Virus record (IMG/VR): IMGVR_UViG_2541047861_000014 | DNA from: a virus | Lineage: Duplodnaviria > Heunggongvirae > Uroviricota > Caudoviricetes | Reading direction: 5' to 3' (one strand) | Length of the DNA stretch: 37,035 nt | Part shown: piece by piece, positions 1 to 37,035 of the stretch | How positions within the stretch are numbered: the first letter of the stretch is position 1 | Layout of the letters: each line of letters starts with the position of its first letter | Translations under genes and position numbers: made by a program | The notes under the pieces: generated by a model | The model's input: the letters and a program-made list of their open reading frames with translations, nothing else | Databases searched by the model: none | What the model was told of the DNA's origin: nothing

Positions 1-8659: not shown

Positions 8660-8749
8660 AACGAAATTAAAACCTTTGTACCGATAAGGTACAAGTATCT
8701 TGAAGGTTCATTTCAATCATGTAATATGTATACTGGAGGTACATATTGT
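8660..8749. promoter_or_regulatory. Immunity switch region: operators plus divergent PRM-like and PR-like promoters
   Basis: Perfect palindrome TTGTACC-GATAA-GGTACAA (8676-8694); ATGTA-N9-TACAT (8726-8744); PR candidate TTGAAG (8700-8705) - 16 nt - TAATAT (8722-8727); PRM candidate on minus strand TTGTAC - 17 nt - TTTAAT ending 6 nt before the cI ATG (leaderless-like). Confidence 0.55.
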
Positions 8750-8950
8750 ATGAAAGCGTATTGGGACTCTTTAACCAAAGAACAGCAGGGCGAGTTGGCC
8801 GGAAAAGTTGGCTCAACACCTGGCTACTTACGGCTGGTTTTCAATGGTTATAAAAAAGCCAGTTTTGTGCTGGCGAAAAAACTTGAGCAATGCACGTCAG
8901 GTGCAATTACGAAATCTGACTTAAGACCGGATATCTATCCGAAAGATTAA
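8750..8950 (+). CDS. cro: Cro-like small HTH regulator
   Basis: 66 aa from ATG at 8750 with GGAGG upstream; divergent from cI; the ORF-track start at 8645 would run through the operators. Confidence 0.7.
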   Translation: MKAYWDSLTKEQQGELAGKVGSTPGYLRLVFNGYKKASFVLAKKLEQCTSGAITKSDLRPDIYPKD

Positions 8951-8981
8951 CAGAACACCTTCAATTTTTAACCACAGAACG

Positions 8982-9545
8982 ATGAGGCTAACCGTGGGTA
9001 AGTATCACTGGAAAGTAGAAAAACAGCCTGAGTGGTACGTGAAAGCTGTCAGAAAAACTATCGCAGCGTTGCCGGGTGGTTACGCTGAAGCAGCTGACTG
9101 GCTGGATGTAACAGAGAACGCATTATTTAACCGCCTTCGTGCCGATGGCGATCAGATTTTCCCGCTGGGATGGGCAATGGTTTTACAGCGCGCGGCTGAC
9201 ACTCACTACATTGCGGATGCTGTCGCACAGTCTGCTGGTGGGGTGTTCGTATCGCTTCCTGAAATTGAGGAAGTAGAGAACGCCGATATAAACCAGCGCC
9301 TGCTGGAAGTCATCGAACAGATCGGGAATTACTCAAAGCAGATTCGTTCGGCAATCGAAGATGGGGTCGTGGAGCCACACGAGCAGACAGCAATTAATGA
9401 TGAGTTGTATCTGTCAATTTCGAAGCTCCAAGAGCATGCAGCACTGGTCTACAAAATCTTTTGCGCTCCAGAAAAGAGTGACGCCCGCGAGTGTGCAGCT
9501 CCGGGCGTCGTGGCGTTTTGTGTCTGTGGAGAAACTAACGCATGA
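8982..9545 (+). CDS. Early regulatory protein in the cII position (possibly CII/CP76-like)
   Basis: 187-aa ORF directly after cro; family assignment from memory only, weak RBS. Confidence 0.4.
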   Translation: MRLTVGKYHWKVEKQPEWYVKAVRKTIAALPGGYAEAADWLDVTENALFNRLRADGDQIFPLGWAMVLQRAADTHYIADAVAQSAGGVFVSLPEIEEVENADINQRLLEVIEQIGNYSKQIRSAIEDGVVEPHEQTAINDELYLSISKLQEHAALVYKIFCAPEKSDARECAAPGVVAFCVCGETNA

Positions 9546-10378
9546 ACAGTTTAACGGCAAATAACCGTTTGTCGCAACAGCTGGTGGTCAGTGTCGCTGA
9601 ACACCTGTTGTTACGGCATGAATGCAGATTACCAAATCACCTGGCTGTAAGTAACCACAGAGAACTTTACCTGACTGTGGGGGGCGAGTTGTGCGGGAAC
9701 TTAACCGCTGGTTTCGTGACGGAAGAGGGCTTTATGTCCATGTTATTCGTTGGGAACCAGAAACACAGCGCGTTATCTATCTTCGCAAAGACTACCCGCA
9801 TGAGTGCTTTAGTCCTTTGTGGAAATTCAGGCGTGATTTTGTTGAGTGTGAAGGACCACCAGCACATTGATTCTGCCATTCCGGGACGTTACACTGTTCA
9901 GGCACCTTATAAAGCGGGTGACGGGATTGGCGTCCTGGAAATGTTATCGGCGATATATGACGCGCCAGCGTCTTTTTTATCGTCTGTGTCTGTGCACACC
10001 CAAATTATGGTGGGCTGGACGGGGGCACCGAAAGGTGCGCCGGTTTCCGATAACGCCGGTTACGCCAACCCCGTTCAGTTCACCACCAGCGAAATTGGCG
10101 TTTCCGGTGGTGAAGGTAATTCACTGTTATCGGAGGCTGCCATCATGGCTACTGTCCCAGCCCTCACTCGTCTGAATGATGAAGACTTACATAAACTCAG
10201 TTATGTAACAACTGCACTACGTGCTCTGCGCAAGGTAACTCTTTCGGATCCGCAGGCGCATCAGGTTTTGGTAGAAACCCTTCTTAACTTGCAGGCTGAA
10301 CGTATTCGTCTGGCGGATAAGGCTAATTTTCATATTCACCGTCTCCTGAATATCAGCGGAGGGCATCGTCATGCTTAA
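9542..10378 (+). CDS. Hypothetical early protein (278 aa)
   Basis: ORF coupled by ATGA overlap to the upstream gene; no recognised motif. Confidence 0.5.
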   Translation: MNSLTANNRLSQQLVVSVAEHLLLRHECRLPNHLAVSNHRELYLTVGGELCGNLTAGFVTEEGFMSMLFVGNQKHSALSIFAKTTRMSALVLCGNSGVILLSVKDHQHIDSAIPGRYTVQAPYKAGDGIGVLEMLSAIYDAPASFLSSVSVHTQIMVGWTGAPKGAPVSDNAGYANPVQFTTSEIGVSGGEGNSLLSEAAIMATVPALTRLNDEDLHKLSYVTTALRALRKVTLSDPQAHQVLVETLLNLQAERIRLADKANFHIHRLLNISGGHRHA

Positions 10379-10607
10379 TCCGTTGATCCTCAATATTTGC
10401 CGTTTGCTTCAGCGTAAAAAAACATCAATTCCTACAGTTGGGCAGTGGTACACCACGCCTGCAGGGCATGTTCTACGTGTTAGCCTGGTTGACCGTGAAT
10501 GTCAGAAGGTGATTTGTGAACCGCTGGGCCGTAATTACCGCATCAGTATGCCGCTTATAGCCTTTTGCTCCGGAAAAAACATGAAGCATCTCGGAGGTGC
10601 AGCATGA
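10371..10607 (+). CDS. Hypothetical small protein (78 aa)
   Basis: GGAGGG RBS 8-9 nt upstream; stop overlaps the start of the replication gene (ATGA). Confidence 0.5.
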   Translation: MLNPLILNICRLLQRKKTSIPTVGQWYTTPAGHVLRVSLVDRECQKVICEPLGRNYRISMPLIAFCSGKNMKHLGGAA

Positions 10608-11422
10608 GTATGGAGCTGATGGTTAAAGCGATGAAAATTCGAGTGGGTAATCCATTGCGAAAACTGGTTCTGATCAAGCTGGCTGATAATGCCAGCGATC
10701 AGGGTGAGTGCTGGCCCAGCTACCAGCATATTGCTGACCAGTGCGAGATTAGCAAACGTTCTGTGATGAATCATATTGCGGCCCTTTGTGATTCCGGGCT
10801 GGTAAAAAAAGTCACCCGGAAAGGTGAAAAAGGTAACTCAAGTAATATCTATCTCCTTCATCTTGATGGTGCAGGAGATTCACTAGGGGGTAGTGCAAAT
10901 AATTCACTATCTGGTGCAGCAAATTCACCAGGTAGTGCAGGAGTTGCACCAGGGGGTGGTGCAGGAGATTCACCCAGAACCAGTCACTCTTTTGAACCAG
11001 TCAAAGAACCAGTCAATGAACCAATAGCTGTTGGTGCATCTGCTGATGAGTCTGTGCGAGTTCGTTCAAACCGACCGGAATACTCTCCGGAGTTTGAGCA
11101 GGCATGGCTGGCATACCCCAAACGTGCTGGTGGCAATTCAAAATCTGCAGCCTTCAAAGCCTGGAAAGCCCGTTTGAATGAGGGGGTAAAACCCGAAACC
11201 ATGCTGGAAGGTGTGAAACGCTACGCGGGCTGGGTATCTGCGATGGGTAACAGCGGCACACAATTTGTGAAACAGGCTGTCACGTTCTTTGGTCCGGATC
11301 GTCATTTCGAAGAATCCTGGGAAGTTCCTGCGGTATCTGCAGCCAGACGCGAGGACCCGTACTTCAAAGCCAGTTACGACAACGTGGACTACAGCCAGAT
11401 CCCGGCAGGATTCAGGGGGTAA
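10604..11422 (+). CDS. Phage replication initiation protein (O-like replisome organiser, N-terminal HTH), with internal iteron-like repeats
   Basis: ATG at 10604 with GGAGG at 6 nt; N-terminal HTH (SYQHIADQCEISKRSVMNHIAAL); Gly/Ser/Ala-rich linker encoded by DNA direct repeats; conserved C-terminal region (EFEQAWLAYPKR...). Confidence 0.65.
   Translation: MSMELMVKAMKIRVGNPLRKLVLIKLADNASDQGECWPSYQHIADQCEISKRSVMNHIAALCDSGLVKKVTRKGEKGNSSNIYLLHLDGAGDSLGGSANNSLSGAANSPGSAGVAPGGGAGDSPRTSHSFEPVKEPVNEPIAVGASADESVRVRSNRPEYSPEFEQAWLAYPKRAGGNSKSAAFKAWKARLNEGVKPETMLEGVKRYAGWVSAMGNSGTQFVKQAVTFFGPDRHFEESWEVPAVSAARREDPYFKASYDNVDYSQIPAGFRG
10868..11020. repeat. Iteron-like direct repeats inside the O-like gene (candidate replication origin)
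   Basis: About five imperfect ~21-24 bp repeats (consensus roughly GGTRGTGCAnnAnnTTCACYA), including a perfect 16-bp copy GGTGCAGGAGATTCAC at 10868 and 10958; followed by GAACCAGTCAA repeats at 10994-11017. Confidence 0.55.
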
Positions 11423-11424
11423 TC

Positions 11425-11913
11425 ATGAGTCTTTTGAATGAAGTTCAGAAATTCATTGAAGCCCATCCGGGGTGTACTTCCGGAGACATTGCAGATGCTT
11501 TTGCAGGTTACTCACGGCAGCGCGTTCTGCAGTCAGCAAGCAAGTTACGTCAGAGTGGGCGTGTGGCTCACCGTTGTGAAGGAGATACACGCAGACATTT
11601 CCCGCGCCTGACTGAGAGAGCGCAGGAGCCGGAACCACAACCAGTTCGTGAAACCAGACCTGTGCGCAATTTCTATGTCGGCACTAACGATCCCCGGGTA
11701 ATTTTGTGCCTGACCCGCCAGGCTGAAGAACTGGAGTCCAGGGGCTTATACCGTCGTGCTGCAACCGTGTGGATGGCGGCATTCCGTGAAAGCCACTCCC
11801 AGTCAGAACGAAACAATTTTCTGGCGCGCCGTGAGCGGTGCTTACGGAAAAGCAGCAAGCGCGCTGTATCGGGTGATGAGTGGTATCTGTCAGGGAATTA
11901 CGTGTGGGCTTAA
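11425..11913 (+). CDS. Putative transcriptional regulator (PerC-like C-terminal region)
   Basis: 162 aa; C-terminal LESRGLYRRAATVWMAAFRESHSQSERNNFLARRERCLRK resembles PerC-family activators (from memory). Confidence 0.4.
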   Translation: MSLLNEVQKFIEAHPGCTSGDIADAFAGYSRQRVLQSASKLRQSGRVAHRCEGDTRRHFPRLTERAQEPEPQPVRETRPVRNFYVGTNDPRVILCLTRQAEELESRGLYRRAATVWMAAFRESHSQSERNNFLARRERCLRKSSKRAVSGDEWYLSGNYVWA

Positions 11914-12239
11914 TGACGACGTTAACTCAATGCCAGCAGCAGGTGCTGGATATGCTGATTTCTTATCAGAAAGAACGTGGTTTCCCGCCAACCAATCAGG
12001 AGGTGGCAGCCATGCTGGGATACCGTTCGGTGAATGCAGCGGTGGAGCATCTTCGCGCACTGGAGAAAAAAGGCGTCATCACGATAAAGCGTGGCGTGGC
12101 CCGGGGTATCACGCTTCATACCACAGTGAAGGACGACGACAGCGAGGCAGCCGGGATTATCCGTGCACTGCTTGCCGGTGAGGAAAACGCCAGACTGCGT
12201 GCAGCCCACTGGTTACATGAGAGGGGCCTGAAAGTATGA
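11913..12239 (+). CDS. LexA-N-terminal-like winged-helix DNA-binding protein
   Basis: MTTLTQCQQQVLDMLISYQKERGFPPTNQEVAAMLGYRSVNAAVEHLRALEKKGVI matches the LexA DNA-binding-domain pattern; no peptidase domain; TAATG overlap with upstream gene. Confidence 0.55.
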   Translation: MTTLTQCQQQVLDMLISYQKERGFPPTNQEVAAMLGYRSVNAAVEHLRALEKKGVITIKRGVARGITLHTTVKDDDSEAAGIIRALLAGEENARLRAAHWLHERGLKV

Positions 12240-12625
12240 AGCTGATCCTGCCTTTCCCGCCCAGCGTGAACACGTACTGGCGACACCCCAACAAAGGGGC
12301 GTTTGCTGGTAAGAGCCTGATAAGCGCGGCGGGGCGCAAATTCCAGAGCGCGGCGTGTGCAGCAATATTTGAGCAGTTACGTCGTCTGCCAAAACCAACG
12401 TCGGCACCTGCTTCAGTGGAGATCGTGTTGTTTCCTCCGGATAACCGGATCCGCGATCTGGACAACTATAACAAGGCGCTGTTTGACGCCCTGACCCACG
12501 CGGGTGTGTGGGAAGACGACAGCCAGGTGAAAAGAATGCTGGTGGAGTGGGGACCGGTTATCCCGGAAGGGAAGGTCGAGATCACTATCAGTAAGTACGA
12601 GAAAACGGCGGGTGCAGCCGCCTGA
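12236..12625 (+). CDS. rusA: RusA Holliday-junction resolvase
   Basis: MKLILPFPPSVNTYW... with the conserved Asp-rich core (DLDNYNKALFDALT); 129 aa. Confidence 0.85.
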   Translation: MKLILPFPPSVNTYWRHPNKGAFAGKSLISAAGRKFQSAACAAIFEQLRRLPKPTSAPASVEIVLFPPDNRIRDLDNYNKALFDALTHAGVWEDDSQVKRMLVEWGPVIPEGKVEITISKYEKTAGAAA

Positions 12626-12644
12626 TTAAGAGGAGAAACGAAGT

Positions 12645-13442
12645 ATGAATAATCTGATGGTTATTGATGGTATTGAAGTTCGTCGTGATGCTTATGGGCG
12701 TTACAGCCTGAACGATCTGCACAGGGCTGCTGGTTCTCTGGATAAGCATAAGCCCGCATTCTGGCTCCGCAATGAGCAAACTGAGCGTTTAATAAGCGAG
12801 TTGCAGATTTGCAACTCGGTCAATATAGAGCCAGTTAACGTTATTCGTGGCGGAAATAACCAGGGGACGTATGTCTGCAAAGAACTGGTGTATGCCTATG
12901 CAATGTGGATCAGCCCGTCATTCCATCTGAAGGTGATCCGTACTTTCGACATGGTAACCAGCGCACCGGAAAAATTATCCGGACAGGCTGCTGACAAGAT
13001 GCAGGCTGGTGTGATTCTGCTGGACTTTATGCGCCGGGAATTAAACCTGTCTAACTCTTCAGTGCTTGGTGCCTGCCAGAAACTCCAGGAGGCTGTTGGC
13101 TTACCGAATCTGGCACCGCGCTATGCCATTGATGCTCCTGCTGATGCACACGATGGCTCAAGTCGCCCCACGCTGTCTCTGAGTGCACTGCTGAGGCAGT
13201 ATGGTATCCGCCTGACGGCTAATCAGGCATATCACCAGATGGTGAAGCTGGGGATCGTTGAACAACGCGAACGATACAGCCGTACCGCGATTAACAACAT
13301 CAAAAAATTCTGGTCGCTGACGGCGAAAGGCTGCATGTTCGGCAAGAACATCACCAGTCCTGCAAATCCGCGCGAGACGCAGCCGCATTTCTTCGAATCC
13401 CGATTCCCTGAGCTGTTAAAGCTGCTCGATACCGTTCATTGA
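12645..13442 (+). CDS. KilA-N domain protein (antirepressor-like)
   Basis: N-terminal KilA-N signature (RYSLNDLHRAAG ... KPAFWLRNEQT ... ELVYAYAMWISPSFHLKVI); RBS AAGAGGAG. Confidence 0.7.
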   Translation: MNNLMVIDGIEVRRDAYGRYSLNDLHRAAGSLDKHKPAFWLRNEQTERLISELQICNSVNIEPVNVIRGGNNQGTYVCKELVYAYAMWISPSFHLKVIRTFDMVTSAPEKLSGQAADKMQAGVILLDFMRRELNLSNSSVLGACQKLQEAVGLPNLAPRYAIDAPADAHDGSSRPTLSLSALLRQYGIRLTANQAYHQMVKLGIVEQRERYSRTAINNIKKFWSLTAKGCMFGKNITSPANPRETQPHFFESRFPELLKLLDTVH

Positions 13443-13443
13443 G

Positions 13444-14439
13444 GTGACCGTGAGAGCACTACTGACCCCTGAAATTGCCCCGCGTATGGGGATTGTATTG
13501 TTCAGGCCAGGTTCAGAGCTGATGCCCCTGTTTATGCAGGGGCGTGTCCTGCTGGAGCCTGAGCCGGAACGTTATTCATCTTTCGCCAGTGGTGCCGTTC
13601 CGGCGGCATCACAACCGCTGGCGGATGATCCTGCCGTTCGGGCCGTGTTCCGCAATGAGGCAGTGATCCGTCGTGCTGGTGGCGTGGAATGTCTTGAAAG
13701 CTGGTTACTTCGTGAAAAGGGCTGTCAGTGGCCTCATTCCGACTGGCACAGCGAGAACATGACCACAATGCGGCACGCTCCGGGAGCAATTCGTCTGTGC
13801 TGGCACTGCGATAACCAGCTGCGTGACCAGTTCACGGAACGGCTGGAATCAATGGCAACGGATAACTGTGCCCGCTGGGTGTTGTCTGTCGTGCGTCGGG
13901 ATCTCGGTTTTGATGACAGTCACGTTGTGACAATGCCGGAACTGTGCTGGTGGCTGGTTCGTAATGATTTGGCGGATGCCTTACCGGAAAGTGCAGCCCG
14001 TAAGGCACTGAGATTACCGAAGCCTGTTGTGCCATCTGTCACCCGGGAAAGTGACCTTGTGCCTTCGGTTCCTGCCACCAGCATCATCCAGGATAAAGCG
14101 AAAAAGGTGCTGGCGCTGAAAGTGGATCCGGAGTCGCCGGAGTCTTTTATGTTACGCCCCAAACGTCGCCGCTGGGTTAATGAAAAGTACACGCGCTGGG
14201 TTAAGACGCAGCCGTGCGCATGTTGTGGAAAGCCAGCTGATGATCCCCACCACCTGATAGGCCACGGTCAGGGTGGAATGGGTACAAAAGCGCATGATCT
14301 CTTTGTGTTGCCTTTGTGCAGAAAGCATCACGACGAGCTGCATGCGGATACCGTGACATTTGAAGAGAAGTATGGCTCCCAACTGGAGCTGATATTTCGT
14401 TTTATCGATCGTGCGCTGGCAATTGGCGTACTGGCGTAA
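13444..14439 (+). CDS. DUF968 (YdfU-like) nin-region protein with C-terminal Cys/His zinc-binding HNH-like motif
   Basis: GTG start with GAGG RBS; C-terminus CACCG ... HHLIGHGQGGMGTKAHD ... CRKHHDELH; sits directly upstream of Q as ydfU does in Qin. Confidence 0.65.
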   Translation: MTVRALLTPEIAPRMGIVLFRPGSELMPLFMQGRVLLEPEPERYSSFASGAVPAASQPLADDPAVRAVFRNEAVIRRAGGVECLESWLLREKGCQWPHSDWHSENMTTMRHAPGAIRLCWHCDNQLRDQFTERLESMATDNCARWVLSVVRRDLGFDDSHVVTMPELCWWLVRNDLADALPESAARKALRLPKPVVPSVTRESDLVPSVPATSIIQDKAKKVLALKVDPESPESFMLRPKRRRWVNEKYTRWVKTQPCACCGKPADDPHHLIGHGQGGMGTKAHDLFVLPLCRKHHDELHADTVTFEEKYGSQLELIFRFIDRALAIGVLA

Positions 14440-14452
14440 GTGGAGAACGAGC

Positions 14453-15205
14453 ATGAACCTTGAAGCCTTACCAAAATATTACTCCCCAAAATCTCCAAAA
14501 TTGAGTGATGCCGCACCGGCGACAGGCTCAGGTGGTTTAACGATTACGGATGTGATGGCTGCGCAGGGGATGGTGCAGTCGAAAGCACCGCTTGGGTTTG
14601 CCTTATTCCTGGCAAAAGCTGGCGTTCAGGATCCTCACTTTGCGATTGAAGGTCTGCTCAATTACGCGATGGCACTGGATAACCCGACATTGAACAAATT
14701 GAGTGAAGAAATCCGGTTACAGATCATCCCTTACCTTGTGAGTTTTGCCTTTGCTGATTATTCCAGGTCTGCGGCAAGTAAGGCTCGCTGTGAGCCTTGT
14801 GCTGGTACTGGATTTCATAATGTATTGCGCGAAGTGGTGAAATACTCCAGAAGCGGGGAGTCTGTTATCAAGGAAGAGTGGGTGAAGGAACTATGTCAGC
14901 ATTGTCATGGTAAGGGAGAAGTCAGCACAGCGTGCAGAGGGTGTAAGGGTAAAGGTATTGTCCTGGATGAAAAAAGGACCCGGCTTCATGGCGCGCCTGT
15001 TTATAAGATTTGTGGGCGTTGCAATGGAAACCGGTTTAGTCGTTTACCAACGACACTGGCGCGGTGTCATGTCCAGAAGCTGGTACCAGACCTGACTGAT
15101 TATCAGTGGTACAAAGGATATGCAGATGTCATTGATAAACTGGTTACAAAGTGCTGGCAGGAAGAAGCATATGCTGAGGTGCAATTAAGAAAAGTGACGA
15201 GATAA
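14453..15205 (+). CDS. Q: Late-gene antiterminator Q
   Basis: ATG at 14453 with GGAGAA RBS; multiple CxxC pairs (CEPCAGTG, CQHCHGKG, CRGCKGKG, CGRCNG); followed by a promoter and a short-transcript terminator. Confidence 0.75.
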   Translation: MNLEALPKYYSPKSPKLSDAAPATGSGGLTITDVMAAQGMVQSKAPLGFALFLAKAGVQDPHFAIEGLLNYAMALDNPTLNKLSEEIRLQIIPYLVSFAFADYSRSAASKARCEPCAGTGFHNVLREVVKYSRSGESVIKEEWVKELCQHCHGKGEVSTACRGCKGKGIVLDEKRTRLHGAPVYKICGRCNGNRFSRLPTTLARCHVQKLVPDLTDYQWYKGYADVIDKLVTKCWQEEAYAEVQLRKVTR

Positions 15206-15236
15206 ATGATTTTCGCCGAAGATGGCGACGTAATGC

Positions 15237-15265
15237 TTGCATTTTTCAAAAAATATGGATAAAAT
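15237..15265 (+). promoter_or_regulatory. PR'-like late promoter
   Basis: TTGCAT - 17 nt - TAAAAT, 32 bp after the Q stop. Confidence 0.5.
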
Positions 15266-15310
15266 TTTTTCAACGATGGGCTTTATATACCCGACGTTAA
15301 GAAAAAGTAG

Positions 15311-15336
15311 AAAACCCGCTGATGAGCGGGTTTTTG
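15311..15336 (+). terminator. tR'-like rho-independent terminator (target of Q antitermination)
   Basis: CCCGCT-GATG-AGCGGG hairpin followed by T5; about 65 nt downstream of the predicted PR' start. Confidence 0.7.
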
Positions 15337-15620
15337 TGCTTTAGATAGGGTAATAGAGATGTTGAATCTCATTCCGGGATTCATGTTTGTTTACTTATTA
15401 TTTATCGGGTGACTTTGCCTGATGTTTAAAATGTTTTCTTCCAGTACTATGTCCCTAGATACAATGAGTCTGCATATTACATTATTAGCAGAGCTATTAC
15501 GGTCAAAGTACAGCATAAGCTTTTAAAGCCAATCAACCAGTCATCAAGACAGACGGGGTTATTCATGAAAACTCTCCATGTTTGATTCGATGGGGCCTGA
15601 AATTAAAGCTTTAATATAGC

Positions 15621-15833
15621 TCATGAAAGGTAAACATTGGCAGCTGAAGGGCCACGCAGACCATTTATCCGGCAAAATTCCACGCGTAATCCGGTGGTAA
15701 TTTCTTCTGCATCGCGGAGATTGAGCGCTGAAACATGAAGCTGGACATCGATACGACCATCGGATGGGGTGATAAGACCCTTGCCGCTTTTGCCGTCAAA
15801 GGTTTTGACAATTCCTGTCATTTTACGGGACAA
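15621..15833 (-). CDS. cspF: Cold-shock-like protein, CspF/CspH family
   Basis: [19 protein letters not shown] ... [12 protein letters not shown]; close to K-12 CspF/CspH as recalled. Confidence 0.85.
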
Positions 15834-16133
15834 AAAAATTCCTTAATACTGATAACTGGGCGCACTATACACACGTTCCTGAAGAAAGCTATAGTTTTTT
15901 GATGGGGTTGAAGATGGCTGGATGTCTAAAATAAACATTGCTTCATATGTTCAACTATGCGTTAATGATTGCGTCGGTTTGAAGAACAGACGATATACGA
16001 AGTAGTTTACTAAAGCAGTTCTCATTTCAGGTGTTATTCACTTATTCCTTCTTTGAGTCTCTCCAATTAAGTACGAAGTCGTTTCTGTTATACAAGCCAT
16101 TTATGCCGAAAGGCTCAAGTTAAGGAATGTAGA

Positions 16134-16349
16134 ATGTCAAATAAAATGACTGGTTTAGTAAAATGGTTTAACGCTGATAAAGGTTTTGGCTTTATTTCTC
16201 CTGTTGATGGTAGTAAAGATGTGTTTGTGCATTTTTCTGCGATTCAGAATGATAATTTTCGAACCTTGTTTGAAGGTCAAAAGGTTACCTTCTCTGTAGA
16301 GAGTGGTGCTAAAGGTCCTGCAGCAGCAAATGTCATAATTACTGATTAA
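16134..16349 (+). CDS. cspB: Cold-shock protein CspB-like
   Basis: [38 protein letters not shown]...; near-identical to CspB as recalled. Confidence 0.9.
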
Positions 16350-16630
16350 AATTCATAGTTTGTCTGTATACGATAACGAAGAAGGCTGATGCCTGAGTGG
16401 AGATACAGACAGAGTGGTGAATATTGGATCTCTTTAATAAATAGTAAGGAGGTCCAATACATGAAACAATGGCCAGCATATTTGGCAATAACTTAATCAG
16501 GAAAAGTATGCTAACCATTGTGGTGAAGTGCAGGTTTGCTGCATGAATAGTTTTACAGCAGAAGCTAACTGCTGGCATAGCAAAACAAAGTGCGTAAGTG
16601 GATGACTCCCACAAAAAGTACCACAATATT

Positions 16631-16655
16631 AAACCCGCTCAGGCGGGTTTTTTAT
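16631..16655. terminator. Bidirectional rho-independent terminator
   Basis: AAACCCGC-TCAG-GCGGGTTT hairpin flanked by an A-run and a T-run, between the convergent cspB and zinc-ribbon genes. Confidence 0.6.
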
Positions 16656-16712
16656 TATCTGCTTTAAATATGTTATTAAAATATAAAAAATACTTGTTAC
16701 GAATAAAATCAA

Positions 16713-16883
16713 TCAAGCTACAGCTTTAAGATTTGTCTGGAATACTTTGTTGCAATGAGGGCAGATCAAAAGGGCACCTTTTTGTACTCTTGAAAAACTG
16801 TGTTCTGACTCTTGGGTGCAGTTTGGGCAGGAACATTTAACGAGATAATTACGGCGTGATTTTGAGTCTTTACGTTCTGACAT
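16713..16883 (-). CDS. Small zinc-ribbon protein (possibly YnfU-like), 56 aa
   Basis: ATG at 16883 with AGGAAA RBS; two CxxC pairs (CSCPNC, CPHC). Confidence 0.55.
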   Translation of the reverse strand: MSERKDSKSRRNYLVKCSCPNCTQESEHSFSRVQKGALLICPHCNKVFQTNLKAVA

Positions 16884-17101
16884 AGGCTTTTCCTGTATAA
16901 ATGGCCGTATACAGTACACTAAATATGAAAACATATCTCGTATTATTATTTAATATATGATTTTCTTTTAAAATAATTACCCACATTTTTAATGTGTCTG
17001 TTTTTTAGCGCCGTTGAGAACAACGTTTGCTATAAAAACTAACCCATAGACTCCGATCTTTTCAAACATATTGCACCATCTGTGTACATCGGGGTGAGGA
17101 T

Positions 17102-17317
17102 ATGAAATCAATGGATAAGTTAACAACAGGTATCGCCTATGGCACATCGGCTGGTAATGCTGGTTTCTGGGCATTGCAGTTACTCGATAAAGTAACTCCG
17201 TCACAGTGGGCTGCAATCGGTGTGCTGGGTAGTCTGGTTTTTGGCCTGCTGACGTATCTGACAAACCTTTATTTCAAGATTAAAGAAGACAGGCGTAAGG
17301 TTGCGAGAAGAGAGTAA
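17102..17317 (+). CDS. Pinholin, phage-21 S-type with dual start (antiholin/holin)
   Basis: [23 protein letters not shown]...[30 protein letters not shown]; Met1 and Met4 starts as in S21-71/S21-68; two TM segments. Confidence 0.85.
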
Positions 17318-17321
17318 TCCA

Positions 17322-17873
17322 ATGACACAAGACTATGAACTGGTTGTGAAAGGAGTCCGCAATTTTGAGAATAAAGTGGCGGTAACTGTAGCCTTACGGG
17401 ACAAAAAACGCTTTGACGGTGAAATTTTTGACCTGGACATCTCGCTGGACCGTGTTGAAGGTGCCGCGCTGGAGTTTTATGAGGCAGCAGCCAGAATGAG
17501 AATCAGACAGGTATTCCTGGATGTTGCTGCCGGGTTATGTGTAGGGGATGAGCAGTCGCCGGAAAAGCGCCCCATAATTTTAGAGGCGCAGAATGTGTGG
17601 ATAACCTACAAAGGAAAGCTACCGGGAAGAATTACTGGTTCTCTGAAGACGCCACCGACGGCATTGCGGTCAGAAAAAGATGATATTGAATCGCCCATTG
17701 AAAAACTGGAGGGCAGCGTCGCTGATCTGAATAAAAAATTGTCGGTGCTGATCCCTTCTGAAGATGAAAAAAAACGCCGCGATGAGCAGTTTGCGGCGTT
17801 TTACGATTATTGCATTGAAGTTACTCGCAGGAATTTTGTGAAGATTTTTGAGGAGGGTAAATCTCTTCAGTAA
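17322..17873 (+). CDS. Cargo protein between holin and endolysin (ydfR position; 183 aa)
   Basis: ATG at 17322 just after the holin stop; N-terminus MTQDYELVVKGVRNFENKV...; C-terminal half is charged and helical. Confidence 0.55.
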   Translation: MTQDYELVVKGVRNFENKVAVTVALRDKKRFDGEIFDLDISLDRVEGAALEFYEAAARMRIRQVFLDVAAGLCVGDEQSPEKRPIILEAQNVWITYKGKLPGRITGSLKTPPTALRSEKDDIESPIEKLEGSVADLNKKLSVLIPSEDEKKRRDEQFAAFYDYCIEVTRRNFVKIFEEGKSLQ

Positions 17874-18081
17874 GCTTAATGGCGGACGCTGCAATTAATT
17901 CAGGAAGGTCCGCAAGGTCATCTGTCAGTGGATATGATGAAAAATCGGCGGCAGTTCTGTTAAGAAGCGCTTTAACTAATTCCTTTTCCTTCTCCGGCAA
18001 CAAGTTGATTAGAGCTACGACTGCTTGCCTGAGTGCGATTAAATCAGCAAAAGTTTGTTTTGGTAGATTTGTGTAATCCAT
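17821..18081 (-). CDS. Small acidic hypothetical protein (86 aa), convergent with and overlapping the 3' end of the upstream cargo gene
   Basis: ATG at 18081 with GAGG RBS at 5 nt; Asp/Glu/Leu-rich; 53-bp 3'-3' overlap with 17322..17873. Confidence 0.4.
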   Translation of the reverse strand: MDYTNLPKQTFADLIALRQAVVALINLLPEKEKELVKALLNRTAADFSSYPLTDDLADLPELIAASAIKLTEEIYPPQKSSQNSCE

Positions 18082-18194
18082 AGTCACCTCTGTGTTTATC
18101 AGATTGACATCCTCCTCCCGCCAGTGCCCATCACTGGTGAGGTAAGATTTAACATATCCGGGGATTTGAAGCCGATAAATCCTGATAAATATCC

Positions 18195-19222
<1,028 letters not shown>

Positions 19223-19582
19223 ATTAATATTAAATCGGATTATTTTTAGCGCTGAATGTGAAATTTAAATAAAAAGGACTCTTCCATGAGTCAAAATCCT
19301 TGAAATCTTAAGGGTAAGATAAAAGGTCATTAGACAGAATGACACGTTTTATTAATAAATAAAGCTATTGTTTCATTCGTGTGTTTTTCTTTACAAAAGT
19401 AATCCTTGCTATGGTTGGTTAATCATGCGTTAATGGTGTTCTGGTTTGTTACAAAATTATCTGAAGCAGTCATTGTTATAATTTTATTATTTGTACCTCT
19501 TGAGATTTCCTTGTTGGTTTTTCTCTCTGATATTTTTTTTCGGACCATTCTGCCCAAGGGCTAACTTCTTCAAAAGGTAATA

Positions 19583-19798
19583 ATGATGTTTAACAAAATG
19601 ACTGGTTTAGTGAAATGGTTTAACCCTGAAAAAGGTTTTGGTTTCATCACGCCGAAAGATGGTAGCAAAGATGTGTTTGTGCATTTCTCAGCTATTCAGA
19701 GCAACGATTTCAAAACGTTAACTGAGAATCAGGAAGTCGAATTTGGTATTGAGAACGGACCTAAAGGCCCTGCAGCTGTTCATGTAGTGGCACTTTGA
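19583..19798 (+). CDS. cspI: Cold-shock protein CspI-like
   Basis: ...[67 protein letters not shown]; matches CspI as recalled; long AT-rich 5' leader typical of csp genes. Confidence 0.88.
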
Positions 19799-20003
19799 GG
19801 TAGAAAATATTACAAACCATATTCACTTTAGATGCCCGTGTTGCCATGGTTCTCAGTATAGAACATCATCTTTTGATGTTTCTGACAGAAATCCTTTCGG
19901 GGCAAAATGTATCTTTTGTAAATCAATGATGATTACATTTGATAATATTTCACAATACTTAAATGTTAGCCATCTGTCGTTAGATTTAAGAAAGTGAAAA
20001 TGA

Positions 20004-20026
20004 AGGCTCCTTCGGGAGCTTTTTTG
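20004..20026 (+). terminator. Rho-independent terminator
   Basis: GCTCC-TTCG-GGAGC hairpin followed by T6. Confidence 0.65.
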
Positions 20027-20069
20027 CTTAGTGTCTAGTCGATGGATACTCACATATTACGGTAACATT

Positions 20070-20300
20070 ATGAAAAAAATAATAGTTTTTTTTAACTCTG
20101 AACCAGCAATGGTAGTGCCAGTGATGACCGGAGTTAACACCATCATGCGTGAATATCCAAATGGCGAAACAACACACCTCACTGTAATGGCTGCAGGGTT
20201 TCCATCTCTGACCGGAGATCATAAAGTCATTTATGTAGCAGCGGATCGACATGTAACTTCAGAAGAAATTCTGGAAGCAGCAATGAGACTCTTGAATTGA
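20070..20300 (+). CDS. Hypothetical small protein (76 aa)
   Basis: ORF from ATG 20070 (MKKIIVFFNSEP...); weak RBS. Confidence 0.35.
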   Translation: MKKIIVFFNSEPAMVVPVMTGVNTIMREYPNGETTHLTVMAAGFPSLTGDHKVIYVAADRHVTSEEILEAAMRLLN

Positions 20301-20472
20301 TTTGATTCTAATGCATTGATAATAAATGATAATCATCTTTATCTGTTTGTGTGAAATTTAGACCGTCGTATGTTGATTATTGCGATGTTTCATCTTATCT
20401 TTTATACGTTTGCTCCATATAATTGACACTACTGTGTACCAGGACAGTCATAACAGACTAAAAGAGGAAATG

Positions 20473-20646
20473 ATGAACATTGAAGAGTTAAAAACAAAAA
20501 CAGAAGCAGATATTTCTGAATATATAACAAAAAAAATCATTGAGCTTAAGAAAAAGACCGGGAAAGAAGTTACCAGTATCCAGTTTACTGCACGGGAAAA
20601 AATGACTGGTCTTGAAAGCTATGATATCAAGATTGATTTAATCTAG
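20473..20646 (+). CDS. gnsB: GnsA/GnsB-family small protein
   Basis: MNIEELKTKTEADISEYITKKIIELKKKTGKEVTSIQFTAREKMTGLESYDIKIDLI; GAGG RBS; 57 aa; Gns-family pattern as recalled. Confidence 0.7.
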   Translation: MNIEELKTKTEADISEYITKKIIELKKKTGKEVTSIQFTAREKMTGLESYDIKIDLI

Positions 20647-20941
20647 CATGTTTATAGTATTAGCATCAATTTCTCATCAGATGCTATTCAACAATACAAA
20701 TTACCCATAAACCTCGTTTTTACGGGGTTTTGTTATATTTAAACATTACCGAATAGATATAAATCTCGATTGTCAATGGTATTGGTTGTGTGACAATACC
20801 TAGTCTTTCCGGTATGCCTGAAGAGAATACAAACGACAGATTATGTAAGGGAAACGCGCTGAAACTTTCACTCTTTCATGCTGAGTGATTTGACGTTATA
20901 TTTTTAGCCGCAAGTGAAGAGCAAACGAATGGAGCGACAAA

Positions 20942-21148
20942 ATGCATAAAGATCAATACACTGATGCCCCCTCCCAGGAGCAGGTTCGTGTAAAAACTAT
21001 GCTTAATAGCACCATTTCGATGGGTTACCCGGATGTTGTAATTGCATGTATAGAACATCAAGTATCTCTGGAAGCATTCAGGGCAATTGAGGCCGCGTTA
21101 GTAAAGCACGATAAGAATACGAAGGATTATTCCCTGGTGGTTGACTGA
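20942..21148 (+). CDS. Hypothetical small protein (68 aa)
   Basis: ORF with GGAG 8 nt upstream; no recognised motif. Confidence 0.35.
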
Positions 21149-21513
21149 TCACCATAACTGCTAACCATTCTGACCATTTCACAAGTGACAGAGTCAATAT
21201 CGTATTCTGTCACTGTAAGGCTAATACAGTACTGCAATTCAACTACAGCAATGCCTCGTATTTAGGTGAATTTACAATATCGTCCAGTTCGGATGCCGGC
21301 TGCATTTCTGAAGATAAGGCATTTCGGTTCGCGTATTTTCCCCTCATGCTCGTCAGTCCTGCGCGTAGTAAGAAACAGGACACTCACACTAATTTGTGTG
21401 GGCATGCTGTGATGTCCTTCTGAATTATCCCCATGCCATTATGTAACGCTCTGTTTCAGATGCTCGTCACGGTTGTCAGGCTGTCGGGTCCTCCCAGTGG
21501 GGGTCCCTGCCAC

Positions 21514-21531
21514 GGGGCGGGAGCGTCGCGG
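21514..21531. other. cosN-like cohesive-end site
   Basis: ACGGGGCGGGAGCGTCGCGG closely resembles lambda cosN (ACGGGGCGGCGACCTCGCGGG, from memory); about 185 bp upstream of the terminase small-subunit ATG, matching the lambda cos-to-Nu1 spacing. Confidence 0.55.
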
Positions 21532-21700
21532 AAAAAGGCTAGTTTTTGCATTTTTATCGGCCACCATCATCTTTGCATCTTATTGATTATTAATGGTTGT
21601 TTGTTTTTTGTATGTCGAATTGAGTGTTTTTTGTTCGACATCGAACGCGTTTTCTTAAAGTTGTTCGCACGATGCATGTTTAAAGCTCTCCGGAGGAAAT

Positions 21701-22192
21701 ATGGATCATGAGTTGAAAAACCTGGTGCTGAATATTAATCAACTGGCGGCTTTATCTGGTCTGCACCGCCAGACTGTCGTGGCAAGACTGAAAAACATTC
21801 GTCCCGCTGGTGGACATGACAAACTCAAGCTATACCGGTTGACCGATATTCTGACTGAATTTATGGGGTTACCACCGCCGGTTGCTGAGGGCGAAATGGA
21901 TCCACATGAACGCAAAGCCTGGTATCAGTCTGAACGTGAGCGTCTTAAGTTCGAACAGGAAACGGCACAACTCATTCCGGCCAGTGATGTCAGACGGGAG
22001 TTTGCCATCTGGGCAAAAGCGGTCGTGCAGGTGCTGGAGACATTACCGGATATTCTGGAACGTGACTGCGGCCTGCAGCCTGCCGCTGTGAGCCGTGTTC
22101 AGTCCATTATTGATGATCTGCGCGATCAGATAGCCCTGCGGGTGACCGAAGCAGGTGCGGATGATGAGGAGGAATTACAGCAGGAGGAGTAA
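21701..22192 (+). CDS. Terminase small subunit (HTH DNA-binding)
   Basis: 163 aa with N-terminal HTH (LNINQLAALSGLHRQTVVARLKN); GGAGGA RBS; TAATG-coupled to the large subunit. Confidence 0.8.
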   Translation: MDHELKNLVLNINQLAALSGLHRQTVVARLKNIRPAGGHDKLKLYRLTDILTEFMGLPPPVAEGEMDPHERKAWYQSERERLKFEQETAQLIPASDVRREFAIWAKAVVQVLETLPDILERDCGLQPAAVSRVQSIIDDLRDQIALRVTEAGADDEEELQQEE

Positions 22193-24294
22193 TGCTGAAT
22201 CAGGAAACCGCAAAGGCAGCACGAACCGATTCAGGTTATATCCTTCGCGCACCGAGACGAATGCGGGTTGCTGATGCCGTTGCTCAGTATATGCGGGTGC
22301 CCATGGGGGCCGGGAACTCAGTCCCGTGGGATCCGCTGGTGGCACCGTATGTTATTGAGCCGATGAACTGCCTGGCCTCGCGTGAATACGACGCAGTGAT
22401 ATTTGTTGGCCCGGCACGAACTGGCAAGACTATCGGCCTGATTGACGGCTGGGTGATTTACAACGTGATTTGCGATCCTGCTGATATGCTGATCATTCAG
22501 ATGACGGAGGAAAAAGCCCGCGAACACTCCAAAAAACGACTTGCCAGAACGTTTCGCGTCAGCCCGGAAGTGGTCAGTCGCCTGAGTCCGAACAAAAATG
22601 ACAACAACGTTTATGACAGAACATTCCTTGCTGGCAACTACCTGAAAATCGGCTGGCCGTCAGTCAATATCATGTCCTCATCAGATTATAAATGCGTGGC
22701 GCTGACGGATTATGACCGTTTTCCGGAAGATATTGATGGCGAGGGGGATGCCTTCTCTCTTGCCTCAAAACGTACCACCACATTTATGTCCAGTGGTATG
22801 ACGCTGGTGGAGAGTTCCCCCGGCAGGGATGTGAAGGATGTGAAATGGCGACGGACTTCACCGCATGAGGCTCCACCAACCACGGGGATACTGTCGCTCT
22901 ATAACCGTGGCGATCGCCGTCGCTGGTACTGGCCCTGTCCACACTGTGGTGAGTATTTTCAGCCCTGCGGCGATGTGGTTGCTGGTTTCCGTGATATTGC
23001 CGATCCCGTGCTGGCAAGTGAGGCGGCTTATATTCAGTGTCCTTCCTGTTCAGGACGGATTATGCCTGAACAAAAACGTGAGCTGAACGGACGTGGGGTC
23101 TGGTTGCGGGATGGTGAATCCATCAATGCGGATGGCAGTCGTTATGGTGATCCCCGACGCTCACGTATTGCGTCATTCTGGATGGAGGGGCCGGCAGCTG
23201 CTTACCAGACACTCTCGCAACTCGTTTACAAACTGCTTGCTGCAGAACAGGAATACGAGACAACCGGAAGTGAAGAAACACTCAAGACGGTTATCAATAC
23301 CGACTGGGGATTACCTTATCTTCCCCGTGCCAGCATGGAGCAACGAAAAAGTGAACTGCTTGAGCAGCGGGCAGAGCCAGTTCCTTCCCGCAGTGTGCCG
23401 GATGGCGTTAATTTCCTGGTGGCGACAGTTGATGTGCAGGCGGGACGTCATCGCCGTTTTGTGGTTCAGGTAACGGGCTATGGCAGCCGTGGCGAACGCT
23501 GGATTATTGATCGTTACAACATCACGCAGTCATTGCGCGGTGACAGCGACGGGGAGAGCCAGCGAATTGATCCGGCCAGCTATCCGGAAGACTGGGATGT
23601 CCTGCTGACGGATGTTTTTCATAAAAGCTGGCCGCTGGCCTCCGATCCTTCTCAACAAATGCGACTGATGGCAATGGCGGTGGACTCCGGCGGTGAAGAC
23701 GGAGTCACTGATAATGCCTATAAATTCTGGCGTCGTTGCCGTCGTGATGGCCTTGGTAAACGTATTTACCTGTTTAAGGGCGATAGCATCCGGCGCGCAA
23801 AACTGATCACCCGTACATTCCCTGATAACACCGGACGAACGGGCCGACGGGCGCAGGCCGCAGGTGATGTACCGCTCTGGCTTCTTCAGACGGATGCCCT
23901 GAAAGACCGGGTGAATAACGCGTTATGGCGTGACTCGCCAGGTCCCGGCTATGTGCATTTCCCTGACTGGCTGGGGAGCTGGTTTTACGACGAACTGACG
24001 TATGAAGAGCGGAGCAGTGACGGGAAATGGAGTAAGCCGGGTCGCGGTGCCAACGAAGCTTTTGACCTGATGGTGTATGCCGAGGCTCTGGTCATTCTGC
24101 ATGGATACGAAAAGATCCGCTGGCCGGATGCACCGGAGTGGGCGAGCCGGGAAACCTGGCTGGAGTGTGTCCCGGACAGTACCGAACCGTCACCCACACC
24201 GGAACCGGTATCCACGCCTGTTAAAAAACAAAAACGGAAGAAAACAGTAACTGACGATGTTAACCCCTGGCTGACTTCCGGAGGATGGTTATGA
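22192..24294 (+). CDS. Terminase large subunit (lambda gpA family)
   Basis: 700 aa; Walker A-like VGPARTGKT; CPHCGE zinc motif as in lambda gpA. Confidence 0.9.
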   Translation: MLNQETAKAARTDSGYILRAPRRMRVADAVAQYMRVPMGAGNSVPWDPLVAPYVIEPMNCLASREYDAVIFVGPARTGKTIGLIDGWVIYNVICDPADMLIIQMTEEKAREHSKKRLARTFRVSPEVVSRLSPNKNDNNVYDRTFLAGNYLKIGWPSVNIMSSSDYKCVALTDYDRFPEDIDGEGDAFSLASKRTTTFMSSGMTLVESSPGRDVKDVKWRRTSPHEAPPTTGILSLYNRGDRRRWYWPCPHCGEYFQPCGDVVAGFRDIADPVLASEAAYIQCPSCSGRIMPEQKRELNGRGVWLRDGESINADGSRYGDPRRSRIASFWMEGPAAAYQTLSQLVYKLLAAEQEYETTGSEETLKTVINTDWGLPYLPRASMEQRKSELLEQRAEPVPSRSVPDGVNFLVATVDVQAGRHRRFVVQVTGYGSRGERWIIDRYNITQSLRGDSDGESQRIDPASYPEDWDVLLTDVFHKSWPLASDPSQQMRLMAMAVDSGGEDGVTDNAYKFWRRCRRDGLGKRIYLFKGDSIRRAKLITRTFPDNTGRTGRRAQAAGDVPLWLLQTDALKDRVNNALWRDSPGPGYVHFPDWLGSWFYDELTYEERSSDGKWSKPGRGANEAFDLMVYAEALVILHGYEKIRWPDAPEWASRETWLECVPDSTEPSPTPEPVSTPVKKQKRKKTVTDDVNPWLTSGGWL

Positions 24295-24503
24295 ACCAGA
24301 ATGATATCGAAGCCATGATTCAGCGTTATACGGAAGCTGAAATGGCGGTGCTGGACGGAAAATCCGTCACCTTTAATGGTCAGCAGATGACCATGGAAAA
24401 CTTATCTGAGATCCGGCAGGGACGGCAGGAGTGGGAGCGCCGCCTTGCGGCTCTGATTACACGACGACGGGGGCATCCCGGGTACCGGCTTGCGAGGTTC
24501 TGA
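24291..24503 (+). CDS. W: Head-tail joining protein W-like
   Basis: 70 aa from ATG 24291 (GGAGG at 7 nt; ATGA overlap with terminase stop); lambda gene order A-W-B. Confidence 0.7.
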   Translation: MNQNDIEAMIQRYTEAEMAVLDGKSVTFNGQQMTMENLSEIRQGRQEWERRLAALITRRRGHPGYRLARF

Positions 24504-26011
24504 TGGCAATTCTTGATGATGTGATTGGCGTTTTTTCACCAGGATGGAAAGCGGCAAGGCTGCGTTCCCGTGCGGTGATCCAGGCTTATGAGGCCGTAAA
24601 AACGACGCGGACACACAAAGCCCGGCGGGAAAACCGAACTGCCGACCAGTTAAGCCAGTACGGGGCCGTGTCGTTACGTGAGCAGGCCCGTTACCTTGAT
24701 AACAACCACGATCTGGTCATTGGTGTATTTGACAAGCTGGAAGAACGGGTGGTGGGGAAAAACGGGATTATTGTCGAGCCACATCCGGTATTACGCAATG
24801 GGGCCATTGCCCGTGATCTGGCAGCGGAGATACGCACCCGATGGAGTGAATGGTCTGTCAGTCCGGAAGTCACCGGGCAGTTTACCCGTCCGATGCTGGA
24901 ACGTCTGATGTTGCGTACCTGGCTGCGCGATGGTGAGGTGTTTGCCCAGATGGTTTCCGGGCGCATAAACAGCCTGACGCCTTCTGCCGGTGTTCATTTC
25001 TGGCTGGAGGCGCTCGAGCCGGACTTTATTCCCATGACCAGTGATGAGAGCAACAGGCTGAATCAGGGCGTGTTTGTTGATGACTGGGGGCGTCCCGAAA
25101 AATATCTGGTGTATAAAAGCCGTCCCGTATCCGGACGGCAGATGGAAACCAAAGAAGTGGATGCAGAGCGAATGCTGCATCTTAAATTTGTTCGCCGTCT
25201 GCACCAGATGCGCGGGACGTCTTTGTTGTCCGGTGTGCTGATCCGCCTCAGTGCCCTGAAAGAGTATGAAGATTCTGAGCTGACTGCAGCAAGGATCGCC
25301 GCTGCTCTGGGGATGTACATCCGGAAAGGCGACGGGCAGAGCTATGAACCGGATGGTAATGGCAGCAAGGATAAGGAACGCGAGCTTACCATTCAGCCAG
25401 GCATTATTTACGACGATCTGAAACCCGGCGAAGAAATCGGAATGGTGAAGTCGGATCGCCCCAATCCTAATCTTGAAACTTTTCGTAATGGTCAGTTGCG
25501 TGCCGTGGCGGCGGGCAGTCGTCTGAGTTTTTCCAGTACAGCGCGCAACTATAACGGCACTTACAGCGCCCAGCGTCAGGAGCTGGTTGAATCCACTGAT
25601 GGCTACCTGATCCTGCAGGACTGGTTTATTGGTGCCGTCACCCGCCCGATGTATCGTGCCTGGCTGAAACAGGCTGTGGCATCCGGTGTTATCAGGCTAC
25701 CCCGCGATCTTGATCGTTCTTCACTGTATACCGCGGTGTATTCCGGACCGGTGATGCCGTGGATTGACCCTGTTAAGGAGGCTGAGGCCTGGAAAATTCA
25801 GATTCGTGGTGGAGCGGCGACAGAATCAGACTGGGTACGTGCAGGTGGTCGTAATCCAGATGATGTCAAACGTCGGCGCAAGGCCGAAATTGATGAAAAC
25901 CGCAAGCTGGATCTGGTATTTGATACCGATCCGGCCAGTGATAAAGGAGGCAGCAGTGCCGCAACGAAACGACAGGAGCCGCAGCACACCGACGACCAGT
26001 CCGAAGAATAA
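24503..26011 (+). CDS. Portal protein (lambda gpB family)
   Basis: 502 aa from ATG 24503 (TGATG overlap with W); size and position as lambda B; acidic C-terminus. Confidence 0.85.
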   Translation: MAILDDVIGVFSPGWKAARLRSRAVIQAYEAVKTTRTHKARRENRTADQLSQYGAVSLREQARYLDNNHDLVIGVFDKLEERVVGKNGIIVEPHPVLRNGAIARDLAAEIRTRWSEWSVSPEVTGQFTRPMLERLMLRTWLRDGEVFAQMVSGRINSLTPSAGVHFWLEALEPDFIPMTSDESNRLNQGVFVDDWGRPEKYLVYKSRPVSGRQMETKEVDAERMLHLKFVRRLHQMRGTSLLSGVLIRLSALKEYEDSELTAARIAAALGMYIRKGDGQSYEPDGNGSKDKERELTIQPGIIYDDLKPGEEIGMVKSDRPNPNLETFRNGQLRAVAAGSRLSFSSTARNYNGTYSAQRQELVESTDGYLILQDWFIGAVTRPMYRAWLKQAVASGVIRLPRDLDRSSLYTAVYSGPVMPWIDPVKEAEAWKIQIRGGAATESDWVRAGGRNPDDVKRRRKAEIDENRKLDLVFDTDPASDKGGSSAATKRQEPQHTDDQSEE

Positions 26012-26024
26012 TTCCTGGTTCAGG

Positions 26025-27983
26025 ATGCAGGCAGGTCACCAGAGTGACGCGGATATTTATATTTATGACGAGATTGGTTTCTGGGGTGTTACGGCGAAGC
26101 AGTTTATCAGTGATCTGAATGCACTGGGCGATATCACCCACATTAATCTCCATATTAATTCACCGGGTGGCGATGTCTTTGAAGGCATCGCCATTTTTAA
26201 TGCACTGAAAACACATGGTGCGTCCATTACCGTTTATGTCGACGGTGTGGCGGCGTCAATGGCGTCGGTCATTGCGATGGTGGGAAACCCGGTCATTATG
26301 CCGGAAAACTCCTTCATGATGATTCATAAACCATTTGGCTTTACGGGCGGTGATGCGGAGGACATGCGCACCTATGCCGACCTGCTCGATAAAGTTGAGG
26401 CGGTTCTGTTACCCGCTTATGCACAGAAAACCGGGAAAACCACCGATGAAATTGCTGCCATGCTGGCGGATGAGACCTGGATGTCCGGTGCCGAATGTCT
26501 GGCACAGGGATTTGCTGATCAGGTGACACCAGCCGTTAAGGCAATGGCATGTATTCAGTCAAAACGTACAGAGGAATTTAAAAAGATGCCGGAATCCATT
26601 CGAAATATGATTACTCCGCCACGCAACAGTGCTCCACGCGTACAGGATGATGGACCTGCAGCCTCCCGGACGCCAGTGCAGGCAGCAGCACCCGTGGTGG
26701 ATGAAAACAGCATCCGTGCGCAGGTCCTGGCAGAGCAAAAAGCGCGTGTAAACGGTATTAATGATCTGTTTGCCATGTTTGGCGGGCGTTATCAGTCGTT
26801 GCAGGCTCAGTGTCTTGCCGATCCTGAATGTTCGCTGGAGCAGGCCCGCGAAAAGCTGTTGAACGAGATGGGGCGCGAGTCCACGCCATCCAATAAAAAT
26901 ACCCCGGCTCATATTTATGCCGGTAACGGTAATTTTGTGGGGGACGGGATCCGCCAGGCGCTGATGGCGCGCGCCGGGTTTGAAAAAACTGAACGTGATA
27001 ATGTCTACAACGGGATGACCCTGCGTGAATATGCCCGTATGTCACTGACTGAACGTGGTATTGGTGTTTCCAGTTATAACCCGATGCAGATGGTCGGTGC
27101 GGCGTTCACACACAGTACGTCTGACTTCGGTAATATTCTGCTGGATGTTGCGAACAAAGCCATTCTGCAGGGCTGGGAAGATGCCCCTGAAACCTATGAA
27201 CAGTGGACGCGGAAAGGTCAGTTGTCTGATTTTAAAATTGCCCATCGTGTGGGTATGGGGGGCTTCAGTGCTCTGCGTCAGGTGCGTGAAGGGGCAGAAT
27301 ATAAATACGTCACCACCGGAGATAAACAGGCCACTATTGCACTGGCGACCTATGGCGAGCTGTTCAGTATCACCCGTCAGGCCATTATCAATGATGATCT
27401 GAATATGCTGACCGATGTCCCGATGAAGCTGGGCCGTGCGGCGAAATCCACTATTGCCGATCTGGTTTATGCCATTCTGACGTCTAACCCGAAAATCTCC
27501 ACAGATAATGTAAGTCTGTTCGATAAAGCGAAACATGCAAACGTACTGGAGAGCGCGGCAATGGACGTGGCATCGCTGGATAAAGCCCGCCAGTTGATGC
27601 GCGTTCAGAAAGAGGGTGAGCGTCATCTGAATATTCGTCCTGCGTTCGTACTGGTACCGACGGCGATGGAGTCTGTTGCTAACCAGGTCATTCGCTCCTC
27701 AAGTGTCAAGGGGGCTGACATTAACGCCGGTATTATTAACCCGGTGAAAGATTTTGCGACCGTTATTGCAGAGCCTCGTCTTGATGATAACAGCCAGACC
27801 ACCTTCTACCTGGCTGCGTCCAAAGGCTCCGATACGATTGAAGTGGCTTATCTCAACGGTGTGGATACGCCATATATTGATCAGATGGAGGGCTTCAGTG
27901 TGGATGGCGTGACAACGAAAGTGCGTATTGACGCTGGTGTTGCGCCAGTTGATCACCGCGGCCTGGTGAAATGTACGGCGTAA
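26025..27983 (+). CDS. Prohead protease (ClpP/S49-like) fused to major capsid protein
   Basis: 652 aa; N-terminal region with ClpP-like signature (INSPGGDVFEG ... ASMASVIAM ... MIHKP) followed by a ~400-aa capsid-like domain in one reading frame. Confidence 0.75.
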   Translation: MQAGHQSDADIYIYDEIGFWGVTAKQFISDLNALGDITHINLHINSPGGDVFEGIAIFNALKTHGASITVYVDGVAASMASVIAMVGNPVIMPENSFMMIHKPFGFTGGDAEDMRTYADLLDKVEAVLLPAYAQKTGKTTDEIAAMLADETWMSGAECLAQGFADQVTPAVKAMACIQSKRTEEFKKMPESIRNMITPPRNSAPRVQDDGPAASRTPVQAAAPVVDENSIRAQVLAEQKARVNGINDLFAMFGGRYQSLQAQCLADPECSLEQAREKLLNEMGRESTPSNKNTPAHIYAGNGNFVGDGIRQALMARAGFEKTERDNVYNGMTLREYARMSLTERGIGVSSYNPMQMVGAAFTHSTSDFGNILLDVANKAILQGWEDAPETYEQWTRKGQLSDFKIAHRVGMGGFSALRQVREGAEYKYVTTGDKQATIALATYGELFSITRQAIINDDLNMLTDVPMKLGRAAKSTIADLVYAILTSNPKISTDNVSLFDKAKHANVLESAAMDVASLDKARQLMRVQKEGERHLNIRPAFVLVPTAMESVANQVIRSSSVKGADINAGIINPVKDFATVIAEPRLDDNSQTTFYLAASKGSDTIEVAYLNGVDTPYIDQMEGFSVDGVTTKVRIDAGVAPVDHRGLVKCTA

Positions 27984-28069
27984 ACGTCGCAGACAACAAC
28001 TCTGATGGCCCGTAAGGGCTTTTTTTGTACCTGAAATCAGCCCCTGAACGGGGCTGTGCGGAGACAGTT

Positions 28070-28393
28070 ATGGCAAAGAATTTTGTAGAAGAAGGAAAAA
28101 CGGTGGCGATTGTTGCCAGTGCAGCCATCAGCAGCGGAGATCTGGTGCAGGTGGGGGATGTTTTTGCGGTGGCGCTGACCGATATTCCACAGGGAGAAAC
28201 AGGCGACGGCATAACCGAAGGTGTGTTTATGCTGCCTAAGCTGAAAACGGATGACATGAAAACGGGTAAGAAGGTTTATCTGAAGTCAGGAAAAGTTCAG
28301 CTGACTAACAGCGGCTCTGAGCCGCTGGTCGGGGTTGTCTGGGCAGATGCCGGAACCAGTGCAGAAGAAGTGCCGGTAAAACTCAATGTCTGA
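28070..28393 (+). CDS. Capsid-associated small protein (decoration/cement candidate, DUF2190-like)
   Basis: 107 aa from ATG 28070 with GGAG RBS; directly follows the capsid gene; family assignment tentative. Confidence 0.45.
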   Translation: MAKNFVEEGKTVAIVASAAISSGDLVQVGDVFAVALTDIPQGETGDGITEGVFMLPKLKTDDMKTGKKVYLKSGKVQLTNSGSEPLVGVVWADAGTSAEEVPVKLNV

Positions 28394-28661
28394 TCCCTTT
28401 TCCCGGCTGGCAGCGCGTATGGATGCGATCACGGTCAGAAAGATGGGAAAGACAGCCTCGATTAATGATGTCGATATGACTGTGATCCCGGGAGAAACAC
28501 TGGCAGAGCTGAATGCTCTGTCCGGACCTGCGGTCTCTCTGGTGGTGTTTTCTTCGGGATACCGCCCACGGCGCGGGGATCGCGTTGTTTATGACGGACA
28601 ACAATGGACGGTCACACGGCATGAACGTTTTAACGGTAAGCCAATGATCTTTATTGAGTAA
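28386..28661 (+). CDS. Head-tail joining protein, FII-like
   Basis: 91 aa; position before Z; loose resemblance to lambda gpFII (MG.SA.I motif; RRGD...W.V). Confidence 0.55.
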   Translation: MSDPFSRLAARMDAITVRKMGKTASINDVDMTVIPGETLAELNALSGPAVSLVVFSSGYRPRRGDRVVYDGQQWTVTRHERFNGKPMIFIE

Positions 28662-28672
28662 AGAGGTGTGGG

Positions 28673-29251
28673 ATGAAGGGGCTTGAGAATGCCATCCGCA
28701 ATCTGAACAGCCTTGATACCCGTATGGTGCCACAGGCCAGCGCATGGGCGATAAACCGTGTGGCACAGAAAGCGGTCTCGGTTGCCACCCGGCAGGTTGC
28801 CGGGAATACCGTTGCGGGAGATAACCAGGTGAAAGGGATCCCCCTGAAACTGGTACGTCAGCGTGTCCGGGTGTTTAAAGCCAGTCCGTCAGGAAAAATG
28901 ACGGTCAGGATCCGCGTTAACCGGGGCAATCTGCCCGCCATTAAGCTGGGGACAGCCCGGGTCAGACTGGCCCGGCGTGGTGGAAAACTGCAGTACCGTG
29001 GCAGTGTGCTGAAGGTGGGTAAATATCTTTTCCGGGATGCGTTTATTCAGCAACTGGCGAATGGTCGCTGGCATGTGATGCGACGTATTGATGGCAAAAA
29101 TCGTTACCCCATTGATGTGGTGAAAATCCCGCTGTCCGGACCGCTGACACAGGCATTTGAAGATGCCCGCGACCACATCATTGCTGCGGAAATGCCGAAA
29201 CAGCTGGGGTATGCACTAAAACAACAACTGAGGTTATGGCTGACCCGATGA
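28673..29251 (+). CDS. Z: Tail completion protein Z
   Basis: 192 aa, same length as lambda gpZ, with shared strings (AINRVA ... AFIQQL.NGRWHVM.R..GKNRYPIDVVKIP ... LGYAL...LR). Confidence 0.85.
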   Translation: MKGLENAIRNLNSLDTRMVPQASAWAINRVAQKAVSVATRQVAGNTVAGDNQVKGIPLKLVRQRVRVFKASPSGKMTVRIRVNRGNLPAIKLGTARVRLARRGGKLQYRGSVLKVGKYLFRDAFIQQLANGRWHVMRRIDGKNRYPIDVVKIPLSGPLTQAFEDARDHIIAAEMPKQLGYALKQQLRLWLTR

Positions 29252-29649
29252 ACCGACATACACAAATCCGCCAGGCCGTACTGGCACGCCTTCGGGAACA
29301 GTGTGGAGACAGCGCCACGTTTTTTGACGGGCTTCCGGCATTTATTGATGCGCAGGAACTGCCTGCCGTGGCGGTGTGGCTGAGTGATGCTCAGTACACC
29401 GGAAAAATGACGGATGAAGATGACTGGCAGGCTGTTCTGCATATTGCCGTCTTCATCCGGGCACAGGCACCGGATTCAGAGCTGGATATGTGGATGGAGA
29501 GCACCATTTTCCCTGCCCTGAATGATATACCGGCACTTTCCGGACTCATCGACACCCTGATCCCACTCGGTTTTAACTATCAACGTGATAATGAGATGGC
29601 CACCTGGGCGATGGCGGAAATCACGTACCAGATCACGTACACGAATTAA
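29248..29649 (+). CDS. U: Tail terminator protein U
   Basis: 133 aa from ATG 29248 (ATGA coupling with Z); ATFFDG ... PAVAVWL ... PDSELD.WMES ... IPALS shared with lambda gpU. Confidence 0.85.
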   Translation: MNRHTQIRQAVLARLREQCGDSATFFDGLPAFIDAQELPAVAVWLSDAQYTGKMTDEDDWQAVLHIAVFIRAQAPDSELDMWMESTIFPALNDIPALSGLIDTLIPLGFNYQRDNEMATWAMAEITYQITYTN

Positions 29650-29659
29650 GGAGGTGGTA

Positions 29660-30403
29660 ATGACCACACCAAATCCACTGGCAAAGACGAAAGGTGCGGG
29701 GACGACGTTCTGGATGTATACCGGCAACGGCGATGCGTTTGCGAACCCTTTGTCGGACACTGACTGGCTGCGTCTTGCGATGGTGAAGGATCTGCAACCT
29801 GGCGAAATGACCGCTGATGCAGAAGATGACACTTATCTCGATGATGAAGATGCAGACTGGAAAACGACAACCCAGGGGCAGAAATCCGTTGGTGATACTT
29901 CGGCGACGCTGGCCTGGCGTCCGGGTGACAGCGGGCAGAAAAAACTGGTTCAGTTGTTCGACTCCGGTGAAGTCTGCGCGTTTCGTATCAAATATCCCAA
30001 CGGCACTGTTGATGTTTTCCGTGGCTGGCTGAGCTCACTGGGTAAAACCATTGCCTCAAAAGACGTGATGACCCGCACTGTGAAAATCAGCGGTGTGGGG
30101 CGTCCGTATCTGGCAGAGGAAGGCACTGAAACCGTGAGCGTTACCGGGCTGACAGTATCACCGGCGTCTGCCAGTGTAAAAGTGGGAGCAACCACCACGC
30201 TGACCTTTACAGTAAAACCTGACGGAGCCAGTGACAAAGCGATCAGTGTGCATTCGTCAGATCCACAGACTGCCACGGTTACCCTGAACGGACTTGTGGC
30301 CACGGTAAAAGGCGTGAAGCAGGGCAGTGTCAGCATTGTGGGCATGACCGCTGACGGGAATTTTGTGGCTGTGACTGCGGTGACTGTCAGCGCAGCAGGT
30401 TAA
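29660..30403 (+). CDS. V: Major tail tube protein V with C-terminal Ig-like (Big_2) domain
   Basis: 247 aa; GGAGG RBS; C-terminal Thr/Val-rich beta-strand region typical of Big_2 domains on lambda gpV. Confidence 0.85.
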   Translation: MTTPNPLAKTKGAGTTFWMYTGNGDAFANPLSDTDWLRLAMVKDLQPGEMTADAEDDTYLDDEDADWKTTTQGQKSVGDTSATLAWRPGDSGQKKLVQLFDSGEVCAFRIKYPNGTVDVFRGWLSSLGKTIASKDVMTRTVKISGVGRPYLAEEGTETVSVTGLTVSPASASVKVGATTTLTFTVKPDGASDKAISVHSSDPQTATVTLNGLVATVKGVKQGSVSIVGMTADGNFVAVTAVTVSAAG

Positions 30404-30463
30404 CAGGACGATACTCATCATTTGCCCCGGTTATTCGGGGCTTTTTTGCAGGTGGAGAACATG

Positions 30464-30850
30464 ATGTTTCTGAAACAGGACACGTTTAATTATGAAAAAC
30501 AGTCCGTGGTGCTCAGTGAGCTGTCCGGGCTGCAGAGAATTGAATATCTGACGTTTGTTCAGCAGCGAACGGCAAAGTTTGATGCCGGGGAGGGAGAACT
30601 GCCGGAGGCTGAACGACAGATTGCTTTTCTGCGGATGGGGATGGATATCAATGCCTGGCTGGTTTCCCGCTCACTGTGGAATGCGGATCAGTCTAAGGAT
30701 GTAGAGACGCTTTGCGCATCCGTTATTACAACATGGTCGTATGATGCCCTGGGTGCGGGGGCGGAGATGGTTCTGTCGCTGAGCGGTATGGGGGCCATTG
30801 ATAATGCCGTGGATGATGAGCATGAGGCGCTGACGCCGGAAAAGTCCTGA
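30464..30850 (+). CDS. G: Tail assembly chaperone G
   Basis: MFLKQDTFNYEKQSVVLSELSGLQRIEYL... parallels lambda gpG (MFLKTESFEHNGVTVTLSELSALQRIEHL). Confidence 0.85.
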   Translation: MFLKQDTFNYEKQSVVLSELSGLQRIEYLTFVQQRTAKFDAGEGELPEAERQIAFLRMGMDINAWLVSRSLWNADQSKDVETLCASVITTWSYDALGAGAEMVLSLSGMGAIDNAVDDEHEALTPEKS

Positions 30851-30858
30851 CGCGGGAA

Positions 30859-31188
30859 ATGCAGTTTGTCATGCGGCTTGCCCGGGAGTTCCGGCGGGCA
30901 GACTGGCGGCGGATGCTGTCGGAAATGTCGGCCACTGAGCTTGGTGAGTGGGGCGATTATTTCCGGATGCAGAGCTTCAGTGATGTGTGGATGGATGCGC
31001 AGTTTGCCTCGCTGAAGGCATTGATCGTGAGAATGGTGTCCGGCAGCAGTGATGCTGCGGTGGCTGATTTCAGCCTTTTACCGGAAGAGAACGGGATACC
31101 GGAGCGAACGGACGAAGAACTGATGCATCTTGGGGAAGGTATTTCCGGAGGTGTGCGTTATGGACCAGATAGCCAACCTGGTCATTGA
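30859..31188 (+). CDS. T: Tail assembly protein T (expected to be made as a G-T fusion by -1 programmed frameshift)
   Basis: The -1 frame is open from 30826; RLAREFRRADWRRMLSEMS ... GGVRYG shared with lambda gpT; slippery GGAAAAG at the G 3' end. Confidence 0.8.
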   Translation: MQFVMRLAREFRRADWRRMLSEMSATELGEWGDYFRMQSFSDVWMDAQFASLKALIVRMVSGSSDAAVADFSLLPEENGIPERTDEELMHLGEGISGGVRYGPDSQPGH

Positions 31189-34100
31189 TTTGGGGATTGA
31201 TGCGGCAGAGTTTAAAAATGAAATTCCCCGTATCAAAAACCTTCTGAATGGTGCAGCCAGCGATGCAGAACGGTCTTCTGCCCGTATGCAGCGTTTTATG
31301 GAGCGTCAGACTCAGGCCGCCCGGCAGACAACGCAGGCAGCTTCTTCGGCTGCAACAGCCGCATCCGTCCATGCGCAGACGGTGGAGAAGAACGCACAGG
31401 CTCATGAACGCATGGCCCGCGAGGTGGAGAAAACCCGCCAGCGCATGGAGGCACTGAGCCAGAAAATGCGCGAGGAACAGGCGCAGGCCATGGCTCTGGC
31501 GGAGGCTCAGGATAAAGCGGCTGCTGCGTTTTATCGTCAGATTGACAGTGTGAAACAGGCCAGTGCGGGGCTGCAGGAATTACAGCGTATTCAGCAGCAG
31601 ATCCGACAGGCCAGAAACAGTGGCGGGATTGGTCAGCAGGATTATCTGGCGCTGATTTCTGAGGTTACTGCGAAAACCCGTGTTCTTACACAGGCTGAGG
31701 AAGAGGCTACCCGACAGAAAGTGGCGTTTATCCGTCAGCTTAAAGAGCAGGCAACCCGCCTGAATCTTTCATCTTCTGAGTTGCTTCGTGCTAAGGCAGC
31801 CCAGCTGGGGGTAAGCAGTGCTGCAGAAGTGTATATCCGCAAAATGGAGCAGGCAGGAAAAGCCACGCATTCGCTGGGTCTGAAAAGTGCAGCAGCCCGC
31901 CAGGAGATAGGCGTTCTGATAGGTGAACTGGCCCGCGGCAATTTAGGGGCGCTGAGGGGATCCGGGATAACGCTGGCTAACCGTGCCGGATGGATAGACA
32001 CACTGATGTCACCGAAAGGCATGATGCTTGGCGGGGTTATTGGCGGTATTGCCGCGGCCGTCTATGGTCTGGGTAAAGCCTGGTATGACGGTCAGAAGGA
32101 GGGGGAAGAATTTAACCGCCAGTTGTCGCTGACGGGGCATTATGCCGGAGTCACTGCCGGGCAGCTGTGGACGCTCAGTCGTGCTATTTCCGGGAATGGT
32201 ATCACGCAACATGCTGCAGCCGGTGCGCTGGCTCAGGTGGTGGGGAGTGGTGCATTTCGTGGAAACGATATCGGTATGGTGGCGAGAGTTGCCGCACAGA
32301 TGGAGCGATCGGTTGGCCAGTCGGTCAGCGATACCATAAATCAGTTTAAGCGGCTGAAGGATGATCCTGTAAATGCCGCGAAGGCTCTGGACAATGAGCT
32401 GCATTTTCTTACTGCCACTCAGCTTGAGCAGATACGCGTCCTTGGGGAGCAGGGGCGGTCCAGTGATGCTGCACGGATAGCCATGTCTGCACTGGCAGAG
32501 GAAACCGGTCGGCGTACTGCGGATATTGATAATAACCTCAATGCGCTTGGCAGTACGCTGAAGTATCTGTCTGATTTGTGGAGTCGTTTCTGGGATGCGG
32601 CCATGAATATTGGTCGTGAAGACTCGCTGGATGAACAGATTGCCGCTTTACAGGAGAAAGTGTCGCGGGCGAAAAGACTCCCCTGGACGGCATCATCTTC
32701 TCAGGTTGAATACGATCAGCAGCGTCTTAACGATCTTCAGGAGAAAAAACGCCAGAAGGATTTGCAGGATGCAAAAGAGCAGGCAGAGCGGAATTATCAG
32801 GAGCAACAGAAACGCCGTAATGCTGAAAATGCTGCACTGAACCGGATGAATGAAACGGAAGCAGCACGACATCAGCGTGAAATTGCGCGTATTAATGCCA
32901 TGCAGTACGCCGATCAGGCTGTCAGGGATGCGGCGATACAACGTGAAAATGAACGTTACGAGAAAGCCCTGGCATCCGGTAAGAAAAAAACACGCGAAAC
33001 CCGTAATGATGAGGCCACCCGGTTATTGCTGCAGTACAGTCAGCAACAGGCACAGGTGGAAGGACAGATTGCTGCTGCCAGACAGTCAGCAGGCATTGCC
33101 ACGGAAAGGATGACAGAAGCGCATAAACAGCTTCTGGCTCTGCAGCAGCGCATCAGCGACCTGGACGGGAAAAAACTGACGGCAGATGAAAAGAGTGTGC
33201 TGGCCCGTAAAGATGAACTGATTCAGGCACTGACGCTGCTGGATGTAAAACAGCAGGAGCTTCAGAAACAGACGGCACTCAACGAGCTGAAGAAAAAAAC
33301 AATTCAGCTGACCAGTCAACTGGCTGAAGAAGAGCGCGCTCAGCGTCAGCAACATGACCTGGATATCGCCACGGTGGGTATGGGTGATCAGCAGCGACAG
33401 CGATATCAGGTACAACTGAGTCTTCGCCAGAAATACCAGCAACAGCTGGAGCAGTTGAGGCGGGATAGTGAGCAGAAAGGGACATATAACACGGATGACT
33501 ACAGAAAGGCCGAGCAGGCGCTGACGGAGAGCCTGAACCGACAACTGAATGAGAATCGCCGTTACTGGCAACAGCTTGAAGTTGTGCAGGGTAACTGGAA
33601 AAACGGAGTCCTGCGTGCATTTCAGGATTTTACCGTGGATGCAGATAATACGGCAGAAACAGCAGAACAGGTGTTCTCGTCAGCCTTCAGCAACATGGGA
33701 AATGGCCTGGCAACTTTTGTCACTACCGGCAAACTCAATTTCAAATCCTTCACCTCTTCTGTGCTGTCAGATATGGCGAAAATCCTGGCGCAGGCAACCA
33801 TGATGAAATCGATAAAAGGGATTGGCAGTGTACTGGGATTTGATCTCAGCAGCCTTTCCCTGAATGCCAATGGGGGGATTTATCAGTCTGCTGATTTGAG
33901 TCGTTACAGTGGCACGGTGGTTAACCGTCCGACGTTTTTTGCTTTTGCAAAAGGCGCGGGTGTGATGGGGGAAGCGGGACCTGAAGCCATTCTGCCATTG
34001 CGTCGTGGTGCTGACGGTAAGCTGGGGGTTGTGGCGGATATTGGGGGGTCAGGTATGGCGATGTTTTCCCCGCAGTACAACATCGAGATCAATAACGATG

Positions 34101-34225
34101 GCACGAACGGGCAGATAGGTCCGGCTGCCCTGAAGGCGGTTTATGACCTCGGGAAAAAAGCGGCAGCGGACTTTATGCAACAGCAGGCCCGTGATGGTGG
34201 TCGGTTAAGTGGAGCATATCGGTAA
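31160..34225 (+). CDS. H: Tail tape measure protein H
   Basis: About 1021 aa from ATG 31160 (GGAGG RBS); long coiled-coil Ala/Gln/Arg-rich middle; lambda order T-H-M. Confidence 0.9.
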   Translation: MDQIANLVIDLGIDAAEFKNEIPRIKNLLNGAASDAERSSARMQRFMERQTQAARQTTQAASSAATAASVHAQTVEKNAQAHERMAREVEKTRQRMEALSQKMREEQAQAMALAEAQDKAAAAFYRQIDSVKQASAGLQELQRIQQQIRQARNSGGIGQQDYLALISEVTAKTRVLTQAEEEATRQKVAFIRQLKEQATRLNLSSSELLRAKAAQLGVSSAAEVYIRKMEQAGKATHSLGLKSAAARQEIGVLIGELARGNLGALRGSGITLANRAGWIDTLMSPKGMMLGGVIGGIAAAVYGLGKAWYDGQKEGEEFNRQLSLTGHYAGVTAGQLWTLSRAISGNGITQHAAAGALAQVVGSGAFRGNDIGMVARVAAQMERSVGQSVSDTINQFKRLKDDPVNAAKALDNELHFLTATQLEQIRVLGEQGRSSDAARIAMSALAEETGRRTADIDNNLNALGSTLKYLSDLWSRFWDAAMNIGREDSLDEQIAALQEKVSRAKRLPWTASSSQVEYDQQRLNDLQEKKRQKDLQDAKEQAERNYQEQQKRRNAENAALNRMNETEAARHQREIARINAMQYADQAVRDAAIQRENERYEKALASGKKKTRETRNDEATRLLLQYSQQQAQVEGQIAAARQSAGIATERMTEAHKQLLALQQRISDLDGKKLTADEKSVLARKDELIQALTLLDVKQQELQKQTALNELKKKTIQLTSQLAEEERAQRQQHDLDIATVGMGDQQRQRYQVQLSLRQKYQQQLEQLRRDSEQKGTYNTDDYRKAEQALTESLNRQLNENRRYWQQLEVVQGNWKNGVLRAFQDFTVDADNTAETAEQVFSSAFSNMGNGLATFVTTGKLNFKSFTSSVLSDMAKILAQATMMKSIKGIGSVLGFDLSSLSLNANGGIYQSADLSRYSGTVVNRPTFFAFAKGAGVMGEAGPEAILPLRRGADGKLGVVADIGGSGMAMFSPQYNIEINNDGTNGQIGPAALKAVYDLGKKAAADFMQQQARDGGRLSGAYR

Positions 34226-34554
34226 TGGAGACGTTTCACTGGAAAGTGCGCCCGGATATGAATGTGGTATCAGAGCCGAAAGTGGTGACAGTGAAGCTGG
34301 GCGATGGTTATGAACAGCGTCGTGCGGCGGGACTGAATAACCAGTTGTCGACTTACAGCGTGACGATACGTGTTCGTAAATGTGACCACCCATCTTTAAA
34401 AGCCTTTCTGGAACGGCACGGTGGCGTCCGTGCATTTCAGTGGACGCCACCTTATGACTGGAAACCGATCAGGGTGGTTTGTCGTAAATGGTCGGCAAGC
34501 GTGGGGGCGCTGTGGGTAACCATAACGGCAGATTTTGAACAGGTCGTGGCATAG
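34225..34554 (+). CDS. M: Minor tail protein M
   Basis: 109 aa; TAATG overlap with H; same size as lambda gpM. Confidence 0.85.
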   Translation: METFHWKVRPDMNVVSEPKVVTVKLGDGYEQRRAAGLNNQLSTYSVTIRVRKCDHPSLKAFLERHGGVRAFQWTPPYDWKPIRVVCRKWSASVGALWVTITADFEQVVA

Positions 34555-34563
34555 GAGGCTCTG

Positions 34564-35262
34564 ATGCAGGATATTCCACAGGAAACACATCATGAGACGA
34601 CACGCCTCACTCAGTCAGCCCAGGTGGTGCTCTGGGAAATCGATCTGACAGAGGTCGGTGGTGAACGTTATTTTTTCTGTAATGAGCAGAACGAAAAAGG
34701 TGAGCCGGTTATCTGGCAGGGGCGGCAGTATCAGGTATACCCCATTCAGGGGACGGGATTTGAACTGAACGGCAAGGGCAGTGCTGCCCGTCCGACACTG
34801 ACGGTTTCTAACCTGTACGGTATGGCCACCGGGATGGCGGAAGATCTGCAGAGTCTGGTCGGCGGAACGGTGGTCCGGCGTAAGGTTTACGCCCGTTTTC
34901 TGGATGCGGTGAACTTCGTCAACGGAAACAGTGACGCCGATCCGGAGCAGGAGGTGATCAGCCGCTGGCGCATTGAGCAGTGCAGCGAACTGAGCGCGGT
35001 GAGTGCCTCTTTTGTACTGTCCACGCCGACGGAAACGGACGGCGCTGTTTTTCCGGGACGTATCATGCTGGCCAACACCTGCACCTGGACCTATCGCGGT
35101 GATGAGTGCGGTTATCACGGTCCGGCGGTTGCGGATGAATATGACCAGCCGACGTCCGATATCACGAAGGATAAATGCAGCAAATGCCTGAGCGGCTGTA
35201 AGTTTCGCAATAACGTCGGCAACTTTGGCGGCTTCCTTTCCATTAACAAACTTTCGCAGTAA
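34564..35262 (+). CDS. L: Minor tail protein L
   Basis: 232 aa; C-terminal Cys cluster (CTWTYRGDECGY ... CSKCLSGC), as in lambda gpL. Confidence 0.85.
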   Translation: MQDIPQETHHETTRLTQSAQVVLWEIDLTEVGGERYFFCNEQNEKGEPVIWQGRQYQVYPIQGTGFELNGKGSAARPTLTVSNLYGMATGMAEDLQSLVGGTVVRRKVYARFLDAVNFVNGNSDADPEQEVISRWRIEQCSELSAVSASFVLSTPTETDGAVFPGRIMLANTCTWTYRGDECGYHGPAVADEYDQPTSDITKDKCSKCLSGCKFRNNVGNFGGFLSINKLSQ

Positions 35263-35266
35263 TCCC

Positions 35267-36010
35267 ATGACAGAGACAGAATCAGCGATTCTGGCGCACG
35301 CCCGGCGATGTGCGCCAGCGGAGTCGTGCGGCTTCGTGGTGAGAGCGCCGGAGGGGGAAAGATATTTTCCCTGCGTGAATATTTCCGGTGAGCCGGAGGA
35401 TTATTTCCGGATGGCTCCGGAGGACTGGCTGCAGGCAGAGATGCAGGGTGAGATTGTGGCACTGGTCCACAGTCATCCCGGTGGTCTGCCCTGGCTGAGT
35501 GAGGCTGACCGGCGGCTGCAGGTGCAGAGTGATTTGCCGTGGTGGCTGGTCTGCCGGGGGGCGATTCACAAGTTCCGCTGTGTGCCGCATCTCACCGGGC
35601 GGCGCTTTGAGCACGGGGTGACGGACTGTTACACGCTGTTCCGGGATGCTTATCATCTGGCGGGGATTGAGATGCCGGATTTTCATCGCGGGGATGACTG
35701 GTGGCGTCACGGTCAGAATCTCTATCTGGATAATCTGGAGGCCACAGGGCTGTATCAGGTGGCGTTGTCATCAGCACAACCGGGCGATGTGCTGCTGTGC
35801 TGTTTTGGTTCATCGGTGCCGAATCATGCCGCCATTTACTGCGGCGACGGTGAGCTGCTGCACCATATTCCTGAACAACTGAGTAAACGAGAGAGGTATA
35901 CCGACAAATGGCAGCGACGCACACACTCCCTCTGGCGTCACCGGGCATGGCACGCATCTGCCTTTACGGGGATTTACAACGATTTGGCCGCCGCATCGAC
36001 CTTCGAGTGA
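35267..36010 (+). CDS. K: Tail tip assembly protein K (JAB/MPN + NlpC/P60-like)
   Basis: ATG 35267; JAMM-type motif ALVHSHPGG; Cys/His peptidase-like C-terminal half. Confidence 0.8.
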   Translation: MTETESAILAHARRCAPAESCGFVVRAPEGERYFPCVNISGEPEDYFRMAPEDWLQAEMQGEIVALVHSHPGGLPWLSEADRRLQVQSDLPWWLVCRGAIHKFRCVPHLTGRRFEHGVTDCYTLFRDAYHLAGIEMPDFHRGDDWWRHGQNLYLDNLEATGLYQVALSSAQPGDVLLCCFGSSVPNHAAIYCGDGELLHHIPEQLSKRERYTDKWQRRTHSLWRHRAWHASAFTGIYNDLAAASTFE

Positions 36011-36555
36011 AAACGGGGTCTGAAGCCATCCGGGCGCTGGCCATGCAGATCCCGGCGTTTCGTCAGAAACTGAGCGACGGCTGGTACCAGGTACGCATTG
36101 CCGGGCGTGATGCAGGTGAAACCGAATTGTCTGCCCGTCTTAATGAGCCGCTGGCAAATGGTGCCGTGATCCACATCGTGCCGCGTCTGGCGGGAGCTAA
36201 AAGTGGCGGTGTGTTTCAGGTGGTGCTGGGGGCGGCGCTGATTGCGGTGGCATGGTGGAACCCTGTGGGCTGGCTGGGTGCCGCGGCTGTATCGGGCATG
36301 TATGCGGCAGGGGCCAGTATGATCCTGGGCGGAGTGGCGCAGATGCTGGCACCGAAAGCCAGGACGCCCACGGCAGCAAGTACAGATAACGGCAAACAGA
36401 ACACCTATTTCTCCTCACTGGATAACATGGTTGCCCAGGGCAATGTTCTGCCCGTTCTGTACGGTGAAATGCGCGTGGGGTCACGGGTGGTTTCTCAGGA
36501 GATCAGCACGGCAGACGAAGGGGATGGTGGTCAGGTTGTGGTGATTGGTCGCTGA
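35908..36555 (+). CDS. I: Tail tip assembly protein I
   Basis: 215 aa, overlapping the K 3' end; C-terminus ...YGEMRVGSRVVSQEISTADEGDGGQVVVIGR as in lambda gpI (from memory). Confidence 0.75.
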   Translation: MAATHTLPLASPGMARICLYGDLQRFGRRIDLRVKTGSEAIRALAMQIPAFRQKLSDGWYQVRIAGRDAGETELSARLNEPLANGAVIHIVPRLAGAKSGGVFQVVLGAALIAVAWWNPVGWLGAAAVSGMYAAGASMILGGVAQMLAPKARTPTAASTDNGKQNTYFSSLDNMVAQGNVLPVLYGEMRVGSRVVSQEISTADEGDGGQVVVIGR

Positions 36556-36615
36556 TGCAAAATGTTTTATGTGAAACCGCCTCCGGGCGGTTTTGTCGTT
36601 TATGGAGCGTTAGGA

Positions 36616-37035
36616 ATGGGTAAAGGCAGCAGTAAGGGGCATACTCCGCGCGAAGCGAAGGACAACCTGAAGTCCACGCAGTTGCTGAGTGTGATCGATG
36701 CCATCAGCGAAGGGCCGATTGAAGGTCCGGTGGATGGATTAAAAAGCGTGCTGCTGAACAGTACGCCAGTGCTGGACACTGAGGGGAATACCAACATCTC
36801 CGGCGTCACGGTGGTGTTCCGGGCAGGTGAGCAGGAGCAGACACCGCCGGAGGGATTTGAATCCTCCGGCTCCGAGACGGTGCTGGGTACGGAAGTGAAA
36901 TATGACACGCCGATCACCCGCACCATCACGTCGGCAAACATCGACCGTCTGCGCTTTACCTTCGGTGTGCAGGCACTGGTGGAAACCACCTCAAAGGGGG
37001 ACAGGAATCCATCGGAAGTCCGCCTGCTGGTTCAG
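36616..37035 (+). CDS. J: Host-specificity / central tail fibre protein J, N-terminal 140 codons (continues past window end)
   Basis: Translation from ATG 36616: MGKGSSKGHTPREAKDNLKSTQLLSVIDAISEGPIEGPVDG..., matching the lambda gpJ N-terminus as recalled; no stop before 37035. Confidence 0.85.
   Translation, partial: MGKGSSKGHTPREAKDNLKSTQLLSVIDAISEGPIEGPVDGLKSVLLNSTPVLDTEGNTNISGVTVVFRAGEQEQTPPEGFESSGSETVLGTEVKYDTPITRTITSANIDRLRFTFGVQALVETTSKGDRNPSEVRLLVQ

Follow-up and report, generated by a model that had tools for sequence, protein, structure and literature searches.

A putative P4-type RNA switch and a hidden DUF4222 gene in the early operon of an SfV/2H10-type lambdoid phage

Overview of the block

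The DNA between the cro-like gene and the replication gene of this phage is probably a segment of the early rightward operon of an SfV/2H10-type lambdoid phage, made up of five elements (ymfL, a DUF4222 gene, a P4-type RNA cassette, a 77-aa gene and ORF3), with the cassette acting on the genes downstream of it by a P4-like mechanism. At least four protein-coding frames in the block are under selection: ymfL, DUF4222, the 77-aa 3' part of ORF2, and ORF3. Additionally, the block holds a long frame that is kept open but is unconstrained as protein, two structured RNAs, their target sites and a putative internal promoter. All of these parts are of known kinds. The family assignments, RNA structure, complementarity and covariation, selection patterns and maintained open frame on which this reading draws were observed directly in the analysis.

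Three ORFs are found on the + strand in this part of the window (the whole 37,035-nucleotide stretch that was analysed, IMG/VR record IMGVR_UViG_2541047861_000014): ORF1 (8982-9545, 187 aa), ORF2 (9542-10378, 278 aa) and ORF3 (10371-10607, 78 aa). Their coordinates and lengths agree with the original prediction, as does their position between cro and a replication gene. The left border is the cro-like gene ymfT (8750..8950, + strand), which encodes a YdaS-type HTH protein with weak matches to Pfam YdaS_toxin/HTH_3, is assigned to phrog_35 (transcriptional repressor) and takes its name from PGAP. Downstream of the RNA switch is a replication initiator gene of the HTH_36/DnaD-like type (10604..11422, + strand; Pfam HTH_36 and DnaD_N, phrog_270). 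Translational coupling of the three ORFs by ATGA overlaps had also been proposed. Such an overlap does link the ymfL stop codon to the ATG of ORF2 (9542-9545), but the ORF2/ORF3 junction is an 8-nt overlap (ATGCTTAA, 10371-10378), and the other ATGA joins ORF3 to the replication gene (10604-10607).

The block is common to SfV (97% identity) and many E. coli prophages, and is 100% identical in Escherichia phage 2H10; 2998 of 5426 complete E. coli genomes contain parts of the 2-kb block. A PDB sequence search with the four block proteins gave no match below E 0.2. The block had been described as three uncharacterised protein genes with no assignable motif. In fact, ORF1 and ORF2 both match Pfam families above curated cut-offs, and that description missed a 59-aa out-of-frame gene (9691-9870) and two RNA genes, all within ORF2. 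The accompanying suggestion of a regulator plus accessory functions is borne out in outline, as ORF1 is the 186-CII-family YmfL and the middle of the block is an immunity-type RNA cassette with a gene at the P4 kil position. Homology to CII, Ner or replication proteins was found for ORF1 only, rather than for all three ORFs.

ymfL, a putative regulator of the 186 CII family

The gene ymfL (8994..9545, + strand) encodes a 183-aa putative regulator. The 187-aa ORF begins 12 nt earlier, with ATG 8982; however, the true start is most likely GTG 8994, because a GAGG Shine-Dalgarno sequence (8984-8987) sits 6 nt upstream of it, because the Citrobacter braakii homologue carries a stop codon after the ATG-equivalent and before the GTG, and because the PGAP and K-12 annotations choose the GTG too. 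YmfL matches PF06892 Phage_CP76 (53.2 bits against a cut-off of 26, E 4e-14, profile positions 5-141 of 146) and NCBIfam NF041471 YmfL (168 bits, cut-off 90), is assigned to phrog_101 (CII-like), and is 88% identical to YmfL of e14. The gene is under purifying selection (pN/pS 0.14 over 61 haplotypes) and lies directly 3' of the cro/apl-type gene in the early rightward operon.

Judged by these profile matches, ymfL is a distant member of the 186 CII family. PF06892 matches both proteins, and in both phages the gene directly follows a cro/apl-type gene and precedes small host-directed genes (cII-fil-dhr in 186). In contrast, no pairwise similarity to 186 CII was seen with BLASTP (E 14), so the kinship is visible at the profile level alone. 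The start of 186 cII carries the inverted repeat ATGTTTG-N13-CAAACAT, whereas no inverted repeat of this kind and no leftward pE-like establishment promoter were found at the 5' end of ymfL, near 8950-9060. A 7-mer direct repeat (ACAGAAC, at 8950 and 8974) was considered as a CII-site candidate and rejected, since it is no more frequent than expected by chance and is missing from loci with a different cro gene. Over-expression of YmfL has been reported not to cause filamentation (bioRxiv 10.1101/2020.11.19.390815). YmfL is likely to be a lysogeny-establishment factor.

The long frame of ORF2

ORF2 is an open frame of 278 codons (9542..10378, + strand) that corresponds to P4 eta. It is uninterrupted in all 80 of the related viral loci fetched, and is therefore not a chance ORF. 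In 96% of related cassettes, no stop codon interrupts this frame over at least 100 codons before the cargo ATG, against 4% and 0% for the other two frames. An alternative ORF of 102 codons (9867-10175) was rejected, as it carries stop codons in most haplotypes.

Most of this frame does not evolve as a protein-coding sequence. In the spacer at 9546-9690, one variable site is synonymous and 17 are non-synonymous; in 9692-9865, the pN/pS of the ORF2 frame is 1.64; and in codons 127-200 (the Ash block), pN/pS is 1.9 between two alleles, with variable sites distributed over the three codon positions as 27, 23 and 19, that is, with no third-position bias. Codons 201-278, on the other hand, have a pN/pS of 0.08-0.13. 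Thus, ORF2 is constrained as a protein in its last 77 codons only, while codons 1-200 are kept open yet unconstrained.

A hidden DUF4222 gene

Part of the 5' half of ORF2 overlaps a gene in the -1 frame relative to ORF2 (9691..9870, + strand), which starts with a GTG preceded by a G-rich Shine-Dalgarno sequence and encodes a 59-aa DUF4222 protein of the RgdR family. The protein matches PF13973 with E 1.1e-13 and phrog_1343 over its full length. Here, pN/pS is 0.14 in the DUF4222 frame versus 1.64 in the ORF2 frame, purifying selection thus acting on the DUF4222 frame. Homologues of 59-70 aa have been called independently in Escherichia, Salmonella, Klebsiella, Kluyvera, Kosakonia and Citrobacter. 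The G-run 9679-9685 was also considered as a site of programmed -1 frameshifting from ORF2 into DUF4222. This idea was discarded because the homologues have their own Shine-Dalgarno sequence and start codon, with no slippery site; in e14 and in locus L008, these are an AAGGAG with a TTG, or an ATG, start.

The one studied DUF4222 protein is RgdR (ECs1581) of the EHEC prophage CP-933C, reported to activate LEE1, repress motility and bind DNA non-specifically, with an RGD motif that is important for its activity (PMC3378721). The protein found here aligns with RgdR with a probability of 97% in hhalign. Both carry the DUF4222 domain, are prophage-borne and are encoded upstream of replication genes (directly before a primase gene in the case of RgdR). 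However, RgdR is 99 aa long versus 59 aa in this phage, and the protein of this phage reads FRDGRG and lacks the RGD motif.

The RNA cassette

Two RNA families are found one after the other in the middle of ORF2. The first is an isrK/P4 SeqA-like leader RNA (9902..9978, + strand; Rfam RF01394, 55.4 bits against a gathering score of 50, full length, E 2.2e-9 for the whole window). Target boxes b1 (TTGGCG, 9927-9932, + strand) and a1 (GTTATCGG, 9943-9950, + strand) lie within this RNA, which ends in a terminator hairpin (9959-9972, + strand) followed by U6, which is detected as a terminator-like site in a scan. Taken alone, the leader folds no better than shuffled sequence (z -0.87). It is preceded by a promoter-like element, analogous to P4 PLE (9867..9895, + strand), consisting of TTGATT (9867-9872), a spacing of 17 nt and TACACT (9890-9895), with an implied transcript start at ~9902. 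This element is predicted from sequence; it agrees with the consensus at 8 of 12 positions, which is below the threshold of a generic scan. The same two hexamers are found with the same spacing in diverged cassettes, 6-7 nt before the isrK 5' end; some of these have better promoter matches (e.g. TTGACT-N17-TATATT), and the element aligns with the P4 TATAGT.

The second RNA is a C4/P4 CI-like antisense RNA (10003..10090, + strand; Rfam RF01695, 82.8 bits against a gathering score of 45, full length, E 5e-15 for the whole window). It carries box a' in a loop (CCGATAAC, 10047-10054, + strand) and box b' in a single-stranded stretch (CGCCAA, 10063-10068, + strand), and has a minimum free energy of -47.8 kcal/mol (z -5.1). 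The structure is strongly supported by comparison of 23 diverse cassettes, in which 99.5% of cells are paired and 15 of the 27 pairs show compensatory double changes; none of 500 shuffles reached the observed covariation, and slid controls gave 32-49%. Two loop classes are seen, class A being CCGATAAC and class B CCTTGATCA.

Downstream of the C4 RNA is a second target region, analogous to P4 seqC (10095..10136, + strand), with boxes b2 (TTGGCG, 10095-10100) and a2 (GTTATCGGA, 10126-10134). Box a2 overlaps the Shine-Dalgarno sequence GGAGG (10132-10136) of the ATG at 10145. The boxes a', a1 and a2 show three-way covariation in five lineages, including seqB/seqA/seqC of P4. Across 24 loop types, a' shows a mean complementarity of 9.0 nt with a2 and 7.2 nt with a1 of its own cassette, compared with 2.9 and 4.0 nt, respectively, across types. 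The pair of RF01394 and RF01695 is found also in mEp460, in C. braakii and in P4, where the matches fall at the known positions of the leader and the CI RNA.

The Ash family and the identity of ORF2

Residues 117-210 of ORF2 match Pfam Phage_ASH (PF10554; 62.9 bits, cut-off 26), the 278-aa product is named 'ash family protein' by NCBI in hundreds of contigs, and RAST calls it a putative antirepressor. Together with a frame that is always open, this would be expected of an ordinary 278-aa Ash-type regulatory or antirepressor protein to which the RNA matches are incidental. Such a protein is very improbable. The Pfam match corresponds to nt 9890-10171 and so coincides with the isrK and C4 RNAs; codons 1-200 show no purifying selection as protein; the positions at which ORF2 alleles differ in amino acid are precisely those of the compensating RNA boxes and stem pairs; and the RNA structure covaries strongly. 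In addition, P4 is represented in Pfam ASH by the old 'cI ORF', which spans the CI RNA, while P4 epsilon, the actual derepression protein, belongs to PF25738. The equation of Ash with the P4 epsilon antirepressor (bioRxiv 10.1101/2021.03.30.437493) is rejected on the same grounds. In AlphaFold2, residues 1-214 have pLDDT below 50, and the model of the 278-aa ORF, with a mean pLDDT of 32.5, is unusable for a fold search, both values coming from a shallow alignment.

It is also conceivable that recombination between e14-like, P4-like and Rha-type modules left a decaying mosaic in the middle of the block, with no present function in this phage. The unconstrained spacer (9546-9690) would fit decay, as would the low identity (only 32%) of the N-terminal 99 residues to e14 YmfM and the lack in this phage of the Rha domain found in relatives. 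This is hardly credible, however, given that neither the RNA structure nor either target site is disrupted, that they co-vary between two alleles whose backgrounds are otherwise nearly identical, that the frame is open in all haplotypes, and that purifying selection acts on DUF4222, the 77-aa gene and ORF3.

The 77-aa gene and ORF3

The constrained 3' end of ORF2 corresponds to a 77-aa gene nested in the ORF2 frame (10145..10378, + strand), with GGAGG 8 nt upstream of its ATG, which occupies the position of kil in P4. Its product is predicted to be helical: the AlphaFold2 model has helices at ORF2 residues 213-275, with pLDDT of only 50-66. The 77-aa protein has no match in Pfam and is assigned to phrog_4908. 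A further in-frame ATG, at 10007 on the + strand, opens a frame of 123 codons, which corresponds to Gifsy-1 orf45; the 123-residue profile of phrog_4908 matches from this ATG. The 77-aa cargo is present in 21 of 119 related cassettes, the others having Rha-type proteins or P4 Kil. A 65-aa cargo is found in 14 of the 119, and in 11 of these it is P4 Kil itself. Alignment of the 77-aa protein with P4 Kil is limited to the first residues (MAT...) and the RNA-encoded part, and the two are not homologous.

ORF3 (10371..10607, + strand) encodes a 78-aa orphan protein (phrog_1153), is under purifying selection and is probably a small accessory gene translationally coupled to the replication gene by the ATGA overlap. 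Its family is narrow and enterobacterial, and the fold is predicted to be an SH3-like barrel. A wider family was sought with a profile search of 1.84 billion representatives and set aside, as only 25 matches were obtained, some of them spurious repeats. ORF3 was also considered as a distant relative of DUF4222, to which it is similar by eye (W..G..V.V...E.Q.VI), but hhalign does not support this (P 0.19, probability 0.3%).

Comparison with known RNA switches

A close parallel is the immunity region of P4, arranged as PLE - seqA - CI RNA/seqB - seqC, with kil lying inside eta and the replication gene alpha following downstream. PMC10111431 describes eta as coupled to the gene before it, with a constitutive promoter inside it and Kil as its truncated form, and describes translation of eta as preventing termination; the mechanism by which CI acts with seqA and seqC is outlined in PMC4825925. 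The cassette described here has the same two Rfam families in the same order, and an RNA loop complementary to one upstream and one downstream site, the latter abutting the same GAGGCTGCCATCATGGCTAC core. As in P4, a long frame that shares the reading frame of the short gene begins at the stop codon of the upstream gene, and replication genes follow downstream; the promoter-like element within the long frame is a candidate counterpart of the internal promoter of P4. P4 is a satellite, whereas this cassette is carried by a lambdoid phage that has a CI/Cro switch, and the gene coupled upstream is the CII-like ymfL and not an alpA homologue. The long frame here also has the DUF4222 gene embedded out of frame, an unrelated 77-aa protein takes the place of Kil as cargo, and the specificity boxes differ.

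Phages P1 and P7 have an immI operon of the order c4 RNA - icd - ant. Boxes a' and b' of their C4 RNA pair with a1/b1 and a2/b2, and the downstream pair covers the RBS of the small first gene. The cassette of this phage resembles P1/P7 in having a C4-family RNA with a' and b' boxes facing a1/b1 and a2/b2. It differs from them in lacking an Ant-type antirepressor, in having a long frame upstream and in its location inside the pR operon.

Proposed mechanism

By analogy with P4, transcription in the prophage state would start at the internal promoter (~9867-9895), giving a short isrK/SeqA-like leader and, after processing, a stable C4/CI-like RNA. Boxes a' and b' of the C4-like RNA would pair with the a1/b1 and a2/b2 sites, and pairing would occlude the Shine-Dalgarno sequence of ATG 10145. 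The untranslated transcript would then be terminated, keeping the 77-aa gene, ORF3 and the replication gene off. During lytic growth, transcripts would come from the upstream early promoter, and ribosomes leaving ymfL would start again at the ATGA and translate all 278 codons of the long frame, passing through the RNA cassette. Translation of this frame would prevent both pairing and termination, allowing transcription to reach the replication genes. Promoter activity, RNA processing, termination and the effect of translation are here carried over from P4.

The direction of control in this phage could differ from the P4-like model, given the Gifsy-1 homologue. In the isrK-orf45-anrP locus of Salmonella Gifsy-1, IsrK acts in trans to activate translation (PMC4825925). 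The two loci are alike in having an isrK-family leader with a terminator; in having a downstream frame that is conserved in nucleotides and variable in amino acids, as described for orf45, and that yields a stable ~80-nt RNA (PMC4825925; the RNA is predicted here); and in that translation of the cargo depends on an upstream frame (again predicted here). If the locus worked as in Gifsy-1, the short IsrK-like RNA would act in trans on the read-through transcript, opening the RBS of the orf45-like frame (ATG 10007) and so activating the cargo downstream, making the cassette an induction switch rather than an immunity system. The isrK match above the gathering score and its terminator would suit such a switch, as would ATG 10007 itself, which lies in the 5' part of the C4 RNA, is invariant and in frame, and in 71 of 72 cassettes is followed by no stop codon before the cargo ATG. 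The close relatives mEp460 and C. braakii, moreover, carry an AnrP-like Rha cargo (PF09669). Nevertheless, an induction switch of this kind is unlikely here. Gifsy-1 has AUGA coupling to its cargo, the Rha-type antirepressor AnrP, whereas in this phage the orf45-like frame is fused in frame to a 77-aa cargo with no AUGA coupling and no antirepressor-type character. The Gifsy-1 locus is next to antQ, whereas this cassette is upstream of replication genes, as in P4. Finally, the a'/a2 pairing, which covers the Shine-Dalgarno sequence, speaks for the C4-like RNA as a repressor. The Gifsy-1-like and P4-like models are compatible and not mutually exclusive.

Implications

It is tentatively proposed that a large group of SfV/2H10-type lambdoid prophages of E. 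coli, Shigella and Salmonella carry a second, RNA-based and CI-independent layer of immunity, which gates the replication genes and comes in no fewer than 24 mutually specific variants. In that case the 'Ash family protein' ORF would contain no protein domain, its long frame being kept open so that ribosomes arriving from the CII-like gene can override the RNA block. If this is true, Pfam Phage_ASH and thousands of 'ash family protein' and 'antirepressor' annotations are translated RNA genes. The annotation of a very common prophage region would be corrected, as the 278-aa or 181-aa 'Ash' and the 383-aa 'antirepressor' of relatives run together an RNA switch, a small hidden gene and a gene that is real but short. 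In this region, YmfL is a candidate lysogeny-establishment factor. The arrangement suggests RNA-level control of replication-gene expression on top of CI/Cro, including in Stx2c-converting and serotype-converting lambdoid phages, and the specificity types could set cross-immunity and interactions with P4-like satellites.

Layout of the early block

Three ORFs lie between the cro-like YdaS/HTH gene (8750-8950, + strand) and the HTH_36/DnaD-type replication initiator gene (10604-11422, +): ORF1 (8982-9545, +, 187 aa), ORF2 (9542-10378, +, 278 aa) and ORF3 (10371-10607, +, 78 aa). All three are real features, present at the lengths first described. The proposed ATGA coupling is found at 9542-9545 and 10604-10607, but not between ORF2 and ORF3, where the junction is ATGCTTAA. 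The original prediction of a lysis-lysogeny regulator plus accessory functions is reasonable as a general guess, but the parts fall into known families. On the cro side, the block is flanked by a divergent S24-peptidase repressor gene (7985-8659, -). In Pfam, its CI-like, YmfK-type product is recognised by Peptidase_S24 alone and by no HTH family. Between repressor and cro, two palindromes resemble operators: one is TTGTACC-N5-GGTACAA (8676-8694), the other an inverted repeat of 14 nt (8717-8753).

The 2-kb region has 100% identity in Escherichia phage 2H10, 96.7% in Shigella phage SfV (orf36, orf37 and orf38) and about 94-95% in a set of Stx2c-converting phages, and parts of it are contained in 2998 of 5426 complete E. 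coli genomes. Substitutions were counted by frame on 61 distinct aligned haplotypes from 80 viral loci.

ORF2 is a composite

ORF2 is a composite, and its annotations conflict. The 278-aa ORF is an "immunity region" in SfV; RAST and PGAP call only 9833-10378 within it, and PGAP additionally calls a 59-aa DUF4222 gene (9691-9870) in a different frame. In the preceding spacer (9546-9690), 1 variable site is synonymous and 17 are non-synonymous in the ORF2 frame. Across 9691-9870, pN/pS is 0.14 in the DUF4222 frame and 1.64 in the ORF2 frame. Codons 127-200 form two allele classes, with a between-class pN/pS of 1.9, and codons 201-278 have a pN/pS of about 0.1. Codons 1-200 of ORF2 are without constraint as protein.

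The DUF4222 ORF matches PF13973 (E 1e-13), and its homologues are independently called 59-70-aa proteins in six enterobacterial genera. It is related to RgdR (hhalign probability 97%), the only member of the family that has been studied (PMC3378721). In E. coli K-12 e14 (locus L003), ymfM (L003:4823-5181; NC_000913.3 1203822-1204180), reported to be a cell-division inhibitor, is overlapped by an unannotated 59-aa DUF4222 ORF (L003:5002-5181; Pfam E 9e-19) with a TTG start behind AAGGAG. In 33 e14-type haplotypes, the 5' part of ymfM outside the overlap has 13 variable sites, of which 12 are synonymous for ymfM; within the overlap, the count of synonymous sites is 7 for DUF4222 and 2 for ymfM. 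Either product may cause the filamentation, since the published ymfM clone includes codons 1-53 of DUF4222 together with the start signals of that ORF. In e14, a Citrobacter prophage (L008:3159-3353) and EHEC Sp7/CP-933C (RgdR, L175:3720-4019), the DUF4222 gene lies directly upstream of, and overlaps, a replication initiator or primase gene, and the isrK/C4 cassette is absent from these three loci.

An RNA cassette in place of the Ash "domain"

The Pfam Phage_ASH match of ORF2 (residues 117-210, nt 9890-10171) spans exactly two RNA elements, each full length in the Rfam scan: isrK (RF01394, 9902-9978; 55.4 bits, gathering score 50) and C4 antisense RNA (RF01695, 10003-10090; 82.8 bits, gathering score 45). 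Both hold in a whole-window scan at gathering thresholds. The Ash "domain" is this RNA cassette. The C4 RNA of the window folds at -47.8 kcal/mol (z -5.1); on 23 diverse sequences, 99.5% of cells are paired in the Rfam structure, and 15 of its 27 pairs show compensatory double changes. None of 500 shuffles is as good, and slid controls come to 32-49%.

The isrK and C4 pair also occurs in mEp460, C. braakii and satellite phage P4, where the C4 match is the CI RNA and the isrK match the PLE leader with seqA. In P4 (L174:7888-8584), the protein matching Phage_ASH is the old "cI ORF", covering the CI RNA, whereas epsilon, the helper derepression protein, matches PF25738; a preprint on P4-like satellites took PF10554 as the epsilon marker. 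The annotated 383-aa "antirepressor/transcriptional regulator" ORFs of mEp460 (gp41, L091:2077-3228) and C. braakii (L004:4058-5209) are composites like ORF2, with isrK and C4 RNAs followed by a Rha-domain protein whose probable start is a conserved MAT... ATG. The first 126 residues in mEp460 are nearly identical to those of ORF2, and C. braakii also has an out-of-frame DUF4222 ORF (L004:4207-4386).

Target boxes and specificity types

Two sites are complementary to the C4 loop (CCGATAAC, 10047-10054), namely GTTATCGG (9943-9950) and GTTATCGGA (10126-10134); the latter overlaps GGAGG (10132-10136), 8 nt before the ATG at 10145. TTGGCG, present at 9927 and 10095, is the complement of a second C4 box, CGCCAA (10063-10068). 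The boxes differ between the two alleles of the phage group, C. braakii, mEp460 and P4, and each set matches within its own cassette; one stem pair is C:G in one allele and U:A in the other. The conserved core GAGGCTGCCATCATGGCTAC retrieved 120 more viral loci, and 24 loop types were found among 72 unique cassettes. Mean complementarity within a cassette is 9.0 nt for the downstream target a2 and 7.2 nt for the upstream target a1, compared with 2.9 and 4.0 nt across types.

ORF1, the cargo gene and ORF3

ORF1 matches PF06892 (phage 186 CII, "CP76"; 53 bits, cut-off 26), the NCBIfam YmfL equivalog (168 bits) and phrog_101 ("CII-like activator"), and has 88% identity to YmfL of e14. With a pN/pS of 0.14 over 61 haplotypes, purifying selection on it is strong. 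Pairwise BLASTP gave no match to 186 CII, and thus ORF1 is a distant, profile-level member of the family; no 186-type inverted repeat was found near its 5' end. Translation probably starts at GTG 8994. This codon follows GAGG at a distance of 6 nt and is the start used by PGAP and in the K-12 annotation; in the homologue from C. braakii, a stop codon separates the two candidates. Gene order is similar to that of 186, where fil, which encodes a cell-division inhibitor, and dhr come after the CII gene; in e14, ymfL is followed by ymfM, the reported SfiC division inhibitor (bioRxiv 10.1101/2020.11.19.390815).

The 77-aa product of the cargo gene (10145-10378) has no Pfam match, falls in phrog_4908 and is predicted, with low confidence, to be helical. 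Cargo in 119 related cassettes is of Rha type (about 60), 77-aa type (21), 120-aa type (21) or 65-aa Kil type (14, with P4 Kil itself in 11 of them). ORF3, moderately constrained (pN/pS 0.32), comes from a very small family of enterobacteria and always lies directly before a replication gene of HTH_36/DnaD type; its model, an N-terminal helix and a predicted SH3-like barrel, gave only generic matches in fold comparison.

Within the initiator gene, iteron-like direct repeats (10869-10973 and 10976-11015), made up of GTGCAGGAGATTCAC-type units and of AGAACCAGTCA in three copies, may be the origin; the protein has a low-complexity Gly/Ser/Ala tract at these positions. Later in the early operon, a PerC-family gene (11425-11913) is followed by a short ORF (11913-12239, ~108 aa) that PGAP calls "LexA repressor", far below full LexA length. 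Further along the window, two full-length Rfam cspA thermoregulator matches (15973-16412 and 19428-19844; 160 and 105 bits) indicate two cold-shock-protein genes together with their 5' UTRs.

The long open frame

The 278-codon frame is stop-free in 80 of 80 loci, although codons 1-200 lack protein constraint. In 96% of diverse cassettes (22 of 24 loop types), no stop codon interrupts the frame of the cargo ATG over at least 100 codons upstream, compared with 4% and 0% for the other two frames. The 5' part of C4 contains an ATG that, in 71 of 72 cassettes, leads in frame and without a stop to the cargo ATG. A promoter-like element, TTGATT-N17-TACACT (9867-9895), stands 6-7 nt ahead of the 5' end of isrK; its position is conserved in diverged cassettes, where the hexamers are better.

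The long frame matches P4 eta, a long frame described as coupled to an upstream gene and as containing an internal constitutive promoter (PMC10111431). According to the same summary, CI/seqA pairing terminates the transcript of that promoter, termination is prevented when eta is translated from upstream transcripts, and Kil is a truncated form of Eta (PMC10111431). In the window, the upstream coupling partner is ymfL (ATGA). Gifsy-1 isrK-orf45-anrP, the second studied homologue, follows a different logic (PMC4825925). By homology, the cassette of the window phage would have a mechanism of the P4 kind. What this analysis adds is the decomposition of ORF2, evidence for an Ash "domain" evolving as RNA, an eta-like open frame coupled to a CII-like gene, and the breadth of specificity types.

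Follow-up and report, generated by a model that had tools for sequence, protein, structure and literature searches.

In bacteriophage lambda and its relatives (434, 21, phi80 and Stx phages such as 933W), as at the locus described here, the replication initiator is encoded in the pR operon after cII, and lambda O, like the protein studied here, joins an N-terminal DNA-binding domain through a flexible linker to a C-terminal recruiting domain. At both loci the linker-coding part of the gene carries four to six in-frame dyad iterons, approximately 20-24 bp apart, with a segment of lower GC content immediately to their right; the iterons begin at nucleotide 349 of lambda O and at nucleotide 266 of the gene analysed here. 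Among lambda-type phages the number of iterons differs between relatives and alters the length of the protein (PMC7466680). P22 likewise has iterons inside its initiator gene, gene 18, where a rep_origin is annotated, and in gene 18 of phage L six 11-bp repeats were interpreted as the origin solely on the basis of sequence (PMC8022706), just as is done below. Iterons within initiator genes are the accepted reading of the origin for lambda, P22 and phage L (PMC8022706, PMC7466680), and to read in-gene iterons as an origin is routine in phage genomics. For 34 of 314 lambdoid phages, which have only an O-type gene, replication is described as 'not yet understood' in the passages available from a recent paper (Casjens, Smith; Genome Res 2025, PMC12315714), and a paper on Eru typing states that nothing is known of the replication proteins of non-lambdoid Stx phages (PMC8951638).

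The window, by which we mean the whole stretch of 37,035 nucleotides that was analysed, belongs to a lambdoid phage of the SfV type, as judged from sequence identity; over the 1.4 kb compared (positions 10300-11700) it shows 100% identity with Escherichia phage 2H10 (Glaedevirus) and 98-99% identity with SfV, mEp460, Ayreon and many Stx2c- and Stx2a-converting phages. The phage has a single replication gene (10604-11422, + strand; 272 aa), which was identified from the list of open reading frames and from Pfam and PHROG matches and is of the SfV orf39 / 2H10 gp42 type. It is labelled 'replication protein' in related phage records (SfV orf39), while the NCBI pipeline names the protein only 'helix-turn-helix domain-containing protein'. 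The gene sits at the position of lambda O, in the early-right operon and 3' of cro and cII: a cI-like repressor gene (7985-8659, - strand), a cro-like ORF (8645-8950) and a CII-family gene (CP76; 8982-9545) precede it, together with an Ash-family gene and a 78-aa ORF. This last ORF (10371-10607) was considered as a conserved partner and rejected, a homologue being found in just 3 of 87 loci. The genes on the 3' side encode PerC-like, LexA-DBD, RusA, KilA-N and DUF968/HNH proteins and a Q-like antiterminator. An earlier remark, in a first-pass annotation of this DNA, that no P- or DnaC-type loader follows was borne out, with none among the downstream genes or in the annotated 2H10 genome; helicase, primase and polymerase genes are equally absent from the annotation of the complete 2H10 genome.

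Initiators of this type are widespread: of 5,426 complete E. coli genomes, 897 carry a copy that is nearly full-length, and the type also occurs in Stx2c- and Stx2a-converting phages, in the Shigella serotype-converting phage SfV and in the cdt-carrying phage cdtI. The mEp460 protein is 98.5% identical to that of the window, and the family as a whole matches 5,587 initiator clusters spread over the Gammaproteobacteria. The records of SfV, mEp460 and Ayreon contain no origin annotation.

Within the gene, the pattern GTGCANNNNNTKCAC (GTGCA-N5-TKCAC, 15 bp) matches the + strand five times and occurs nowhere else in the 37 kb; shuffled sequences gave a mean of 0.27 matches, and the observed count was reached in none of 100 shuffles. 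The matches lie at 10869-10883 (iteron 1, GTGCA-ggaga-TTCAC), 10893-10907 (iteron 2, GTGCA-aataa-TTCAC), 10914-10928 (iteron 3, GTGCA-gcaaa-TTCAC), 10935-10949 (iteron 4, GTGCA-ggagt-TGCAC) and 10959-10973 (iteron 5, GTGCA-ggaga-TTCAC), with dyad-to-dyad spacings of 24, 21, 21 and 24 bp. Each 15-mer is an imperfect dyad, GTGnA / TnCAC; the arms of iteron 4 are perfectly palindromic, and it matches on both strands. All five are in frame in the gene 10604-11422 and fall within residues 89-141. The five direct repeats reported by the first-pass annotation are thus present at the place it gave, and both arrays were recovered by Tandem Repeats Finder, the kind of check it had suggested. Its perfect 16-bp duplicate at a distance of 90 bp exists but is in fact 17 bp long (TGGTGCAGGAGATTCAC, 10867-10883 and 10957-10973), and its count of two GAACCAGTCAA copies was in error: GAACCAGTCA occurs three times exactly (10977, 10994 and 11006), with no other exact copy in the 37-kb window.

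The encoded protein contains the Pfam domain HTH_36 (PF13730) at aa 17-67 (E = 2.8e-11; 43.5 bits against a cut-off of 25) and matches PHROG 270 (E = 1.5e-88) and PHROG 8540 (E = 2.8e-61), both annotated 'replication initiation (O-like)'; by these profile matches it belongs to HTH_36 and to PHROG 270/8540. AlphaFold2 predicts an N-terminal winged-helix DNA-binding domain (aa 1-88; 10604-10867, + strand) of topology H-H-H-H-beta-beta, with a pLDDT of 72-94 per 10-residue block, a predicted recognition helix at approximately aa 49-64 (ISKRSVMNHIAALCDS) and a wing loop KGNSSN at aa 76-81. It is followed by a G/S/A/P-rich segment, residues 91-157, that is unstructured in the model (pLDDT <50), and by a C-domain of four helices (aa 160-229; 11081-11290, + strand; helices modelled at 162-229 with a pLDDT of 56-76) with the motif EFEQAWLAYPKRAGGNSKSAAFKAWKARL. 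Since residues 91-157 are unstructured between two folded domains, the repeats encode an inter-domain linker; their earlier placement between an HTH N-domain and a C-domain, and the description of a flexible Gly/Ser/Ala-rich linker, both agree with the model.

Membership in better-known initiator families was not found. Pfam gave no match to Phage_rep_O at E <0.01, alignment of lambda O with the family by hhalign gave a probability of 1% (no detectable homology), and BLASTP of P22 gp18 against the initiator gave E >1 (no similarity). Foldseek returned generic winged-helix proteins, with DnaD-N among the top matches at a non-significant E of 0.03, and yielded no identification for the C-domain; the DnaD_N profile scored 23.2 bits, under its cut-off of 27, and DnaB_2 was without a match in Pfam. 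The names 'primosomal protein I' and 'DnaD domain' carried by some records are unsupported above threshold. The C-domain does match PHROG 26426, PHROG 1701 ('DnaD-like helicase loader', a name that is annotation only) and PHROG 9327 ('primosomal protein'). Assignment to the plasmid Rep_3 initiators was rejected, there being no Rep_3 match and almost no carriage on plasmids: 29 of 72,556 plasmid records match the initiator, mostly phage-sized episomes of approximately 40 kb, and none of the 72,556 is a small plasmid with the gene as its replicon, so that a natural minimal replicon was not found.

The repeats might be low-complexity coding sequence, generated by slippage, which provides a flexible Gly/Ser/Ala linker and has no role as DNA. 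The segment does encode a disordered G/S/A/P-rich stretch, copy number does change by duplication of units, and the SNPs of close alleles do not clearly spare the arms (4 of the 13 variable sites among 65 close alleles lie in arms, too few to separate arms from spacers). When synonymous codons were redrawn 20,000 times for the same peptide, however, 96% of the draws contained no match and the maximum was two; since resampling never reached the observed five, the Gly/Ser/Ala peptide does not of itself dictate the DNA repeat. The homologues also speak against slippage. A scan of one genome per species gave 80 loci, from Pseudomonas, Shewanella, Vibrio, Marinomonas, Aeromonas, Enterobacter, Erwinia, Xenorhabdus, Photorhabdus, Yersinia and others, which were reduced to 72 linkers by removal of near-duplicates, and an array was defined as three or more dyads, each with arms that are palindromic at 4/5 positions or better. 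Arrays were found in 48 of the 72 non-redundant linkers, whereas the equal-length downstream region, the upstream region and shuffled linkers each gave 0 of 72. Spacings were predominantly 21 bp (55 cases) and 24 bp (55), followed by 22 bp (21) and 23 bp (16), and 25 of the 48 arrays contain one copy that is out of frame with the rest, at a spacing of 23 + 22. Such an off-frame copy translates as 'VVQEIHQG' rather than 'GAGDSPG', yet its DNA motif is unchanged; a peptide-level explanation therefore fails, and in the homologues compared the constraint on the repeats acts on the DNA and not on the peptide. Comparing the identity of arms and centres in these arrays is partly circular, the sites having been selected on their arms, and for this reason we rely instead on the control regions, the reading-frame result and the covariation described below. 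With palindromic arms and a half-site that covaries with the recognition helix added to these findings, the slippage account is already disfavoured and we regard it as most improbable.

Phages that share only the N-domain (47-54% identity) have dyads of their own in the corresponding position, and these share the 5-N5-5 geometry and the spacing of 21/24 bp; three copies of GTGAY-N5-GTCAC are found in Vibrio phage D160 and three of GGGCA-N5-TGCCC in phiXuzhou21-Stx2a, while Pectobacterium phage ZF40 has repeats at the same place outside the 5-N5-5 register. Phages with a different N-domain and the same C-domain (phiP27, SfIV, Stx1_132418, Tritos and DC1) have quite different repeats. Copy number is variable: a 66-bp duplication has brought the number of copies in phage cdtI to eight, and E. 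coli alleles with 1, 2, 5, 7, 8 or 9 iterons were found, the two-dyad allele on 64 contigs. In SF6, an isolated phage, just one dyad is present, and it is slightly degenerate.

Across approximately 70 homologues the classes of half-site track the recognition helix and wing. The helix S(K/R)RSV(M/I)NHI is paired with the half-sites GTGCA and GTGAA, and the same helix with Arg replacing Asn56 (...MRHI) with GTGAC. A helix (S/G)RSTVKxH(I/V)R with the wing ELNQSN accompanies GGGCA, GGTCA or GGGCG, SKSAVRNHI accompanies TGCCA, and DRSTVR(K/R)HIK is found with a repeat in another register. Covariation of this kind would be expected of an N-domain that reads the repeats, and points indirectly to binding. 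A description of this family-wide recognition code was not found in the searchable literature.

Comparison of the homologues also revealed an invariant DNA box of 29 bp (CAGAACCAGTCACTCTTTTGAACCAGTCA, 10975-11003), which iteron 5 adjoins; the first-pass annotation had noted no more of it than its GAACCAGTCAA copies. At the level of the family its DNA is CAGAACCAGTCACTCTTYTGAACCAGTCA, encoding PRTSHSxEPVxEP right after the array in every homologue. The box contains GAACCAGTCA twice, at 10977-10986 (R-T-S-H) and at 10994-11003 (E-P-V-K), in two reading frames; the third copy (11006-11015, E-P-V-N) is present in part of the homologues examined, and one allele has a fourth. The best match to the box has at most two mismatches in 66 of 73 non-redundant homologues, as against 9-12 in controls from the 2-kb flanks, and in 47 of the 48 arrays the last dyad starts 16 nt from the box; in the window, too, the start of iteron 5 and the C of CAGAACC are separated by this family-wide fixed distance of 16 nt. 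The codons AGA, ACC, AGT, CAC, TCT, GAA, CCA and GTC of the box are 92-100% fixed in genes whose GC3 ranges from 0.39 to 0.90, and at conserved amino-acid columns of the N-domain the commonest codon is used in just 56% of cases; pairwise identity at third positions is 0.90 in the box versus 0.46 in the N-domain. The box is furthermore the GC minimum of the family-averaged profile (0.39-0.41 versus approximately 0.55 in the flanks), within a low-GC stretch of approximately 45 bp and 40% GC that is far less AT-rich than the lambda tract. By these measures it is constrained as nucleic acid. No description of the box was found in the searchable literature.

Domain-shuffling breakpoints lie directly after the box, and sequence diversity among the 65 close alleles jumps at the same point. 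The N-domain, the iterons and the box are thus, in the phage genomes compared, one inherited unit, and tblastn against phage genomes showed the N-domain (aa 1-137) and the C-domain (aa 142-272) to be swapped independently between phages. The C-domain is probably an exchangeable module that recruits a partner.

The iterons might bind the initiator and the box be conserved for some reason other than opening of the duplex, either as the peptide motif PRTSHSFEPVxEP combined with an mRNA signal (a rare-codon pause or recoding) or as a patch of homology for exchange of the C-domain. In favour of this, the breakpoints lie immediately 3' of the box; the peptide is conserved as well; the rare codon AGA opens the box and is preceded in 75% of homologues by CCC, a Ty1-like +1 slippery context; the -1 frame always hits TGA inside the box; and two genomic copies (L124 and L133) are frame-shifted within the array, so that the ORF leaves frame before the C-domain. 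A peptide motif alone, however, cannot fix third positions over that range of GC3, the same 10-mer is used in two frames, and it is at the level of DNA that the distance to the last dyad is kept constant. The box DNA is still conserved in classes with ACC-AGA or CAT-AGA in place of CCC-AGA, and programmed frameshifting at CCC-AGA was rejected because this context is missing from whole sub-classes that keep the box. An Rfam scan of 10300-11700 returned just one sub-threshold miRNA match and no family, and single-strand folding of the array was unexceptional (z = -1.8). We therefore consider it unlikely that the box is conserved for such a reason. A long-range complement between 10663-10672 and 10975-10984 (10/10) was put down to chance, its upstream arm not being codon-conserved in homologues. 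A search for DnaA boxes detected none within several kb of the array.

A DnaC-like gene, a DnaB-like helicase or a primase-helicase is encoded directly 3' of the initiator in 38 of 87 loci, which ties the family to replication. The type of C-domain found in the window stands beside DnaC-like genes, with or without DnaB, in phiP27, Stx1_132418, 75/02, DC1 and the loci L094, L096, L097 and L098; it occurs with no such genes downstream in the window phage, cdtI, Salmonella 118970_sal3, D160, SfIV, Tritos and the locus L095. Since this C-domain accompanies DnaC-like loaders elsewhere, the simplest interpretation is that host DnaB and DnaC are recruited through it, and this is probably the case in the window phage.

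Taken together, these comparisons lead us to conclude that the five repeats are probably the initiator-binding iterons of the phage origin, located, in the manner of lambda, inside the initiator's own gene. The sites are non-random, unique in the window and not implied by the peptide they encode; arrays recur in the linkers of homologues and not in control regions, and off-frame copies keep the DNA motif. The covariation of half-site and recognition helix, the phasing of the last dyad to the box, and the codon invariance and GC minimum of the box argue in the same direction, as do the position of the gene at that of lambda O, the helicase or loader genes next to 38 of 87 loci, and a variable number of iterons like that between lambda and Stx phages (PMC7466680). 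The first-pass reading of the repeats as iterons is upheld in particular by the dyads that are kept as DNA in another frame and that covary with the recognition helix. Of its comparison with lambda, the layout is supported by the homologues; 'O-like' holds as an analogy, as the hhalign result makes clear.

The dyads could alternatively be operators, used for autoregulation or as a transcriptional roadblock, with the true origin elsewhere. Everything that points to binding by the N-domain serves this possibility equally well, winged-helix proteins of such a fold (the Foldseek matches) are mostly transcription factors, and the NCBI name says nothing beyond an HTH domain. Operators, however, are usually found at promoters, and a promoter scan detected no promoter-like site in or near the array or the box; helicase or loader genes are linked to the family; and the array is always located in the linker and keeps a fixed distance from the invariant box of low GC, a layout characteristic of origins. 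A purely regulatory role with an origin elsewhere thus appears distinctly improbable. Origin binding and autoregulation can coexist.

If the repeats are origin iterons, dimers of the N-domain would bind each 15-bp dyad through the half-site GTGMA, and the spacing of 21/24 bp, approximately two helical turns, would put all dimers on one face of the DNA, where the phased dimers could build an O-some-like nucleoprotein complex. The last dimer would then lie at a fixed distance from the low-GC box (10975-11003), at which the duplex may open and the helicase enter. The phage is without a loader or helicase of its own, and the host DnaB-DnaC complex would probably be brought in by the C-domain. As in lambda, transcripts that start at pR and run through the gene would cross the origin. 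The origin segment that we propose is 10869-11003.

Several observations count against an origin here, namely the one- and two-dyad alleles, the single dyad that precedes the box in SF6, and one E. coli allele that has no box, although prophage alleles may be defective. The locus has no strong AT-rich tract, no GC-skew inflection was seen at the array, no small plasmid replicon is based on the gene, and the SNPs of close alleles do not significantly avoid the arms. For lambda, two iterons plus the AT-rich tract were enough in vitro, according to a paper that cites Wickner and McKenney (PMC7466680). Low copy numbers are for this reason not fatal to the proposed origin; the low-copy alleles rather indicate the last dyad plus the box as its core.

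More tentatively, and as a possibility that we rate somewhat below an even chance, the box may be a DNA element common to all members of a very large family of phage origins, remaining identical while the specificity of the iterons, the C-domain and the helicase partner change. It would then be the actual site of opening and helicase entry, and either a conserved host factor or the invariant portion of the initiator would recognise its sequence, perhaps in single-stranded form. One dyad plus the box would constitute a minimal origin, and initiator-only phages would load host DnaB directly at the box.

A possible model for such recognition is found in iteron plasmids (Rep_3 / WH1-WH2 initiators; pPS10, F, R6K and RK2), in which direct-repeat initiator sites lie beside an unwinding element and the initiator binds one strand of that element sequence-specifically. 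The window protein differs from the Rep_3 initiators in having a single HTH_36 winged helix, and in that its sites are internal to the gene, not upstream of it. In comparison with lambda, the window phage is without a P gene or other loader, the half-site and the protein family differ, and the strong AT-rich tract is replaced by the invariant box of approximately 40% GC with its GAACCAGTCA direct repeats. In P22 and L, gene 18 is followed immediately by gene 12, which encodes a DnaB-type helicase, whereas the window phage has no such gene.

There is also a parallel with phage LLS and the modules with only an O homologue, which, in the passages available from the LLS paper, have a single gene of origin-binding type and no helicase or loader, like the window phage (PMC12315714). 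Those passages contain no description of iterons or of an origin and mention lambda_2H10 solely as nearest relative of the Q protein of LLS; mEp460_4F5, a phage in the LLS comparison, has a name close to that of mEp460 (PMC12315714). With 10869-11003 as a target that is mutable by synonymous changes, initiator-only lambdoid replication becomes directly testable, and the segment may offer a handle on replication, and hence on toxin-gene dosage, in Stx phages with such an initiator. Relative to the in-gene iterons of lambda, P22 and L, what goes beyond a routine assignment here, on the comparison of homologous sequences, is the family-wide recognition code and a codon-invariant 29-bp box locked to the last iteron.

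Directly downstream of the last iteron in the linker-coding part of the initiator gene lies a 29-bp element, CAGAACCAGTCACTCTTYTGAACCAGTCA (the box; window positions 10975-11003), which is nearly identical at all codon positions in homologues as far apart as those of Pseudomonas, Vibrio and E. coli, and which occupies the equivalent position in the homologous initiator loci L004-L007 and L094-L173. The rare arginine codon AGA is used in the box of every homologue, and a TGA inside the box is always met by the -1 frame. A search of E. coli genomes yielded one match consisting of the 37-nt box region alone, within an HTH gene that was otherwise dissimilar. The box also contributes one arm of a perfect 10-nt inverted repeat, ACTGGTTCTG / CAGAACCAGT, which joins the N-domain coding region to the box (10663-10672 versus 10975-10984); because the codons of the upstream arm (10663-10672) are not conserved among homologues, this pairing of sequences is probably due to chance.

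Comparison of initiator protein alleles (P0042, P0030, P0016, P0020, P0009, P0024/P0001 and P0037) revealed that the natural variants of E. coli and Shigella vary by entire repeat units, carrying 1, 2, 5, 7, 8 or 9 iterons. Allele P0037 has lost both the last iteron and the box, and a fourth GAACCAGTCA unit is present in allele P0018. Two homologous loci, L124 from Erwinia rhapontici and L133 from Pseudomonas bharatica, harbour a frame shift inside the array, upon which the ORF enters the +1 frame; that of L133 reaches a stop just past the box ('...PEPVTLLNQ*'), and that of L124 goes on out of frame. Possible explanations for these two copies are a pseudogene, an error of assembly or a truncated product consisting of the N-domain only. 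Elsewhere in the window, Tandem Repeats Finder reported short tandem repeats of low score at 3028-3056, 4407-4429, 12655-12676, 22827-22844 and 36283-36309.

Of the 5,426 complete E. coli genomes, 897 contain the initiator gene at near-full length. A much larger number retain only its last 74 nt (query nucleotides 744-817), adjoining a gene annotated as yfdN (PerC family); in E. coli K-12, yfdN is part of the prophage remnant CPS-53/KpLE1. In some E. coli prophages the first 69-79% of the initiator is fused to a RusA domain (proteins P0047, P0048, P0051, P0052 and P0076), implying that the genes which separate rep from rusA have been lost by deletion.

Between cII and the initiator gene, the window encodes a 278-aa Ash-family protein (9542-10378) and a 78-aa ORF of PHROG 1153 (10371-10607); the latter overlaps the start of rep by 4 nt, and of 87 loci just 3 have a homologue of it at the equivalent place. 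Downstream, a gene at 11880-12239, overlapping the end of a PerC-like gene (11425-11913), specifies a 119-aa protein that consists of a LexA DNA-binding domain without a peptidase domain, and that may act as a LexA mimic or SOS modulator.

The initiators of phages phiP27 (locus L008) and SfIV (L012) have the same C-domain as that of the window and a different N-domain. Their equivalent linkers contain overlapping dyads of the form TCTGA-N4-TCAGA with a 15-bp period (2362-2481 of L008, 2717-2839 of L012), which constitute a second iteron family at the same position in the gene.

Follow-up and report, generated by a model that had tools for sequence, protein, structure and literature searches.

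The PerC-type regulators of pathogenic E. coli, PerC of EPEC and PchA-E of EHEC, are single-domain proteins of about 89-104 aa (PchE 90 aa, PchD 89 aa) that are encoded on mobile elements. PchA-C activate the LEE (PMC5931665, PMC4764244) and relieve H-NS silencing at LEE1 (PMC4764244). PchD and PchE have a minimal effect on ler (PMC5931665), and curli are repressed by PchE (PMC6265319). YfdN, encoded by the CPS-53/KpLE1 prophage of E. coli K-12, has been treated only as the PerC homologue of this strain and was deleted in reporter strains (PMC5931665). Where yfdN appears in papers, it is either deleted in this way or part of an over-expression screen (PMC5931665, PMC2853380, PMC6206680).

E. 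coli LexA combines a winged-helix DNA-binding domain with an S24 peptidase/dimerisation domain, an Ala-Gly cleavage site and a catalytic Ser/Lys pair. Dimerisation of LexA requires its C-terminal domain. The sole characterised truncated LexA homologue of a phage is gp6 of the Bacillus tectivirus GIL01, an early protein that is essentially a LexA DNA-binding domain and escapes RecA-mediated cleavage (PMC6182141). It is 44% identical to the corresponding domain of the host LexA, yet binds another palindrome, GaCACAnnTGTGaC, and activates the late promoter of the phage (PMC6182141).

The locus described here encodes one protein of each type. It is part of a 37,035-nucleotide viral DNA sequence (IMG/VR record IMGVR_UViG_2541047861_000014), hereafter the window, and comprises the two open reading frames ORF A (162 aa) and ORF B (108 aa), which overlap at 11425-12239 by TAATG, just as the initial annotation had described them. 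ORF A is the same two-domain protein of 162-164 aa as YfdN and orf40 of phage SfV (96-98% identity), and no structural difference separates it from YfdN. It resembles PerC and PchA-E in its C-terminal 60 residues, which match the PerC profile, and in being encoded on a mobile element; it differs from them by an additional winged helix and a linker. ORF B is the same protein as SfV orf42 and mEp460 gp46 (PHROG 362; 93-95% identity) and occupies the same place upstream of rusA, but in both of these phages a dam gene stands between the PerC gene and the ORF B homologue. Compared with LexA, ORF B has the winged helix but lacks the S24 peptidase/dimerisation domain, a conserved Ala-Gly cleavage site and the catalytic Ser/Lys, and carries a 35-aa helical hairpin of its own instead. 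Judged by its description, the truncated LexA homologue of GIL01 is the type into which ORF B fits, with the difference that gp6 consists of nothing but the DNA-binding domain, to which ORF B adds the hairpin as an extra conserved tail, and that the phage type and the host are not the same (PMC6182141). Late control is exerted by gp6 in GIL01 and by Q in the window, in which no operator for ORF B was found. A search of the literature on YfdN-type and phrog_362 proteins returned no direct experiment and, for yfdN, screen-level mentions only.

The locus and its prophage

The genes from cro to Q form the early-right operon of an SOS-inducible lambdoid prophage. Tightly packed on the + strand, genes for a cro-like, a CII-like and an Ash-family protein are followed by the replication initiator gene, ORF A, ORF B, rusA, and genes for a KilA-N protein, a DUF968/HNH protein and the Q antiterminator; a Peptidase_S24 repressor is encoded upstream of them on the opposite strand. 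With the replication gene on one side and Q on the other, ORF A and ORF B occupy a position that corresponds to a nin region, as originally proposed. The stop codon of ORF A (TAA, 11911-11913) and the start codon of ORF B (ATG, 11913-11915) have one base in common, and the end of ORF B is joined to the start of rusA by an ATGA overlap. The features of the locus are listed in Table 1.

Table 1. Features of the ORF A/ORF B locus and its neighbours (positions in the window)
Feature	Position	Strand	Remarks
Replication initiator (HTH_36 / DnaD-like)	10565-11422	+	PF13730 and phrog_270 matches; upstream neighbour, same operon as ORF A
ORF A	11425-11913	+	162 aa; AGGGGG precedes ATG; YfdN-type PerC-family protein
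ORF A N-terminal domain, residues 1-60	11425-11604	+	Predicted winged helix-turn-helix
ORF A PerC domain, residues 90-149	11692-11871	+	Predicted three-helix bundle; Pfam PerC match
Junction TAATGA	11910-11916	+	ORF A stop and ORF B start; site of missing dam
ORF B	11913-12239	+	108 aa; LexA N-terminal domain only; phrog_362, SfV orf42 type
ORF B winged helix-turn-helix, residues 1-69	11913-12119	+	LexA-type fold
ORF B C-terminal helical hairpin, residues 73-102	12129-12218	+	Absent from LexA
rusA (Holliday-junction resolvase)	12236-12625	+	PF05866 match; directly 3' of ORF B
Q antiterminator	14411-15205		Downstream of ORF A/ORF B

Escherichia phage 2H10 (NC_049950) matches the window at positions 114-21047 with 99.5% identity (78% of the first 25 kb covered). 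The 815-bp locus itself is 99.8% identical to phage 2H10 and 100% identical to prophages of E. coli S88, APEC O1 and others. Of 5426 complete E. coli genomes, 2675, about half, contain a match to it. Roughly 40% of E. coli genomes have a member of the ORF B family. ORF A is identical (100%) to RefSeq entry WP_000055034.1 and is named "PerC family transcriptional regulator" by RefSeq/PGAP, in some records yfdN; the RefSeq names for ORF B are "LexA family protein" and "LexA repressor". Together with the counterparts in phage SfV (orf40 for ORF A, orf42 for ORF B), these names mean that the families proposed initially were already standard annotation. ORF A and ORF B are ordinary, already annotated accessory content of a common E. 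coli prophage.

When compared with 60-66 distinct alleles from related loci, dN/dS was 0.20 for ORF A and 0.14 for ORF B, and the ORFs on the other strand and in the other frames over the locus matched no phage family. The low ratios and the lack of a family in other frames establish ORF A and ORF B as real and constrained genes, and both are under purifying selection. A promoter scan from 7.5 to 17.5 kb gave 14 matches versus 11.6 in shuffled sequences, which is no excess, and the + strand from the replication gene to rusA had none. A search against a library of defence systems returned only noise.

The integrase end of the window resembles a prophage located beside yjjG / tRNA-Leu in the B2 strains S88, APEC O1 and UTI89, the Ash/Rha module of which differs from that of the window. 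A fragment of UTI89, C5098-C5102, which includes yfdN2, corresponds to window positions 8982-11913. It caused filamentation in an over-expression screen in UTI89, in which the responsible gene was not singled out (PMC6206680); the effect could equally well come from the YmfL-like or neighbouring genes.

ORF A, a YfdN-type protein with a PerC domain

The PerC-like C-terminus that the initial annotation ascribed to the 162-aa protein was borne out by the profile search: Pfam family PF06069 (PerC) matches residues 98-151 with an E value of 1.1e-9 and 38.9 bits, above the cut-off of 22.6. The phage family phrog_1324 extends over residues 1-160 (E 1.6e-77), thus full length across both domains, and E. 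coli proteins of 164 aa (P0123, P0126) are 96-98% identical to ORF A. In the AlphaFold2 model (mean pLDDT 76.6), a winged helix (residues 1-60) is connected by a linker (63-84) to a three-helix domain (90-149). The elements predicted for the N-terminal domain are helices 3-13, 19-25 and 31-44 and strands 47-52 and 55-60, with pLDDT values of 80-90. Foldseek aligned 58-67 residues of this domain at 2-3 Å with the winged helices of ArsR, MarR and BlaI, at weak E values of 0.03-0.1. The linker is predicted to be disordered and varies in sequence, whereas the N-terminal domain is kept in 17 homologues and the PerC domain is likewise conserved. The three helices of the latter (90-105, 109-122, 126-149) reach pLDDT values of about 90-94. 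No solved structure was found for ORF A.

Within the PerC domain, identity amounts to 40% over 52 aa with PchE and to 33% over 46 aa with PchD. With identities of only 33-40%, ORF A was ruled out as an orthologue of PchD and PchE, or of PchA-E in general, and is therefore assigned to a separate YfdN subfamily; it also deviates from the single-domain build of PerC and PchA-E by its length of 162 aa and by the winged helix and linker. Membership in the ANR family (NF033650) was rejected as well, for the match to residues 96-142 (11710-11850; E 2.2e-5) scores 24.2 bits and stays below the cut-off of 32. Although below threshold, the similarity to the ANR (AraC negative regulator, Aar-like) profile hints that PerC and ANR proteins, both small helical regulators, may be distantly related.

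ORF B, a LexA DNA-binding domain with its own C-terminal hairpin

The description of the 108-aa protein as a LexA DNA-binding domain without a peptidase held as well. PF01726 (LexA_DNA_bind) matches residues 1-65 of ORF B along the whole profile (E 3.4e-19, 68.8 bits, cut-off 23.7), and the Pfam search gave no match to Peptidase_S24 in this protein, which stops at residue 108. The family phrog_362 covers ORF B from residue 1 to 108 and the profile from 1 to 106 of 106, including the C-terminal tail (E 3.5e-58). In a phmmer search, residues 2-69 aligned without gaps with residues 2-69 of E. coli LexA (1lea, 3jso; E 8e-16), and the predicted model superimposes on DNA-bound E. coli LexA (3jso_B) at 0.9 Å over 68 residues that are 50% identical. 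ORF B is not a LexA equivalog: the match to TIGR00498 reaches 67.6 bits against a cut-off of 110.95 and comprises only profile positions 1-91 of 203.

Four of the five LexA residues that PMC13416735 (after Knegtel 1995) gives as DNA-binding are kept in ORF B, namely S39, N41, A42 and E45, while V takes the place of E44. Also kept is the wing motif R64-G65-I66, which is invariant in the family of ORF B; the best-conserved part of this family is the recognition helix. The C-terminal hairpin consists of two predicted helices, 73-88 and 93-102, with pLDDT values of about 90 in a monomer model. It is conserved in relatives of 105-118 aa with 40-51% identity, among which A97 and L101 are invariant; this family is restricted to prophages of Enterobacteriaceae.

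The motif LLAGE of ORF B aligns with VAAGE of LexA and was considered as a relic of the cleavage site. At this position, relatives of ORF B have LLANE, MVERE, LTRKE, IDDQP and others; because the AG is not kept in the family, the motif was dismissed as a relic.

Gain and loss of single genes

In an alignment with phage SfV, the window lacks the 654-bp dam gene exactly between two ATGA motifs. The homologues of ORF A and ORF B are separated by dam in SfV, mEp460, Stx2c phages and most other phage matches, which is why the match to the locus commonly splits into two pieces 650 bp apart. The TAATG overlap exists because the gene usually found between ORF A and ORF B is missing. Among the 5426 complete E. 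coli genomes, the dam-less junction is present in 711, and either half of the junction in 2190.

The arrangement was surveyed in 80 viral contigs that carry a 98-100% identical DUF968 gene. The order PerC-Dam-B-RusA prevails (53 contigs), followed by PerC-B-RusA, the type of the window (14 contigs). PerC-Dam-RusA was found in four contigs, Dam-RusA in three and Dam-B-RusA in two, and in the remaining four DUF968 alone was detected. In backbones that are otherwise 96-99% identical, each of the three genes ORF A, dam and ORF B is either there or cleanly missing, with precise junctions; in contigs missing ORF A, only its first 26 codons are left. This precise absence of one gene at a time from a constant backbone identifies ORF A, dam and ORF B as individually dispensable inserts. 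Exact single-gene units bounded by ATGA/TAATG overlaps are visible at window positions 11910-11916, in related locus L002 at 3489-4142, and in loci L121, L122, L125, L145, L147 and L160. The gain and loss of single genes looks like a cassette-style shuffling by microhomology at overlapping stop and start codons.

More distant relatives of ORF B, with 40-51% identity, were collected from Kosakonia, Kluyvera, Enterobacter, Citrobacter, Silvania and several metagenome contigs. Almost always, rusA follows them directly on the 3' side, usually with an overlap, and is itself followed by DUF968 and Q. A methyltransferase gene is often found upstream, and a PerC-like gene in only about half of the cases. 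The stable neighbour of ORF B is thus rusA and not the PerC gene. The initial annotation had regarded ORF A and ORF B as a coupled pair. The coupling by TAATG is real in the window, but it is a property of the dam-less variant and not of the gene families. The idea of a pair did not stand: dam lies between the genes in 53 of the 80 contigs, the genes are lost singly, and distant relatives of ORF B often occur without a PerC gene. The pairing of ORF A and ORF B is incidental, and the two do not form a two-gene system.

LexA boxes and candidate operators

LexA boxes were searched with a matrix compiled from E. coli SOS boxes, at a threshold of 12 bits; under this matrix, the window contains no LexA box of at least 12 bits. 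Exact and one-mismatch occurrences of CTGT-N8-ACAG number 18 in the window, against 12.6 expected, and none of the spacings from 0 to 20 of CTGT-Nk-ACAG is enriched in it. Among short palindromes considered as operators between 7.5 and 17.5 kb, none stood out. With neither a LexA box nor an enriched spacing, no cis target for ORF B was found in the window. One exact CTGT-N8-ACAG, CTGTAAGTAACCACAG, lies within the Ash-family gene at window positions 9645-9660, and SfV and mEp460 have kept it as well; its score as a LexA box is poor, and it is probably coincidental coding sequence.

Strong SOS boxes are present in 44 of the 80 related loci (40 of 69 with ORF B, 4 of 11 without it). These boxes, of 20-27 bits, are situated inside a cI-type gene, downstream of Q, or between rusA and the next gene. 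A link between SOS boxes and ORF B was therefore considered and discarded, as there is no clear association and the boxes belong to other mosaic modules that also occur without ORF B. The coding region of a cI-like XRE repressor contains the near-consensus LexA box TACTGTTTTTACATACAGTA (25 bits) in a prophage of E. coli S88 (L003, 11684-11703) and in two further loci (L014 at 1103, L016 at 996); the immunity module of the window is devoid of it. Another box, TACTGTAAAAATAAACAGTG (22 bits), is located downstream of Q in 31 of the 80 related viral contigs, about 3.9-5.0 kb downstream of the start of ORF B (L091-L166), and is absent from the window.

In two loci with distant relatives, L010 (3560-3579) and L013 (3561-3580), a LexA box of 21-26 bits lies over a promoter-like site (TTGCAA/TTGCAT) behind a terminator. 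Downstream of the box follow a gene for 75-82 aa, the ORF B homologue, rusA, DUF968 and Q. To judge from this arrangement, the nin/Q operon of these prophages may have its own SOS-controlled promoter. The boxes are suggestive in that they would fit either control by the host LexA or autoregulation.

Possible functions of ORF A and ORF B

ORF A and ORF B are probably independent accessory genes in the cro-to-Q operon of an SfV/2H10-like prophage, the former encoding a YfdN-type protein of the PerC family and the latter a protein with the LexA N-terminal winged helix only. Because they belong to the rightward early operon behind an S24-type repressor, they would be expressed mainly after induction and not in the resting lysogen. 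By analogy with Pch and PerC, ORF A may loosen silencing complexes of the H-NS type. Its winged helix might add DNA targeting to the PerC domain, which would make ORF A a DNA-targeted anti-silencer during lytic growth. Lacking the protease/dimerisation domain, ORF B cannot be inactivated by RecA-stimulated self-cleavage. It may dimerise via its own conserved C-terminal hairpin in place of the C-terminal domain of LexA, and would then bind palindromic operators with LexA-like (CTGT-type) half-sites in lytic growth. These operators could be either host SOS boxes or a phage-specific site. The tight linkage of ORF B to rusA speaks against this explanation and could indicate a non-transcriptional role.

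How ORF B would act can be read in several ways. It is conceivable, though rather unlikely, that ORF B recognises a phage-specific palindrome other than the SOS box, activates or represses a phage promoter and thereby times late or accessory genes. The sole characterised phage protein of the LexA-domain-only kind does so (PMC6182141), and ORF B is encoded upstream of Q in the early operon. Distant relatives of ORF B have only 40-51% identity, as opposed to 63-80% for RusA and 52-69% for DUF968, and such faster evolution is often seen in regulators that determine specificity. Nonetheless, no conserved candidate operator was found, late control is already provided by the Q antiterminator, and ORF B is absent from seven otherwise near-identical phages and therefore is no essential late activator.

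Somewhat less probable is the assumption that ORF B, as an uncleavable LexA mimic, holds the SOS boxes of the host while ORF A activates host regulons, including those for virulence. Crosstalk of this kind with the host had been proposed in the initial annotation and, as far as the sequence goes, remains plausible. The agreement of ORF B with the LexA domain in identity, fold, wing residues and all but one of the five listed DNA contacts argues for it, as do the conservation of the recognition helix within the family and, in the two distant relatives, the SOS box upstream of the small-gene neighbour of the ORF B homologue. On the side of ORF A, it is consistent with the activation of the LEE by PchA-C (PMC5931665, PMC4764244). 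Several observations weaken it all the same. The window is without an SOS box, and in related loci strong boxes show no clear association with ORF B. The replacement of E44 by V affects one of the contact residues. LexA depends on its C-terminal domain, and the hairpin of ORF B may set another half-site spacing. GIL01 gp6 illustrates that considerable identity to the host LexA domain is compatible with binding to a different palindrome (PMC6182141). [quoted passage not shown] The genes are, moreover, equally common in non-pathogenic contexts, including yfdN of K-12.

The corresponding role for the whole ORF B family, that of an uncleavable LexA mimic which re-imposes repression at LexA boxes after induction while the host LexA is destroyed, is likewise unlikely. 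If it were true, the SOS regulon of the host would be switched off, perhaps with ruvAB among its genes, and this could be to the advantage of the resolvase RusA, whose gene is co-transcribed. Other prophages in the same cell would likewise have their LexA-controlled modules shut down.

A third reading takes ORF B not as a transcription factor but as a DNA-binding accessory of the recombination module that works with RusA. Phage lambda offers an analogy, as its small Fis-like protein NinH is encoded beside the Rap resolvase. In five enterobacterial genera, and even where relatives of ORF B have only 40% identity, rusA stays directly 3' of ORF B, mostly with a four-base overlap, and ORF B has weak matches to the DnaD_N and O-like replication initiator profiles. 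This reading is nevertheless improbable, more so than the preceding ones, since RusA is known as a self-sufficient dimer that acts alone, ORF B occurs without rusA in two loci (L018, L020) and rusA without ORF B in seven, and the adjacency may only reflect inheritance as a block in which overlapping genes leave no room for recombination.

Returning to the preferred reading of two independent accessory genes, a large proportion of E. coli genomes encodes both types of protein, and their family names date back to the SfV records. Should YfdN-type proteins counteract H-NS, anti-silencers carried by phages would be very common. Binding of ORF B to SOS boxes, if it takes place, would give induced prophages a brake on the SOS response that resists RecA, with consequences for mutagenesis, filamentation and the competition between prophages.

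Several proteins of 140-220 aa in a library of representative sequences (P0248, P0251, P0257, P0258 and P0264) contain two tandem stretches that resemble the LexA DNA-binding domain. They could represent covalently linked "dimers" of this domain.

What the first reader, a model, noticed from the sequence alone, without database searches (positions are those of the whole stretch)
17102..18194. Lysis cassette split by two cargo ORFs that overlap convergently by 53 bp
Between the dual-start pinholin and the SAR endolysin lie a 183-aa protein (17322..17873, in the position ydfR occupies in Qin but with a long charged C-terminal extension) and, on the opposite strand, an 86-aa acidic protein (17821..18081) with its own GAGG RBS. 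Their 3' ends overlap, allowing mutual antisense regulation. Small acidic phage proteins are often DNA mimics or anti-defence factors, and the pair could also be a toxin/antidote-like module. The location guarantees expression at the moment of lysis.
Basis: partly seen in the sequence, partly recalled or inferred. Interest (0 to 1): 0.55.

Follow-up and report, generated by a model that had tools for sequence, protein, structure and literature searches.

The report
Tail-to-tail gene pair in lysis cassette
Between the holin and endolysin genes of this E. coli CFT073 prophage lie two real genes of unknown function that overlap tail to tail, and related phages keep them together as a pair; it is a modest new detail of phage accessory genes, not a known defence or toxin system.

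Summary
ORF183 (17322-17873, +) and ORF86 (17821-18081, -) exist, overlap by 53 nt, and sit between an S21-type pinholin and a SAR endolysin in a CFT073 lambdoid prophage.

Both ORFs are genuine genes.
- ORF183 is a YdfR/DUF1327 domain with an extra helical tail, here called P. In-frame length variants of 169, 176 and 211 aa keep its reading frame.
- ORF86, here called O, is intact in 49 of 51 distinct cassettes. It has homologues at 41-49% identity, with dN/dS about 0.3.

The new result is that P and O form a conserved pair. Two further lineages keep the same tail-to-tail arrangement, with a 59-nt overlap in the same phase. One is again between holin and endolysin. In the other, P is a free-standing 73-aa gene after Rz, next to the terminase genes.

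O lies wholly antisense to the late operon. It has its own Shine-Dalgarno sequence and a conserved upstream block that could be a promoter. Expression at lysis is therefore expected for ORF183 but not for O.

No evidence supports a DNA mimic, an anti-defence protein or a toxin-antitoxin module. O resembles about 1.5 TPR-like repeats, which hints at protein binding. Function is still unknown, and interest is moderate.

The parts
17102..17317 (+). S21-type class II holin (pinholin) with dual start MKSM (Met1/Met4). It is the first gene of the lysis cassette.
   Evidence: Pfam PF04971 E 7.3e-34. PGAP annotates it as essQ. pN/pS 0.16.
17322..17873 (+). ORF183, a fusion of a YdfR/DUF1327 domain with a helical 'P' tail. 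It is on the late strand and starts 4 nt after the holin stop.
   Evidence: phrog_2091, 183/183. Intact in 47 of 51 distinct cassettes, with in-frame variants of 176, 169 and 211 aa. PGAP calls only 17322-17657 a 'YdfR family pseudogene, missing C-terminus'.
17322..17657 (+). DUF1327 domain, residues 1-112. The confident beta-beta-beta-alpha core is residues 1-72 (17322-17537), which is the part that binds the RNase E N-terminal domain in K-12 YdfR.
   Evidence: Pfam E 1.6e-41. 82% identity to K-12 YdfR residues 1-73. AF2 pLDDT 65-86 for residues 1-70. PMC13232886.
17670..17873 (+). P tail, residues 117-183: two predicted helices with a conserved KKRRDE...RNFxK...KSxQ motif. It is homologous to a free-standing 73-aa gene in other phages.
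   Evidence: BLASTP E 3e-5 to L093 P. Alignment A5. AF2 helices 123-143 and 147-182, at low pLDDT. Hits to phrog_36381 and phrog_15975.
17821..17873 (.). 53-nt tail-to-tail overlap of ORF183 and ORF86. It encodes the last 17 codons of each. In ORF86 it covers the end of helix 3 (residues 70-74) and the predicted non-helical, lower-confidence C-terminal tail.
   Evidence: Constant at 53 nt in 46 of 51 cassettes. It is 59 nt, in the same phase, in types B and C. ORF86 residues 75-86 are non-helical with the lowest confidence (block means 68 and 47; only 82-86 fall below pLDDT 50).
17821..18081 (-). ORF86 ('O'), a small moderately acidic three-helix protein with TPR-like similarity. It lies antisense to the late operon.
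   Evidence: phrog_2572, 86/86, E 1e-53. Intact in 49 of 51 cassettes. Remote homologues P0140 and P0141. Cross-type dN/dS 0.27-0.37. AF2 helices 8-27, 30-48 and 56-74, pLDDT 72.
18085..18090 (-). Shine-Dalgarno sequence GAGGTG of ORF86, with 3 nt (ACT) between the motif and the ATG.
   Evidence: Read directly from the sequence. The equivalent site in types B and C is TAAGGA, and AGAGGA in the ORF90 cassette.
18083..18148 (-). Predicted structured 5' leader of ORF86: a hairpin at 18148-18109 and a second hairpin at 18108-18083 that pairs the Shine-Dalgarno sequence.
   Evidence: RNA fold -25.3 kcal/mol, z -3.9, 0 of 200 shuffles as stable. Not conserved in types B and C (z -0.05 to -1.8), so its significance is uncertain.
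18151..18192 (-). Conserved block ATGkATATTTATCAGGnnTTATC...GGmTATkGT upstream of ORF86. It is a candidate promoter or operator: -35 TTTATC at 18179-18174, a 17-nt spacer, and -10 TATGTT at 18156-18151. On the plus strand the same bases are the translation-initiation region of R.
   Evidence: Invariant in all O types, including type C, which is not next to an endolysin, and in the unrelated ORF90 cassette (alignment A7). Homology to the ORF90-type cassette resumes at 18151. The consensus scan did not call it a promoter, because the -35 matches only 3 of 6 positions.
18195..18728 (+). SAR-type endolysin R (rrrQ).
   Evidence: Pfam PF00959 E 2.6e-24. PGAP annotates it as lysozyme. pN/pS 0.07.
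18725..19222 (+). Rz-like spanin (rzpQ, DUF2514). It marks the end of the lysis cassette.

Best explanation
The holin-endolysin spacer carries a conserved two-gene accessory module. I call the two parts P and O.

P is a helical segment of about 70 aa on the late strand. In this window it is fused in frame to the C-terminus of a YdfR/DUF1327 domain, giving ORF183.

O is ORF86, a small three-helix protein with TPR-like similarity. It is encoded on the opposite strand, and its last 17 codons overlap the last 17 codons of P.

Shown:
- Both genes are real.
- The P-O pairing, the orientation and the overlap phase are conserved.
- O lies entirely inside the late transcription unit, in antisense, with its own ribosome-binding site and a conserved upstream block.

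Inferred:
- ORF183 is translated from the Q-antiterminated late mRNA together with S and R. Through its YdfR core it probably docks on RNase E or RNA, as K-12 YdfR does.
- O is transcribed leftwards from its own weak promoter in the O-R spacer when late transcription is off, that is in the lysogen or early in infection.
- Once late transcription starts, polymerase collision and a fully complementary late RNA silence O.
- O acts as a small protein-binding module, and the late-made P helices are the most likely partner.

On this reading the pair behaves as a lysogeny-versus-lysis switch accessory. It is not a lysis-time cargo pair.
For: Gene reality of O:
- It is the only ORF in the 320-nt spacer and is intact in 49 of 51 distinct cassettes.
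- Its indels are in frame.
- Homologues at 41-49% identity were found in a search of 1.8 billion proteins.
- Cross-type dN/dS is 0.27-0.37 with dS above 1.

Gene reality of P:
- The frame is kept through a 7-aa deletion, a 28-aa insertion and other in-frame variants.
- A free-standing 73-aa homologue overlaps the Rz stop by 8 nt.

Pair conservation:
- Type A (this window): 53-nt overlap.
- Type B: S21 holin, a YdfR of 174 or 243 aa, O, then R, with a 59-nt overlap.
- Type C: Rz, P, O, then terS, with a 59-nt overlap.
- 53 and 59 are equal modulo 3, so the phase is the same.

Module behaviour:
- There is a diversity trough (pi 0.01-0.04) across about 17620-18220, against 0.04-0.23 in the flanking S and R genes.
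- The module is attached to several diverged YdfR N-domain alleles.
- Homology breakpoints lie at 17812/18189 and at 17657/18151.

Expression signals of O: a Shine-Dalgarno sequence in every type, and an invariant upstream block that is retained even where no endolysin is adjacent.

YdfR core: 82% identical to the K-12 fragment (residues 1-72) that binds the RNase E N-terminal domain and co-purifies with RNA.

TPR-like nature of O: HMMER E 1.6e-10, with 8 matched repeats of a CHAT-TPR_10 protein. BLASTP gives 35% identity over 69 aa.
Against: - There are no expression data for either strand.
- The candidate promoter is weak (-35 matches 3 of 6, -10 matches 4 of 6), and the consensus scan did not call it.
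- On the plus strand the same block is the initiation region of R, so in types A and B its conservation could be owed to R.
- P is weakly constrained. Within-type pN/pS is 0.45 with no excess of third-position changes, and cross-type dN/dS is 0.55-1.0.
- A 296-aa YdfR form carries the first half of P fused to a different domain, with no O.
- An unrelated antisense ORF (ORF90, phrog_2411) occupies the same slot next to a tail-less YdfR.
- Nothing tested here addresses a physical P-O interaction.
- The AF2 confidence for P is low, about 50.
- No Pfam TPR model matches O.
Confidence: 0.4

Rival explanations
1. Independent moron plus a junction by-product. O is a self-contained accessory gene, for example for lysogenic conversion or superinfection exclusion, that was dropped in reverse orientation into a recombination-prone slot upstream of R. 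The 53-nt overlap and the terminal part of ORF183 would then be consequences of where the cassette boundary fell. P would have no functional link to O, and the YdfR extension would be tolerated rather than needed.
For: - The cassette boundary against the 296-aa YdfR form falls at 17812, 9 nt from O's stop. ORF183 therefore reads about 60 nt into foreign DNA before it stops.
- An unrelated antisense ORF90 cassette sits in the same slot in 1221 of 5426 genomes, and it too overlaps the ydfR 3' end, by 35 nt.
- P is weakly constrained.
- O's overlapping tail is predicted to be non-helical and is the lowest-confidence part of the model.
- PGAP treats the extension as not belonging to YdfR.
Against: - P and O stay together, with the same orientation and overlap phase, in a different genomic context (after Rz, before terS). 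There P is a separate 73-aa gene with its own start.
- They also stay together in type B, where the O protein has diverged beyond 50%.
- The P frame survives several in-frame indels.
Confidence: 0.3
2. A toxin-antidote or abortive-infection pair, or an anti-defence protein (DNA mimic or anti-CRISPR-like).
For: - It is a conserved two-gene pair inside a prophage.
- O is small, helical and acidic.
- A profile of O gives weak matches to AcrIIC4 at E about 0.2.
Against: - There are no PADLOC hits and no Pfam toxin or antitoxin hits.
- Neither protein is hydrophobic.
- The layout is convergent rather than an autoregulated operon.
- A net charge of -5.5 over 86 aa is far below that of known DNA mimics (that comparison is from my own knowledge).
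- Prophages with P disrupted and O intact exist (L003, L061), and so does the reverse (L076).
Confidence: 0.1
3. ORF86 is not translated. The functional product would be an antisense RNA, or nothing at all, and the ORF would be incidental.
For: - The family is taxonomically narrow. E. coli was the only species hit in one-genome-per-species GTDB contigs.
- Within-type pN/pS is only 0.43.
- There are no proteomic data.
Against: - Protein-level homologues at 41-49% identity show dN/dS about 0.3 although synonymous sites are saturated.
- A Shine-Dalgarno sequence is conserved in all types.
- Indels are in frame.
- ORF86's own frame has the lowest pN/pS of the six frames. The one complementary frame that shares its third positions scores the same but contains stops in all sequences.
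- There is no Rfam match.
Confidence: 0.04

Closest known systems
YdfR of the E. coli K-12 Qin prophage (DUF1327, PF07041)
   Same: It occupies the same position, immediately after the S21-type holin and on the late strand. Residues 1-73 are 82% identical. Pfam matches at E 1.6e-41. K-12 YdfR residues 1-72 bind the RNase E catalytic half, and the protein co-purifies with RNA (PMC13232886).
   Different: K-12 YdfR is 103 aa, and its stop overlaps the rrrQ start. It therefore has no P tail, no spacer and no antisense gene. ORF183 adds a disordered linker and the 67-aa P tail. RNase E binding has not been tested for ORF183.
Lambda bor and lom type 'morons': accessory genes embedded in or next to the late operon, with bor on the opposite strand just after Rz (from my own knowledge)
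   Same: O is a small accessory gene in reverse orientation within the late region. In type C loci it sits exactly at the bor position, between Rz and the terminase genes. It behaves as a low-diversity cassette recombined into varied backgrounds.
   Different: O shows no sequence or fold relation to Bor and has no lipoprotein signal. It always comes with a late-strand partner whose 3' end it overlaps. Its own promoter and terminator have not been demonstrated.
Convergent 3'-overlap antisense control, for example lambda OOP RNA against cII, or type I toxin-antitoxin loci with 3'-overlapping RNAs (from my own knowledge)
   Same: The geometry is convergent, with complementary 3' ends of about 50-60 nt.
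   Different: Here both partners are protein-coding, and neither is a small hydrophobic toxin. In addition, the whole O gene, not just 53 nt, is complementary to the read-through late mRNA. No RNA-level regulation has been shown.
The ORF90 (phrog_2411) cassette in the same ydfR-R slot
   Same: It is an antisense ORF of about 90 aa, mildly acidic, with its own Shine-Dalgarno sequence and the same conserved upstream block. It overlaps the ydfR 3' end by 35 nt. It occurs in 1221 of 5426 E. coli genomes, including BL21.
   Different: No homology to O is detectable (BLASTP E 0.7; hhalign probability 0.8%). Its YdfR neighbour is the short 114-aa form without a P tail.
TPR_10/TPR_12-type helical repeats
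   Same: O residues 12-75 align to about 1.5 units of the 45-residue repeat of a CHAT-TPR protein. Identity is 35%, the pairwise E is 3e-6, and the library-wide HMMER E is 1.6e-10 over 8 repeats. O's helix 3 repeats the ADL..L..A motif of helix 1.
   Different: No Pfam TPR model matches O. A 1.5-repeat fragment is not a TPR domain. The similarity may be convergent helical-hairpin composition.

Membership tests
YdfR / DUF1327 (PF07041) | Match to the Pfam model above its gathering score | tested here: met
   140.8 bits against a cut-off of 25, covering residues 1-112.
YdfR / DUF1327 (PF07041) | Position directly downstream of a class II (S21-type) holin in a lambdoid lysis cassette | tested here: met
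YdfR / DUF1327 (PF07041) | Binding of the RNase E N-terminal catalytic half, as shown for K-12 YdfR residues 1-72 | not testable with these tools
   The only evidence is 82% identity over residues 1-73 and PMC13232886.
S21-type pinholin / SAR endolysin cassette | Phage_holin_2_1 domain with a dual-start MKSM motif, and an endolysin with a lysozyme domain and a hydrophobic N-terminus | tested here: met
   Pfam E 7e-34 and E 2.6e-24. Sequences MKSMDK... and [24 protein letters not shown]....
Type II toxin-antitoxin module | Two co-directional, co-transcribed genes, with a recognisable toxin or antitoxin domain | tested here: not met
   The genes are convergent. No TA domain was found in Pfam, NCBIfam or PADLOC.
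Type I toxin-antitoxin module (3'-overlapping antisense RNA) | A small hydrophobic membrane toxin opposed by a non-coding antisense RNA | tested here: not met
   Both partners are hydrophilic coding genes, with GRAVY -0.1 and -0.8. There is no Rfam match.
DNA-mimic or anti-defence proteins (Ocr/ArdA-like, anti-CRISPR) | Very high negative charge density, or sequence or fold similarity to a known member | tested here: not met
DUF1823 (PF08853), the label given to this protein in phage record PV340545 | Match to the Pfam model above its gathering score | tested here: not met
   13.2 bits against a cut-off of 25. Best E among the homologues is 0.024.
Phage moron (an autonomously expressed accessory gene within the late region) | Own promoter and terminator, with expression from the repressed prophage | tested here: inconclusive
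   Reverse orientation, its own Shine-Dalgarno sequence and a conserved upstream block with a weak -35/-10. The consensus scan called no promoter, and no minus-strand terminator lies downstream of O. Expression cannot be tested here.
TPR-like repeat proteins | Match to TPR repeat models, or significant similarity to TPR repeats | tested here: inconclusive
   Library-wide E 1.6e-10 to a CHAT-TPR_10 protein over 8 repeats, but no Pfam TPR hit for O itself.

The most novel reading that the evidence does not exclude
P and O form a previously unrecognised two-component switch carried by lambdoid phages. O, a mini TPR-like binding protein made from the repressed prophage, would hold a target in check. 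Candidates are the phage's own YdfR-P, an RNase E-associated activity, or a step of lysis. At induction, Q-dependent late transcription would do two things at once. It would silence O by convergent, antisense transcription, and it would produce the P helices that titrate the remaining O protein. The conserved tail-to-tail overlap would be the physical basis of this either/or expression.
Probability: 0.15. Interest if true: 0.65.

Novelty: new variant of a known kind. Interest (0 to 1): 0.4.

Why it matters
If the model holds, there would be three consequences.

- It would add a defined, widespread accessory module to the best-studied class of phage lysis cassettes. O type A occurs in about 6% of complete E. 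coli genomes, and antisense cassettes of some kind occupy the same slot in about 28%.
- It would give a first functional handle on the variable C-termini of the YdfR/DUF1327 family. The only known activity of that family is binding RNase E.
- It would provide a natural example of two protein-coding genes whose convergent overlap enforces mutually exclusive expression between lysogeny and lysis.

There is also a practical point. PGAP labels ORF183 a 'YdfR pseudogene, missing C-terminus'. That label, and the 'DUF1823' label for ORF86 in a phage record, are annotation artefacts and should be corrected.

If the rival explanation (independent moron plus junction by-product) is right, this is an ordinary example of mosaic phage evolution.

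Tried and rejected
- Defence and toxin libraries. PADLOC gave no hit for ORF183, ORF86 or ORF90. NCBIfam gave none.
- Remnant hypothesis. I tested whether the ORF86 DNA is a decayed remnant of the C-terminal domain of the 296-aa YdfR form. tblastn shows that homology ends at residue 171, and no frame of 17874-18194 matches. Rejected.
- ORF86 and ORF90 as distant homologues. BLASTP E 0.7 and hhalign probability 0.8%. Not supported.
- DUF1823 membership. The match is sub-threshold.
- Known RNA families in 16900-18400. Only chance-level matches.
- Consensus promoter and terminator scan. It found no promoter for ORF86 and no terminator after it.
- Taxonomic breadth. One-genome-per-species GTDB contigs gave E. 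coli only. Type C is absent from complete E. coli genomes, and the phage collection holds no type C locus: the only matches were short (23% of the query, 76-77% identity) stretches of the O gene in E. coli type A phages. Its host is therefore unidentified.
- Literature. Searches for DUF1327, ydfR, and antisense or convergent genes in lysis cassettes found only the 2026 RNase E interaction paper.
Full report
**Where the window comes from**

The 1.2-kb focal segment is 100% identical to E. coli CFT073, S88, APEC O1 and many other strains. The whole window corresponds to a complete-looking lambdoid prophage next to glaH. Its gene order is integrase, repressor, replication genes, Q antiterminator (ydfT), csp morons, lysis genes, further csp morons, terminase, head and tail.

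**Check of the observation**

All coordinates hold.
- The holin (17102-17317) begins MKSMDK, the dual-start motif of S21 pinholins, and matches Phage_holin_2_1 at E 7e-34.
- ORF183 runs from the ATG at 17322, 4 nt after the holin stop, to the TAA at 17871-17873.
- ORF86 runs on the minus strand from the ATG at 18081 to the TAA at 17823-17821. It is preceded by GAGGTG at 18090-18085.
- The two ORFs share 17821-17873, which is 53 nt.
- The endolysin starts at 18195.

ORF183 residues 1-112 are a DUF1327/YdfR domain (E 1.6e-41). Residues 1-73 are 82% identical to K-12 YdfR. ORF86 is only moderately acidic, with pI 4.6 and net charge about -5.5.

**Are both ORFs genes?**

I collected 76 loci that cover the whole cassette, giving 51 distinct sequences.

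ORF86:
- It is intact in 49 of the 51.
- Its known length variants are in-frame.
- It is the only ORF in the 320-nt spacer.
- Within this young lineage pN/pS is 0.43. That is the lowest of the six frames, apart from the complementary frame that shares its third positions, and that frame contains stops in all sequences.

An exhaustive HMMER search of 1.8 billion representative proteins settled the matter. It found homologues of 93 and 89 aa (P0140, P0141) that are 41-49% identical across the whole protein. Codon alignments between the three types give dN/dS of 0.27-0.37 with synonymous sites saturated. ORF86 is therefore a protein-coding gene under purifying selection.

ORF183 extension:
- It is kept open in 47 of 51 cassettes.
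- It tolerates a 7-aa deletion (176-aa form), a 28-aa insertion (211-aa form) and other in-frame variants of 169, 171 and 180 aa.
- It is weakly constrained. pN/pS is 0.45 with no third-position excess, and cross-type dN/dS is 0.55-1.0.

PGAP annotates only 17322-17657 as a 'YdfR family pseudogene, missing C-terminus' in every genome I inspected. Given the frame conservation, this is best read as an artefact of the family's mosaic C-termini.

**The main new result: the pair is conserved**

The loci that encode the remote ORF86 homologues show the same tail-to-tail arrangement.

| Type | Example loci | Gene order | Overlap |
|---|---|---|---|
| A | this window | S21 holin, ORF183 (YdfR + P tail), O, endolysin | 53 nt |
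| B | L103-L109; 12 E. coli genomes | S21 holin, YdfR-family protein of 174 or 243 aa, O-like gene of 93 aa, endolysin | 59 nt |
| C | L093-L095, L098-L102 | Rz (DUF2514), free-standing 73-aa gene, O-like gene, small terminase subunit | 59 nt |

In type C there is no YdfR at all. The 73-aa gene overlaps the Rz stop by 8 nt and converges on the O-like gene.

That 73-aa protein is homologous to ORF183 residues 149-183 by BLASTP (E 3e-5, motif EKKRRDE...RNFxK...KSxQ). It aligns over the whole extension.

So ORF183 is a fusion of the YdfR core with a separate unit, which I call P. P and ORF86 (which I call O) are a conserved convergent pair. Because 53 and 59 are equal modulo 3, the overlap phase is the same in all three types.

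**Cassette behaviour**

- Nucleotide diversity drops to 0.01-0.04 across about 17620-18220. In the flanking S and R genes it is 0.04-0.23.
- The same P-O segment is joined to several diverged YdfR N-domain alleles.
- Against a 296-aa YdfR locus, homology ends at 17812 and resumes at 18189. Against a 114-aa YdfR locus, it ends at 17657 and resumes at 18151.
- The 296-aa form carries the first half of P followed by an unrelated 125-aa domain, with no O. The ORF86 DNA is not a remnant of that domain.
- K-12 Qin has the compact form, in which the ydfR stop overlaps the rrrQ start.
- The 114-aa form is followed by a different antisense ORF of 90 aa (phrog_2411), which overlaps ydfR by 35 nt. It is present in 1221 of 5426 genomes, including BL21. 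It is not detectably homologous to O.

The ydfR-R junction is therefore a slot where antisense cassettes are exchanged.

**Expression logic**

ORF183 lies on the late strand between S and R, so it should be made with them. O lies on the other strand and wholly inside the late transcription unit. The read-through late mRNA is therefore complementary to all of O's mRNA, not only to 53 nt of it.

O has a good Shine-Dalgarno sequence in every type: GAGGTG, TAAGGA or AGAGGA.

Upstream of O lies the block ATGkATATTTATCAGGnnTTATC...GGmTATkGT. It is invariant across types A, B and C and the ORF90 cassette. It is retained in type C, where no endolysin is adjacent. That argues that the block belongs to the antisense gene and not only to R's initiation region.

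The block can be read as a weak sigma-70 promoter, with -35 TTTATC at 18179-18174, a 17-nt spacer and -10 TATGTT at 18156-18151. The consensus scan did not call it, and no terminator follows O.

The type A leader folds into two hairpins, the second of which pairs the Shine-Dalgarno sequence (-25.3 kcal/mol, z -3.9). This structure is not conserved in types B and C.

No expression data were available, so this part of the account is inference.

**What the proteins look like**

AF2 models:
- O is three helices (8-27, 30-48, 56-74; pLDDT 72) followed by a non-helical, lower-confidence tail. That tail is the part encoded in the overlap.
- ORF183 has a reasonably confident beta-beta-beta-alpha core (residues 1-72), a disordered linker, and two long low-confidence helices for P.

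Structure and sequence searches:
- Fold searches gave nothing specific.
- PADLOC, NCBIfam and Rfam gave nothing.
- The 'DUF1823' label used in one phage record is a sub-threshold match.
- A weak profile match to AcrIIC4 (E about 0.2) is not backed by the fold searches.

One lead is worth recording. O aligns to about 1.5 units of the 45-residue TPR_10-type repeat of a CHAT-domain protein. Identity is 35% over 69 aa, the library-wide E is 1.6e-10 over eight repeats, and the pairwise E is 3e-6. O's third helix also repeats the motif of its first. This suggests a small protein-binding helical module, although no Pfam TPR model matches O.

For the YdfR core, the only functional information is a 2026 study. 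It shows that K-12 YdfR residues 1-72 bind the catalytic half of RNase E and that the protein co-purifies with RNA (PMC13232886).

**Verdict**

My best account is a conserved P-O accessory module with opposed expression: O when late transcription is off, and YdfR-P when it is on. O would act as a small binding protein, possibly aimed at P.

The main rival is that O is an independent moron and that the overlap and P tail are by-products of where the cassette boundary fell. Conservation of the pair in a second genomic context argues against that rival but does not exclude it.

Function remains unknown. The finding is a new variant within the known class of phage accessory cassettes and is of moderate interest.

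Noticed in passing
L091:2811-3083 (minus strand); same slot as window 17658-18150: A different antisense ORF of 90 aa (phrog_2411) sits between a 114-aa YdfR and the endolysin and overlaps the ydfR 3' end by 35 nt. It occurs in 1221 of 5426 complete E. coli genomes, including BL21. It shares the upstream block with ORF86 but shows no detectable homology to it.
   Followed up: partly
window 18151-18192: The block GATAAATCCTGATAAATATCC (plus strand) contains two GATAAAT repeats 10 nt apart, directly before the endolysin ATG. It is also conserved in type C loci, which have no adjacent endolysin. It may be a promoter or operator for the antisense gene, or a shared recombination site.
   Followed up: partly
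window 18083-18148 (minus strand): The leader of ORF86 folds into two stable hairpins (-25.3 kcal/mol, z -3.9), the second of which pairs the Shine-Dalgarno sequence. The plus-strand RNA upstream of R also folds well (z -3.1). The structure is not conserved in the other O types.
   Followed up: partly
L088:2501-3391: A 296-aa YdfR variant (phrog_1085; P0068 is indexed in 147 blocks of the contig collection) carries the first half of the P segment fused to an unrelated 125-aa C-terminal domain of unknown function, with no antisense gene.
   Followed up: partly
window 17322-17657: In every genome inspected, PGAP annotates ORF183 as a 'YdfR family pseudogene, missing C-terminus'. This looks like an artefact of the family's mosaic C-termini, because the frame stays open through in-frame indels.
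   Followed up: yes
window 9902-10090 (plus strand): Rfam matches above the gathering score to isrK (9902-9978) and to the C4 antisense RNA (10003-10090). Together these form a P1/P7-type antirepressor control element in the early region of this lambdoid prophage.
   Followed up: no
window 15973-16412 and 19428-19844 (plus strand): Two cspA-type thermoregulator leaders lie upstream of the prophage cold-shock genes cspB and cspI, which flank the lysis cassette. A strong terminator-like hairpin follows cspB at 16631-16650.
   Followed up: no
window 16713-16934 (minus strand): The ynfU-like zinc-ribbon ORF (Pfam YnfU, E 5e-31) lies just upstream of the holin on the opposite strand. The longest ORF is 73 aa, against the 56 aa annotated by PGAP.
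   Followed up: no
L086 and L087 (E. coli UTME-2 and 600029); L003: IS3, IS1 and another insertion interrupt the P-O module or ydfR in some strains, which shows that the slot tolerates disruption in prophages.
   Followed up: no
P0139 (975-aa metagenomic CHAT-TPR protein): The ORF86 sequence matches eight consecutive 45-residue TPR_10-like repeats of this unrelated protein, and ORF86's helix 3 repeats the motif of its helix 1. It is unclear whether this reflects shared ancestry or convergence.
   Followed up: partly

Follow-up and report, generated by a model that had tools for sequence, protein, structure and literature searches.

Lambda and phage 21 share the same sequences at cosQ and cosN and differ in the specificity of cosB and of the small terminase subunit, TerS (PMC4669245). 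Work from the Feiss laboratory has described the same kind of site in Gifsy-1 and Gifsy-2, mEp213/LLS and N15, with 12-nt lambda-like ends in which bp 7-12 vary, a conserved cosQ, retained CG flanks and, in the Gifsy type, a cosB in the order R3-I1-R2-R1 (PMC4669245, PMC9026076, PMC12315714). The natural variation in cosN is concentrated in bp 7-12, falling at bp 9 and 12 in N15 and at bp 8, 9 and 11 in Gifsy-1, and alterations to bp 7-12 hardly disturb cleavage (PMC4669245). Gifsy-1 is reported to carry three R sequences along with a site for IHF, and the putative end of mEp213/LLS is GGGCGGCGCGCT (PMC4669245, PMC9026076, PMC12315714). The R3 site lies at bp 50-65 in lambda and at bp 48-60 in N15 (PMC9026076). 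In cyanophage Cr-LKS3, 5' cohesive ends of 9 nt, GGGCTCGCG, have been reported from virion DNA (PMC9303873).

The comparisons made here confirm, at the level of sequence, a predicted cos, the site for cutting and packaging the DNA, of a lambda-like prophage that is widespread in E. coli. The site lies within the window, the whole 37,035-bp stretch of viral DNA that was analysed. It had been placed correctly and is an unexceptional case of a type of site that has been studied in depth, the exact cohesive-end sequence having stood at the start of the phage cdtI genome record since 2007. The features of the site and of the adjoining terminase genes are as follows, with cosB numbered in bp as the window coordinate minus 21514.

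21486-21492, plus strand: cosQ-like heptamer GGGTCCT, identical to lambda cosQ; packaging-termination element by homology.
21510-21531, plus strand: cosN, CCACG-GGGCGGGAGCGT-CGCGG, recognized by its unique pattern, symmetry, record ends and conserved flanks.
21515-21526, plus strand: left-end 5' overhang GGGCGGGAGCGT, predicted at 12 nt from lambda homology and the ends of Cr-LKS3 and yong2.
21527-21547, plus strand: CGCGGAAAAAGGCTAGTTTTT, a conserved right-hand flank and spacer that carries A5 and T5 tracts and separates cosN from the first putative TerS site.
21561-21571 (bp 47-57), plus strand: R3-like element CCACCATCATC, candidate principal TerS-binding site, from its position as R3.
21576-21588 (bp 62-74), minus strand: IHF-like site AATCAATAAGATG, I1 equivalent, one mismatch to WATCAANNNNTTR.
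21612-21619 (bp 98-105), minus strand: R2-like element, left arm ATGTCGAA on the plus strand, from the inverted repeat and its conservation.
21634-21641 (bp 120-127), plus strand: R1-like element, right arm TTCGACAT of the inverted repeat, homologous to TGTTCACCATCAT in relatives.
21701-22192, plus strand: TerS, 163 aa, Pfam DUF1441 (PF07278, E 4.6e-44), with an N-terminal helix-turn-helix DNA-binding region.
22192-24294, plus strand: TerL, 700 aa, gpA family, predicted cosN-nicking enzyme, with Pfam GpA_ATPase and GpA_nuclease domains.

The core of the site is the 20-mer ACGGGGCGGGAGCGTCGCGG at 21512-21531, which reads ACG-GGGCGGGAGCGT-CGCGG in the wider context ...GGGTCCTCCCAGTGGGGGTCCCTGCCACG-GGGCGGGAGCGT-CGCGGAAAAAGGCTAGTTTTT..., the candidate overhang spanning 21515-21526. 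On both strands of the 37,035 bp there is a single GGGCGG-N6-CGCGG, and none of 100 dinucleotide-preserving shuffles contains this pattern. When the site is aligned with the joined ends of lambda, ACG-GGGCGGCGACCT-CGCGG, the mismatches are confined to overhang bp 7, 8, 9 and 11. The left flank ACG, overhang bp 1-6 (6/6), bp 10 and bp 12 (T12) and the right flank CGCGG are shared, and 8 of the 12 overhang bases are identical; relative to Gifsy-1, the window differs in departing from lambda at bp 7 as well. The partial two-fold symmetry of lambda cosN is also present, CCACG and CCGCG being centred between overhang bp 6 and 7, and extends over 12 of 22 cosN positions here compared with 10 of 22 in lambda. 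From overhang base 1 to the start codon of TerS, at 21701, the distance is 186 bp (191 bp in lambda). Thus, the earlier note was right in placing a lambda-like cosN about 185 bp upstream of terS, with the lambda flanks and a different centre, and the alignment with lambda cos that it had proposed as a check finds the flanks, the left half of the overhang and cosQ all identical. The cosQ heptamer itself does not appear in that note. It starts 29 bp to the left of the predicted top-strand nick, 1 bp closer than in lambda (30 bp), and in many relatives the cosQ region is kept as GGGTCCTCC at a constant distance.

TerL, like the lambda enzyme, belongs to the gpA family (GpA_ATPase, 8.6e-72; GpA_nuclease, 1.2e-85) and is only 25% identical to gpA (BLASTP E 4e-19), whereas it is 88% identical to the TerL of cdtI, with an almost identical C-terminal nuclease half. 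TerS, in contrast to the lambda protein, is of the DUF1441 rather than the Phage_Nu1 type, which are different Pfam families. It matches PHROG 141, 'terminase small subunit', with an E value of 2.7e-77, and cross-matches PHROG 57 (lambda Nu1) at 8e-9, while Nu1 reciprocally matches PHROG 141 at 6e-8. BLASTP found no similarity between TerS and lambda Nu1, the Pfam Phage_Nu1 profile (PF07471) gave no match to it, and a sequence search of the PDB returned no meaningful match and no relative of solved structure. TerS is thus likely to be a DUF1441-type remote homologue of Nu1 with a Nu1-like role, a relationship to which the PHROG cross-matches alone point. Homologues of TerS occur in Gifsy-2, cdtI, mEp460, mEp213 and VT1-Sakai, and the window has the gene order of the DUF1441-TerS module of these phages: TerS with a gpA-type TerL directly after it, a lambda-family portal and a ClpP-protease/major-capsid fusion, a comparison that drew also on the RefSeq annotation of the S88 prophage. 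In the window, a small head-tail adaptor-sized open reading frame comes between TerL and the portal.

These elements very probably form a working cos, arranged cosQ-cosN-cosB and producing 12-nt 5' ends, in a complete lambdoid prophage. During late growth, TerS would bind cosB, made up of the R3-like element at bp 47-57, the IHF-like site at bp 62-74 and the inverted R2-like and R1-like pair at bp 98-105 and 120-127, and IHF would bend the DNA. TerS would set a pair of gpA-family TerL nuclease centres in symmetrical positions on cosN. Since CGCGG reads CCGCG on the opposite strand, CCRCG lies directly 5' of the predicted cut on each strand, and each TerL centre would cut 3' of CCRCG on its own strand, between 21514 and 21515 on the top strand and between 21526 and 21527 on the bottom strand. 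Cleavage at these predicted nicks would give the 12-nt 5' cohesive end GGGCGGGAGCGT, and the right end would bear 5'-ACGCTCCCGCCC. Packaging would then proceed rightwards and end at the next cosQ (GGGTCCT) and cosN. In this scheme the nick chemistry, the overhang length and the binding of TerS and IHF are carried over from lambda by homology. The CGCGGAAAAAGGCTAGTTTTT spacer, which is strongly kept from enterobacteria to Pasteurellaceae and in one cyanophage, may serve in TerL seating or in DNA bending.

The proposed cosB resembles that of lambda in its layout: an element at the R3 position, close to bp 50, comes first, a minus-strand IHF-like site next, and a pair of inverted candidate sites last. 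The same script applied to lambda places I1 on the minus strand at bp 79-91 with one mismatch, R2 (inverted) at bp 109 and R1 at bp 151. The window differs in that R1 is closer to R2 and the R-site sequences are unrelated to the lambda CGTTTCC motif. The R3-like element agrees with the window's own R1-like and R2-like elements at only about 5/9 positions, and its position is occupied in relatives by GTCATCATCATCAT or by lineage-specific variants. The IHF-like site sits between the R3-like and R2-like elements. An IHF-consensus match of this kind starting at bp 61-64, almost always on the minus strand, is present in 37 of 56 distinct family sequences compared with 5.9 +/- 2.4 in shuffles (maximum 15), a count that is inflated by shared ancestry and is therefore supportive rather than a probability. 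The matching sequences include that of cdtI, the rest of whose cosB DNA is unrelated.

The inverted repeat ATGTCGAA-N14-TTCGACAT, proposed in the earlier note as a candidate cosB or small-subunit binding site, is real, at 21612-21619 and 21634-21641. It is accompanied by a 10-bp direct repeat, TGTTTTTTGT, at bp 88 (21602-21611) and bp 111 (21625-21634), each copy of which is followed by one arm, and an extra partial copy, TTGTTCG, lies at 21661-21667 (bp 147). An 8-bp inverted repeat is unremarkable alone, and its likely significance lies in its conservation in relatives. In a cross-genus alignment of 23 sequences, the blocks TCATCATCAT, TTGAT(T/A), (A/G)TGTCGA(A/T) and TGTTCA(C)CATCA are kept at the positions of the cosB elements, with (A/G)TGTCGA(A/T) near-invariant at the R2-like position. 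The three R-like elements change together between lineages:

Gifsy-2: R3 zone TCAGCACTGAA; inverted pair CAGTGTCGAA...TTCGACACTG, 10/10 complementary.
Most enterobacterial members: R3 zone GTCATCATCAT; inverted pair ATGATGTCGA...TCACCATCAT.
L019: R3 zone GTCGTCACC; inverted pair AGTGACGA...TCATCACT.
VT1-Sakai: R3 zone CATCATC(A); inverted pair GATGATGATT...CGACATCTTT.

Such co-variation is the appearance that would be expected of three sites for one sequence-specific protein, in the lambda order R3, R2 (inverted) and R1. The candidate R sites and IHF site are thus in the right position and orientation for cosB, conserved and co-varying, with the R3-like element only loosely like R1 and R2. Since the arms of the inverted repeat fall at conserved R2-like and R1-like positions that co-vary between lineages, the cosB reading of the repeat is reasonable, and the repeat is a good candidate for R2 and R1, with the putative principal R3-like site and the IHF-like site to its left.

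The inverted repeat at 21612-21641 could instead form a transcript hairpin acting as a weak terminator, or could control translation of terS, rather than being a pair of TerS-binding sites. A terminator scan does report a hairpin with a T-rich tail at 21632-21647, and since the right arm runs over the start codon of terS in most relatives, translation signals could account for part of its conservation. However, this is the only terminator-like match in the cos region, a number within chance (0.6 +/- 0.9 expected), and no Rfam family matches there; a promoter scan of the region also found nothing. Moreover, in Gifsy-2, L019 and VT1-Sakai the arms co-vary with the R3 zone 50-70 bp upstream, which is explained by three sites for one protein and not by an RNA hairpin, and the orientation pattern is that of lambda R3, R2 (inverted) and R1. 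Late transcription in lambdoid phages also has to run through cos into terS, which speaks against a terminator at this place. A hairpin function is thus unlikely, and the repeat is better taken as a candidate R2/R1 pair.

The positions of the predicted cuts are supported by the ends of public genome records. A megablast search with the region showed that the records of phage cdtI (AB285204) and Tritos (OV696610) start with GGGCGGGAGCGTCGCGGAAAAAGGCTAGTTTTT and end with ...CTGCCACG; that is, their first bases are GGGCGGGAGCGT and their last are ...CCACG, which is the junction between 21514 and 21515. These record starts may have been set by analogy with lambda rather than by measurement. The Tritos paper gives no information on the genome ends, and the Ayreon note describes cos packaging as predicted only. 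The Hafnia phage yong2 record starts at the homologous base directly before the CGCGG flank. The record of mEp460_4F5, which has its break 5 nt leftwards of the nick, with 3 nt of cosN missing, was considered as evidence for a physical end and set aside as too ambiguous, being probably an assembly artefact. A full-text literature search for the 12-mer GGGCGGGAGCGT returned only an unrelated paper on a mammalian promoter.

A second line of evidence comes from conservation. A scan with the TerS protein, taking one genome per species, gave 66 loci, among others in Enterobacterales, Pasteurellaceae, Marinobacter and Psychromonas, and use of the conserved right flank as an anchor gave 43 distinct CCACG-N12-CGCGG sites upstream of DUF1441 TerS genes. 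In these, the two blocks CCACG and CGCGG hardly vary, and precisely 12 nt separate them. The information content is about 2 bits per position in CCACG, 1.3-1.8 bits in overhang bp 1-3, 0.5-0.96 bits in bp 7-12 and again about 2 bits per position in CGCGG, with the boundary between low and high conservation exactly between bp 12 and bp 13. The variable segment is thus bounded exactly by the two predicted nicks. The flank directly to the right of the cohesive end, CGCGGRAAnGGCTRGTTTT, which takes the form CGCGGAAAAAGGCTAGTTTTT in the window, is conserved in more than 50 loci. The 12-nt cohesive ends predicted in the earlier note therefore gain support from both the record breaks and the pattern of family conservation.

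The comparison with Cr-LKS3 bears on the predicted right-hand nick and also on the length of the stagger. The TerS of this phage is 34-37% identical to that of the window, and its cos has a cosQ-like GGGTCCC, a left flank ending in CG and a right flank beginning CGCGGAAGTCGGCAGTTTTT; it differs in its cyanobacterial host and in its overhang. The record reads ...GACGCG-GGGCTCGCG-CGCGGAAGTCGGCAGTTTTT, which puts the right nick of Cr-LKS3 directly before the homologue of the CGCGGAAAAAGGCTAGTTTTT flank. Since overhang length varies in the wider family, from the 9 nt of Cr-LKS3 to the 11-nt or 14-nt spacings between the conserved blocks in sites of the VT1-Sakai, Gifsy-2 and yong2 type, the value of 12 nt for the window is one that we infer. 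The Gifsy-2 record differs from the window in having 14 nt between CCACG and CGCGG and an alternative cosQ-like sequence, AAGGTACT.

A real cos with a stagger other than 12 nt would arise if the bottom strand were nicked before another CG, and the window site has CG dinucleotides at bp 10-11 and at bp 15-16, from which an end of 9 nt, GGGCGGGAG, or of 14 nt, GGGCGGGAGCGTCG, would then follow. The 9-nt ends reported for a family member and the variable spacing in relatives lend this some credit. However, the right end in both Cr-LKS3 and yong2 falls directly before the CGCGGRAA..GGC flank, which corresponds to bp 13 in the window, the conservation boundary falls at the same place, and the symmetry of CCACG and CCGCG has its centre between bp 6 and 7. 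A different stagger is thus quite improbable, and a predicted 12-nt overhang accords best with these features.

The prophage that carries the site is well represented. Over 5.5 kb, E. coli FY26 and NCTC11151 match the window at 100% identity, as do S88 and APEC O1 at 99.9%, and the prophage type occurs in ExPEC/APEC E. coli, integrated beside yjjG/prfC. The S88 element has an integrase, regulators, replication genes, Q, lysis genes, an accessory block (cspI, ymcF, ynfN, gnsB), terminase, portal, the ClpP/capsid fusion and tail genes. The 72-bp cos core is found in 2,102 of 5,426 complete E. coli genomes (about 39%), in up to 7 copies per genome, so not every copy can come from an active phage. 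Many E. coli lambdoid prophages are defective, and one lysis-region gene of S88, of the ydfR family, is a pseudogene; the cos of the window might accordingly be a relic, left behind in a prophage that has ceased to package its DNA. Against this, the prophage gene set is full from integrase to tail, the TerS and TerL reading frames are intact, and PhiR40.1, PhiR47.1 and PhiR55.1, viable phages that form plaques, share a TerS of 100% identity and a cos that departs from that of the window at only two positions in the 186 bp to the right of the nick, which makes an inactive relic very improbable. Headful (pac) packaging with a coincidental lambda-like string, for which no support was found, is extremely improbable, given a TerL that has both gpA-specific Pfam domains and is not of a headful-type clade, a cosQ-cosN core that forms a 72-bp conserved island between otherwise unrelated flanks, and a cosN pattern that is absent from shuffles.

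The earlier note had also suggested a distinct packaging specificity on the basis of the different centre of cosN. A specificity differing from that of lambda is indeed likely, because cosB and TerS differ, but its probable source is these elements and not the cosN centre. The genetics of lambda and phage 21 (PMC4669245), together with the divergence of cosB and TerS, indicate that specificity resides in cosB and TerS while the right half of cosN drifts. What the different cohesive end mainly entails is a predicted mismatch at 4 of 12 positions between the ends of this phage and those of lambda.

The same modular arrangement as in lambda and phage 21 is shown by the window, phi458/mEp460 and cdtI/Tritos types of E. 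coli phage, which share one cosQ-cosN core and differ in cosB and in the TerS DNA-binding domain; compared with lambda and 21, the contrasts in specificity among these phages are deduced from sequence. The window and the cdtI/Tritos type have an identical cosN, the same cosQ, about 39 bp of common right flank, records starting at the base homologous to 21515 and the same integration region (prfC). DNA homology to cdtI is nevertheless limited to 21482-21553 (72 bp, 90%) and to the sequence from 22291 onward (89%). The common flank ends at 21553; from 21554 the cosB DNA is unrelated, as are terS and the first 100 nt of terL, and the TerS proteins are only 42% identical, with divergent N-terminal domains. 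In the phi458/mEp460 type, TerS residues 63-163 are identical to those of the window, whereas residues 1-62, the DNA-binding region, have diverged, and the R-like elements differ too.

There is some chance, though a minor one, that this shared core, joined to at least three or four cassettes of cosB and TerS DNA-binding domain that are unrelated in DNA, constitutes a packaging-specificity system at the level of the population. If termination needs only cosQ and cosN, as in lambda, co-resident prophages that differ in initiation specificity could each use the cos of another for termination or for recombination. The 72-bp core would then be a place of recombination at which packaging specificities are swapped, and satellite-like piracy could target it. 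To our knowledge, such a system has yet to be described for this phage group, and we know of no cross-packaging tests among the three types. Their relative abundance can be gauged from IMG/VR, in which the exact nick-spanning 28-mer occurs in at least 120 contigs; as this sequence spans the nick, it detects uncut copies only and not contigs that end at the site. Among the 120 contigs listed, about 60 have a cosB of the phi458 type, about 36 of the cdtI type and 19 of the window type, and 1 is of another type.

With cos placed, the predicted ends of the genome and the origin of packaging are fixed for an E. coli prophage type that is very common and in which they are unannotated. This can be used for the correct linearisation of related phage genomes, for building cosmid or transduction tools around these terminases, and in forecasting DNA exchange or mis-packaging between co-resident prophages. 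In the RefSeq annotation of S88, cos is unmarked and TerS is labelled 'DUF1441 family protein'. In several phage records, a hypothetical gene has been called across the cos site.

The heptamer cosQ (GGGTCCT, followed by CC) is replaced in many of the cos loci compared by (A)AGGTACT(CC), with its distance unchanged, about 29 bp to the left of the nick. This form was found at the aligned loci L018, L019, L036, L038, L049-L066 and L201, and its carriers include Gifsy-2 (L201), Pasteurellaceae prophages and several enterobacteria. Since natural variation of cosQ was found not to be apparent (PMC4669245), this two-position variant may merit attention.

The spacing between the conserved cosN blocks also differs among the relatives. 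A sub-class comprising L020, L023, L025, L026, L030, L039, L056, L067, L203/L204 (yong2) and L201 shows a 14-nt separation of the left CG from the conserved CGCGG (CACCG-N14-CGCGG, or CCACG-N14-CGCGG in Gifsy-2), and the distance from cosQ to CGCGG is constant at 34 nt; in VT1-Sakai (L008) the spacing is only 11 nt. The phages with these spacings would have either a different overhang length or a displaced left nick.

Directly left of cosQ, lambda (L006, 48,440-48,470) and many family loci carry the palindromic ATGATAATCATTATCA, which resembles the Fur-box consensus. This palindrome is absent from 21455-21485 of the window, which carries CGGTTGTCAGGCTGTC, a TGTC(A/G)GG repeat, in its place. 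The same repeat is expanded in Tritos.

The 72-bp cosQ-cosN core shared by the window and phage cdtI is present in 2,102 of 5,426 complete E. coli genomes, with up to seven copies per genome, and among the matches listed for these genomes no annotated feature lies beneath it. In the window itself, cos is crossed by an open reading frame:

21433-21711, + strand, 92-aa ORF spanning cosQ, cosN and cosB

Several records, among them PhiR40_1, mEp460 and HannyBb, annotate its equivalent as a 'hypothetical protein'. The linear virion DNA would split the ORF, which has therefore probably been called as a gene in error. The mEp460_4F5 record (LR595868.1; L007/L013) has its first base 5 nt to the left of the predicted nick. 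It reads GGGCGGGAGCGCGG, and 3 nt of cosN that all relatives have are missing from it; its start and the 3-nt loss probably reflect faulty assembly where the virion DNA physically ends.

To the right of cos, the protein encoded at 21701-22192 is named only 'DUF1441 family protein' by RefSeq/PGAP, and DUF1441 is still listed in Pfam as being of unknown function. Its position, its membership of PHROG 141 and the reciprocal match to the PHROG of Nu1, the lambda small terminase subunit, indicate that it is the small terminase subunit.

An accessory gene block occupies the region between the lysis genes (Rz-like gene) and cos (window ~19580-21150). The genes in and beyond this region include:

19583-19798, cspI-like gene, one of the cold-shock protein genes in the accessory block
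20380-20646, GnsA/GnsB-family toxin, in the accessory block
within ~19580-21150, ymcF, ynfN and a ybcW-like ORF, in the accessory block
25764-27983, fusion of a ClpP-like prohead protease and the major capsid protein

The genes of the accessory block are the same as those described in the Tritos paper as highly expressed morons. There is an overlap between the protease/capsid fusion gene and the end of the portal gene; Gifsy-2 and mEp213-type heads likewise have a protease/major capsid fusion.
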